From: Cyanophora paradoxa CCMP329
Lineage: Eukaryota; Plantae; Glaucophyta
DNA length: 64,000 bases
Assembly (NCBI GenBank): GCA_004431415.1
Contig: QPMI01000640.1
Span: 1-64,000, forward strand
Reading direction: 5' to 3'
In this document: positions 1-64,000 of the stretch, one piece after another
How positions within the stretch are numbered: the first letter of the stretch is position 1
Layout of the letters: every line of letters begins with the position of its first letter
Notes under the pieces: model-generated
The model's input: the letters and a program-made list of their open reading frames with translations, nothing else
The model's database searches: none
Told to the model about the DNA's origin: nothing
Program-made: the position numbers and the translations under genes

Positions 1-1517
1 AGCCCGGCCCCGCGGCGGCCGGCGGGGCGCACCGCGCGCACGAGGCCGAGCCGGTGCGCTGGCAGGAGTGGTTCCGCGTGCTGCTCTTCCACGAGGTCGG
101 CTTCGTCTTCATGGCCGCCCGCATGATCGTCGTCCGCACCCGCCCCGCCCCGCCCTGAAGCCCCCCGCCCTGAGCCCCCGCCCCGCCCCCCGCCCCAGGT
201 CTTCTCCCAAGTCGCCGTGCGCCTCCCCCGGTCTTCTCGCCGGCCTCGGGGCGCCTCTGAGCGCCCTCCGCCCCCCGCAGATGCCGTTCTACCTCGTCCG
301 TCGGGCCCCGCCGCTCCCCCCTCGGCAGGGCGCGGGGGCCGGCGCCGACGCTCGCGCGCAGGTCTACCGCCTCCACCTCGACTCGATGTCCCTCGCCGTC
401 GTCCCCCTCCTCGTCCAGCTCATGTCCCTCATCGGCTCCTTCTGGGTCCCCTAGTCCGCCCCCCGCCCCGCCCCGCCCCGCCCCGCCCCGCCCCAGGCGA
501 CGGGGCGGGGCAGCGTGAACCGGGCGCTGGGCCTCAAGGCCGGCTACATGGGCGGCGCTGCCCTCTGCGTGTGCCCCGCCCCCCTCCGCCTCCCACGCCC
601 GGCCGGCCTGAGGGGCGGGCAGATCCTCGCGGCGGCGGCCTTCTTCTTCCTCGACTCGCCGCCGTACCTGGTGTACCCGTCGGCGCTGGTGCTGGGGCTG
701 GGGACGGCGGGCGTGGCGGTGACGGCGATGATGCTCGAGGCGGTCGTCGTCGGCGAGCACACCGACTCCGCCGCCTTCGTCTACGGGTCCCCGCCCCCCG
801 CCCCCCCCGCCCCCCCGCCTCACGGCCGCCCCCCGCCCTGCCCCGCAGCTTCTACGGCTTCCTCGAGAAGCTCAGCGGCGGTGCTCCCCGCCCGCCTCGC
901 CCCGCCCGGCACCGCACCGCCCCTGCTCCGGTCGCCGGGTGACGGGCGGGGCGCGCGGGGGCAGGCGTGGCGATCTTCTTTCTGAACCCGTACCTGACGA
1001 GCTCGGCCGGCTCGGCGTGGGCGATGAGCGCCGTGCCGGGCCTCGCGAGCGCCCTCTCCCTCCTCCTCCTCCTCGTCGCCGTCCGCCTCCCCGAGGGGCA
1101 GCACTCCCTCCGGCGCGCCCCGCCCCGCGCCGCCCCGGCGGTGCGGTGCGCTGGAGGGGGGGGCGCTGAGGGGGGCCGGGGGCAGGCGGACGGCGTCGGG
1201 GATGGAGGCGCAGCAGGAGGCGACGGCGGGGGACGTCGAGGCGCACGGCCTCGCCGGCGCCGACTTCGAGGGCATCCGCGAGGCCCGCCCCGCCCCCGGC
1301 CCCCGCACGCCCCCGCCCCAGCCCCGCCCCGCAGGCCTTCGAGGCGCGCCACCCGCGCCGGAAGACGCCGCGGGCGGGGGCGCGGTGGACGCTGGAGGAG
1401 ATCCTGCCCGAGCGCGAGTTCTTCGCGGCGGGGGCGATGGGCAAGGTCGTCCCCTACGCCGTCGTCGAGCACTACGACTGGGAGACCGCCGCCTCCATCA
1501 CCTCCGCCTGCCTCTAG
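1..1517 (+). CDS. MFS transporter, MFSD12/MelB-like (5' end outside window), multi-exon
   Basis: Spliced exons give hydrophobic TM segments: MPFYL|VYRLHLDSMSLAVVPLLVQLMSLIGSFWVPYVNRALGLKAGYMGG, LVYPSALVLGLGTAGVAVTAMMLEAVVVGEHTDSAAFVYG|FYGFLEKLSGG (resembles the MFSD12 motif GAFVYGxxSFxDK). Stop TAG at 1515-1517, followed by a poly-C tract. Confidence 0.72.
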
Positions 1518-2116
1518 CCCCGCCGCCCCCCCCCCCCCCCCCCCCCCCCCCCTTTTTTTCAAAGCGCGCGTTCGCCGCCCGTGCGTTTCATCCTGCAGTC
1601 TTGGTCCGACTATCATAGTATCTCGGTCGTGAGTACTAAGTAGGCGTGAGGCCCGCGCGCAGCCGTCCCCGGACGGCCGGCGGCGGAGGCCGCTGACATT
1701 GGTTTTTCTGATTGCCACAGAGTCCTAGATCTGCCGCAGCGACCCATGTTTCAAGATCACATGTTTCATTTCATGCAGTGGTACCAACAGATCGTTAACG
1801 TTTTCCTTGTCTGCGTATACTACGGCTACTAGGCTAAGTATAGACTAGTACACGGGCTCGATTGAACGGCCATCACTGAGTTAAGCTCGTACATCACGTG
1901 TACGTAAGCGTGTGTGAAAAGAACTACTACATGCTAAGAAACTGAAATTTTTAAAATGCAAAACTTGAAAGAAGGACACCATATATTCAATGATTGTGCC
2001 ACTGGGGGCCATGTGCACGGTGAACGAAAATTGAATTCGAAATCGACTGAATTCTAGTAGTAGCCCTAGGCCTGCTGCCAGGCACAGCCGCTGAGCTGCT
2101 GTCATGTAGACTATAG

Positions 2117-2790
2117 CTACGGGGCCCCAGCCCAGTTAGCCTGGTAGCCTAGGTCGGCGTTAACGCTCGCGATCGTGAGCTCGAGGGGCGGCGGGGGCGG
2201 GGGCGGGCGGGGCGGGGCGAGGGGGACGGAAGCGCTGGCGGAGCTCGTTGGCGGGGGCTCGCCTCGGCGATGTGGATGGCGTTGAGGACCTCTAGGGCGC
2301 GGAGCTCGCCCTCGGGGGCGACGCGGAGCCGGCCCTCGAGGAGCAGCGCGGGCACCTCCTCGAGCCGCGAGCTGCCCCGCCTCCTCGCGCCGGCCCCGGG
2401 CGCCCCCCCACGCGAGCAGCGCCTCCGCCTTCAGCACCACCACCGCCGCCACCTCCCTCTCCACCCACCCTCCCCGCGAGCGTCACCGGCCCCCGGGAGG
2501 GGGGGGGGGGGGGGGGCGGCAAGGGGGTGTACCTGTTGCCGTAGACCTCGAGTGCCTCGGCAGCCACGTACTGTCCCTGCGCGAGCTTGAAGATCTGCGG
2601 GGGGGTGAGCTGCAGGGGCCGCGCGAGAAAGCGGGGGCGGCGGGCGCGCGTTCTTCTTGCAGTCGATGACGGAGAAGGTGCCGTCCTCGTTAAAACGTTG
2701 AGCTTGCCGACGTCGCAGTGTGGAGCCAGCCGTCGCCGTCCGGCATCCCCCCTGTCTCCTGCTCGTTCTTGTGGTAGATCGTAGCCCAGC
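2117..2790 (-). pseudogene. Long-chain acyl-CoA synthetase pseudogene (C-terminal part)
   Basis: Minus strand reads [46 protein letters not shown] ... LEVLNAIHI ... NELRQRF, the LACS signature [26 protein letters not shown] with frameshifts and R->C. No N-terminal half is present, and it is flanked by TE remnants. Confidence 0.72.
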
Positions 2791-3357
2791 TCGAAGCGCC
2801 GCGGGACCTAGGCGTGGTCGTTGTCAGGGCGTTGTCGTTGCGCAGAACGGCGGCAATTGCAATTGCAAGCTTTAAGCGCTCAGGGTGTTACCTCGTCGAT
2901 GCGCGTCGTCAGGGTCTTGCGGTGCCCGCCGGCCGGGTTGGGGGATGCTGGAGCTGCGAATACAACTCGGGCCGCCTGTACTTGGCCTCGATCTGCTTCA
3001 GGCAGCGTGGCCAGGTAGGCGGTGACCCAGCACCCTGAGCTCGGCGCTGCGCCTCGACACGTTGAGACTCGCTCGTTGGATTCGCTCTTTGGCTGTGAGC
3101 GGCCGATCGTTCAGCGGCCGGAGTGCACGCCCCCCTTCAGAGGGCCCTGCCTGCGTCGTCCGCGGCTTCTCGCCCCCGTAGTTAGCACCGCCGCTTCTAG
3201 CTAGCGTTGTCCGCAGCAAGTATGCCAGTGTTATCAATGTGCAAACTTCGCGCTTCTCCGCGCGGGGTCTCCGGGTTGCCAGTGCTTCCGGGCCGGCGAC
3301 GGCGCGCCTTGTCCATCGCCTCCAGACATGCAAGGGGAAACAATCGCCGAAGGATCG

Positions 3358-3531
3358 AGCGCTTTAGCGCAGTGGTATAAGGTCGTGCTACGACCTCCCG
3401 GATTCCCGGGTTCGGTTCCTGCTGTTTCCGCTACGTTGTACTTCGAATCCTTGTGATTCCCGATACCGTGACTTGTATCCTCGTTGTGTACTACGAGTGG
3501 GCACGCCCACCGTAGATCTTAAAAAAAAAAA
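3358..3531 (+). mobile_element. Putative tRNA-derived SINE
   Basis: Pol III A box TAGCGCAGTGG (3365-3375), anticodon-like hairpin AGGTC-GTGCTAC-GACCT, B-box-like GGTTCGGTTCC (3409-3419), 3' stem-loop CTACGaGTGGG-cacg-CCCACCGTAG (about 3491-3515), then an A-tail (3521-3531). No clear TSD. Confidence 0.45.
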
Positions 3532-4005
3532 GAGAGGAGAAATTAAGGACCGGAGAGCTAGCTAGAGGAGATCGCCTCGAGAGGCCTAGGAGAATTCGAA
3601 TTAAATTAAAGCTTTAGGAGCTCGAGAGAGGAGAATTTGAGGTTGTAAACCACAGCAGGCTCTAATCTCGCGACTTGTAGACGAACGATGAACGAACGAG
3701 GCCGCGTGGAACCTCCGCGGTCGCTAATTTTCAACGGGTTTTCGAGTTCCATGCGGTGTACGTTAAAAAAGCCAAGTCTAGTGCTAATCTCTAGCGCCAG
3801 CTAGTCTGGGCTCTTTGGAGCGGGGCAGGGGTAGAGCAGCTCAGCATCGCGCTCCTGCTCTGGCGATGGCGTCTGCGTCGCCGAGCGCTCCTAGTGCTAG
3901 CTGTCGTCGTTCTGGTGGTCCAGATCTGATCCACGTGCTCGGCCGCGGCGCTCGTGAGCGACGCCTCTAGCTCGGATGGCGGAACGCTGTCTAGGAAGCT
4001 GCCAT

Positions 4006-4525
4006 CAGTGATGGCATTAATAATACTCCCCAAAACGCCGACCTTAACATTAATAGTTAAGGTCTTTATTATAATATTAATAACATTATAGTGTATTATA
4101 ATAATGCTCCATACAAATCCCGCCCCGGCAGCCCCGTCCTGCTTCTTCTTCGTACATTCAGCACTCTTAAATGAAGCAGATAAGCAAGATTCAACCGTTT
4201 GAACTGTGCAGCTACGTGTTTAGAACAGGCTTGTGCCTTCTTTAAGAGATGGTGAGAGGGGTATGGTACCTGAGGTGTGTTCCATGGAGCTGTCAGGATG
4301 TCCGAGCGCTCGCAGAGCATTCAGACACATCTTAAACATCGTTTTAAAGCGTTGAGTTGCGTCGTGGTGCGCTCCTGGGCAAAAGAAAGCGCACTAATAG
4401 GGGGTACCCCGTATATTAATATTGTATTGTTAAGGTCCCCGATTCGGGGAACCTTATAATAATACTATTATAATGCATTATAATAATGTTTATTACTGGA
4501 TATTAATATTAAACGGCCATCACTG
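4006..4525. mobile_element. Non-autonomous hAT element (MITE), 520 bp
   Basis: Perfect 10-bp TIRs CAGTGATGGC / GCCATCACTG, perfect 8-bp TSD GCTGCCAT (3998-4005 and 4526-4533), AT-rich subterminal ATTAATAAT/ATTATAAT repeats. Confidence 0.88.
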
Positions 4526-4684
4526 GCTGCCATCACCGACAGACTGCGCGGCGTCTCCGCCTGAGGCCTGCGCCATGGCCGTGCGCGACCGCTAGGTGCT
4601 AGCCAGCAAGGGTACGATAGCTGCTAGCTCGAAGGCGTACCTCTGCAACCGCTCGAGAGGTTCCAAGCGCTAAGTTCTGGCCTA

Positions 4685-4734
4685 ATTCCATTTCCACGCG
4701 TTTAGCTATAGGCCTAAACGCGTGGAAATGGAAT
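4685..4734. repeat. Perfect 21-bp inverted repeat with 8-nt loop
   Basis: ATTCCATTTCCACGCGTTTAG-ctataggc-CTAAACGCGTGGAAATGGAAT. Confidence 0.92.
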
Positions 4735-5355
4735 CGCCGGTTCGTTAGCCGGACGACGAAATTTCTGAAAAAAAACCTCGTTCGTCCGAGTCGTGCACTT
4801 AGGCTAATTTGCGACTACGGGAAATCGTCCATGTGGTTTACGCCCTGAGCCTCGAGGGGAGGGGGGGGGGGGGGGGGGGGGGGGGCGTCCTGACTAGAGG
4901 CGGGTAGAGCGAATTTGCGAACCTTCAGCCGTCACCCGTGACTTCCGCGCTTCACGGTAAGCTGCACGCGTCGTTCTGGGCCCTGCAAGACGCAAAGCCT
5001 CGGGAATAGCCATCCAGTCGCCCAGAGTAAACAGTAGCAACAGCTGCAACAGGAAACAGAACTAAGTTCAATACGCAGCCGCGCAAGTTCAGCTGTAGTC
5101 GTGCAAACCTGCCGCGCTCTGCCTGATCGGTTGGTCCCAGGTTTCGCTGTGGGAGCGCCTTGAGCGACGGCAGTCCTTTCTTGACAAGGTTCGTGCGCTC
5201 TGTGCACGGAGATTAGCGCTGATCCGGGCGCGCTCTTGATATCCCGCATCGCTGCGGTTGCGCATCGGTGGCAGTTTCGATCGACCCCGTCTGTTGAGTC
5301 TAACAGTATCTGTTCCGTTCAGGTCTGAGGGTCGGTCTGAGGATCAGGAGGCTCG

Positions 5356-8300
5356 ATGGCAGAGCACGCAGGAGGCGGGGGCGGCAGCAACCAGCAGCGC
5401 CGCTCCCGGCACCTGTGGGTTGGGTGAGCTGCATCGCTCTCGGTCCAGACAGCATGCGCTTAGTGCCTTATCGCTCCTCCTACTCAGGAACGTCGGCGCC
5501 GAGCTTTCCGAGGAGGACATCCGGCGCGCGTTTGATCCTTACGGCGAAATTCTCAGCATCCGACTCGTGCGGGAGACGTCATGCTGCTTCGTCAACTTCA
5601 GAAACGTGGAAGATGCCGTGGTCGCCCGCCAGAAGCTGCAGCGGACGGTGATCCCGCCGGGAGAGTCGAAGATCGAGATCAACTTCGGCAAGGTCGGTCG
5701 CTCCTTTTCCTGCCCGGGCCGCTGTAACAGGCACGTGCAGCGCCAAGACAACATGACGAGCCGGCACCTCTGGGTCGGCAACCTGGAGTCCGACATGAAC
5801 GAGGACAACCTCAAGAACCTCTTCGCCCCGTTCGGGCAGGTGCCCTCCGTCTTCGGCCTTTGTTTTCTTTTTGCGGAGGGCGGGGCAGGTGCTGAGCGTG
5901 CGGCTGCTGCGGGAGACGAACTGCGGCTTCGTCAACTTCAAGACCGTCGAGGAGGCCGTCGCCGCGCGCACCGCCATGCAGGTGCCCGCCTCGCCCCCGC
6001 CGCGCCCCCGCGCCGCCGGCCGACGCGGCGGGGTGCAGGGCAAGCGGCTCTCAGCGGACGCGAAGCCGATCGAGATCGACTTCAAGTTCCCCCGCAACCA
6101 GGACAGTAATGGCGGCGCCGGTGGCGCTGCCGCCGCCGGCGGCGGCGGCGGGCGGCGAGGCGAGGACGGCTCCGGCGGCGGCAAGAGCCGCAGCGGTGGT
6201 CGCAGCAAGAAGGGTGGGAACGGGCAGCAGCAGCAGCAGCAGCAGGGGCCGGCGGGGCAGCAGCAGCAGGGCGGGCCCGGGCAGGGGGTGCGGTACGCTG
6301 TGCCGGGGGCGATGCCGGCGGGCATCCCGGACTACGACCTGGTGCAGCCGCTGCCGATGGTCGTGCCGGCGGCCGCCCCCGCGTGGCCCCGCCCCGCCGT
6401 CGACCCGCCTTCGTCCACATGGCCCCGCAGCAGCACTTCATGCCCCAGTCCTCTTTCCCTCCCGCCACTGCCCTGCCCCGCCCCGCCTCGCCGGCCCCGC
6501 GCTCACCGGCCGGGGGCGCCTGCGCAGATGGGCGGCCCGCCCCCCATGGTGCTCCCGCAGGCCTGGCGGCCCCGCCGGGCATGCCCCCGGCGCCGCCTAC
6601 GGGCCCTCTCCCCGACCGCCGCGGCGGCCGTGCCGGCGGCCGGTGGCGCCCTCCGGCGGGGTACGCGGCGGCGGCGGGGAATGCACTCTGCCGGTCTCGG
6701 CAGGGGCGGCGGCGGCGACGGCGGCGCTGGCGGCGGCGGCGGCGGCCTCGTCGACGACAAACGCGGCGAGCGCGGGCGGGGAGCACGGGGCGGCGGGCGC
6801 GGCTGGCGGGCAGGAGCTGGAGATGGCGTCGAGCAGCACGGACTGGACCGTGCGCGTCAAGGCCTGGCGTTACTGGTGCCAGCTCTTCCACCGCGCCGAG
6901 AGCGAGGACGCACAGGTCCGCCATCCCAACCCGCCCCCGCAACCCCCGACGGGCCCCGCAGGTTATGTACGCGCACGCGGACGACTGCGCGAGCCAGCCC
7001 TGACCTTCGTCCAAGTGCGCCGCCGCGCCGCGCCGCGCCGCGCCGCTCCCGCCCCGGCGCCGGCGCCGAGCGCGGCGGCAGATGTTCCTCCAGTCGAACG
7101 CGCTGGAGGGCGCCATCGACTCGGTCATGCGGTGCGCCGCCCGTGCCGGCCGGCCGGTGTCGGGGCGCGGGCGCTGGCGTGACGGGGGCGGGGGGCAGAT
7201 GCCGCCGGACACGGACGCGGACCTGCTGCTGTGCCTGTTCAGCTACTGCCTGGAGGGGACGACGCCGTCCACCGCCGCCTCCTCGACGGCCTCTGCGCCC
7301 TCGCCAACCTCCTCCGCCAGGCCCGCCCGCCCCGCCCGCCCCGCCCCGCCCCATTTCCGCCCCGCCCCTGACCGCGCCGCAGCACGGCTACTCGGCGTTC
7401 GGGAGCGGGCTGCCTAACCAGGGCCCCACGATCGCCCGCGTCATGCGGATGACCGTCGCCGCCTACAAGTTCGACCCCATGCAGGCCCGCCCCGCCCCGC
7501 CCCGCCGCCTGCAGCGCGCCCGAGGCGCCGCGCAGGTCCAGAAGTTCGCGACCTTCTTCTCGAACCAGCTGGAGGAGACGAACCGGCGCCTCGCGGAGAG
7601 CGAGCGCCGTCTCCAGCAGCTCGACACCGTGCGCGCCGCCGCGCCGCGCCCGGCCTCGCGCGCGGCTGAGGCGGCGCAGGCGTCGGACGCGGTGGCCGCG
7701 CTGCTGGAGAGCACGAACCTGACGAGCGAGCTGCTGCGCCTCTCCAAGCAGAAGCAGCAGAAGATGCGCTCCATGCTCAGCCGCCAGACCGCCTTCCGCT
7801 CCGGCCGCGACATCCGCGCCCTCTTCGAGGACATCTACAAGGCCCGCCCGCCCGCCCCGCCCGCGCCGCCCCCCCGCCTGACGCCCCGCAGGTCCTCCAC
7901 GACCTCCTCACCCCGCCCCGGCGCAAGAGCGAGGACCACTCCAACGGCCACGCCGCCGAGAAGGCCGCCGCCGAGCACGACGAGAAGGCGGGGCCGGGGG
8001 CGGCGGGGGAGGGGAGCGGGGCGGGGGTGCAGGGGCACGGGGGCCACGGAGAGGAGCACGGGCAGAGCGCGGCGTACCGGATGATCCTGCAGCGCGTGCG
8101 CGAGTTCGTCGACTCGTCGTGCGCCACCCTCCTCGACATCGTCGAGAAGCGCTCCACCCAGTGGGACGGCCTCATGCAGGCCCGCACGCCCCGCCCCGCC
8201 CCCGCCCTCCCGCCCGGCGCGGCGGCCGGCCGAGGGCGGCGGGCGCAGAGTGCCCAGCTGCAGTACCTGGCGTACGTGGAGCGGCACATGCGGCAGCGGC

Positions 8301-8720
8301 GGGAGCAGCTGCGGCTCTTCCAGCGCCGCCTGCGCTTCTGCGGGGAGAAGCTGGAGAGCCTGGAGCGGGACCGGGAGTCGATGGCGGAGTTCGGGATGGC
8401 GGAGGCGGACGACGACACGGAGGCGCAGATCGCGGCCATCCACGCGCGCTTCGAGGAGACGAGCGCCAAGCTCAAGGAGGTCCGCACCGACATCGAGACC
8501 GTCCGCTTCTCCGTCTCCGTCTTCCTCGAGGCCAACAAGGCCCCCGAGTTCGCCGGTCCGCCCCCGCCCCCCGTCCCTCTCCACCCGCCCCGTCTGCGCC
8601 AGCGGGGCCCGACGCGTGCGGGGCGCAGAGGTCGAGGCGCGCATCTCGGAGCTCGCACTCTGCCTCCGAGAAGAGGACAACAAGCCCGGCGCCAGCGCCC
8701 CCACGCCCCCCGCCCGCTAG
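5356..8720 (+). CDS. RNA-binding protein with two N-terminal RRMs, G/Q/P-rich linker and C-terminal helical/coiled-coil region
   Basis: ATG 5356. RRM1 SRHLWVG|NVGAELSEEDIRRAFDPYGEILSIRLVRETSCCFVNF; RRM2 SRHLWVGNLESDMNEDNLKNLFAPFGQ|VLSVRLLRETNCGFVNF (RNP2/RNP1). Downstream exons contain heptad-like stretches. Probable stop at 8718-8720. Confidence 0.78.
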
Positions 8721-8845
8721 GCCCGCCACGCCCGCCTCCGTAGCAGCCCAGGACCGCCACGCAGGATGCGCCATGTGCTCGTGTCGCATACGCACGCGCA
8801 TGTTTCGAGAGCGGGCGCAGGAGGCAGGGCGCGCGGGGGCGGGGG

Positions 8846-9770
8846 CTAGAGGGAGTCGTCGGCGTCGATGCGGTCGCCGGCGGCGCGGATGTCGCCGACG
8901 ATGTCCGTGAGGGCGAGCTCGGGTGCTCCAGCCGGAAGTCCACCCGGATGTCCTCGAAGTCCTTCGCCGGCCCGCCTCCTCCTCCCCTCCTCCTGCCCCC
9001 CCGCCCCCGCTTCTCCGCACAAGAAGAGGCGAGGAAGGGGGGGGGGGGGGGGGGGGAGGGAAGGGGGGGGAGGGAAGGGGGGACGAGGAGGGTGGGCGGT
9101 GGGGGGCGCACCTCGCGGGTCACCTCGACGGTGGGGAAGGAGCCCGAGCCGTCGGCACCATGCGGGAAGACACCTGCGCCTCATCACGCCCTCGCGCCCC
9201 TGGCCGCCCTCGCCGCAAGCACCTTTCACGACGGAGCGGACCAGAGCCGCCTGCAGCGCGCGTGAGTGGGCGCCGGAGGGGCGGGCGGGATGCGGAAGGT
9301 GTGGCCGGACCTCTCGCCTGCCGATGGGAGCTCGAGGGCGTCGATGAGATACGTGCGCATACAGTCGACGGCGAGGAGGGCGGCGGGGCGGCCCGTCGCC
9401 AGCCGCCGCGCCGGCTCCTCGAGGACGGCCTGGATGGATGCCGGCGGCGCCGGCATCTCCGGCATCGCCGGCTTCCACCGCTCCGCCTCCGTCTCCTCCT
9501 GCCCGTTCCTGCCACGCCCTGAGCCGCGGCCGGCAGGGAGGGGGCCGCCGGCGCTCTCACCACGCCTGCTGATCCTCCGCCCGCTCGCCGAAGAGGGCGA
9601 TCCGCTGCACGCGCGCCTTCCAGTCCGCCACTGCGCCGCCGCGCTCGGCCCGGGGCGACGCCGGGCAGCGCCGCGGCGCGCGCACCGTCCTGGCCCCACT
9701 TGGCGGCCTCCCGCAGCTCAAACAGGCCGAGCTCCCGTCCCGTTGCGCCGCACCAGCAGCACAAAAGCAT
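8846..9770 (-). CDS. Hypothetical protein (multi-exon)
   Basis: ATG at 9770 (MLLCCWCGATGRELGLFELREAAKWGQD|VADWKARVQRIALFGE), GT-AG introns and coding-like codon usage to TAG at about 8846. No recognisable domain. Confidence 0.4.
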
Positions 9771-10760
9771 GACGGTACTGTCCGCAGGCCGCTCCCAGCC
9801 GCTCTCCTCGTTCACTGCGGGAAATTAGAAACTGGCTTCCATTTTGCCAGACTGCGGGAAATTAGAAACTGGGGCACCCTGAGTGAGGGGCGCCAGAAAG
9901 CGCCCGACGCGGCCGTATACGAGATTCGTCCAGTCCCAGAAGTTCATTGACATCATGTCCAATTCTCCGTTGTTCATGTCGTCGTCGCCCCTGCGCCGCC
10001 GCCGCTTATCATTACGAGTCAGGGGACGACGAGTCATTATCATTACATGCGCCGCCGCCGCTTATCATGACTCGTCGCCGCACGCGCTTCGACGAGTCAG
10101 GACGCACGGCGCCGGCAGCTTCACGTTTGAAAGATCGAGCGGGCGTATGCGGACTCGTGGCTCATCCACCGCCGGCGGCGCACTCGGCGGAGCTGGGCGC
10201 GCGCCAGAAATGCGACGGCTGCTGCCACGGCTGCCCCAGCGCCGATGAGGAGGGTGCATCGAGTTGGAATTCCGCGACGCACGGCCCCTCGTGGCGCAGC
10301 GACCGCGCCGCACGCGCCGCGCTTTTCTGTGGAGGGGTGGCGAGGAACGCGCTGGCGAGCTGCACGCGCGACCTGCTCGGCAGCGCTGGAAGGGCGGACA
10401 CGAAGCCGCAGCTGCAGCTGCTGTTCATGTGCGCCATAGCAGACCCGTGCCAGACCGTGCGAGTGGGGTACGCGGGCAGAAGTTCTCCGGCGCGGACGGC
10501 TCCCGGCGCGGCGCTCTAGAGAAGGGCTACCCAATGCGGACCCTCGACACGTCGATCGGCTCTTCGCGTCCCTCAGATCGCGTCGCAACGCGGCCCAGAT
10601 TTCCTGGCAAAAACCATCTTCGGGGCTGAAACCTTGCGTGCCCGGAAGTTGCAGGACGCGCATGAATTCGCAATCGCTATCGGCGGGACGTGCGCTCGGA
10701 GGGACGGGGGAGGGGTCGGGGCGGGCGGCGGGGGCCGGGGCGGGGGGCGCCGCGGGGCGG

Positions 10761-13352
10761 TCATGCGGCGGCGAAGAACTTGACGGAGCGGTCGAGGGAG
10801 GCGGAGCCGATGAAGGCGGCGTCAGGCCCGAACGCCACGTCCGTCACAGCCGCCGTGTGCTCCCCGAAAGCCTTCACCTCCTCGAAGCCCTTCGTCGCGA
10901 ACACCCTGCCCCGCCCCCGGTCGCACCGGCCCCGCGAGCAGAGGCGCCGGGCGGGGCGGGGCGCACCGGACGTTGGCGCCGGCGGCGGCGAGGTACTGAC
11001 CCGAGTAGTCGAACGCCACCGCGTTGATCGGGGTCCTGCGGGGCGCGCCTCAGGCGGCGCCGTCGCGGCGTGGCACGGTGCAGTGCGGAGCGGGCGTACC
11101 CCTCGGAGACGGAGAGGGTCTTGAAGTTGCAGGCGTCGGGCTGGCCGGCCTTGCGGAGGTCCCACAGCTTCACCGTCCCGTCGTGCGACGCCGAGGCCAG
11201 TAGAAGCTGCCGCGCGCCTCAGGCCCAGCGCCGATGCGGGGCCGGGGCGGGCTGGTGCGCGCGGACCCGTTCTCGGAGAAGGCGATGGAGGAGACGGGCC
11301 GGCGTGGCCCTCGAAGGTCGCCACGTGGCCTGCGACTTGACGTCCCACACCTTGATCAGCGCGTCCGGCGTCGCCGTCCCCAGATCAGCCCGTCCGGTGG
11401 AACGCCACGCTGCTGTACCCTGCCCGCGCCGTCAGCCCGCCGGCGACTGCCCCGGGGCAGGGAGAAAGGGATGGGCAGAAAGAGGATTGGCGCGAGCTAG
11501 AGGGGGGGGGGGGGGGGGGGACAGGGAATGTTGGAGGTCCTATCGCGCCAGAGCCGACGAGACGGCAAGACGCCACCGACCCTCGACCGTCCCTCGCGAG
11601 CCGAGGGCCCGGGGCGCGGCCGTGACACAATTTCGCATTTCTCTTCAACCTGGCTCATGAAAGATCGCCACGTTGCTTTTAAAAATGCGGACGCCACGGC
11701 GAGGCCAGACGGTGGGCGGCGGGCACCGGGAAAGAAAGGGGGACCGGGGCGGGGCGGGGTGCGCGAACCCCGTGGATGCCTGCGTCCTGGGTCTGGACGA
11801 AGCAGAAGCCGGAGCGGATGTCGAAGATCGCCCAGGTGCCGTCGTGCGAGGCCGAGACCAGGTAGTCGCCCGTCGCGTGCAGCGAGACCTGCCCGCCCGC
11901 TCAGCGCGGCCCGGCGCGGGCGGGCGTGGAGCAGCGCACCCCGACGACCTCCTCGCGTGCTCCTTAAGAGTGAGCGCCGCCTTCCAGCCTGCCGCCCGTG
12001 GTCAGGCGGCGCAACCCCAAGCAGCGTCTCCCCGATCGCGCGCACTGGAATCCTTGCCGGTCCAGACCTTCACGGTCTTGTCCGTCGAGGACGAGAAGAT
12101 GACGTTCTCCGAAGGGTGGACGAGCACATCCGTGACCTACACGCGTGCGCAGGTGACGAGAGCAGCCGTGAGCGGCACATGCCGGGCGATGCCGAGGCCC
12201 GGTGCGAGGGCGCACCTTCTGCTGTGGCCGCGAGCTCGCGACGAGCTTGCCCGCCGCACGGTTGAAAAGGATAACATCGCCATCGACGCCACCGGACACG
12301 GCCTATCGGACCGGTGAGGTGCTGGAAGAGGAATATCGCCACAGACAAGCAAGCCGCACCATGTTCGCATCGCGCGGATTGAGTCGAGGCAAGTGACACC
12401 GGGTGGGCTGGCTTGTGCATGAGCTCGTCCGACCTGCTTGACGCCTGGATCTGCTCAGGAGTTGCCAGGGACGCCGAGCCTGCCGCTTCTTGCGGCTTTC
12501 GACAACCGAGCAACTCGCGGCTCGGAGGTGAACTTGCACGAAAGGAAACAAACGACGCGCACGCGGTCGCAGTGCTCGTCATCTTCTTGACACATCGCTA
12601 GTGAGGCCGACTCGGCTTGGGCACATCGACCTCCATTGGCTCCGCGGCCGCGCTCGGAGCTGCGGCACCCTGTGCGCCTATCTGCGATAGTTGTGCCGTC
12701 GCCGCCGCAAGCGCACTGCTCGGCAAGCCCAGTTAACATCTCCGCGAATGCTGGGCGGCAGCCATCCGGAAAACGCACTTCCGGGCCTGATCGCGCTCCT
12801 TGACAAGTCGGGCGATAACCGACAAGCGGCATCGTGCTGATAGAGGGCGTGCGAAAGTTCTTGCCGAACCTGGAACTCGCGTGAGCGCGATGGGCGGCGG
12901 AATAGCGAGTCAGGGGCGGGAGGCGGAAACGGACGGTGTCCAGGTGCGCTGAGAGTGAAAGTTTCCAGCGTGAGCGCGTCCCACTCGTTCTGAAAGATGG
13001 CGAGGAGCGAGGGGATGCTCGTCGCGTTCGGTGGCCGGGGCTCACGATCTTCGAGGCGCCGGGCGAGCACGATCACATTAGCTTTCGAGCACTGAGCGAA
13101 TGCTCGCGGGGAGGGCGTGGCACGCGGCGCGAACCCTGCGGGACGAGGAGTCCTCCTTGCCATCGGCTCCTTCGTAATGGGCACGTGCCATTCGCCTCAA
13201 GGTACTTCTCGATCAATCGCTTCTCGTAAGCGTGGCCGGACTTTTCGAGATGACCGGCTCCTCCGGGATGCCGCCCGACACTGCGATCGAGTGAGGGGCG
13301 AGCGGGAAACCCCAAGCGAACGTAGTCGAACGCACGGCGCGGTGAGGCTCAT
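10761..13352 (-). CDS. PRP19: Pre-mRNA-processing factor 19 (U-box + coiled coil + WD40)
   Basis: U-box SGHAYEKRLIEKYLEANGTCPITKEP; PRPPNATSIPSLLAIFQNEWDALTLETFTL; QELSHALYQHDAACR; WD repeats ending HTAAVTDVAFGPDAAFIGSASLDRSVKFF. Several single-base indels, probably assembly errors. Confidence 0.93.
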
Positions 13353-14007
13353 CCTGGGCGGGCTTCGTTTTTGCGAGCAGGTCCTTCCCCCCCTGTTCGC
13401 CGGGTACAGCAAACGTAGCGCATTCTCGCCCAGTGTGCGCCTTCTGCCTTCTCGGGTGGGCCGACTTTGTGCTAATGTGAAAGAAAGCTCCAAATGGAAG
13501 AGAGAAAAGCTCGTCGCGAGCACCCCGCCCAACGGCGCCCGACCGCCGTCTGCCGAGCCCGCTGAGCCCTCGCTGCGCAGCGAATGTTTGACTTCATCGG
13601 CTCGGTGGTCCGCGAGACCATCCGCGCGAACCAGCCCTCGACGGAGCAGAACGGCGGAGCACTTCGCCCGCGTAGGAGCGTGCGACGCCGCAGCATGGAA
13701 ATATCCTTTTGCCGCGTTGCCGCGCCTCACAGTCCGCTTGATGCTGCTCGCCTTGACCAGCTCGCCGCACGGTGCATGACTTCGAGGAGAAGAAGTTCAA
13801 GCATAAGTATAGGGACGTTTGTGTTTGCGTAGGATTGGTAAGATCTGCAATCAACTAGGTCTTGGGCGCGGTGATGGCACGTTGTGCGGCGGGCCGCTCT
13901 GGCATTGCAGGTGGCGAACTCGTGTGCCTGGCTAACCCCTCAGGCTCTCAAGCGGGGACAGGAGCACTTGTGGCGTGCAACAGCCACAGCGGGCAGATGA
14001 GGGGGCG

Positions 14008-15943
14008 CTACCTGACGGAGAGCTCGCGGCTATGGCGGAGGTCGGAGCGGCGCATGGCCTTGTCGGCCGGCTCCGCGAGACCTCCAGGCGGGTGACGGGG
14101 GTAGAGGGAGGAGCTGGGCCGCCGGAGGGCGGGGGCCGGCGGGGCTGGGGGGCGGGGACGGCGGGGGAGGTGTAGGGGGAGAGGAGGCCCTGCTCGTGGG
14201 CGGCGCGGAGGAACTCGGAGGCGTTGCCGCGAGGAGGCGCTCCGCGCAGAGCCGCTCGAGGAACGCTCCGTCCTCCACCCGGTGCACCTTCTGCGCGTAC
14301 GGATCGCCGGCAGCCCCGCGCCCCGCTGCCGCCCCGTCCCCCGCGGCGAGGGGCCCCGCCCCCCGCGCCGAGGCCGGGGCCGGTAGGAGCGCAGAGTGAG
14401 GGTCGGCGCTGGCGCGGCGGGGGCCGGGGGTGCGGGAGGGAGGCGAGGTTGAGCGGGGGGACCTCCGGCGGGGCCGCCTGCGGGGGCGCCTGCGGGGGCG
14501 GCGGCTCGTACACGGTGCCCTGCGCGGCGGCCTCCTCCTGCCGGCCGCGTCGGGCGGTGCGGGCGGGCCGGGGGCACGGAAGAGGAGGGACCTGCAGCAT
14601 GAGGAGGACGGCATCCTCGCAGGGGCCACCTCTGTGCCGCCCGTCGGGCCGCAGCTGGGGGGTTCGGTCGGGTGGTGCGGGGCGGACCGTCGGGGGCGAG
14701 CCAGCCGCCGGCAGGGTTGGCGACGCGGGCGAAGAGGCCGTCGAGGAAGGCGCGTACTCCTCGTCGGTCGAGCCGGGGCTCCACACGTCCGCCACCCGCA
14801 CAGCGAGTCGTCTGCCCGCCCGCCCCCGCTCGCCCCCCGCCCCGCGTGCCGGCGCGTGCCGGCGCGGGGCGCGCACAGAAGGCGTCGTAGTCGAGGGCCT
14901 TTGCGCCGTGGCGTCCAGCCGCCAGTCGTCCTGCGCCCTACTAAGCGCCCGCCGGCGCGGGGCCGAGCTGGCGGGGCCGGCACCCGGGCGAGCGGGCGGG
15001 AGGCCCGGGTCGTCCACGCGGGGCACGAGGGAGAGGTACATCGCGCAGTTCAGCTGCACGTATCCCTCCAGCCCTGCGCCCCAGGGTCGCCCCAGGGACC
15101 GGCGCCCTCGCGGCGCTCGCGGGGCGGAGGAGGCTTGGGGCGCGCACCTACACGGTCCCGCCCCTGCCGCGCCACCTCCCAGTACTGGTCGATCGTCCGC
15201 CGCAGGTTCGGTCCTGGTGGTGGCGCGCCGTTGGCGCGGGAGCGGAGGCGGGGCGTGGCGGAGGAGGGGGCACCTGCCGCAGCTCCGTCGGGGGCGCCGC
15301 CGCCACTGCCGCGGCTTCTGGAACTGCAGCTTGCGCTGCACTCCGTGCAGCATGTACAGCCTGCGGGCCGTTTGAAGGGGGCACGCCTGCCACGAGCGGG
15401 GTCAATGGCGACGGGCTCGGCCCAAGCGAGAGCAGGTGCGGACGGGGTGTCGCAGTGAAAACTTTTCTCGCTGGCCGTTGTACCACCGTCTTGCCCACAG
15501 CTCGATCTCGTCAGGCAAGGGCTTCGGCTGTCGCACGTCGGCCGGAGGAACCCTTGCGAGCGATGTGGCAGCCAGCAGATCGCTCACTCCACTCCAATCC
15601 TGCGCTTCCTCGTCAGCCTCGGAGTGAAGCCAGCTGGCTGAAGCTTTGGAGTCACAGGCAACCAGCCGCAGCTAATTCTCATGCAAGGCAGCCAGCCAGG
15701 AGCTAATTCTGCTGCGGTGCTGGCCGCTGGCATGGGACGGGCTGGACGCGCTAGGAACACTAGCTGAACCGATTTCACTGGTTTCCCTATATGGCCTAAG
15801 CCAGCTGGACTGGCTAGCTGAGTGCGGCGACCTTCCAGGTTCTCGGCGAAAACTTCACATACGCATCGAGGTCGTTTCGGCGGTTTCTCATCGTCCCGGC
15901 GCCTCAACAGCCCGTCGGGCGCGCCTTCTTCTTCCACGACCAT
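14008..15943 (-). CDS. Hypothetical protein (multi-exon)
   Basis: Exons PKPLPDEIELWARRWYNGQREKFSL, LYMLHGVQRKLQ, GLEGYVQLNCAMYLSLVPRVDD, ADVWSPGSTDEEY, AFLDGLFARVA separated by short GC-rich introns, plus a low-complexity tail. Ends uncertain. Confidence 0.5.
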
Positions 15944-16270
15944 TTCGGGGGTACAGGTGCCGCGGAGAGCTTGCGAAGCCGGTCCAAGTTGCGGGGAGGC
16001 GTAAAGGTTCCGCACGCAGGCTTGGCCATCGTTCCTGGAGTCGATCATAGCTCCCGTACCGCGCCCGCTTTCCAACCGACCGTCAAGTTGCCCCGGCGCA
16101 TTCGCCGCGTCGTTGCATAACAGTCGTAGATATGGACAGGAAGGAGAAGGTTAGCGCAGCGTGCGACGCCAGCTGATTCTGGAGCGCGCCAACCAACCCG
16201 CCCGCGCGAGCTCGCCACGGCGCAGCGAAACACCAGCGATAGTTGTGGAGCCCAGCTCTGACCTCGAACC

Positions 16271-18271
16271 ATGCGGGGAGCCCGATCGCTCGATGTGCTC
16301 AGTGTCGACATCGGGGCGCCCCTGCGCTCGCCCCTTGGCCCAGCGGAGCGCAACCCGTTTGCCTATGACTCGCCGAAGCTACCCTCCTCCCACAACGGCA
16401 GCTGGCGAAGGAGACGCCCAGCCGCTTCCCAGCCTAGGCTCGTCGTCCTCATCCCCACGCACCTGCCGGCGAAATTCGAGTCGACGCTGCCGGCGAGCAT
16501 CGCTTCGAAGTTAAACCTTCTGAACGGCGTGGACAGCCCACGAGAGACCCCGCCGAGCTCGGCGGCGGTGCTCCGCGGCAGCCGTCCCTGCTGGGGCGCC
16601 AGAACCGGTCCGGCTCGCAGGCGCAGCTGGTCCCCTCGCGAGCGACGGGCGGCGGCTGTCGATTGCAGTTCTACAACACGTCCGTCGAGCCCGCGGCGCT
16701 CGCCCCGCAGAACCGGCGTCACTCGGTGGACCCGCGCGCCGGCCAAGGCTCCTCCGCCTCGTGCCCGGCGAGGCGGAGCCGGAGCGCGCGGCGAGGCGCT
16801 CCCCCGCCGCCCCGCAGCCGCAGCTGCAGGCGCAGGCGGGGACTCGCCGCCGGCGCGGCGGGCGAGCGTGATGGTGGGCGGGCCGCAGGGGGAGAACCGG
16901 CGCTCCTCTATCGCCTTCGCGGCCGTCCCCGAGGGCTCCCCGCTCGCCGCCAGCCGCCGCGGCTCGGTCATGGCGGCGCAGGGGCGGCGGCCCTCGCTCA
17001 TGCGGCCCGCTCGAACAGCCGCGGCGACCTCGGCTGGCGGCGGGGCGGCGGGGGGGCCGGGGCCGGGCGGGGCCGGGCGGCGGTACTCGCGGCGGGAGGT
17101 GCTCGAGCTGAAGCGGATCTTCGACAGCATCGACTGGAGCGGCGGCGGCACGCCGCTCGTCGCCGACGTCCTCCGCGCCCTCGACTCCGCCGCCGACCTC
17201 GCCATCCGACGCCTCGCCGGTCCGCCCCCGCCCCGCTCCCGCCGATGCGTGCGGGCGGCGCGCGTGCGAGCGGGCGGGCGGGGCGCAGAGGGCCTGCTGG
17301 AGCGGCTGCAGGCGAAGGGCTCGGTGGCCTCGGAGCAGGAGACCCTGACCTTCCACCAGCTCATCTACGCCCTCTACCCCTCCCTCCTCAAGTACGAGTA
17401 CGAGTTTATCTTCTCGTGGACCAGGTACCCCCGGCGCTGCGTCGGGCAGACAAGAGCCGCGGGCAGCGCCGCCGACCCCCCGCGCGCGCAGGCCGCGCGT
17501 GCGCGAGCGGAAGAAGGCGCGGCCGCTCACGAGCGAGGAGAAGGCCGAGATCGCCGAGGTACGCGGGGCGGGGCGGGAGGCGGGTGTGGCGGGGCGGGGC
17601 GGGGAGGGGGGGGGCGCGCGGCGGGGCAGATCTTCGGGCTGTACGACCGGAACGGGGACGGGTCGCTCTCGCTGGAGGAGTTCGTGGAGGCGATGCAGCG
17701 CACCGGCATCCCGAGGACGAGCTCATCGTCCGCGACCCCCGCGCCCCGCCCGCGCCCCGCCCCGCCCCGCCTGACGGGCACCCGGCAGGACGTCTACTAC
17801 TGCCACGACCTCGACCACAACTCCGTCATCTCCCTCTCCGAGTTCGAGGAGATGGCCGCACCGCCCCGCACCGCCCGCCCCGCGCCCGCGCCCCGCCCCG
17901 CGCCGGGCGCGCTGACGGGACCCCGGGGCGCGCAGATGTCCAACGCCTACCTCAGCGCCAAGGTCGTCGAGCGCGCCATGGCCAGCGTCGCAACGCCCCC
18001 GCCCGCCCCGCCTCTCCTGACCCTCCCTCCATTCCTTTCCCCTCCCGTCCCACTCCACACCCTGCATCTGGCAGCCCCGTTCCAAGGGGGCCCGGCCGCT
18101 GCCATTCGTTTTTTTCGTATTTGCTCAGACCCGCCATCTGCTCCAGCATGGCCGCGCTTCGATACGCTCTCAATACGTGCATGTGCATACTTCATCGCTT
18201 CTTATTCGCATTGTCATTTATCCTTTTGTCTTGCACGTCGCATTTTTTTGAAGTGCAAGAGCTACGAATAG
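16271..18271 (+). CDS. EF-hand calcium-binding protein with long N-terminal RRxS-rich extension
   Basis: EF loops DWSGGGTPLVAD (degenerate), DRNGDGSLSLEE and DLDHNSVISLSE. N-terminus has repeated RRAS/RRSS/RRGS/RRPS motifs. 3' end uncertain (about 18020-18271). Confidence 0.72.
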   Translation: MRGARSLDVLSVDIGAPLRSPLGPAERNPFAYDSPKLPSSHNGSWRRRRPAASQPRLVVLIPTHLPAKFESTLPASIASKLNLLNGVDSPRETPPSSAAVLRGSRPCWGARTGPARRRSWSPRERRAAAVDCSSTTRPSSPRRSPRRTGVTRWTRAPAKAPPPRARRGGAGARGEALPRRPAAAAAGAGGDSPPARRASVMVGGPQGENRRSSIAFAAVPEGSPLAASRRGSVMAAQGRRPSLMRPARTAAATSAGGGAAGGPGPGGAGRRYSRREVLELKRIFDSIDWSGGGTPLVADVLRALDSAADLAIRRLAGPPPPRSRRCVRAARVRAGGRGAEGLLERLQAKGSVASEQETLTFHQLIYALYPSLLKYEYEFIFSWTRYPRRCVGQTRAAGSAADPPRAQAARARAEEGAAAHERGEGRDRRGTRGGAGGGCGGAGRGGGGRAAGQIFGLYDRNGDGSLSLEEFVEAMQRTGIPRTSSSSATPAPRPRPAPPRLTGTRQDVYYCHDLDHNSVISLSEFEEMAAPPRTARPAPAPRPAPGALTGPRGAQMSNAYLSAKVVERAMASVATPPPAPPLLTLPPFLSPPVPLHTLHLAAPFQGGPAAAIRFFRICSDPPSAPAWPRFDTLSIRACAYFIASYSHCHLSFCLARRIFLKCKSYE

Positions 18272-20385
18272 TGCGCGCACAAGACACGCTCGCCAAGGCG
18301 GTGGCAGCGGGGAGAGGGCCGCGGGCTAGCGCTAGCGGCTAGCGCTGGACTTGGGGCGTGGGCAGCGGAGGGAGGGCTCGCCCAGAGGCGCACCGTCTGG
18401 TCGACGACGGCGGGGCCGGGCGTCAGCGAGTCAGGGCGCCGCCACTGGCGCGGGCGGGGGCGGCGGGGCGGACCTTGTCGAAGGAGCAGGAGGCGAGGAG
18501 CTCCTCGCGCGGTGGAAGTGCACGTCGCGCTGCGCGGCGTCAGCGGAGGGCGCCGGGCAGCGCGCGGGGGCGGGGGAGGCGCACCACGACGCCCGTGTGG
18601 CCGGCGAGCTGCGGGGCGGGCGCGGCGTGAGGGGGCGGGGGCGGGGCGGGGCAGGGGGCGGGCAGGGCGGACGCGGGAGAGGGAGCGGGAGGTGCGGAGG
18701 TCCAGACGTGGATGGCGTTGTCCTGCCCCGTCCCGTGCACGTAGTGCCCCGAGGGGTGCCAGGCGTGCGCCTGCACGCACGCACCCCCGTGCCCGCCGGC
18801 GTCAGCCCCCGCCGCGTGGCCGGGTGGGCGGGGGCGGGGCGGACGGCTGCGCGAAGGCGTCGTTGGAGGCCCCGTAGAGGTTCCTGCCCCGCCGTCAGCC
18901 CCGCGCCGCCCGGCAGCGACAAAGCCGCCGCCGCGCCGCCGCACCGCACTTGCTCGCCCGTGCCGTGCGGAAGACGATGATGCGGGACTTGTCTGAGGGG
19001 GGCGCGGCGAGGTGAGAGACGGGGCGGGGCCGGGGCGGGGCGGGGGCGGGGAGGCGGGAGGGCGGGCCGGTGGAGACGGAGAGGTACTTCTCGTTGGGGC
19101 TCGCCGCGAGGTCCATCGCCGTGAAGCTCACCTGCAGCGTCCAACCCAAGTCAGAAAATCTTACAAGGACGACAAACAAAAAGGCTCACACCACGTTGTC
19201 TCCATTTATGTTCATGTTGACCTGCGCGCGCCCGCATCGGGGGGGCCGACTGGGGGCGTGCGGGGCGGGTGGGGGCACCTTGGAGCGGACGGCGCCGGCG
19301 TCGAGGTCGATGTACTCGAGGAAGTTCGAGTCGCGGCACGCCGCCACCAGCGTCTGGCCCCGCCCCGCCCCCGTCGCCCCCGGGCCCCCGCCGGGCGGGG
19401 CGGCGGGCGGGGCGCACGTGGGTGCCCGGGAGGACCTCGACGGCCTCCACCGTCCCCACGAACGCCAGCTCCGCCACCATCGCGTACCCGGCCCCGTCCC
19501 CGCCGCCCTGCGCCCGCCCCGACGGCTCGCAGGCGGGGGGCGGGCGGGGCGGGGCGGGGCGGGCCGGTAGACGCGGAGGTGCTTGTCGTAGGAGGCGATG
19601 CAGAAGAAGGAGGCGTCGGGGGCCAGCGCGCCCGCACCGCGTACTTCGTCCCCGCCGCCAGCGTCTGCACGATCGAGCGCTCCCGACGCTGCGCCCCGCC
19701 GCCTCAGGCTCCGCCGCCCCGGGGCGGCCTCGTGGGGCTGCGGGGGTGGGGCGGGCCTGTAGATGCGGGCCTTGCCGTCCATGCCGCAGCTGGAAATCTT
19801 CCGGTCGATTGGAGAAAGGGGGCCAGCTGCGGGGAGGAGCACCTGAGGAGGAGATCCCTGCTGGGGGGTCAGGGGCCGGGGCCGGCTGGGAAGGGGCGGG
19901 CGGCGCACGGGTCCTCGGGGTGGAAGTCCACGGAGAGGATCTGCCCCGCCCCGCCCCTCAGAGGCGGCTCGCAGCGCAGGCGCCCCGCCCGCCCCGCGCA
20001 CCGCCCCATCCGTCGATGGGAAAGTGATCGGGGGCGGCGTGGGCCCCCCCGCCAGCGCCCCCCGGAAGTTGACCAGGCGGAGGGACCTGTCCGAGCCGCC
20101 CGTCGCCACAAGGTCCAAATCGTGCGGCGAGAAGCGAACCTGCGCGCGCACACACGGAGCCGCGTCACACGTGGGGGGAGGAGCAGGCGACGAGCGAGCG
20201 CGGCGGACGGTCAGGATGTTGCCGGTGTGAAGCCCCTCGATGCAAGCCTTCTGCTCCGACGGGTACACGCCGGCGCCGACGATCTCGTTCAGATCGTCAT
20301 CGTCCGCCGCCGCCGCGCTCAGCCCGCCGGGGCCACGCAACATCTCAGCCTCGTATGCGTCGCTCAGAGCTGCATGTCTGAACAT
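18262..20385 (-). CDS. WD40-repeat protein
   Basis: LHTGNILT|VRFSPHDLDLVATGGSDRSLRLVN; ILSVDFHP; SCGMDGKARIY; ASYDKHLRVY; AWHPSGHYVHGTGQDNAIHVW; LAGHTGVV|RDVHFH..LASCSFDK|TVRLW. Confidence 0.82.
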
Positions 20386-20696
20386 TAAAACGAATTAACG
20401 TTACATGATTCCGAGCTGCGCGCACCGGCGAGGAGCGCGCTCGCGCGGTGCAGCGAGTCGGGCTCGTATGCGCGTCCTGCCTCCTCTTCGAGCGCCGCCA
20501 GCGCATGGGTGAAACCCCTATACGTAATCGATCAGGCGTAAACTCCTGTGCGCGAGGTGTGCCTACTTGTCGTGCAAATACTGGAAGACCATTTGTAGTT
20601 GGTAATCTTCTTCGCATAGGCGCGCGCCGGCCGGCTCGAAATCCGTCATCGCGATCTGATCTCGCGTTGCGCTTGCTGCTTTCCTTGGTTGAAGTT

Positions 20697-20740
20697 GTCA
20701 GAAGGCTGACAGAAGGCTGTCAGAAGGCTGACAGAAGGCT
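20697..20740. repeat. 4 x 11-bp tandem repeat G(T/A)CAGAAGGCT between divergent genes
   Basis: GTCAGAAGGCT GACAGAAGGCT GTCAGAAGGCT GACAGAAGGCT. A second duplication, GACTCGCCGGCGATCCCGCTCAATCCC x2, lies at about 21014-21075. Confidence 0.85.
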
Positions 20741-21099
20741 GTAAAGCGCCTCGTGGGGTACCGAAGAATCGGGGGGGTGGAACCCGTTGACGAAAGAGCT
20801 CCAGCCGGAGGAAATCGCGTCGCGTGGCCGCGAAGGATGGAGCCTGCACTTCCGCAAGGTCTGCTTTTTCTCTCGAGTGTCGACGCGAGCCACCCGGCCG
20901 ACAGTCCTCGCCCGCTTTCCCGCTCTCTTTTCTTTCGGCGAAAATACCCTTTTTGATTTCGAGATAGTCCGTGACCTCTCGAAGCCACGGCGGCAAGCCT
21001 AGCCGCAGCGTCCGACTCGCCGGCGATCCCGCTCAATCCCCAGCGTCGGACTCGCCGGCGATCCCGCTCAATCCCTAGCGATTCGCAGGCCGAAGGGAG

Positions 21100-24000
21100 A
21101 TGGAGGCGTCACCCTCTCCTGGCTTAGAAGCAGCAGGTGCGCCGCTCGCCGTCGTTCCCCGCTCGTCCCTCGTTCGTCCAAAGCACCGTTCCCCCAACCG
21201 GAGCCACGATTACCGCAGCTGATACCAGCTATCGGATGCTCTTTAATCGGCAATTTATATCAGCCCGCCTGTGCTGCGCTGCCCTCCGCGTGGCTGACGA
21301 TGCGCCTGCAGCCCCGCAGCTATCGCCAATCGAGGCGCAGGCAGTCCTCTCCTCGGACACCTCTTTCGCGCTTTCGGACCCCGTCCTCGGGCTTTCTCTC
21401 TCGCAACAACAAGAGCAGCAGCAAGCGCAGCCGACAACGACTCTGGAAGTTGTGGACCCGGCGGCTCTGCAGGGCGAATTCCTCGTCCCGTTCACCGGTG
21501 CCCCAGCCGGCGAGCTCGCGACCGCCGCGAGCAGCAGCAGCAACAGCGCGGGGGCGGCGCGGGGCGAGTCGCGGCCGAAGCGGCTGATCTGCGGCCAGGA
21601 GGTCGGCATCAAGGTCAACGGCAACACCGAGAAGGAGGTCGTCGACGCCATCAAGACCCTCATCGCGGAGTGCGCGAGCGCGCGCCGGCTCCGGATCGTC
21701 CCGTGCCGTCCCTCATGCGCCCCGCAGGTTCCGGCACAAGCAGCGGCAGGCCCTGCGCCAGGGCGACCCGCAGGTCGCCGGCGCCCGCCCCGTCGGAGGC
21801 GCCCGGCGCTCACTGCGCGCTGCGGCAGGTGGCGCGGAGGGTGCAGCGCTTTGACAACGGGATCGAGGCGCTGGACAGCAGCATCGTGCACATCTTCAAG
21901 AACCGGCAAGTCCGCATCAACGTGAGCCCCGGGGCGCGGCGCGGCGGGGCGCCGGCGGGGGCCGAGGGGGCGGGCCGGGCGCGGCGCAGGTGAGGAACTA
22001 CTCGCAGCGGACGGTGGAGGGGGAGCTGTGCACCATCGACTACTTCGTGGACGACGCGTACCTCCTCGGCGACATCGAGTTCGGTGCGCCCGCCCAGCCG
22101 CCCCCGGCCCCCTCTCCTCCCCCCGACGCCGCGCCTCCCCCGCAGGGAGCCCCGAGCTGGGCTCGTGCTACGCGTCCAAGTGCGGGCCGTGCCAGTCGGT
22201 GTGCTCGCCGACGGGGAAGGCGATGCGGCTGCGGCTGCAGCCCGGCGAGTCCTGGACGGGTATGGTCTTCATCAACACCCCCAGCTCCCCCTCGGGCGTC
22301 TTCTTCAAGCTCTACGCCGTCGGCTTCATCGAGGGCGAGCGCATCCAGCCGCACGGCAGCGTCCCCTACGCCGCCGGCGTCTCCCAGGAGCCCCTCTTCA
22401 TCTCCTCCAAGATCACCCGCGGCATCAAGAAGCGCCGTCCGCCCCCGCCCCGCCCCCCGGGCCCCCGCGCGGGTTCACGCTCCGCAGGGCGCGAGCTCGA
22501 GCAGGGGGCCCCGGGGGGCAGCCAGGCCTCGGCCGGCTCGCAGTCGCAGTCGCAGGACCTCGACGACCCCGACTACGGTCCCCCCGCCCCGCCCCGCCCC
22601 GCCCCGGCCCCCCGGCCCCCCCGACGATGGCGGCGCAGAGGGGGACGAGAACCTCAGCTGGATCCGCGAGGCCCCGGCGCGCCGACGGGCCCGCAACCAG
22701 GCCAACGCGGCGGCCCTCGCGGGGGCCCTCCCCGCGCCGCCCTCGCAGGAGCAGAGCGGCGAACTCGCCGCCTCCGGCACCCAGGGCGACGACCCGGTGC
22801 GCCTGCTCCCGCCCGCCTCCTCCCCGCGCCGCCGCTGACGGCGCGGGGCAGGGCGGGGGATCGGGGATGCCGCCGCCGCCGTCGCCGGGCCCGTCGTCGC
22901 AGGCGTCGGTGGTGGAGCGCTCGCAGTCGTCGCGGGGCGGGCGCGGGGGCGGCGGGGCGGGGGCGCACGCGGGGCGGACGGCGCTGGTGCTGGCGGCGGA
23001 GGCGGACTCGGCGGCGGTGGCGGAGAACTCGCGCGCCGTCATGCGCATGCAGGCGCGGGTGGCGGGGCCGGCGGGGCCCGCCCCCGCGCACCCCTACTTC
23101 CTCAGCCTCGAGTTCTCCCACTTCAGTGCCGAGTGCGGCGGCGTCGGCTCCCTCCAGAAGCCCGAGACCCGCATCCACTCCTGGGCCAACGCGCGCCCCC
23201 GCCCGCCCGCCCCCCGCCTCCACCGCTCCTCGCCCCGCCGAACCCGAACCCCCGCGCAGCCGTTCGGAACGGACTTTGCCTTCCGGTACGCCCCCAAGGA
23301 GCCCGGCTGGTACTGCATTCGCGTGCGCGCCCCGCCCTCCCCGCCCTCCCCGTGCTGGGGCGTGGCCGAGGCGGGCCGCAGGGCTCGCTCTTTGCCGCGC
23401 TGGACGGGTCGCCCTCGATCGCCTCGAGCACCCTCTGGCTCCCCTTCCTCCCCAGCGGCTGCCCGGAGAACCGGCGCGCCAAGGAGATCCTCCGCGCCTA
23501 CGAGATCGACCAGCACGCCGCCGCCTGCCGTCCGCCCCGCCCCTCCCCGCCCGCCCCGCGCGGGGGCCGACGTTGGGGCGCGGGGGCAGTGGCGATGCAG
23601 CTGGGGGAGGGGGCGGGGCGGGGCTCGGCCAAGGGCGGCTCGTCGGGCGGCTCGCAGCTCTCGCGCGCCTCGAGCTCGGCCTCCTCGGGGGCCGGCCGCA
23701 AGCGCCCCGCGGGGGCCGGCGCCGGCAAGGGCGACTCGAGCGGGAGCGCCCTCTTCGACCAGCCCCCGATCGTCTCCGGCCGCCGCGTCCGCCGCAAGAG
23801 CGGTCCGCCGCCCTCCCCCGCCCCGCCCCGCCCCGCCGCGCTCACCGCCGCGGCAGCGAAACTCGCCGAGGCGGAGGCGATGGAGGAGGGGGACGGCGAC
23901 GACGGTGCGCCGGCTGCCGCCCAAGCCGGGGCGGGGCTGACGCGGAGGGGTGCGGCAGTGCCGATGACCCAGGTGGGGGCGGCGCGGCGGGGCCCCGGCG

Positions 24001-24537
24001 GCAAGGGCGGCTCGCAGGGGAGTCCGGGAGGGGGAGTGCGGGGAGTCCGGGGAGTCTGGGGCGGAGACGGAGGGGAGGTGGAGGAGCTCGTGGACCCCGG
24101 CCCGAGGCCCCCGCCCCACCCGCCGCCAGCCCGCCGCCGCGCCGCCCGCCCCGCCCCGCCCCCGCCCCGCCCCCGCCCCCGCCCCGCCAGCGACGGCGAG
24201 GAGGGGAGGGGGAGGGGAGGAAGCGGCGCGGGACCTCGGGGAGGGCGAGGAGGACGGGGAGGGGCCGCTGCTGGGCGCGGGGCCCGCCGGCGGGGTGCGC
24301 GTCAAGCGCGAGGAGGGGGCGGAGGAGGGCGAGGGCGGCGCCCGCGGCGCCCCCTCCGCCTCCGCCCTCGACCCCGACGGCGCCCTCCTCCCCGTCGCCG
24401 CCTCCCCGGGCGGCGGGCGCACCACAGGTGCCGCCCCCCGCGCCCTGGGCCGCGCCCCGCGCGAGTGCTGAGGCGGGGGCGCAGTGGCGAAGGGGGCGGA
24501 TGCGCTGCTCGCCATCGCGCGCCTGCACAGCCAATAG
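21100..24537 (+). CDS. Putative nuclear protein / Ig-fold (p53-like or CudA-like) DNA-binding transcription factor
   Basis: ATG 21100. Q/S-rich N-terminus; beta-rich domain HIFKNRQVRIN|VRNYS...CYASKCGPC...MVFINTPSS..FFKLYAVG..SQEPLFISSKITRGIKKR; second beta-rich domain; low-complexity tail ending DALLAIARLHSQ* (TAG 24535-24537). The gene is clear; its function is inferred. Confidence 0.55.
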
Positions 24538-25429
24538 CGCCCCGCCACGAGGCCGCCTCCACCGCCCACCCCGCCCCGCCGGCCCCCTCCCCGCCCGACC
24601 CCCCTCCCATCTGCCCCCGCTTTAGGCACGCACCGCATTGCAGCAGATCCGCAGTCGTAGGCCTAGGTTTTTGAGGCTCTCGGCAGCTTAGTGTTCTCGT
24701 AACGACCGTCTCGCTGCCCTCGTAGTGGCTGCCTTCGTAGTGTTTTCCTAGCCCAGAAGCAGCATAGCCCCATAGTTCAACGGTTCTGCAACTTGTGGCA
24801 ATAGAGCCGATACGTATACGCCCTGATCATGAGCACCGCGACATGATCAATCCAGCAGCCTTCGATCATCGGATTGCGATCGAGCACTAGTACCGTAGTA
24901 CTGCGGCACGCGCCCCGGGGGGTCATCCGGATCCACCCGACCATTTATATTGGACTCGCGATCGCATCGGGACCGTCGGACCACTCAGTGTGTGTGACTA
25001 ATGACAATAACTTAGAAACTTGAAACAATGTGATATTCCTGCTGTCCGGACTCTGAGATCTGGCAGCGGCTGCCGCGTGCCCACGCAGCCGCGCTGGACT
25101 CCGGGACCGTCGGACTGGTCACAAAGTCAGGACCTAAAGAAGCGCTAGCCTAGTAGCGCTAAGCTTTCACGATCAAAACCTGCTCTAACTATAACCGTCA
25201 ACTAGTTCTGTACGTCTGACCTCATTGCACTGAACTGGACTTCTAGCACGCATCGGTCAGCTGCAGCTGGCTAGCTGCAGCTGCAGGGCCGTCGAAAATA
25301 ACATGCTTACTGCACGGGCAATACTCAAAAAAAAGCTTATACGTCGCTAAACTTAATACGTCGAAAAAGTTATACTTAATGCTCAGCGGCTGCAGATCTA
25401 GAGGAGCTGCAGCCTGCCTCGGCGGCAAG

Positions 25430-26801
25430 TCAATGGGAGGCGGAGAGGAGGGCAGCCGCGGGCTCGGGGAGGGGCTTCTCGGGGCCCCTCGCCTCGCCCT
25501 CCTCCGGGCCGGCGGCGCTGGGCGGCTCGTCGGGAAGCGCCCCGGGGATGGGCGCCTCCGCCGCCGCCGCCTTGGGCGCCTCGGGGGAGTCCGCCTCGGG
25601 CCCCTCCAGCGCCGCCGCGTCCGGCGCCGCAAGGAGGGCACCCCGCAGCACGACGACGGGCGCCGGCGGCGGGGCGGGGGGCGCGTGGGCGGGATCGGGG
25701 TGGGCGGGGCGGGGGCCGGGGGACGGGGAGCGGGGCCGGGAGGGGAGCGGGGCGCCGGGCCCGTGGACGTGGAGCTCGTCGCTCGTGAAGAGGCGCCGGC
25801 AGACCGAGCAGGTCAGGCGCTCGGCGCCCACCGAGTGGCCCACCAGCCGCCGCATGCACTCCACGCACACCTCGTGCCTGCCCCGCCCCGCCCCGCACGT
25901 CACCGGCCCGCCCCGGTCGCGGGGCCGGGGCGCGGGGGGCCTCACCCGCAGGGGATGACGATGGGGGGCAGCTCGCGGGAGAAGCTCTCGAGGCAGATGG
26001 GGCAGTCTGCCTCGTCGCCCTCGCGCTCCGCGGCGCTGCAGTAGCAGACGCCCCACGCCTCGCCCTTCATCGCCAGCTCGATGACCGCCTCGCAGACCGG
26101 GTCGAGGCGTGCGCCGCGCGCCCCGAACGGCAGCGGGTGCACCGCCATCTGCAGGCCCTGCCTCGATCGCGATGGCGGACGAGACCGGTCAGCGCTCCGG
26201 TACCCGTCTTCCTCAGGTCGAGGACTGGCAAGATCTCACCGTCATGTACATCCGCATCATGAGCCTCCGCAGGCTGCGCTTCCGCAGGTCGTTGAAGCAG
26301 AGGCCTGCGCGATGCGGCCCGATGAGCGCGAATCAAATTTACATGATGTCTAAGCGCGCATCTCGTTGGGCGCGTTATATGCTTTAATCGCACGGATCTC
26401 GCACCTGCAAAGAAGTAGCAGGCGCCTGCGACGGGAATCGCAAGGATGAGGAGGCAGAGCAGCGCCGGCGAAAAGCTTGCAGTCCTCTCGCTGGGCGCTG
26501 CAGCCACCGCGGTAGCCGTGGCGTTTACGGCTCCAGAGGTGAGCGAAGCACTCCCCGCCTTGCCGCCTTGAAGATCCGACAGCGCGGAGCCGCGTTGACT
26601 CGAGTTCAATACGATCAGCACAACTGCTGCATATGTGAACGCGCATCCAGAAATCCTATTATCGAATGACATGCGTCGCTGGCTGCTCGCTGGGGTCGGC
26701 ATCGCCCGCTTCCGCGCTGCTTGCGATTGCCCCGCAGGATCTTGCGCTCCGGATCCGCGGCGGGGTGCCAGGGAAACGGGGCTGGGTCGACCGGACTCCA
26801 T
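25430..26801 (-). CDS. Membrane-anchored RING-HC (C3HC4) E3 ligase
   Basis: Hydrophobic segments AFTYAAVVLIVL and ALLCLLILAIPVAGACYFFA. Spliced RING CPICLESFSRELPPIVIPCG|HEVCVECMRRLVGHSVGAERLTCSVCR. Start may be 26672. Confidence 0.8.
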
Positions 26802-27090
26802 AATTGAACGCTGTGGCTGCAGCTTCGCTCTGCCTCAGAGGGATGCGGCCGAATTCGAGAGCACTACCGCTGTGCCGCCAATGCTGCCACTGCGACGGCA
26901 ACCGCAAAACGAGGTGCGCTGTCGATCGCTGTTGGGTGGTGCTGCTCGCTCAACCGCGCCTCGGAGGCTCCGACCGGAAAGGTCGCATCCACCGCGGGGG
27001 GAGAAGCTCGGGGGGGCGTACAGGTCGAATTGAGCCACGGGTACGAGGACAACAAGCCTGGCGTCAGCGCCCCGGCCCCACGCGCGCCAC

Positions 27091-28880
27091 ATGGACGCAG
27101 AGTGCATGGACGCGCTGCCGGATGATATACTCGCCGAATTCTTCTCCCACATTTCCTTCGTGGAGCAAGCAAGCGCTTCACGAGTCTGCAAGCGCTGGCG
27201 AGCGCTTCTCCAGTCGCCGGCGCACCGCGGCGTTGTAGTCAAGCGGATCGACCTCGAGCACCATATGCATCCCGGACTGGAGCACGTCGCGCTCGCGTGC
27301 GCCAAACGCCCGGCGCCGGGCCGCCTCGCTGATCATCGGGCTCGCGCAGCGTGGTGCCCAGCGCTAGCGGTCTGCGGGAGCTGGCTCTGTCCGTCGAGTT
27401 CGACTGCGGTGCCGTGCTCGACCTCGCAGCGAAGTACTGTCCGCTCCTTGAGACCATTGCCGTGGCGGGGCGCACAGTGAAAGGCGCGCCGGCGCCGGCT
27501 CAGAGCGCTGTTTGAACTCCGCGCCCTGAGGCGGCTGCAGACAGGAGCCTGGCGCGGCAGCTGGCCAGCTGGCCGCGCCTGCGGTCCCTCTCCGTGCACC
27601 CGGCGCCGGCGGTCGGCGACGAATCGCTCATCGCCCTCGCCCGCCACTGCACCGTGCACCCGCCCGCCCCTCCGCCCCGCGGCGGCGCTGGAGCCGGTGC
27701 GGGCGCATGCGCAGAGGCTGGAGGCGCTGTGCATCTCGTACACGGGGAACGTGACGGACGCCGGGGTGGAGGCGGCGGCGCGGGGCCTGCCGCGCCTGCG
27801 CCGCGTGCGGCTGAAGCTCTGCGGGGGCGTGGGCGGGGCGGCGCTGGAGGCGCTGGCCCGCCACTGCCCCCTCGCCGCCGTCGACTGGAACTATTCCGGC
27901 GTCGGCCTTTCCGACGCCGCCCTGCGCGCGCTCCAGGCGCCCCCCTCCCCGCCCCGCCCCGCGGTGCCGGGGGCCGATGCGGGCGCAGGGGTGCGTGCAG
28001 CTGGAGACGCTGCGGGTGCTGGGGTCGCCGGAGGTGACGGAGGGGGCGCTGGCGGGGCTCGCCGCCGCGTGCCCTCGCCTCGCCCGCCTCAAGCTCTACG
28101 AGATGCCCCTCCTCGCCGACTTCGGCCCGCCCCGCCCGCCCCGCCCCGCGCCCCCGCGCGCCGCTGACGCCCGCGGCGCAGGGCTCTCGCTGCTGGCGAC
28201 GGCGCTGGGGCCGGGCTGCGGGAGGTGCGCCTGGAGGGGGTGGCGGCGGGGACGCAGCGCTGCTGGCCCTCGCCCGCCACGCCCCGGGCCTCTCCGCCCT
28301 CGGCCTGCGCCGCCTCCCCGCCACCGACGTCGGCGCATGTGCCCTCGCTTCCGGCTGCCCCCGCCTCGAGCGGCTCGACCTCGGGCACCTCCCCGGCGTC
28401 ACCGCCGCCGCCCTCGCCGCCTTCGCCCGCCACGCCCGCGGCGCCCTGGCCGACCTCCGCCTCGCCGCCTGCGGCCCGGGCGCCGCCGCCGCCGCCGCGC
28501 CCCTCCTCCGCCGCTCCCCCCGCCTCGCCCGCCTCCGCATCCTCGACGCCCCCGATCTCGCCTCCGCCGACGCCGAGGCGCTCGCTGCGGCGCTGGCGGC
28601 GGGGCCGGCGCCGGTGCGGGAGCTGAGCCTCGCCGGCTGCACGGGGTGGAGGAGGCGGGAGCCGTCGAGGCGCTCGCGGCCGCCTGCGCCGGCAGCCTCG
28701 CCTCGCTCGACCTCACGCGCGTGCCCGCCGCCACGACGCGGCAGCGGCCGCCGCCGCCCGCCTCTGCCCCCGCCTTTGCTTGCTGGCTTTGCGGGGCACG
28801 CGCGCCACCCCGCCGGGCGCCGCCGCCCTCAAGGCCGCCTACCCGCGCCTCCTCGTCGCCCGCTCCTCCGCGCCCTCTGA
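27091..28880 (+). CDS. F-box/LRR-repeat protein
   Basis: F-box LPDDILAEFFSHISFVEQASASRVCKRWRAL. Cys-containing LRRs LEALCISYTGNVTDAGVEAAARGLPRLRRVRLKLCGGVG and LETLRVLGSPEVTEGALAGLAAACPRL. Confidence 0.85.
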
Positions 28881-29048
28881 CCCCGCCCTCTCAAAGCGCC
28901 TTGCTTAGCCTTCTTAGCTTGTTTCGAAAAAGCACTACGGCAGCCGCGACTAGAAGGGCGGGACGGCCCGGACGCACACAGACTAACACTAGCGCCCGGA
29001 ACGAGCGCGCGAGACTAGGACTACGCGCGATACTAACGACCAGGGCAA

Positions 29049-30746
29049 CTACAGGCGAGAGGGGCGGTCAGTAGCGGCGGGGGGCGGGGGTCGGGGGGCG
29101 GGGCCGGCGGCCGGGGCGGCGGGGGCGCTGCCGGAGGGGGCGAGGCTGCGGCGGGAGGCGCGGGAGGAGCCCTCGCTGGCGGGCCCGCGGCGCCCCGCCC
29201 GGGCCGCGTCGTTGGCCCGGAGCGGGGAGCGGGGGTACGGGTCGTCGTCGGCGCTGGAGTCCTCCTCGGGGACGGGCCGCAGGTTGGCCCCCTGCAGCTC
29301 GCGCCGGATCGCCTCCACCGCCGCCTGGTCCGCCCGGTGCTTCGCCGCCAGCCGCTCCAGCTCCCCCTCCTCCTCCTCCTCCTCCCCGTACCCCTCCTCC
29401 GCCTCCCCCTCCTCCGCCCGCGCCCGCTGCTTCGGCTTCGGCACCTGCGAGGCGTACTCCAGCGCCTGCGCCGCCTCAGCGCACGCCCCCCGCCCCCGCC
29501 GCCCCCCCCGCCGCGCCGCGCACCCGGTCGCGGCCGCTGGGGGGCTTGGGGGGCTGCCAGCCCGGCGGCGGGGGCCTGCGCTTCGGGGCTCCTTGACGAG
29601 GCTGGCGGGGGGCGGCGGGGTGAGGGGCCGGGGGCGGGACGGGCGGGGCGGGCGGGGGGCGCGCCGCTCCATGTTCGCCTTGTTCATCACCTCCGCGTAG
29701 TCCTTCATCCGCTCCCGCGCCTCCCGCTGGCCCCGCAGCTCGCACCGCGCGGCGCGGGCGGGCGGGGCGGGCGGGGGCACCTTGGCGATGCGCTCCTCGT
29801 CGGGGGGCTCGGGCCCGAGGCTCCCCATGGCGAGCGGCGCCTGCTTGAGCGCCTCGTACTCCTTCAGCGTGTACGGCTTGTACGCCACCTCGCGCGGCTT
29901 CCGGCTGAACGCCAGCTTCTCCTCCGGCGTCGCGTACTCCGGCTCCGGCGGCGGCGGCGGCGGCCCCGGCGGCTCCTTCCCCTGCCGCCGCTGCTTCACC
30001 GCGTGCTGCCGCGCGTAGCCCCCCGCCCCCGCCACCGCCTTCTTCGCCACCGGCACGCCGCCCCACTGCTGCCCGTAGCCGTAGCCCGGCGAGGGCGCCG
30101 GCGGCCCCGCGTCGGCGTAGCCGTAGTAGGCGTCGTAGGCGCCCGGCTGGTGCGGCGGCGGCTGCGGCGGCGGCTGGTACGCGTAGTACGAGGCCGCCGC
30201 GGGGTAGGAGAAGGCCTCCGCCTCGTAGTAGCCGGCTTCGCCCCCGTACGCCGCGGGCGCCTGCCTCGCCGCCGCACCCGACGCCGCGTGGCCGTAGCCG
30301 TAGCCCGCCTGGGCCGCACGCCGCGTCATGACGCAGGGCGGCGCGGCGCGGGGGCGACGGCGCACCTGCTCCCCGTACTGCGCCCCGTCATCGGGCTGCG
30401 GAGATCCTCGCGGGCGGACTGGAGCTCTGATCGGGAGAGCGCAGGCGGTCTCAGCGGGCGCCAAGGTTTGCATCTGGGAGGGCTGGAAGGGTGCAAGGGG
30501 TCTCACCGCTTGGAGGCGGCCCCGTTGGATGCGGCGCTGATGAGCGTGCCCTCGGAAGCGGGCTGGCCCGGCTTCGCTATCGTACCATCCCTATGCACTA
30601 CACTGATCTTGTCTCCAAACTGCGCGTGGGTGCGTCAGCGAGGAGGTCCGCAGACTCGCCGGCGGCAAGGCGGAAGGCCAGGGAAGTCGTCCAGCAGGCT
30701 TAGCTTGGTGCAGCAGGCGCACCCTCTGCAGGAAGTTGCTCGCCAT
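29049..30746 (-). CDS. JHY: JHY-like (C11orf63) ciliary/axonemal protein
   Basis: C-terminal motifs YKPYTLKEYEALKQAPLAMGSLGP, RERMKDYAEVMNKAN, ALEYASQVPKPK and ELERLAAKHRADQAAVEAIRREL match the JHY-domain pattern as I recall it. ATG 30746. Confidence 0.68.
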
Positions 30747-30898
30747 TCGGCCACCTTCTTTTTTTGCTGCCGGGGGTAGGGCCACAAAGCTGTCGCAGCA
30801 GCTCCTCAGCTTCGAATCACCTCGTAGGGCAGCGTAGAAGCGTCACGGACGTACGCTTGACTTCCAGCCGAGCATAGAGGGTCTCATCCTCGGCCGGC

Positions 30899-33574
30899 AT
30901 GGGCCGCGACCGCGACGAAGAAGAGCGCCGCAGGCGCAAGGAGGAGAAGCGTGCGAAGAAAGAGAAGGAGAAGTGCGCACCGCCCCCGCCGTCAGCTGTA
31001 CACCGCCTCGCTAAACCACGACAGGAAGCGGAGCAAGCTTGATGAGACGCCGGAGGAGCGGCGTGCACGGCGCCTCGCGAAGAAGCAGAAGAAGGTGCGC
31101 GCTCGCCCCGCGCCGCCAGTAACATTGGCGAATGTGTGTACGCAGGAGGCGAAGCGGGCGGAGAAGGAGCGGTCCAGCAAGAAGGAGGACAAGTCCTTCT
31201 TCGGATACACGAACGATAACAACCCGTTCGGCGACTCGAACCTCAAGGAGCAGTTCGTGTGGAAAAAGAAGAACGAGAAGCTGGTTGAGCTGGGCGTCGA
31301 CCCCCAAGCCCTGTCGAAGGAGCGCGAACGCCTTCGACGCGAGGAGCTTCGCGTGAGCGCATTCGCTGCAGCAGAATGGTTTCGGCTCGGGCTGACAGTG
31401 CCTGGCAGCGGGAGATTGACAAGGTCAAGAAGCGGCGTGAGGAGCGCGAGGAGGAGAAGATGCGGTGGGAGGAGGAGCGGGTGCGCGTTAGCTACTCCTC
31501 GTGCAATCCCTTTTTGCACTAGCGCTGACCGCGCGGCCGGGCAGTCGAGGCTCGCCCGGGAGCGCGAGGGAATGTCCTTCCAGGAGTGGGAGAAGAAGGA
31601 GGACGAGGTGCGGGCGCTCTTTGGCTCCGCTGCGTAAGCGAGGTTCCGAAACGTGCGGTGGGCCGGCGCAGTTCCACCTGAAGCAGGCGATCATCCGGTC
31701 GGAGATCCGCATCAAGGAAGGGCGCGCCAAGCCCATCGACATCATCGCCAAGAACCTGCACCTGGACAAGGTGCGGCAGGCGCCCGAGGCCTGCGGCGCC
31801 GGACCGACGGACGGCGGGGGGGCGTGCGTAGGACTTCGACATCGAGATGAACGAGCCGTACAAGATCTTCAAGGGCCTGCCGGTGGCGGAGATCGAGGAG
31901 CTGAAGGCGGACATCGCCACGCACCTCGAGCTCGACCAGGAGAAGGGCCACCGCGAGTTCTGGAATGTGCGCCGGACCCCGCCGCCGGCCCCGGCCCCGG
32001 CGCCCGCGCGGGGCGCCGGTCGAGGGCGGGGCGGGGGGCAGGCGATGATGGTCGTGTGCGAGGACGAGCTCGAGCAGGCGCGCCGCAGCGAGGAGCTCGA
32101 GCGCCAGGGTGCGCCGCCCCGCACTCTCCCCGCCCGCCAGAGTCGGCGGGGGCTGGGGGGGGGGGGGGGGGCAGGGACGCGGGGGGCGCCGTCGTCGTCG
32201 GGGGTGCACTCGGCGGTGGAGGGGGACATCGAGGGGATCTTCCGGGGCAAGTCGGCGCGGCAGCTGGCGGAGCTCGAGGGCCAGTGCCGCGACGAGATCG
32301 CCATCGGCCGCGGCGTCGACGTCGAGTACTGGGAGAACGTCTTGAAGAAGCTCTCCGTCTTCAAGGCGAAGGCGCTGCTGCGGGAGGTCCACGCCGGCCT
32401 CCTCAAGAAGCGCCTCGCCCAGCTCCAGCAGGAGCAGGCCCGCGCCTCCCGCGGCCGCGACCCCGAGCGCGAGGGGTCCGCCCCCCGCCCCCGCTCGCCG
32501 CCGGGAGCTGAGGGGGCGGGCAGGGGCAAGCGGCGGCGGGAGGACTCTTCCTCCTCCTCCTCCTCGAGCGGGGAGGAGAGCGAGCGGGAGCGCGGCGGGC
32601 GCCGCCGGCAGGCCGCCAGCGAGAGCGAGGGCGAGGGCCGCGCGGCGGCCGGCCCCTCGCGCGGCGGGTGGGAGGAGGAGGAGGAGGAGGAGGACGGCGG
32701 GCGGGGCGGGGCGGGGGCCGGGGGCACGCCGCCGGGGGCTTTCAGCCCGGTGCTGGAGAGCGGGGACGTGGGGGAGGCGGAGGTGGTGGACGAGGCGGAG
32801 GACCGGCGCCAGCTCGAGCAGCAGCGCGAGGCCATCCTCGCCCGCGAGCGGCACGCCCCTGGCCCCACCCCCGCCCCGCCGCGTTGCCAGCCCCCGCCCC
32901 TGACGCGCGGGGCGATGCGCGCGCAGGGAGAAGATGGCGGAGATCGCGGCGGCGGAGGAGGCGGCGCGGGTGTCGGCGGCGGGGCGGGCGGCGATGTCGC
33001 GGACGCGGTTCGTGAACGAGGACGAGCTGTACCGGATCGAGAGCGCGAAGCTGGCGGAGCGGGCGGAGGAGGGCGAGGTCTCCTTCGCGGACGAGGTGGC
33101 CGTGGAGGGGCAGCAGTACCGGTGGGAGGACAAGTACCGGCCCCGCCGCCCCCGCTACTTCAACCGCGTCCACACCGGCTTCGACTGGAACAAGTACAAC
33201 CAGACGCACTACGACCACGACAACCCGCCCCCGAAGATCGTCCAGGGCTACAAGTTCAACGTGCGCCCGCCCCGCGCCCCGGGCCGCCCCGCCGCGCGCT
33301 CCCTGCGCTGCGGGCGCGACGCGGGGCCTGGGCGCAGATCTTCTACCCGGACCTCATCGACAAGGCGAAGTCGCCGCAGTTCTTCATCGAGCCGGACACG
33401 ACGGAGGACACGGTGCTGCTGCGCTTCCACGCGGGGGCCCCCTACGAGGACGTCGCCTTCCGCATCGTCAACAAGGAGTGGGAGTACTCCCACAAGCGCG
33501 GCTTCAAGTGCACCTTCGAGCGCGGCATCTTCCACCTCTACTTCAACTTCAAGCGCTACCGCTACCGCCGCTAG
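30899..33574 (+). CDS. CACTIN: Cactin (spliceosomal)
   Basis: ETPEERRARRLAKK; GYTNDNNPFGDSNLKEQFVWKKK; FHLKQAIIRSEIRIKEGRAKPID; WEDKYRPRRPRYFNRVHTGFDWNKYNQTHYDHDNPPPKIVQGYKFN|IFYPDLIDK...FHLYFNFKRYRYRR*. Confidence 0.96.
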
Positions 33575-33703
33575 CCCCGGCCCCGCCCCCCGCGCCCCGC
33601 CCCTCCCCGCTTGCCCCCGTCGGCCCCGCGATGTGCGTTGCACGGCGTTCGATTGGAAACAATGCTGCTGGGGAAGGGCGCGGGGCGCGGGGGGCGGGGC
33701 GGG

Positions 33704-36700
33704 CTAGAGGAGGGCGGGGTGCGGGGCGAGGTCTGTCACCTCGACGGCCGCCCCGAGGTCCCACAGGCCCCACTTCTCCGCCACGTTGTGGATGAGGGGC
33801 CGCCCCTCCGCCGCCGCCCGCTTGTACTCCTCCAGCAGCGCCGGCGGCGTCATCGGGCGCGTCACGTGCCTGCGCGCGCGGGCGAGGGCCTTCACGCAGC
33901 GCCCGCTGGGAGCGGCGGGCGGGGCGGGCGGGGCGCACTCGGCGACGTGGTCCTGCGGGGCCGGCGCGGGGGCGGGGGCGGGTGAGGGCGGGGCGGGGGG
34001 AGGCGCTGGAGGCCGGGGCGGGCCTGGTGGAAGGCGACGATGGGGGCCTTCAGAAAAACGTAGAAGAGGCTCATTGACGAAAACGTGGCGGGGAGGAAGG
34101 CGTCGCAGAAGGAGGAGGTCGCGTGCTCGGGGTAGCCCCGCGCCGCCCGCCAGCGCTCCCCGTGCGCCAGCAGGAAGTCCCCCGGGAAGTCCATCGTCAG
34201 CTGCCCGAAGCTGCCCCCGCGCGGGTGCGCATGCGGCCTCAGCGTCGGAGGCGTCCGCCGCGCGGCGGGGCGGGGCGCGGGGCGCACTCGGAGACGAGGT
34301 GGCCCTCCCAGTCGGTGGGCCCCCGGGCCTCCGCCGGGGGCCCGGCGTGGCGCGGGGCGGGGGGCCCCCGGGGGCGCCGCCGAGAGCTCCGCCCACTCGG
34401 CGTACGGCATCGCCCGCTCCTTCGTGAGGAAGATCGGGCTGCGGGGCGCGGCGTCGGCGGGGGCCGCGAGGGGCGCGCGGGCGGGGCGCGGGGGCCGGGG
34501 CGCGACTTGGAGCGGGAGCGGCGGAGGAAGTCGGCGAGGACGGCGGCGCGGGGCGCCTCGGGCAGGTGCGTCCCGTTCGCGTCGAAGCTGCGGGCGCCTC
34601 AGGGAGGGGGCGGGGGGGTGCGGGGGCCGGGGCGGGCCGGCGGGCGAGGTAGAAGGCGTCGGGGCGGAGGCGGCGGGCGGCGAGGGCGGCAAAGAAGGCG
34701 TCGGGGAGCAGCACGTCCTGGTTCGTCACCAGCACGTACTCCCCCCGCGCCCGCCGCACCCCCGCGTTCTTCCCCACCCACTCGAACAGCGGCTGCCGCC
34801 CGCCTCGGCCGGCCGGAGGGCGCGGGGTGGATGCGCGGGGGCGGGCGCACGATCTTGGCGTGGTTGGGGAAGCGCCTGTGGACGCCCGGCGGCACCCGCA
34901 CGAAGCTGCCGGCGGCGGCGGCGGTGAGGCGGGCGGCCCTAGTAGCGTCCTCGCGGCGTGCACCGGTAGGTGAGGTTGTGGCGGACCGGCCACTCGTACT
35001 CCTCCATTACGCTCCTGCGAGGGGGTTCGGGCGCGCGGCGAGCGGGGAGGAGCGGGCCGGTGCCGGCGCCCTCGGCCGCACCGGCGGCCCGGGGGCGTGT
35101 TCCAGTCGACGACGACGAGCTCGAGGGGGGCGCCCGCCCGCCCCGCCCCATCCGCCAGCGAGTTCAGGAACACCTGGAACCTGCGCGGGAGGTGAGAGGG
35201 GCCCGCAGCGGGCATAGGCCTCCGGGGCGGGGCGGGAGGACCGGCGGCGAAGGCCCCCGCCGTAGTCGTCGTTCCTCGTCACCTGCGGGGCGCTCGGAGG
35301 GGCGCTCGCGGCGGGGGCGGGGGCTGGGGCCGGCGCACGACGACGATGGAGAGGTACGGGGCCGGCCACCCGCGCGCCCCGCCCTTCCTCGGCCCCTTGC
35401 GGGGCCCCGCGGGGGGCGGCGTCGGGGCGCCCGGGCTGGAGGGGCAGCGCGCGGCGGCCGGCGGCGGGGCGGCGCCGGCGGCGGAGAGGTCGGCCAGCCA
35501 CGACTCCGCGAGCGCTGCCGGCGCTCAGGGGGCTCGGAGCGGGGCGGGACGGCGGGGCGGGGGCACGGGGAGGCCCGGGGCAAGGTGCCCCAGGCGGGGT
35601 CGGAGGCGTTGGCGGCGAGGGCCTCGGCGGCGGCGGCGAGGGAGCGCAGCGCCCCCGCCGCCCGCCCCCTCGGGCTCCCGCCACGCCGCGAGCGCCTCCG
35701 CCAGCGCCCCGCCCCGCGCCTCCAGCAGCAGCTCCGCCGCTCGCGCCGCCCGCCCCGCGCCGGGGCCGGCTGCACGGCCCCCGGGGGGCGACGGCGGCGC
35801 GCCGGCAGCCGCCGGCCGGCGTCCACAGGAGCCGCTGCGCGAGCATGTCCCGCACTGCGGCGGCGGCGGCGGTCAGGCGCGTGGGCCAGAGCGGGGGATG
35901 GGAGGGCGGGAGGGGCCGGGGGCGCGCGGGCGGCGGCGAGGCGGGGGTCGGGGCCGGGGGCGGCAGGGCGGCCCAGAGGGCGTCGCGGGCGTAGAGGGCG
36001 CCGGGCGCCGCCTCTCCGAAGAAGAGGCCCCGCGCCAGCAGCGTCGGCCCGCGCCCCGCTCCTCCCGCCCATCGCCACCCGGGCGCGCCCGGGGGCCGGG
36101 GAAGAGCAGCAGCGGCGCGCGCCGGTGCGGCGGCGGGGCGCGCAGGCGGACGAGGGGCGGGATGCGGGGCGGGGGCCTCGCCGGGGAGAGGGCGGGGAAG
36201 AGCCGCGAGGCGGTGACGAGGGCGGCGGGTGCGGGGGCGGGGTGGAGGGCGGCGGTGGGAGGGCCCAGGGCGGGGCGGGGCAGCGGGGGCGGGAGGGGGG
36301 CGGCGGGGACGGGGGCCCCGAAGTAGAAGGCGGGGTCCGGCACGTCCAGCACCGCCGTCGCCCCCCGCTGCGCCTGCGCCAGAGTGAGGCGCCACCGGCA
36401 GGAGGGAGGGGGCGAGGGGCGGGCGGGGCGCGGGCGGACGGCGAAGAGGATGCCGAGGAGGCGGCGCGCGGGGCCGCGGGGCGGCAGCAGCGCCTCCACC
36501 GCCCACCCCGCCCCCGCTGCCTGCGCCTCGAGCTCCGGCAACGCGGCGACGGCGGCAGCAGCGCTGCGGAGGCGGGCGGCGGGCGCACGCGGGGGCGTCG
36601 AGGAGGTGGAGGGAGGAGTTCGGGGCACGGCGGCGAGGATGGCGGCGGGCAGGCCCGGCGCGCACGCCACCGCCACCACCTGCCAGCCTGCGCCCGCCCG

Positions 36701-38773
36701 CACTCAGCGAGGGCGAGGGCCCGGCGGGAGGCGCGCGCCGTCGACGGCGGCGGCAGCCCAGCGGGCGAGGGCCTCCGGGGCCGTCCCCTCGTCCACGCCC
36801 AGCACCGCCCACGGCTGCTCCGCTTCCGCCTCCGCAGGCCCCGCCGCCGCCTCCTCCGCGGCCCCCGCCCCCGCCGTGCCGTCCCCCGCGGAAAGGAGGC
36901 GGTCGCCGGGGGCGTTGGGGAGCGCGGCGCCGCCCTCGCCGAGGGACGCCAGCGCCCGATCCTCCCCGGCGTCTGCCCGCCCCTCGGCCCCGCCCCCGCT
37001 CGAGGCGATGCGGCGCACGCGCGCGCACCCCGGTAGGAAAAGGGGAAGGGGGCGGAGGCCTGCCCGCCGACCTCCACCTGCACCCCCGTGAGCGGCCGGT
37101 CGCTCGGCCCGGCGAGCGGGGGCGGGCCTGGAGGGAGCGGGGCCGGCGGGAGAGGGCCGGCGGGGCGACGCAGGCGACCGTCTGGTGCGCAGCCGCGACG
37201 AAGGCCCCTGCCGCCCCGCTCGCCCGGGCGGCGCCGGCGGGGGGCGGAGCGGGGCGGGGAGGGGCACCGGGCAGGGGCGGCCGTCGAGGAGGATGCGGAC
37301 GGGGCGCCGTAGGGCCCATGTTCCACCCGGCCGCCACGAGGAGGCCGCCCTCGAGGGGCGGCGCGGCCACGGCGGCGACCTCCGGGGGCAGGTAGGCGAA
37401 GCGGGCGCGGGGCGAGGGGCGCGAGGCCCGCCCGAAGACGCGCACGAGGACCTCGTGGCCGGCCCCGATGCCCGGAGGCAGCGCGCACGCCAGGCTGTAG
37501 TGCGGGGCGGGGGCGGCCGGGGCAGGGCACGGGGCGCCGCCGACGCTGACCTCGCGCGCCTCGCCGGGCTCGAGCTCGGCCGGCCCGAGGCCGATGCCGT
37601 AGAGCTGGAGGGTGCCGCCGGCGGTGGGGGCGGGGGCGACGAGGGCGACCTCGGGCTCGGCGGCGGTGCGGACGGCGATGCGCATCTCGAGCCGCAGCGG
37701 GACGGCCGCCAGGCTCTTCACCACCAGGTAGAGGGCCTCCCCGGCCGGCGCCCCCGCCCGCACAGCCCCCCGCGCACCCTGCCGCACCGCCCCCGCCTTC
37801 ACGCTCCCCTCCTCTGCGCGCCCCGCCTCAGAGGGAGGGGCGGGGGCGGGGGGCGCGCGGGGGGCGCGGGGGCACCGTAGTAGGCGAGGGGGAGGCCGCC
37901 CTGGGCGCGCTCGACGTTGAAGGCGTCCGAGACGAAGACGGCGACGGGCCCCTCGGGGCTCGTCCCGAAGCTGTACGCCAGGTGGCACGGGCACGGGCCC
38001 CCCGAGGAGAAGAGGGCCACGCCGCCGGCCTCGAGCTCCTTCGCCGAGTGCGCGGCGCTCGTGATCTCCGCGTGGTGCGAGACGGCCACCGGCCGCCCCT
38101 CGCTCAGGTTCTCGATGACGACGATCAGCTGCTCCACCGGCTTCCCCAGCGCCGTCACGTCCACCGACACCATCCGCGTCTCCTGCGCGCCGCCCAGCGA
38201 GGCCGCGAGGCCGCTCAGGCGCCGCGCCGGAGGCGGGCCGGGTGGGGCCGGCGGCGGCGGCGCGGGCGGACCTCCCATGCGTCGAAGTACGAGAACTCCT
38301 TCCGCGCTTCGAAGAGCGCGAAGTTTGGCGGGTCCTGCCCGCCCCTGCGCTTAGCTATGACCGTGGACATGGGCGCCGGCCGCCGCGAGGCGCTTTTACA
38401 TGTGCAAGGCAGCGGCCAGCAGTCGACGGCACCGATAGACCCGTTGTGATTAAAAAAATTTAATTTATCGGAGGAGCGCGGCGGACCATCAGGTAGACCG
38501 TCACGTTGTCCTCCGCCATGAGAAGCATCGAGTAGAGGCACGGGCACGGCCCTGCGCGGGGCGGTGATCAGGAGCGGCTGGCACACGCTGCACACGGCGT
38601 ACGCGGGCGGCGCTACGCATACGAGCGGCGCATTCGCGGTCCGCACCATTCCGCAGGCTCACGTATAGGCCAGCGGGGACCTGCACCTCGTCCGCGGCGG
38701 CAAGCGCGGCGAGGAGCGCCAGCGCGACCGCCAATGCGAGGCCCAGCGCACCCGCCGCGCCGCTGGGCCGCAT
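33704..38773 (-). CDS. Secreted/lumenal multidomain protein: signal peptide, two GPCPC-containing repeats, two IPT/TIG-like domains, C-terminal GT-A (GT2-like) glycosyltransferase
   Basis: Signal MRPSGAAGALGLALAVALALLAALAAA/DEV; repeats PCPCLYSMLL..VTVYLM and GPCPCHLAYSF..VAVFVS; TIG PTAGGTLQLYGIGLG..VSVGGAPC..SLACALPPGIG..FAYLPPEV; GT PYLSIVV|VTRNDDYGG..LELVVVDWN..EWVGKNAGVRRARGEYVLVTNQDVLL..GDFLLAHGERWRAARGYPE. Confidence 0.65.
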
Positions 38774-38850
38774 GCTCGCAGGTCGGCAATTCCGGCTGCG
38801 GGATGCAATGTGGCGGGCCCTAGTCAAATTCGACCGGTACCCTGGCGCAG
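38774..38850. promoter_or_regulatory. 77-bp bidirectional promoter region between the IPT-GT gene and murB
   Basis: Divergent ATGs at 38773 (-) and 38851 (+). Confidence 0.5.
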
Positions 38851-40463
38851 ATGGCCGCTTTCGTGTCCGCGGGCCTTGCGAGGCCGCTGAGCACGTGCCG
38901 CGATGTTGGAGAGAGCAGCTTCGTCGGCTGCCCCGTACAGGAGCCCGCGAAGACGGCCCCTCGCAGCGCGGCCCGGACGCTCATCAGCTGGGTCGGCACG
39001 GCGCGTCCCCGCCGCGCATTCATTGCAAGAGCTTCCTCTGCATCACCCCAGCTTCCCGCCCACAGCCCAGTCGGTGCGTCGCTCTCCGTGTCTTTCGCGC
39101 CAAACCTGCCGCGGTGCAGCGGCGAAACCACGGCGCACTCTGAAGTGCCCCGTCGCGCGTACACGCAGCGTCGGGATCGGGGCTCGCCTCGCAGCTGCCC
39201 GCGGTGCGCGGCAAGTACCAGGATAACTACCCGCTGAGCAAGCTGACCTGGTTCGGCGTCGGCGGCCGTGCGGAGGTGCGAGGCTTATGCGGGCGGCAAT
39301 CCGCGGGGCGCGCATGCTCGCCCGAGCATCGCCCCCGCCGATCGGGCGGCGGGGGGGCGCAGGTGCTCTTCACGCCGGAGGACGAGGAGGACCTGGCGGA
39401 GTTCCTCGCGAAGAAGCCGGCCGGCGTGCCCGTGACGGTGATCGGCGTCGGGTCGAACCTGCTCGTCCGCGACGGCGGCGTCGACGGCGTCGTCGTCCGC
39501 ATGGGCAAGGTGCCCACCCCGCGCCCCTCGGCGCCCCCGCACGGGTGCCGAGGGCGGGCGGCGCAGGCATTCGCCGAGGTGCGCGTGGAGGGCGTGAACG
39601 TGACGGCCGGCGCCGCCGCCCTCGACCTCAACGTCTCCAAGGCCTGCCGCGGTGCCCGGCCCCGCCCCCGCCCGCCCCGCCCCGTGTCGAGGCGAGCGGC
39701 GGGGCAGACGCCGGCGTGGCGGGCTTCGAGTTCCTGAGCGGGATCCCCGGGACGGTGGGCGGGATGCTGAAGATGAACGCGGGGGCGTACGGGGACGATG
39801 CCTCGAAGGTGGTGTTGAGCGCGCGGGCGGTGGACCCGCAGGGGACCCTCCGCGAGCTCCTCCCCGCCGACCTCGGCTTCTCCTACCGCCACAGCGCCGT
39901 CCCCGACGGTCCCCCCGCCCCGCCCCGCCCGCCCCGCCACGCTCGAGCGCGCGGGTACGCAGGCTGGGTCTTCGTGTCGGCGCGGATGGCGGGGCGGGCG
40001 GACAGCGTGGAGGCGATCGCGGGGCGGATGGCGAAGATCCAGGCGGACCGGGAGGCGTCGCAGCCGATCCGGAGCCGCACGGGGGGCTCCACCTTCGCCA
40101 ACCCCCCCAACGAGCAGGGCCTCCGCGCCTGGCAGCTCGTCGACGCCGTCGGCGGCCGCGGCCTCCGCAGGGGCGGCGCCATGGTGCCCGCCCCGCGCCG
40201 CCTGGCTCCGGGCGGGAGGGTGGTGAGGGGCGTCGGGGCGCAGATCTCGGAGAAGCACTGCAACTTCATGATCAACACGGGGGACGCCAGCGCCGCCGAC
40301 CTCGAGGACCTCGGCGACGAGATCATCCGGTCCGCCCCGCACGCTCAGCGCGCGACCCCTCGCCCCGACTCACAGCCGGCCGGCCCCGCCCGCCAGCCGC
40401 GTGCGGGAGCAGTTCGGCATCGAGATGCGGTGGGAGATCCAGAGGATAGGCAAGCGCCTCTAG
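38851..40463 (+). CDS. murB: UDP-N-acetylenolpyruvoylglucosamine reductase with N-terminal plastid transit peptide
   Basis: Transit peptide [30 protein letters not shown]. Mature part [11 protein letters not shown]|[81 protein letters not shown]. Several spliceosomal introns; stop 40461-40463. Confidence 0.95.
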
Positions 40464-40618
40464 CTCGACGCAGACGCCGCTCATTGCTCTTCATGTTACC
40501 GAGAACGAAACCCGATGACATCGATCATGAACGCCTTGATGCTGCACCACGAGCGATCAAATTTGGGGGGTCGGAGTCTCGGGGGATCCGGGGGGAAGGA
40601 GTCGGGGATACGGCAAAG

Positions 40619-43600
40619 ATGGCGAGCCGACGGGACGCCGCGGGCCAGGCCGCGCAGCACCCGGTTTTCTCCAAGATACGAGCACCGCGAATCGATAGCT
40701 CGAGCACGAACCTTGCCGCGGTATCGGGCGACTGGGTTTACACATACGGCGACGATGGCGACAATGGCACGGCCCTTTACTGCGCGGACATCAAGCGCCT
40801 CAACAGCCGCAGCGTAGAGGCGCGCCGCTCGCTTTGCTCCGCCCGTGGCGCTCACGTTCGTGCAGACCATTCGGCTGGAGCCGCCGCCGGACTTTCAGGT
40901 GCTGCAGCTGCTGCTGAACAGCACCGGCGAATATGCTGCCTTCGTGGGCGAGCGCCAGATCTACGTCGGCTTCGTCAAGCGGCCGCACGGCGCCGCGCGG
41001 CCTCACAAGTCGGGCGCGAGCGAGCCGAGCTTCTGCCGGTGCGGGCGCGTGGCACATTGCGCCCGCGGACGAGCGGCTGAGGCGTCGCGGGGACAGGACG
41101 GTGCCGCTTGGGGAGGAGTACCTGGAGGCGGCGATCGTGCAGGCGGCGTGGCACCCGCTGAGCGAGTCGCACCTCGCCGTCCTCTCCGACGACGGCCTCC
41201 TCCGGTCGGCCCGCACGCGCCCTCGCCTGCCCCCGCCGAGGCTCACCTCCGCGCGGCAGCCTCTTCGACCTCTCGCGGGACCTCTACGAGCCGGAGCAGA
41301 CCATCTCCGCCCGCGCCGTCGGCGGCCAGCCGGACGCGCGCCCCGCCGGCCCCGGCCCCGCCGCCTCTGCGCTGGCTCGTGACGCGGGGCGGCGCGCAGG
41401 GCGGGGAAGAGGAGGGGCCGGAGGAGATCGAGGGGGACCGGGTGGTGGCGTTCGAGTTCGGGGCGGCGCGCGGCTGGGAGGCCTTCGCCCTCTACTTCCT
41501 CTACGCCTCCGGCGACCTCCGCGCCCTCTGCCCCGTAGTCCCCTACGGCGGGTCCGCCTCCCGCCTTGGCCTCCGCCGGCGCGGGGCGGGGCTGACGCTG
41601 GCGGGGGCAGGCGGGTGCCGGTGTCGCTGCTGACGGGGCTGTGCGACGGGCTGCGGGAGGGCGTCGGGGCGGCCCCCGCCGGCAGCCTGCCCCGCCAGGT
41701 CCGCTGGCAGCTCCACTGGCTCGCCGAGATCGCCGGTGCGTTGCCGGCCAGCCGCAGCGCGGCACCGCGCCGGCTGCGAGCGGGCGGGGCCAGGGTGCGG
41801 GCCGGCGGGGCGGATGAGACGGCGGACCTCTCCCTGGAGGCCCTGCGCGCCCTCTTCCTCGCCGCCGCCAAGCGGCCCCGCCCCGCCGCCCCCGCCCGCC
41901 CCCGCGCCCCGCTCGGCGCCCCCCACGTCGAGCCCCCGCTGAGCGCGCCGCCGGGGCCGGCTTCTTCCGGACGCGGCCGCCGAGCCTGGCGAGCCGGGTC
42001 TCGCGGCGGGGCCTGGAGCTGCAGGGCCCGTTCGCGTACGAGCGGCTGAACCCGGCGCCGGCGCTCGAGGAGGGGGCCTACGTGGCGCTGGCGCGCGTCG
42101 GGGCGGGGCCGCCGGCGCTCGCCTGCGCCACGCGCGAGGGCCGCCTGCGCCTCCTCGTCGCCCTCGAGGAGCTCGCCCCCCGCTGGCTCGACGACGTCCG
42201 CCCCGCCCCGCCCCGCCCCGCCCCGCCACCGCCCAAGCTCACACCCGCCCAGCGCGACGCGGCCGCCGAGGAGGAGGCCCCGCCCCCCGCCCTGCTTCTC
42301 GTCGAGACCCTCGAGCTCCCGTGCCCCTCCCCCGCCCTCTTCCCCGACCCGACCTACCGGTGCCCCCGCCCCGCCCCCCCGCCGGCGCCTTTGGCGCTAA
42401 GCGGTGGGGGCAGGGAGCGGGTGTACGTGCGGCACGGGCGGGGGGTGCACTGCGTGCAGCTGCCGTGGCTGGCGGCGCTGCAGGCCTTTCTGCGCGACGC
42501 CGAGGCCGGCGCCCCGGGCCGCCTCCCCGAGCTGCCCCCGGCCCTCCCCTTCCCCCTCCTCCACACCGCCCGCCCCGGGCCCCTCCCCGCCGCCCTCGTC
42601 CTCAGCGACCCCGTCGCCGGGTACATGCTCCTCGCCGTCACCCGCGAGGGGCGGCCCCTCGGCGTGCCCCTCGCCTCCACCCTCGCCACCTGGGCCCCCG
42701 CCCCGCAGCTCGCCCTCGCCCCGCTGCCCCTGCCCCTCCCCGCCCCCGCCCCCGCCCCCGCCCCAGCACGCCGGGCCCAGCCACGCCGGCGCGCGGGGCG
42801 GAGGGGCGCTGGAGGGCCCCGCGGGGCGGTGCCGCCCCTCTCCCGCCTCCTCGAGCCCCTCCTCAGCCCCCAGCGCCGCGCCGCCCGCCGCGCCGCCGCC
42901 CTCGCCCCGCCCCAGCCCCCGCCCCCTCCGGTGCGGCGGGCCCCTTCCCCCCCTTGCCCGCCCGGGCGTGGGCGACGGGGCGCAGGGGCGCGACGGACGG
43001 GACGCTGGAGTGGCTGCAGAAGTGCGTGGGGCGATGAAGGAGGGGTACGTGGTGGACCTCACGCGGGTGTGCGAGGAGACGCTGGGGCGGCTGGAGCTGC
43101 TGGAGGGCGTCGAGGTGCACCAGAACGGCCAGCTCGAGGCCCTCCACGCCCGCGTCCGCGCCCCGCCCGCCCCGCGCCCCCGCCCCCGCGCCCCGCGCCG
43201 AGGCCGCGGGGCAGCTCGAGGGCCTCGACGGGCGCGCCGAGCGCCTCGAGGAGGCCGTGCGCCGCGCCTCCGCCCGCCAGGAGCAGCTCGCCGCCCGCGC
43301 CCACGCCGCCCTCCGCGCCCTCACCCGCGCCCGGTCCCCGCTCCCACCCCGCCCCGCCCCTGCCCCCGCCGCTCACGGGGGGCAGGCCGCCGGAGGCGTC
43401 GGAGGCGGAGAAGGAGTGGAGGGGCCGGCTGGAGCAGCGGCGGGAGGCGTGCGGGAAGTTCGAGGAGCGCCTCAACGCCGTCGAGCGCCGCGCCGGCCGC
43501 GCCGGCCTCCTCTTCCCCCGCCCCGCCGGGAACGGCGCCGTCCCCGTGGCGCTCCCCGTGGGGAGCGGGGGCGCCGAGGCGGGCGGGGGCGCGCTCTCGG

Positions 43601-43713
43601 AGCAGCAGATGGGGCGGGTGAAGTACGTGCTGGAGGACGAGGCGGGGATGGTCCGGGAGAACGTCGCCGCCGTCCGCCGCCTCCACGAGGCCCTCGACGC
43701 CCTCCGCCTCTAG
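40619..43713 (+). CDS. NUP88: Nucleoporin Nup88/Nup82 family
   Basis: Beta-propeller PDFQVLQLLLNSTGEYAAFVG, IVQAAWHPLSESHLAVLSDDGLLR|LFDLSRDLYEPEQ, WEAFALYFLYASGDLRALCPVVP, LQGPF. C-terminal coiled coil SEAEKEW...LSEQQMGRVKYVLEDE. Confidence 0.85.
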
Positions 43714-45459
43714 CCCGCCCCCGCCCCCCGGCCCCTCCCCCACCATCCCCCGCCTCCCAGGCTCCAGACACCGTGAGAGAATCATGATCACTGACTTGGG
43801 CGCCCCGTGCACTTCGAGAAACATACAGGCTGCAGACAGAACGCCTACAAGCTAGACGGATCTCAACTTTGGGGCTCCAGTTCGTGGGGTTGGACCACGA
43901 GGGGCCCGGGGCGCCCAGCCCGCCATCCTTAACTTGTTGGTCATGATCAACGCAGCGCTGCGCTATACACAGCACAAGTAGTCTAGGGCGCATCTAGGGC
44001 GACACCCTAGATACTATCTAGTGGTCATCTGGGGAGTAGTCCGGACACCAGATGAGCCCTAGATGATTTTTTTTTCCTATCTAGGGTGCGCAACTAGGGC
44101 TTATTTCGGGCTATCGCGCCCCTAGCAAAAGCGGCCCACGCTTGCACCCCGCGCCATCGCAGCAATCAAAAGAGCTCTCGTCCATTGTACTATCACGTAG
44201 CTCTAGCTAGCTACAGCTAACACTAGCGATAGCTCTGCAGCTAGCTAGTCACTACAGCTCTAGCTAGCTAGCTAACGCTAAAAGCTATGCTATCGTCCGA
44301 TGTAGCTTGTAGCGCTCGCCGCCGTGGCGCCGCCGCCTGCCACTCCGCTGCTCCCGCCGCCTGCCCTCCTTGACTCTCCAGGCGCCCGGCGGCCTGCACA
44401 CAGGAAGTAAGGACGAGCCCTGAAGCGCTGTGGCGGACGGCGGGGCAAAGCACTAAGCGATTAAGTTGTAAGCCAGGAGTGCACAAAGGACTAGCGCTAG
44501 CATTCGCGGCGCAAAGGTTTAGCGCGCGTACCGCAGGTCGGCAGGGGAAAAGAAGAAGGCGTCAATCTGGGAGCTCGAGCCATCAACACGGGACGAGCCA
44601 CGAGACGAAACAACACGGGACGACGAACCACGGCTTCGCCTGGAACCGGGCCCACTGCGGTCAATCCTACAGGCCGGTCGTGCTCATCGATGAGGATGCA
44701 CTCGTCGGAGCTTCCTTTGGTGTGTCGTCGGCACAAAGACCCCGGAAAGCCGGATTAGGCAGGTGTCGGCTGTTCGGACCTGGCCAATTGCAAGGCGTCG
44801 GAATTCGCGTCTCGGCGCTCGGAAGGGTCGCCGTCCACTCTAAAGGGCTAGTTAGCGAGCGTGGCACCAAGTGGGCGGCGGGAGACCGACCGCGGCGGGT
44901 GTCCGTTAGTCCGACATGTGCGTGAACAGGACAGTCTGCGCATGAACAAGAGGCAAAAGCACGCTAGGAGTCGCGGCTCGGCGCTGCTGCTCGGGCGCCG
45001 GCCAGCCCGGTCGAGAAAGCCAGCCTGCAGTGCCGTTGACGAAGGTCATTTGGATATGTACCCCGGTTTGATTGCGTACCCAACTGCCAAACTGCCCGGT
45101 TACTGCCGCAACTGCCGCAACTGCCGCCACCAAATCAGCCCCGCGCAGTACTAGTTGCGGGAAGCATACAGAGCCCGAGGACACCAAGAACTGGCGCGGC
45201 GCGATCTGGCGAGAGGCAACCGATAAACAGCCCGAGCCGCTAGCGAGCGAAAAGCCTCGTGCGTGCCACTTCTAGTACAATGTCTCCTACGAGTCCCCAG
45301 GGCTAAGTACTCCGTGGCGCAGGGCGACTCGGCGACACAGCGCAGATGCTGACGCAGCGCGATCCATGCGGGGACCCGCCCTTGCGGCAAGCGATATGAA
45401 CAGTTCGTACCACACTCAGAAGTTTTCTCATAGACAAGTCATGGGGCCGCCGCATGGGG

Positions 45460-46590
45460 CCGACGCGCGGGCGGGCGGAGCGGAGGCGCGGCAGATGCAA
45501 GCGGCGACGGCGCGGCGGGCGGAGGCGCGGCTCACTGAGCGGGTCGCAGGACAGGGCGGGGGCGCGGCGGGCGGCGGCGCGGCTCTCCGCGGGCGGGCCG
45601 GAGGCGCGGCGGGCGGCAGCGTGGCTCGCCGGGCGGGGCGGACGCGCGGCGAGCGGCGGCGCGGCTCTCCGCGGGCGGGCCGGAGGCGCGGCGGGCGGCG
45701 GCGCGGCTCGCCGGGCGGCGCGGGAGGCGCGGCGAGCGGCGGCGCGGCTCGCCGGGCGGGGCGGAGGTGAGGCGAGCGGCGGCGCGGGAGGCGCGCGGGC
45801 GGCGGCGCGGCTCGCCGGGCGCGGCGGAGGCGAGGCGAGCGGCGGCGCGGCTCGCCGGGCGGGGCGGGAGCGCGGCGGGCGGCGGCGCAGCTCTCCGCGG
45901 GCGGGCCGGACGCGCGGCGGGCGGCGGTGCGGCCCTCTGGGCGGCGCGGAGGCGGGGCGGGCAGCAGCGGGGCTCGCGGCGGGCGGCGGCGCGGCCCTCT
46001 GGGCGGCGCGGAGGCGGGGCGGGCAGCGGCGGGGCTCGCGGCGGCGCGGCTCTCCGCGGGCGGGCCGGAGGCGCAGCGGGCGGCTGCGCGGCTCGCCTGA
46101 CGGGGCAGCGGCTCGGGGGACGGCTGCGCGGCTCGCGGGGCGGGGCGGATGCACGACTGGCGGCCAGGTGGCGCGGCTCGCCTGGCGGGACCGGAGGCGC
46201 GGCGAGCGGCGGCGCGGCTCTCCGTGGGCGGGCCGGACGCGCGGCGGGCGGCGGTGCGGCCCTCTGGGCGGCGCGGAGGCGGGGCGGGCAGCAGCGGGGC
46301 TCGCGGCGGGCGGCGGCGCGGCCCTCTGGGCGGCGCGGAGGCGGGGTGGGCAGCGGCGGGGCTCGCGGCGGGCGGCGGCGCGGCCCTCTGGGCGGCGCGG
46401 AGGCGGGGCGGGCAGCGGCGGGGCTCGAGGCGGGCTCGCGGGGGCGGCGCAGAGGCTCGCGGGGCGGGACGGAGGCGGGGCGGGCGGCGGCGCGGCTCGC
46501 GGCGGGGGCGGCGCGGCTCGCGCAGGCGGCGGCACGGCCCTCTGGGCAGGGCGCAGGCGGGGCGGGCGGCTGCGCGGTTCGCGGCTGCTC
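45460..46590. repeat. G-rich complex tandem array (62-bp unit and shorter subunits)
   Basis: CGGCCCTCTGGGCGGCGCGGAGGCGGGG unit at 45930, 45992, 46257, 46319, 46381 and 46535, plus many GCGGCTCGCCGGGCG subunits. Confidence 0.85.
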
Positions 46591-47407
46591 CAAAGAATAA
46601 TACCGCAGGCAATGTGTACAGGGCAGCTAGTATATAGGCAGACCTAGACCTAGTATATATAGGCAGCCCGGCGCCGGCGGCACTTGGCCGCAAGTGTCTC
46701 GTTCCAACATGCATATGTACAAGGTTTTTGATCATGAAGCAGTGCCTAGTAAATGCATATGACTGTTATTTGCCAAGTTGAGGCTTGTTCAACGGTTTAA
46801 GCCTTTATATCAATATTCATGATCATGATGTTGTTCAGTGGTAATGGAGTCGACGTCACCCACCGAGGCCATGATCATGATCACATGATCAGTTTTCATG
46901 ATCACAGATTTGAATGAGGTCAACATGCCGGAATGATGTCAGGCTTGCAATTGAGAGCCGCTGAGCTCGTGACGGCGTCATGATCAGGCGTTTCGGCGGG
47001 CCCGGCCCTTACAGGTTAGGTTACTTTGCGAGTCCTGATCTTCTTATATATTCCAAAAGCCCTTTTTATTGTCGTTCTTATGATGTACTCCGATCTAATA
47101 GACCTGAATTCCATCCAAAGATATCCTGTTCGAAAAGAAACTTACTAAGTTATGCGGATGGCACATGGTGCCCTGGTCTCGCTCTAGACCCGGCCCATCT
47201 TATAGATTCTGAATCCCAGGGTAATATATGTTGGCTTTCAATGCTTCGATGCAGGCGCGGGGCCCTGCCTGGAGAGAACGCGTACGGGCAAGGTTCCGCG
47301 GGCCCATCCCCTCATGTGCCCCCCTCACTCCCTCAGCGGCGGGCTTTTTGTCTCGCGCCCGGCGTCCCCGGCCCATCTTATAGATTCTGAATCCCAGGGT
47401 AATATAC

Positions 47408-47747
47408 GCGGGTTTTTCTCGAGGAAATTGTCAAAACCGGAAACCCCTTGCCCCGAATTGTTGCCAGAATCTCGCCAGAATTTCTGAGATTCTTGAGATT
47501 GCGGGCTTTTCTCCGGGAAATTGTCAAAACCGGAACCCGCCTTGCCCCGAATTGTTGCCAGAATCTCGCCAGAATTTCTGAGATTCTTGAGATTGCGGGC
47601 TTTTCTCCGGGAAATTGTCAAAACCGGAACCCGCCTTGCCCCGAATTGTTGCCAGAATCTCGCCAGAATTTCTGAGATTCTTGAGATTGCGGGCTTTTCT
47701 CCGGAAAAATGTCAAAACCGGAAACCGCCTTGCCTCGAATTGTTGCC
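47408..47747. repeat. About 3.6 copies of a 94-bp tandem repeat
   Basis: Unit GCGGGCTTTTCTCCGGGAAATTGTCAAAACCGGAACCCGCCTTGCCCCGAATTGTTGCCAGAATCTCGCCAGAATTTCTGAGATTCTTGAGATT starts at 47408, 47501, 47595 and 47689. It is preceded by a duplicated ~39-mer (about 47190 and 47368). Confidence 0.92.
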
Positions 47748-48061
47748 ATGTAGACATTGCGTAAAAATCAAAAGGCGCCGGCGCCGGCGCCGCGTTGCGG
47801 TTGGGGAACGAGTGCTTCGCATGCACATGTACATGCCCATGGCCAGCTGTCTCGCTTTTGCTCATGATCAGAGTTCGAATTCCTCTTCACAAAACACCTG
47901 CCTAGACCTACACCTAATATTATTATTAATTATAAGCTTATCGCCATGGCGCCGGCCACCAGGCTTTCTTCGAATTCTCCTCCCCCACGCCCTCCCGGCA
48001 GGGGGAGGAGGGTGGGGGGGGGGGGGGGGGGGGGGGCTCTTTTATTCTCTGAACGGAGGGC

Positions 48062-48560
48062 GGGGGCCGCTCCGAGGCGAGGGGCGGGGCCCGCGCGCAC
48101 GCGGGCCGCCGAGCGGGCCGGGGTGGCACGCGCTGCGCGCCGCCGTCAGCGCCGCTGGCGGGAGGGCGCGGGAGGGGGAGGGGCGGCGGACCCCGGACGG
48201 GGCCCGCGGGCGAGCAGGCGCAGCCAGGCGCGGCGGCGGCGGCGGAGGGGCGGGGGCCGCTCCGAGGCGGGGGCGGGGCCCGCGCGCACGCGGGCCGCCG
48301 AGCGCGCCGGGGCGGCACGCGCTGCGCGCCGCCGTCAGCGCCGCTGGCGGGAGGGCGCGGGAGGGGAGGGGGCGGCGGACCTCGGACGGGGCCCGCGGGC
48401 GAGCAGGCGCGGCCAGGAGCGCGGCGGCGGCCGCGGCGGCGGTGGGGCGGCGGGCCGCGGGGCGCGCGCTCCGAGGCGAGGGCCGGGCGGGGCCGCGCGC
48501 GGGGCGCCGAGCGGGCCGGGAGGCAAGCGCTGCGCGCTCCGAAGGCGGCGAGGCGCTGTG
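48062..48560. repeat. About 190-bp GC-rich tandem duplication (2 copies plus a partial third)
   Basis: GGGGGCCGCTCCGAGGCG..GGCCCGCGCGCACGCGGGCCGCCGAGCG at 48062 and 48252; partial copy near 48468. Confidence 0.85.
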
Positions 48561-49195
48561 AGGCGCCGGCGCCGGCGAGGACCTCCGATGGCCATTCGTA
48601 CGCGTTCGCGCGCGTAGCTACCTACGCGCGAAGTCAGTTGGACAAGCACGGGGAGACGCGAAACGCCTAGGACGGTTCTATTATGGCCTGGAAGGCGGCT
48701 CCCTGCAGCTGGGAAGCTTAAGCGGCGCGCGGGCGGACGAGCACGCGCCTTGCTGCGCGGCATTCCACACGCTTAAGACGTGCAGTTCATCAATATAGAT
48801 GCTTCTCTGACAGGCCGAAGCTACGGTTGTCGCCCTCGGGAGCTGCGACAAGGGCGGCTCGACGATGGTCCAAGGCGGCCATGGCGCAAGCGCAGACAGC
48901 GTTCAAACTCCCACTGGAACATAGCTAGCGAGGCTAGCAGACTGCTGGAGTGCTGCTCGTGGCTCTCCCGGTTGCTTGCCATCTAGCACTCAACTTGGGT
49001 GGGAAAAACGCTATCTGGGGGTAACCCCAGATGCTACCCTAGACAACTTGTGCTGTGATAGCTACCAGCGCTGCGCACCGTGGCACTGCGGCATGCACGC
49101 CCCGGCGTCAGCTTCAGGGCACCGTGGCACAGCTGCAGCTTGCAGCTGCAGCTCAGCGGCTTCCTCCAGAGATCGCTGCCAGGCTGTGCCGAGTC

Positions 49196-51965
49196 ATGCA
49201 CAAGCCCGGCGCCGGCTGTACGCTTACGGCTTGCCCTCGAGCCGCGGGGGGATACGACGTACTTCTCACGGCGCGCCTCTACACTGCGGAAGACACGATG
49301 GACCTGCGGGGCCCAGATCCCGCGACGGCGCTCGCAGAGGCCCGGCGGCTCCGCGCCGCGTGGGAAGCGCGCCTGGCGGAGGCGACGCGCGCGGCGCGCG
49401 AGGCGGGGCCGCCGGCAGCGGGCCGCCTCGTCCACGCGATGGCTGAGCTGGACCGCGAGTATTTTAACGCGAGGGCCGTCCTCGCATTCCCTGCAAACGT
49501 CGCCCCCGAGAAGGAGAAGCGCGCCGCGGCGCTGGCGGCGGAGAAGGAGCTGAACGGCTTCTGGACGGCCTACGGATCGAGCGCGGAGCTGCTGGCGGCG
49601 CTGCGGGCGTGCGGCTCGGCGGGACTCGACGAGGAGAGCGCGGCGTACGTCGCGCGCGTGACGGCGGACCTCGAGCGGCACGGCGCCGGCCTCGCGGGGC
49701 CGGAGCGGGCGCGGCTGGCGGCGATCCGGGCGGAGGTGGCGGAGCTGGAGGGGGCGTACCAGAGGAACCTGCGGGAGGACCGCACGGCGCTCCTCTTCAC
49801 CCGCGACGAGCTCGCCGGCCTCCCCGAGGTGCGCCGCCGCCCCGCGCCGCCCCCCTGCCGGCGCCGGGGCACGGGGCACGGGGGCGAGGCTGGGTGTGGG
49901 GTCAGGATTTCTTTCACGCGGGGCGCCCCGTGCGGGAGGACGGGCGCGTGCAGCTCGGCCTCGGCTACCCCGACCTCCTGCCCGTGCTAAAGCGCGCGGC
50001 GCGGGCGGAGACGCGGCGGGCGATGGAGCAGGCGACGCACGCGCGGGGGCCCCCGGGCGAGAACGCGGCGCTGCTGCGGCGCGCCGTCGAGCTCCGCCGC
50101 GAGGCCGCCGCGCTCCTGGGGCGGCCCTCGCACGCCCACCTCGTCGCCGAGGCCGGCCCTCGCCCGCCCCCGCCCCGAGAGCGGCGCGCTGAGGGGCGGG
50201 GCGGGCGGGCAGGGGTGCGCGGCGCCCTCGCGGGCCTTCGTGGAGGAGTTCCTGTCCGACCTCTCCGCCGCCCTCGCCCCCGCCGCCCGCGCCGTGCCCG
50301 CCCCGCCCCGCTGGTCCCCGCCGCGTCGAGCGGGGGGCGGAGCAGGAGGCGGAGGCGCTGCTGGCGCTGAAGCGTGAGGCGGGGGCGGCGGGGGCGGAGG
50401 CGGGGGCGCTGCGGCCCTGGGACCTCCTGCACCTCCACCACCGCTCCCTCCGCGAGGCCCCCCGCCCCGCCCCGCCCCCGCCCCACAGCTCCGCCCCGCC
50501 CCCGCCGCCGCCGCCGGGGTTCGACGAGGAGGCGTTCAAGGAGTTCTTCCCGGCGGAGGCGGTGCTGGCGGGCACGCTGGGGACCTACGAGGCGCTGCTC
50601 GGCGTCCGCTTCGAGGCGCTCGCGCCCGGGGGCGGGGACCCCGCCGCGGAGGCCCTCCGCTGGCACCCCGACGTCCTCGTCTACGCCGCCCGCGAGGCCG
50701 CCCCGCCCCGCCAGGGCGCCTTCCTCGGGCACCTCCTCCTCGACCTCTACCCCCGCCCCGGCAAGTTCCCCCACGCCTCGGGCTTCCCCCTGCGGCGCGC
50801 CTGCGCCCTCCTGGACGCGGAGGGCCGCCCCGCCGGCTGGCAGGCCCCCGTCTCCGCGCTCGTCGCGAACCTCTCGCGGCCGCCGGGCGGGGAGGCGCGG
50901 CTGAAGCACGGGGAGCTGGTGACGCTCTTCCACGAGTGCGGGCACGCGATGCACTCGCTGCTCTCGCGGGCCCGCTTCGCGCGCCTGGCGGGGACCTCGG
51001 TGGAGGCGGACTTCGTGGAGGCCCCCGCGCTGATGCTGGAGCACTGGGCGTGGGACCCCGCCGTCCTCCGCCGCATGGCCCGCGCCCCGCCCGGCCGCTC
51101 CCAGGAGGCGCCCCCGGTCCCGCCCCCTCCCCTCTGCCCCCGCGCGCTCACGGGCCCGCACAGGACGTCGCGCGGGTGCTGGCGGCGATCGCGGGGGCGC
51201 GGGGCGCGAACGGGGCGCTGCTCGCCCGCCAGCGCCTCGCCACCGCCCTCTTCGACCAGCGCGTGCGCCCCGCCGCCGCCCCGCCCCGCCCCGCCGGGCG
51301 AGCGGGGGCGCGGGGGCAGGTGCACGGGCCGGAGGCGCTGGGGGAGGGGCCCTCGCTGGGGGGCCTGTACAGCGCGCTGCTGCGGGAGGCGGCGTGGACG
51401 GACCCGGGGCCCGAGCCGCCCCACGTCGACCGCTCCTCCTCCCTCCTCCACCTCAGCGCGCCCCCGCCCGCCCCGCCCCGCCCCGCACGGCCCCGGCCAA
51501 CCTCGAGCTCGTCGCAGTGTGCGGGTACGACGGGAGCTTCTACGGCTACCTTATGGCGCGGGCTTGGGGTACTTGGGGGGCCTCCGCGTCAGCGTGCAAG
51601 AGTCGTTGGAAGCCTGGCCTTGACTCCGCTTCGCTCGCAGCGGCAGCCATGTTCAACCGCTTCCTCCGCTGTTCCTGCTGCCCCCTCGCCGGCCGCGAGT
51701 ACCGCGAGGCGCGCCCGCCCCGCCCCGCCGCCGTCCGCTGCCGCCGCCGACGCGCCGGCGGCAGAAAGTGCTGGCGCCGGGGGGGAGCCGCCCCGCGGGG
51801 GCGACGCTGGCGGACTTCCTCGGGGCGGCGCCGTCGCCGGCGTCCCTGGCGCGCTCGCTGGCCGGCGACGTCGACGGCCCGCTGCGCGAGCAGGCCGCCG
51901 CCATGTGCTGGTGCCCCGCCTGTGACGCCTGCCGCTGCTCCTGCCCCTGCCGCCCCCGCCCCTGA
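49196..51965 (+). CDS. M3A metallopeptidase (thimet oligopeptidase/neurolysin-like)
   Basis: LERHGAGL..ELEGAYQRNLRED..ELAGLP; FLGHLLLDLYPRPGKFPHA; LKHGELVTLFHECGHAMHSLLS (HEXXH); DFVEAPALMLEHWAW; GYDGSFYGYL. Start is 49196 or 49298. Confidence 0.9.
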
Positions 51966-52008
51966 TCCGCCCCAATTGCCCAACTTGAGGGGAAGTCCAG
52001 GGGCCGAG

Positions 52009-52410
52009 CTAGGCCTGCTTGGCCGCGCCCGCCTTGTCCGCGGCCGGCTCCTCGATGAGGGATAGGCCGACGACCATGAAAACCGCGCCGAGCCACCAGA
52101 GCGCCCCCAGACGCTCCCCCAGGAGCAGCCAGGCGAGGAGTCCCGTAGCTGCCGTGTTGGCCGCCGTGTTCACCAGCGACGCCAACGCCGTCGACGACAA
52201 CGCCTGCATTGCCGCCGCATACACCGTCCACATCAGCGCGTTGCACGTCCACGCCGTACCGACGAAGACGACGCGCAGCGCCGGGTGCGAGGGGCATAGC
52301 GCGGTTGCCGCAGCGCAGGAGACGACGGCCAGCTTCATGCACACGGAGGACGAGGCCGCGAGCGCGCCGGAGGCCGCCGCGAGAACCGTGCCTTGCGCCC
52401 GCCCGCTCAT
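52009..52410 (-). CDS. TMEM42: Transmembrane protein 42-like (DMT/EamA half)
   Basis: Intronless 133 aa: AAASGALAASSSVCMKL..CNALMWTVYAAAMQALSSTALASLVNTAANTAATGLLAWLLLGERLGALWWLGAVFMVVGLSLI. Confidence 0.8.
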   Translation of the reverse strand: MSGRAQGTVLAAASGALAASSSVCMKLAVVSCAAATALCPSHPALRVVFVGTAWTCNALMWTVYAAAMQALSSTALASLVNTAANTAATGLLAWLLLGERLGALWWLGAVFMVVGLSLIEEPAADKAGAAKQA

Positions 52411-52937
52411 TCACAACTGCTTGCTTCGCTACGGCTCGCCGATCGAACGGGGGAAGGGGGGGGGGCGAGTGGGGGGGTATACGTAGGGGACCCGGTGACA
52501 TCCATGCATGGCCAGGCCTAGGGGATGAAGCGCGATCAAATGTGGCCTGCGCATGCGCATGCGCTGTATACGTATGCGCTGGGCGCCGGCATCAATCGCA
52601 AATTCGTTTCTCGGACTCTCTCGAGCTCTTTACATATTCTCGTCTCATCATGGCATCGGAATTCGAGATATCGATCAAATTTGTGATGAGGATTCGAACA
52701 ACTACGTACTACCGTAGTACGGTATACGCCTAGGCCTCGGCCCGGCGGCCTTGCAATTGCTGCGGCCGGGGCGCCCTGCCCTGTCATTCTAACGCTGCCC
52801 TAGGGCCTACTGCTACGCGTACGCTGCGTCTACTCTACATTCTAGGCACAGGTCCTTGAAAACTCACACGGTTGAACCAGGCCACTATCGAGCGACCAAG
52901 CCAGGCTAAAAAAGAGGCGACGTCGATGAAGAAACAA

Positions 52938-53660
52938 TTACAAGCAGGCATGAAAGAAAGTGTACAACATGCCGCCGGCCGCCCCGCCCCCGCCCCCGAC
53001 GCCGCCGCCCGGGCCGGCGCCGCGCGGGCGGCGCGGCGGCGTCGGGGGCGCCGTGGGCGGGGGCGGGCGGCCGGCGGCGGGCCGGCGCTGGGCGGGCCCG
53101 TCGTCGACGAGGCAGCGGAGGCCGCGGGGCTCCTCGTCGGCGCCCTCGGGCTCGGCCTCGGGCGCCGGGGCCGCCGGCGGCAGGTTCTTGACGCGGAAGG
53201 CGACCTGCATGCGCTCGTTCTCCCAGACGACGCTGTTCCCGTCCAGCCGCGCGCCCGACCTCGACGCCGCCTGCACCTCCCCGGCGCCCCCCGCCACCAC
53301 GAGGGCGGCGCCCTGCGCCCCCGCCGCCAGCTGGAGCTGCTCCTCGGCGGCCACGCCCACCTCGGCCTCCACTTCGTCGTCCTGTCGGCGAGGCAGGCGT
53401 CACTCAGGGATTTAGAGTTTGCTGCTGCCATCACTCGAAGCGCAAGGGACTGACCGACGGGGGAAAGTCGCCGAGCGAGTATGTCTCAGGCACCGAGAGC
53501 CATTCCCAGCTCCCGCTCGCCGCCACGCTTCTGCTGTCCTCGTCTCTCGCCGGCCCAAGCTGCCACGCCCCCTCCGCCTCTATGAACTCGACATCGTCCT
53601 CCAGGAGGGGCGAGCCGCTGCAGCCAATTGTGAGTCGACGGCGTACGTGCAGCAGGACAT
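52938..53660 (-). CDS. Hypothetical protein
   Basis: ATG 53660 followed by intron-bounded exons LLEDDVEFIEAEGAWQLG..SWEWLSVPETYSLGDF and SVVWENERMQVAFRVKNLPP. No known domain. Confidence 0.4.
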
Positions 53661-54147
53661 AACTCGACTATGCCACAGCGCTGCTAATATGTAAATCTAA
53701 ACTCGACATATGCCAAAGCGCTGCTAATATGGAGGCGGGCGGCGACAACCGCGGACCGGTCCATTACGGGAAAGAAGGCCGCTGGAGGCGACCGCGCCGA
53801 GTAGATGATGTCGAGATCTGCACAATTTGCCGCACCGCGAGTGAGGAAGGCGCCGGCAATCGCCGGCAGGCGCCATATGTCGGCGAGGATGCCGGGCGGC
53901 CAGCAAAGAGCTTCAGGCGCGGCCTAAGACCCATCCCCATGCGTCGCCGTTGACGCCGAAGCCCGCGCACCTGGCTGAGGGATCCGCGGCGCGAAGTTGC
54001 TGGGTCAGGGGGGTAGAGCATATTGCGAAGGCCGTGGAGCAAGCTTCTTCCACAGCCCAGGAAGTCGGAGTAGTTTCGCACACGCGCAGCCGGGCGCGTC
54101 TCCTGGTCACGCATTGTACTGGAGAGCGCCCAGCGGACTCGCGATCA

Positions 54148-57100
54148 ATGGGCGCGCCGAGCGACCTTCCGCCCGGCTTCAAAAGCTGCGGCGTCGCCAG
54201 TGTCAGAGGCCTGAAGGATTTGGAGTGCTTCGAACATGAGAGCGGCATGCGGTTCGTTCTGCAGCGCGTGGAGGGTCCCCTTTGCGCGGCCTGCATCGTC
54301 TTCAGGTGCGAGCGCCCGCCAGCTCGTGCGCAGTAGCGTGCGGCGCCCGCCGGCGCACGTGCAGCGGCGCGCGGGGCGTGGCTGACGGCGGCGACGCGCG
54401 CAGCACGGAGGCGTCGGACAACAAGGGCCTGCCGCACACGCTCGAGCACCTTGTCTTCATGGGATCAGAGTCGATCCCTTACAAGGGCCACCTCGACACG
54501 CTCGCCACGCGCTGCCTCTCCAACGGGACCAACGCGTGGACGGCCCCCGACCACACGGTGCGGCCCCCGCCGCCCCCCAGCCCCGCCGCCGGGAGGCGAG
54601 CGGGCGGCAGGCGTACACGGTGACGACGGCGGGGGCGGAGGGGATGGTGCGGCTGCTGCCGACCTTCATGGACCACCTGCTGCGGCCGACCCTCACCGAC
54701 GAGGCGCGCCGCCCCCGTCCCTCGCGAGGCGCCCCCGCCGCGCCCGGCGCGACCGATCCCCCGCAGGCCTTCGCGACGGAGGTCTACCACGTGAACGCTG
54801 AGGGGCAGCAGGTGCGCGGCGGCCCCGCGCGGCGCAGCGGGGGCCTGGGCGCGAGGGGGCGGGCGGCAGGCGGGCGTCGTCTTCTGCGAGATGCAGGGGC
54901 GGGAGACGACGGAGGCGCGTGGGGCCCTCGCCGCGGGCCGGCGTGGGCGTCCCGGCTGACGGGCCGGGTAGGACGACCTCTCGGAGAACGCCCTCCGCGC
55001 CCTCGTCTTCCCCGACGTGCCCCGCCCCGCCCCGCCCCGCCCCCGCCACCCGCCACCCGCCACCCGCCACCCGCGCCCACTGGGCGGCGGCGGCAGAGCG
55101 GGTACTGCTACGAGGCGGGGGGCCTGACGCCGGACATCGCGCGGCTGACGAACGCGGAAGTGCGGGCGTACCACGCGGCGCACTACCGCCCGGCCAACTG
55201 CACCGTCATCCTCCAGGCGCGCCCCCGCCGCGCCGCGCCGCGCCGGGCTCGCGGGGCTGAGGGGGTGCAGGGCGTGGTGGAGCCGCGGCTGCTCTTCGAG
55301 GCCCTCGCGAAGTACGAGCCGTCGCCGCTCGCCGTCCCCGCCCGCCCCGGGGCCCAGCTCGCCGCCCCCTGGTCCCGCCCGCTGCCGCCCCTGGCCCGCT
55401 CGGAGTCGCGCGTGGTCCCTTTCCCCGCGGAGGACGCGAGCGTGGGAGCGTGGCCCTCGGCTGGCGCGGCCCCGGCCTTGACGACCCGAGACCGCCGTCG
55501 CCCTCGGCGCGCCCGGCCCGCCCCCCGCCGCGCGGCGCGTGGGTTGACGGGTGGGGCAGCGGTGCTGTGCCGGTACCTGTCGGAAACGGCGGCGTCGGCG
55601 CTGAGCCGGCGCTTCGTGGAGCGGGCGGTGCCGCTCGCCGCGGAGGTGGCCTTCGACTCGCGCAGCTTCGCCGAGACCGCCCTCGAGCTCCACTTCGCCG
55701 GCGTCCCCGCCGCCCCCGCAGACGCGTCCGCCCCGGCCCCGCCCCCGCCCGCCCGCGCGAGCCTGCCCGAGGCGGGGCGCAGGGGCGGCACTGCGGCAGC
55801 GGCTGCTGCCACGACCACGACCACGACCACGACGACGAGGAGGAGGAAGACGGCGAGGGCAGCGAGGACGAGGGGACGAGGAGGAGGAGGAGGAGGAGGA
55901 CGAGGAGGAGGACGAGGAGGTGCGGGGCGGGCTGTGCGGTGCGCCCCGGTGGCCGCGGGGCGGCGAGCGGGGCGCAGGAGGCGGCGGAGGCGGTGGACGC
56001 GGTGGAGTTCGGGGCGGACCTCCTCCAGCCGGGCGCCCTCCTCGTCCGCCCCCGACGCCCCGCCCCGCCGGGGAGGGCGGGGCGAGCAGCGGGGCGCAGG
56101 GGCGGGCGCTGCGGGTGCTGCGTGCGGTGCGGGACGGGCGGGACCCGGCGAGGCCGGGGGCCTTCCTGGACCTGCAGGCCGGCATGCTCGACGCCATCGC
56201 CCGCCACCGCCTCAAGTTCACCGAGGCCCGCCCCCGCCCCCGCCCTTTCTCTCCCCGGGCCGCTGAGCGGGGCGGGGCAGACGGTGGAGGACGACCCGTA
56301 CGAGTCGGTGCAGAGCCTCCTCATCCCCGACATCCTCTTCGGCGCCCGCCCCGCCTGGGCCGCCCGCGTCGGCCGCCAGGTGTGCCTGCCTTCGCCCGCG
56401 CTGGGGGCCGGCGCGGAGGCGGGGCCGGCAGCTGCGGGAGCTCGAGGCGCTGGAGGCGCTCGAGGCGCGCACGCGGGGCCCGACGGGCGCTGGTTCTGGG
56501 CCTCCCTCGTCCGCCCCGCCCCGCCCCCGCCGCGCCGCGCCGCGCCTGACGGGGCGCAGCTGGACCGGTGGATGATCAGCGCGCCCGTGGCGGAGGTCAT
56601 CATGCGGCCCGACCCCGCCCTCGCCGAGCGCGCCGCCGCCGCCGAGGCCCGCCCCCGCCCGCCCCGCCCCCGCCGCCCCGCCCACCGCCGCGCAGAAGGA
56701 GCGCCACGCGGAGCGGTCGGGGCGCTGGGGCCGGCGGGCCTCGCCGCCCGCGCCGCCGCCCTCGAGGCCGCCCTCGAGCGCAACGCGTCCGCCCGCCCGC
56801 CCGCCCGCCCCGCGCCCCGTCCCGCCCCTCGAGCCCCCCGCAGGCGGCCGCTGCCGGCGGAGCACCCGGCGGCGCGGCTGGCCCCCCGCCGCGGGCGGAG
56901 GCCATCCCGCGCCTGCCCCGCACCGCCGCCCTCCTCACCCTCCCGCCCTCCGGGTGCCCGCCCCGCGCCCCGCCGCTCAGCTCCCTTGCGGGGCGCTGAG
57001 GGGGCGGGCGGGGAGGCCGGCGGGGGTGCCGGTGCAGGTGATCCGGTGCGGGACGCGGTTCGCGCACGTGCGGCTGGTGATGGAGACGGGGGCGCTGGGC

Positions 57101-58980
57101 CCCGAGGCCCGCCGCCGCCTGCCCCTCTTCAAGGCCCTCCTCTTCGCTACCGCCGCCCGGGGCGAGGGCGGGCGCCTCGAGCCCCACTCCAGCATCGTCG
57201 CCGCCCTCGCCCGCGACCTGTCCGCCCCCCCCGCTCCCCCCGCCCGCCCCGCCCCCGCTGAAGCCCGCGCAGAGTCTCGCACGGGTGCTCGCTGGGGGTC
57301 GGGGGCCGCACCTTCGGGGCGGCGCTGCTGCCGGACACGCTGGCGGTGTACGCGTGCGCGGAGCCGGCCAAGTTCCCCGGCATGCTCCGCTGGCTCGTCC
57401 GCCTCCTCAAGGGCGCCGCCTTCCCCCGCCACCGCCTCCTCGCCACCGCCAGCAGCCTCCTCACCGAGGCCGTCGAGGCGAAGCGGGACGGGGCGGAGAT
57501 GGCGGACGCCATCCTCACCGCCGCCCTCGCCCCGGAGGGCGCCTCCTGCGACCGGCCCGTCGCCCTCTTCGCCCAGGAGCCCTTCCTCCGCCAGGCCCGC
57601 CCCCCCGCCCCGCCCCGCGCCCCGCGCCCTCGCCCCGCGCCCTCCGCCGAGGCCCCCGCGCGCAGGTGAAGGCGGAGGTGGCAGCGGACCTCAAGCGGCA
57701 CCGCGCCGCCGCCGCCCGCGGCGGCTGCTGCGGCGGCCACTCCCACTCGCACTCGCACGGGCGGGGCGGGCACGGCCACTCGCACGGCGACGAGGAGGGC
57801 GACGACGACGAGGAGAAGGAGGGCGCGCCCCGTCCCCTCCCCTCGCGCCCCCCCGCGTGCTGAGGGGCGGAGGCGGCGGTTGCGCAGAGAAGGACGACGG
57901 GGGCGAGGCGGGGCGGGAGCTGGAGCGGGTGCGGGGGGCGCTGCTGGCGGACCCGCAGCGCGTCTTCCTCCAGGTCGCCGTCCCCAGCGAGGCGCCGGAC
58001 CCCGTCCCCGAGACCCTCGCCCTCCTCCTCGCCGGCCTCGCCGCCCCGCGCCCCGACGAGAGGCCCAAGGCCCGCGCCCCCCGCCCCAAGGGCAAGGGCA
58101 AGGAGCGCGCCGGCCCCGACCCCGCCCCCGCCTTCGCCCCGCCGCCCCTCGAGGCGCATTTTGCGCGGCCGTACGCGGTGCGGCGGTGCTGGTACGACTT
58201 CTCGCGGCTCGGGGGCGGCGAGCTCGCCGTCCTCGTCCCCATCCGCGGCGTCGAGGGCGCCTACCTCAACCAGTCCGTCCCCTGCCCCGTCGACCGCGTC
58301 CGCCCCCGCCCCCCCGCCCGCCGCCTTGCGCCCCATGGCCGCCGCGTGACTGGCCGGCAGCGGCACGAGGACTACCACGCGCTGGCGACGCTCTGCGAGC
58401 TGCTCTCGCGCACGGAGGGCCCCCTGTACGCGCGCGTGCGGGGCGCCGGCCTCGCGTACGGGGCGCACGTGGAGCTGGACGCGTGGCGGGGGCAGCTGCT
58501 CTTCAGCCTGTACGAGTCGAGCGCGCCGCACGCCGCCCTCGCCGTCTTCGGCGGCCTCCTCGGCGAGCTGGAGGCGCTGCTCACGGAGGAGGAGGCGGCG
58601 ACGGCGCGCGCCGCGGTCCTCTTCAAGGCCCACGAGGCCCGCGCCACCGCCCCGCTCCTCATCCGCCGCGCCCTCCTCTCCTTCTTCCAGGCCCGCCCCC
58701 CGCGCGCCCCTCCCCTCCCGCCCCTCTCGAGTCGACGCCGGCGCAGGGGTTCGAGACGCTGGAGGGGGAGGAGGGGGACGAGGCGCGCCTCGAGGCGGTG
58801 GGCGTCCCCGCCCTGCGCCGCGCCCTCGAGACGCACCTCTCCGCCTTCCTGCGCCCCGCCAGCCGCGCGACGGTCGTCACCTGCTCCGAGGCGATGGCCG
58901 CCGAGGTGGAAAAAGGCCTCCTCGCCGCCGGCCTCCCCCTCGAGCGCCGGGACCTCAAGAGCTTCGCCCCGCCCGCCTGA
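54148..58980 (+). CDS. M16C insulinase-family zinc metallopeptidase with His/Cys/acidic inserts
   Basis: DNKGLPHTLEHLVFMGS (HXXEH), CLSNGTNAWTAPDHT|AYT, PTLTDE|AFATEVYH, GVVFCEMQGRE, YHAAHYRPAN, EGPLYARVRGAGLAYGA. Stop 58978-58980. Confidence 0.9.
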
Positions 58981-59903
58981 GCCCGCTCACCCGGCCCTGC
59001 GCGCGTGCCGGCCCGGCTGCTGTACCCCCCGCCAGCCAGCCGCACCGGTATCATGCTCCAGTCTGGCACGTCCCGCCAGGCCGTGCACGAGAGTGACCCT
59101 TGCGAAAGTTGCGATCGCTCGCCAAACGTGCTTGGTTCTGAGACCTAAGTTGCAACTTGGCAAGTGAGAGGCATGAGCGGGCCCGCACGGGGTCGGAACC
59201 TTGGCACTATGGCCTCCGGCGGCGGCCCCCTCGGGGGTGCGAAAGGGCGGCCTGAGGGTCCCGGAGTCCTGAGGCGACTCGGAGTCTCACCGTCCTGCGC
59301 CCTGCCAGGCTGCACGCTCTCACAATGTGATCATGATCATGACCCGTGACCGTCGGACACCGAGCTCCGAGGCTCGAAGCCTTGAGGCCGTCAAGTTCGT
59401 TCCTCTGGATCAGCGGATCAACTTGGCAATATCGAGCTCGAGATCTTTTCATGGCCCAGTGGTGCCGCGCCGGCCCGGCCCTAGCCTAGTAGCATGCCGG
59501 GTCTCAGAGTTTTAAAAAACGCCCGCGGCCACTCTGCGCATGCGCGGCTGATCATGAGCCGCTGAGCTCTGCCGCAGTGCCAGGCTGCCAGGCCGGCGCC
59601 GCGTCACGGCGTCCCACCCAACCTTCAGAGTCTTCAGAAATTCCCGAGCCCGCCACCGGCCGGAGGCCACTGGGCCAGTTCATGATCAGCCAGACGGGCC
59701 CAGCCGGGGCGCAGGTCAGATCTCAGCGCTTGGCGCAATCGCGCCGCTCAGCCGCCAGCATCAACTCAGTGACTAGCGGATGGAGCTAGGACACTGTGAC
59801 AGAGGCAGGGGGCAGGGGCGACGGGGAAAGGATGCGAAGATGGGAGAGGAGCTAATCATGAACATGAGGTCGAACGGGCCGAACTGGGCTCGGCTGAACA
59901 AGC

Positions 59904-61264
59904 TCAAGGCCGCTGGGAAAGGGGGCGCCGAGAGCTTGCGATTGGGGCAGCTACAGGGACGAGACATTGCCGGAGTCGGATCGGCGGGGGCTCACGCCTC
60001 GGTGCGGGGCGCCTTCTCGGAGGGGGCGGGGTGGACGGGGTGGACGGGAGGGAAGGGGCAGCCGCGGGGGCGCCTCGGAGGGGGGAGTCGAGGTGGCGGG
60101 GGCGGGGGCGGGCCGGACCTCGCTGCCGACGAGCCGCTTCACGCCGTCCGCCACGGAGCGCCCGAGCGCCCCCGGCAGCTGCAGCTGCAGCCGTGCCCCG
60201 CGTGGGCCGGCGGGGCGGTGGGGCGGCGGGGGCGGGGCGGGGCGGGGCGGGGGGCGCACGACGGGGTGGGTGTCCTTGGCGGCGAGGACGGCCTCGCGCA
60301 CGCGCGGGCCCACCTCCCCCCGCATCTTCTCCCCGAACTCCGAGAGCTGCCCCCCCCGCCCGTGAGCTCGACGGCCCGCGGCGGGGCGGGGCGGGGCGGG
60401 GGGCTCGGGGGCGCGCGTTGTTGACTTCGAGCTTCTTGAACGTGAGGAGGACGGCGAGGGTGCCGCCGGTGAGCACGAGGCCCGTCGCGATCACGAAGGC
60501 CCCCGTCACTGCCGCGATCGCCCGCAGCCGCGCGTCCCCTTGCTGCCCCCGCCCTCAGCGCCCGCCGCCCTCGACGGCCGAGCGGGGCGACGCGTGCCTG
60601 GCGGCTCATCTTGCGGGTGTAGCTGCGCGGGCGTCAGGCGGGGCGAACGCGGTGCAGGTGGGCAGCGCGGGGCGCACAATCCCATGTTGGCCTGCTGCTG
60701 CTGCCGCTGCGCGCGCTCTGCGGCGATGTTCTCGCGCGGGGGAGGCGGCGAGTCGGGCGCCCGCAGGTCCTGGAAACTCCACTTCTGCCTGCGGACGGCG
60801 CGCGTCGGCGACGCGCCGCCGAGGCCGGCTGCGGGCGATCCGCGCAGGCGCACCGGTAGGCTGTCCTGAAAGCGTCGCTCAGCTGCCTGACGAACGAACC
60901 CTCGGGCACGGGCTTCCCCTCAAACCCGCTCTTGACCGAGTACGTATCCCTCTCGACGGGCGGCCGCTGTTTAACACCCAGGACTGGCGTGTTCTGCAGG
61001 ATCTCGGGGAGCACGTCTACGTGCTGCTGCGCGCTGTCGCCCGGCGCGATCTTCGGCGGAGCGTCTTTGATCCCAAGCTTCTCCCGCAGCCGCAGGAGCT
61101 TCTCCTCCTCCTCATCTTTAACGAATTGTCCCTGCGAGCGCGTCGCGTTGGTTGCCGTCACGTTGGGTGACAAGCACGCGCGCGGGCCAGCGGCGACAGG
61201 GAGGGTGGCGCACCTCGGCCTGCCGCAGGCGCGTTCCCAAGATCGCTCCGATGTTGCGCGGCAT
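59904..61264 (-). CDS. Putative mitochondrial membrane protein, TMEM242/Aim11-like C-terminal segment
   Basis: Arg-rich N-terminus MPRNIGAILGTRLRQ. TM AVTGAFVIATGLVLTGGTLAVLLTFKKLEVNN|LSEFGEKMR resembles the TMEM242/Aim11 pattern. 3' end uncertain. Confidence 0.45.
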
Positions 61265-61540
61265 GGCAGCTTCCACCCGCCTGGCCCGCACTGCCGCAGT
61301 CGCAGCGCTCCGGCGCGTATGTCCGCTGCTCGCCGCCTACCGCCACACGAGCTGCTGAGTGCAGTATTGGCGGTCTCTCGGGGCCACGAGTATTGGCAGG
61401 GATCGCCGGATGCCAGCGGATGGCCCGGGATGGGCCGCGGAGGGGTAGAGTCGAATAGTCGACAGTGGGCGCGAGCTCAGCCGGGATCCCGGAAGCCCGA
61501 TCTCGAGCAGCGCGAAAGCGAACTCATCGATATCGGACGA

Positions 61541-63292
61541 ATGAATTGCTGCCTTCCATTCCTCGGCTTGTCCTCGGACAGGCAGCCGATTCAAAGCCCG
61601 TCCTTCTATTCCTTCGCGTGCGTACGCGCGCGCAAAGACGCTCTAACGCACGAAGTCGAAATCAAGGCCGTTTCCCCCCACGCGCGGCCTGGAGCTGAGT
61701 CTTTTCCGATTTTCGCGCACAGCGTTGCCGACGCAGCGGTCGCTGCGAGTGCCGTCTGCCGTATCAAGAGCGAGGCGGGTGAATTCCTCGGTGCGTTGCG
61801 GGAGTTTGCGCGCCGTAGATCGAATTTTTCGCGCCCGCTTTCAAATTTTGAAATTGGGAATCGCAGGCTACGGCGCCCTCGTTGATATTGTGGGGAGGCC
61901 TGATCGCCCCGTGGTTGCTATTCCGTCCTCCATCGTGCCGGATGTGGCCCGCGTGCACACACTGAAAGCGGAGTTCTCGGTGATCTCGCACGGTGATTCA
62001 TGCCATGCGAGTTGATCGACCGCGAAAATCGTCGTGTCTCGAACTTCTGCGCAGATTCGGAGCTTCTCACCGTTCCGCTGGATCCGTTTACCTTTTTCGC
62101 GCGACCCGAGAAGTTTGAGCGACCGGCAACGATGCTGAGCAAGGCAAAATTCAAGGACCCTGGCGTGCTCTTCGTGGCTCCGGCCTACAACCCGCGCGTC
62201 CAGGCCTTCTCGCTCGCCCCGGGCCCCTCGAGCTCGACGGCACGGTAGGCCCTCACTGAGTCGTGATCAGTCGACGTCTTTCATGATCGGGCCCGTAGTA
62301 CGATGCAGCGCGTTCATGTGCTCTCCTTTTCGGATCGAGGCGCGGAGTTCGTCGGGGGAGAGATTCGCAAGCAGCGCGCCCCGTTCGTCGGTCCCCGCTT
62401 CGCGTCCGCGCTGAGCAAGTGGCTCGTCGAGGGCAACGTGCGTGGCTGATCATGATCGCGAGCTTTAAAACTTGCGAATTGAATATTGACTACGATCAAC
62501 TTCGCCTGCATGCATGCGCAGGTGGTCCTGGACGCGGAGTTCCGCGCCCTCGGGCTGCTGGTGCCGGGGAAGCGCGGCCTGAAGGCCGTCGACCTGCCCG
62601 TCGCCCTCGCCCCGCACGCCGACGAGATCGCCGGGCACGGATGGTTCAGCTCCAACAAGTCCCTCCCCCCGCCGCCGGGCCCCGCCGCCAAGGCCGCCTG
62701 GAAGCCGGCCGCGCACGCGTATGGCCCAGGGCACGCCGGGGGCCCATCGCCCGTGAGCCCAGGGCGGCTCTCGGAGGGCCGGGAGAACGTGCCGGGCCAC
62801 GGGCACGGGCACGGGCACGGGCACGGGCAGCGGGCCTCGCTGGGCCTGGACGACCCCCTCTCCTTCGAGACGGCCCTCACCGCCCGCACCGAGCCCGCAC
62901 CGCCCTCCCCGCGCCGCAGCCGCCAGCTGGGTGCGCGGCTTACGGGCGCGCAGGCGGTGGGCGGCGGGGACGGTCTTCGTGACGGACCTCGCGAACCCGC
63001 GCGCCAAGTACCACGCCCACGCCGGCTGCGGGGGCGCCCACGTGCGCCCCGCCCCGCCCGCCCCGCCCCGCCCGCCCCGGCGCCTGAGGCGGCGCAGGAG
63101 GCGCTGCCGGTCGAGGACGCGGTGGGCCAGCGGCGGCAGCGGTGCGGGGAGTGCTTCCCGGCGGGGCGCGCCTCGGGCGGCTCCATCCAGTCCGAGCTCC
63201 GCGCCATCTCCAACCTCTTCGTCTCCCGGCCCCGCGCCTCCCACGACCCCGCCCCCCACCCCCGCAAGTCCCTCGCCACCTCCGCCGCCTAG
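61541..63292 (+). CDS. Protein with degenerate trypsin-like domain, (GH)5 tract and C-terminal Ada-like metal-binding motif
   Basis: MNCCLPF start; VCRIKSEAGEFL|GYGALVD..VVAIPSSIVP..LKAEF..VPLDPFTFF; GHGHGHGHGHG; VFVTDLANPRAKYHAHAGCGGAH|EALPVEDAVGQRRQRCGEC. Stop at 63292. Confidence 0.55.
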
Positions 63293-63447
63293 GGCCGCCC
63301 CCTCGCGCCCGCCCGGCGCCCCGAGGCACGCTGCAGCGCGCCAGAGATCCAGATCCGCGAACCGTGTACAAAGCAGACCAAACCGAGACGCGATTGCTGA
63401 TGAGGGCCGAGGGGCCGGGCTCGGAAGCGGCGGCCGCGGGGCGGAAG

Positions 63448-64000
63448 CTACGGAGCGGAGGTGAGGGCGCCGGGCTCGGGGGCGCCGGGCGGGGAGGCCC
63501 GCCCCTCCTTGCGCCGCCGCTGGCCCTTCTCGGGCGCCGCAGCCGGGGGCGGGGGCGAGGGGCCCGAGGCGGGGGTCGGGGTTGGGGAGGGGCCCCGGAC
63601 GGGGCCGGGGCGGGGCGGGGCAGCTTGGCGAGGGCGGCGAGGAGGCGGTCGATCTTCTCCTCGAGGCGCCGGGCCGCCTCGGCGCCGACGCCCGGGCCGG
63701 GGCGGGCCGGGGCCGGGCTCGGCGGGGGCGACCTGCTGGACGCCGGGGAGGAAGGAGGCCGCCTCCGCCTCCCGCGCCTCCCGATCGGCCCCGCGCCGCT
63801 TCTCCCGCCCCCGCGCCGCCTCCTTCGCCGCCCGCAGCCGCCCCTCCAGCCACGCCTGCGCGCGCCTGAGGGACGAGGGGGGCGGGGGCGGGGGCGGCGG
63901 GGCGGGCGCGCGTGGGCGTGGATGAAGGGGAGGGCCCAGCAGAAGAGGAGCGGGAAGGCGAGCTTGAGGGCGCCGCGGTAGGCGTCGCGCCCCGCGAGCG
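63448..64000 (-). CDS. 3' end of a hypothetical membrane protein (continues beyond window)
   Basis: AYRGALKLAFPLLFCWALPFIH|AQAWLEGRLRAAKE..EEKIDRLLAALAK. Probable stop at 63448-63450. Confidence 0.45.
   Translation of the reverse strand, partial: ARGARRLPRRPQARLPAPLLLGPPLHPRPRAPAPPPPPPPPSSLRRAQAWLEGRLRAAKEAARGREKRRGADREAREAEAASFLPGVQQVAPAEPGPGPPRPGRRRRGGPAPRGEDRPPPRRPRQAAPPRPGPVRGPSPTPTPASGPSPPPPAAAPEKGQRRRKEGRASPPGAPEPGALTSAP

Follow-up and report, generated by a model that had tools for sequence, protein, structure and literature searches.

A spliced nuclear murB gene of alphaproteobacterial type with a predicted plastid presequence in the glaucophyte Cyanophora paradoxa

The peptidoglycan pathway of the glaucophyte Cyanophora paradoxa has been called chimeric (Price et al. 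2019, PMC6704402, section 3.5). Its PBP1/2, FtsI, MurA, MurF, MraY, and VanY are cyanobacterial, and the one MurB listed for the improved assembly, tig00021493_g21858.t1, was assigned the origin “Alpha Proteobacteria (99%)” with Novispirillum itersonii (Rhodospirillales) as its best match (PMC6704402 Table S7). For this species, a plastid wall pathway that is chimeric and includes a MurB of alphaproteobacterial origin has been on record since 2019 (PMC6704402). It has also been reported that murB is up-regulated ~8 h after light (PMC6704402). The portions of that text considered here contain neither an exon-level description nor a transit-peptide analysis of MurB. In green plants, the peptidoglycan enzymes have been reported to be mostly of non-cyanobacterial origin (Sato and Takano 2017, as cited in PMC6946739 and PMC9434261).

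The bacterial counterparts are the type II MurB enzymes encoded in alphaproteobacterial cell-wall/division (dcw) clusters (Thalassobaculum, Pacificispira, Kiloniellaceae, Ferrovibrio; L001-L080), which share 55-60% identity with the Cyanophora protein (~300 residues). Their domains and catalytic Arg/Ser/Glu agree with those of the Cyanophora protein, as do the motifs LPx... and SEKHCNF-INTG. The bacterial genes have no introns and no N-terminal extension and lie between murC and ddl (locus order ftsW-murC-murB-ddl-ftsQ-ftsA), whereas the Cyanophora gene has 7 introns and an 84-aa presequence.

For plastid precursors, the closest described system is the cyanelle of Cyanophora itself. TAILS N-terminal proteomics of cyanelles has proven precursors which start MAAFVAGAQA, MAFVAPIVAV, and MAAFACGVPV and whose mature ends lie at residues 71-76 (PMC4510345). 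Phe is over-represented among the first 10 residues of cyanelle precursors (PMC4510345, Table 1). The main text of that paper says nothing about MurB.

The gene considered here lies in contig QPMI01000640.1 of C. paradoxa CCMP329; the window is the whole 64-kb stretch of DNA that was analysed. It is most probably the very same gene as tig00021493_g21858.t1, which is likewise nuclear, a single glaucophyte MurB, of the same alphaproteobacterial origin and with a best match in Rhodospirillales. Added here are an exon-exact and RNA-verified gene model, a presequence matching the proven cyanelle precursors, and an orthologue from Gloeochaete that would date the acquisition.

Gene structure, transcription, and surroundings

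The murB model was built by hand and translated. It spans 38851-40463 (+), with 8 exons, 7 introns, and a 378-aa product, and runs from the ATG at 38851, the first start codon of the ORF, to the TAG stop at 40461-40463. Its features are the following.

38851-39073, + strand: exon 1, start codon and the greater part of the predicted transit peptide; RNA contigs join 39073 to 39169 (X1, X3, X8)
39074-39168, + strand: intron 1, 95 nt, GTGCGT..CGCAG, phase 1; a joint skipping 95 nt occurs in three runs
39169-39275, + strand: exon 2, last part of the extension, then the beginning of the MurB homology (LPAVRGKY...WFGVGGRAE); supported by RNA joints and the alignment with bacterial MurB
39363-39509, + strand: exon 3, first part of the FAD-binding domain; Pfam FAD_binding_4, RNA joints on both sides
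39567-39651, + strand: exon 4; RNA joints skip 57 and 56 nt
39708-39908, + strand: exon 5, GIPGTVGG and MNAGAYG motifs, putative catalytic Arg248 (GFSYRHS)
39963-40183, + strand: exon 6, MurB_C domain, putative catalytic Ser297 (TGGSTFANP)
40244-40329, + strand: exon 7, sequence motif; RNA joints skip 60 and 67 nt
40397-40463, + strand: exon 8, C-terminus, putative catalytic Glu370 (RWEIQRIG), TAG stop
40464-40526 at least, + strand: 3′ untranslated region; the X1 RNA contig ends at 40526

The introns measure 95, 87, 57, 56, 54, 60, and 67 nt in order; all are GT-AG, and most start with GTGC and end with GCAG. Transcription agrees with the model in detail. The X1 RNA contig (1198 nt) corresponds to 38853-40526 minus 476 nt of introns, in exact agreement, and the spliced form is found in contigs of three studies (X1, X3, X8) with joints at the intron borders of the model. 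Intron 5 (39909-39962) lies in a short repeat and is absent from the listed RNA joints; in the record, 3 letters separate the contig pieces on its two sides (39707-39904 and 39962-40182), a spacing which fits an intron of 54 nt. In public runs of one organism, roughly half of the words of this stretch are present, in keeping with spliced RNA, and a 2012 run (X16) carries the unspliced genomic DNA form. A reading made from the sequence alone had proposed a complete MurB split by spliceosomal introns, with the N-terminal exon spliced to the MurB exons. The exact coordinates, the Pfam domains, and the spliced RNA contigs bear this out, the joint between exon 1 and exon 2 being present in all three studies; all the peptide segments that the sequence-only reading quoted are contained in the spliced product.

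One further joint, 39681/40149, is probably not an alternative splice form. It is anchored by only 20 letters and includes 39 foreign ones (a GCCGGCTCGAGCTCC-like repeat), and its most likely source is a low-complexity GC repeat located elsewhere.

The whole window is very GC-rich (GC 0.56-0.83 per 2 kb) and the murB stretch is alike; the GC3 of the coding sequence, 0.93, is the same as in the rest of the window. The murB introns are free of stop codons, which lets spurious long ORFs continue through them in both orientations. Two such stop-free frames overlap the gene, 39227-40342 (-), an antisense frame of 371 aa, and 39287-41080 (+), a frame of 597 aa which reads through the introns; both are by-products of the high GC3 and the GC-rich introns. 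The phenomenon of reverse-strand ORFs was discussed by Price et al. 2019, who found no transcription of such ORFs (PMC6704402).

The murB gene stands alone in the window, without bacterial dcw neighbours. About 5 kb upstream, two domains of Cactin, a spliceosome-associated protein of eukaryotes, are encoded in the ORF 31847-33574 (+): Cactin_mid (E 1e-30) and CactinC_cactus (E 3e-32). The proximity of this gene confirms the nuclear context of murB. A divergent neighbour lies at 38646-38818 (-), within the ORF 38501-38827 (-); its likely start, MRPSGAAGALGLALAVALALLAALAAA..., resembles a signal peptide. The murB RNA contigs begin at 38842-38853, around the ATG, and the divergent minus-strand RNA contig ends at 38818, ~25-35 nt from the first murB transcript bases, which points to a very short bidirectional promoter region common to both genes. 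On the other side, the next transcribed gene (40591-40700 onward, +; ORF 40845-41633) starts ~65-130 nt past the 3′ end of murB, with RNA contigs beginning at 40591 and 40611; its 262-aa ORF has no Pfam match.

The possibility that murB is a bacterial contaminant or a mis-assembly has next to no probability and was rejected on the introns and the spliced RNA: seven spliceosomal introns are removed in the RNA of three studies. Also against it are the GC3 value common to the window, the flanking eukaryotic Cactin gene and other transcribed genes, the predicted transit peptide, and the absence of neighbouring dcw cluster genes.

The MurB protein and its presequence

Two Pfam domains were recognized in the exon read-throughs. 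The N-terminal FAD_binding_4 domain (PCMH-type) is found as two halves, with E 1.5e-5 and 1.3e-8, the single scores being near the cut-off because each piece is split by introns in the read-throughs; the C-terminal substrate-binding domain MurB_C scores 71.2 bits against a cut-off of 27. The mature part aligns with bacterial MurB over the full length. In the spliced model, R248, S297, and E370 correspond to R159, S229, and E325, the catalytic residues of E. coli MurB, and the three are also present in all the bacterial sequences compared. At the position of E. coli Y190 the Cyanophora protein has a gap; because the Tyr190 loop is absent, together with the extra type I segment, the protein is assigned to type II.

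Comparison with solved structures gives the same picture. The closest is 9DTK chain A (E 3e-33), and type II entries of the PDB score far better than type I entries. The solved type II enzymes (9DTK, 4PYT, 3TX1 from Listeria, 1HSK from S. aureus, and 2GQT from Thermus) belong to the same fold family and are all bacterial, whereas the type I MurB of E. coli and Pseudomonas is much more distant (E ~1e-6). Judged by its sequence, the Cyanophora protein is a complete type II MurB, with predicted activity as UDP-N-acetylenolpyruvoylglucosamine reductase (EC 1.3.1.98), which reduces UDP-GlcNAc-enolpyruvate with NADPH.

Ahead of the homologous part, the protein carries an extension of 84 aa before LPAVRG. 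It is rich in Ala, Ser, Arg, and Pro (A16 S13 R8 P8), S+T+A+R+P amount to 58%, and it has 3 acidic and 9 basic residues. Phe stands at position 4, i.e., within the first 10 residues. The extension of ~85 aa, Ser/Arg/Ala-rich and starting MAAF, that had been noticed earlier is thus found in the spliced product with nearly the same length. Its N-terminus resembles those of the proven cyanelle precursors MAAFVAGAQA and MAAFACGVPV (PMC4510345). The presequence fits the class of glaucophyte muroplast (cyanelle) precursors well, in which the Ser/Ala-rich extension has few acidic residues and exceeds the bacterial homologues by ~60-80 aa, and import of MurB into the plastid is predicted.

The transcript of Gloeochaete wittrockiana (MMETSP1089; EukProt EP00276_P015036; P0001/P0121, L081) encodes a MurB with 65% identity to that of Cyanophora. 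It is monocistronic and AT-rich, with untranslated flanks. The Cyanophora protein has a small insertion (NEQGLR) after FANPP, and it has GGRGLR versus the bacterial GCRGLR; both traits are present in Gloeochaete as well. The Gloeochaete ORF has only ~20 residues before LPAVRG, with in-frame stops upstream, and its transit peptide may have been lost from this record by a frameshift, a retained intron, or mis-assembly. Positions 1-210 of the same transcript hold a separate upstream ORF in another frame, starting MFHF.

Relatives and origin of the gene

The nearest relatives were sought by a word search over 5.8 billion proteins, in which the query was the exon read-through 39710-40462 (+) and not the joined spliced model. 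Translation, local alignments, and trees were based on the joined model. It yielded 6795 MurB proteins at E <= 1e-5. The best match is a eukaryotic transcript (P0001), whose cluster mate P0121 is the Gloeochaete sequence mentioned above, and among eukaryotes only glaucophytes showed such a murB gene in this search. Among the best 120 matches, seven bacteria are named and all seven are Alphaproteobacteria (Rhodospirillaceae, Telmatospirillum, Oceanibacterium, Micavibrio). A scan of one genome per species was made with the patterns MNAGAYGx[ED] and TGGSTF[AR]NP, which are alpha-like and biased towards such sequences; nearly all of the best 80 of its 597 confirmed loci have alphaproteobacterial record titles. 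Four of the 80 are titled Mycobacteriaceae, Pseudobdellovibrionaceae (two), and Bdellovibrionales, and these sit among the others in the tree. A tblastn search of PLSDB matched Alphaproteobacteria, Firmicutes, Actinobacteria, Fusobacterium, Stenotrophomonas, Burkholderia, and Neisseria, and no cyanobacterium.

The identity of Cyanophora MurB to Rhodospirillales sequences has a median of 57% and a maximum of 60%; other alphaproteobacterial orders show 52-58% to Rhodospirillales, and identity of Cyanophora MurB to the outgroups (Firmicutes, Actinobacteria) is 32-38%. The sequence-only reading had called this MurB alphaproteobacterial and not cyanobacterial. The first half of that statement is upheld by the seven named matches and the median identity to Rhodospirillales; the second half agrees with the match lists and with the published tree (PMC6704402 Table S7).

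It is hardly credible that the alphaproteobacterial look is an artefact of similarity or phylogeny and that the gene is really the cyanobacterial murB of the endosymbiont. Our own tree was made without cyanobacterial sequences and the scan patterns are alpha-biased, which would leave room for such a reading; however, the only bacterial names in the best 120 matches from 5.8 billion proteins are alphaproteobacterial, the published and broadly sampled tree gives 99% for an alphaproteobacterial origin (PMC6704402), and long signature motifs are common to Cyanophora MurB and alphaproteobacterial sequences.

An ordinary endosymbiotic gene transfer would account for the nuclear gene if the cyanobacterial ancestor of the plastid had already possessed an alpha-type murB, obtained from another bacterium. 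Price et al. considered it possible that the plastid donor had a mixed set of genes (PMC6704402), and the gene is old enough to be common to Cyanophora and Gloeochaete. Such a history is nevertheless unlikely: it requires an extra transfer and an unobserved donor lineage, and no cyanobacterium is found among the nearest matches, i.e., the best 120 of the word search and the best 80 genome loci retrieved with the alpha-like patterns.

Phylogenetic trees were built from the MurB sequences of the 80 loci (extracted with an HMM), the spliced model, and the Gloeochaete sequence, with MurB of Bacillus velezensis, Listeria, Collinsella, and Acetoanaerobium (PLSDB records) as outgroups. E. coli MurB (L082) was rejected as an outgroup, being of type I and giving a partial alignment only (49.8 bits); it was left out of the trees and served only for mapping the catalytic residues. 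In this sampling, which is without cyanobacterial, streptophyte, Paulinella, or other proteobacterial type II MurB, Cyanophora and Gloeochaete form a clade with an SH-aLRT of 99 in the 99-row quick tree (LG+C20 PMSF), of 99 again in the 35-row quick PMSF tree, and with a support of 100/99 in the 35-row careful tree (LG+G4). With Gloeochaete as its sister at a support of 99-100, the Cyanophora gene would be older than the split between the two genera.

The glaucophyte pair is placed among alphaproteobacterial sequences, and in one tree only it is sister to Thalassobaculaceae (SH-aLRT 87). An AU test (p 0.52) did not reject the alternative in which all the sampled Alphaproteobacteria are monophyletic to the exclusion of the glaucophytes. 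A maximum-likelihood tree had been proposed earlier as a check of the origin; the trees built here sustain the sister position of Gloeochaete and are compatible with a placement of the pair either inside or just outside the sampled Alphaproteobacteria. In sum, Cyanophora murB is by its sequence relationships of alphaproteobacterial type, and its donor lineage would lie within, or next to, the Alphaproteobacteria.

The outside placement is one that a relic of the mitochondrial (alphaproteobacterial) endosymbiont might take, a gene that stayed in the nucleus and was only afterwards redirected to the plastid; if this were true, the wall of one organelle would be built with a gene from the ancestor of the other. 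We regard it as very improbable. In the searches, such a gene is present only in glaucophytes. Between the origin of mitochondria and that of plastids it would have had to persist with no peptidoglycan substrate at hand, and every other eukaryote would have had to lose it afterwards. Furthermore, 57% identity to Rhodospirillales is within the ordinary divergence between orders (52-58%), and neither the 99-row nor the 35-row quick tree shows any affinity of glaucophyte MurB to Rickettsiales.

A wall pathway that is chimeric, with one step supplied by horizontal transfer, had also been proposed from the sequence, and this is what Price et al. 2019 reported (PMC6704402). MurC offers a related lead. 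The best match of C. paradoxa MurC is Oceanibaculum, also Rhodospirillales, and the genes for MurC and MurG are six gene numbers apart on one contig (PMC6704402 Table S7). In alphaproteobacterial dcw clusters murC is directly upstream of murB (L005), and the two genes may have been transferred together from a single donor, a hypothesis that can be tested.

A mosaic pathway in the muroplast

The evidence makes it quite likely that the single nuclear murB of C. paradoxa is an alphaproteobacterial-type gene whose product is imported into the plastid, and that it was acquired by horizontal transfer and replaced the murB of the endosymbiont. The acquisition, into the nucleus of a glaucophyte ancestor, most likely preceded the split between Cyanophora and Gloeochaete. 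In the present-day cell, an mRNA spliced from 8 exons would direct the cytosolic synthesis of a precursor with a Phe-type transit peptide of 70-85 aa, which would be imported into the peptidoglycan-walled plastid (muroplast) and then processed. In that compartment, MurB is predicted to be a FAD/NADPH-dependent reductase of type II that supplies UDP-MurNAc, one step after a cyanobacterial-type MurA in the pathway.

On this evidence, the plastid of most ancestral appearance makes its peptidoglycan by a mosaic pathway, with MurA, MurF, MraY, and the penicillin-binding proteins of cyanobacterial origin and MurB from an alphaproteobacterial source. This mosaic bears on the extent to which plastid functions have been rebuilt by horizontal transfer as opposed to being inherited from the endosymbiont.
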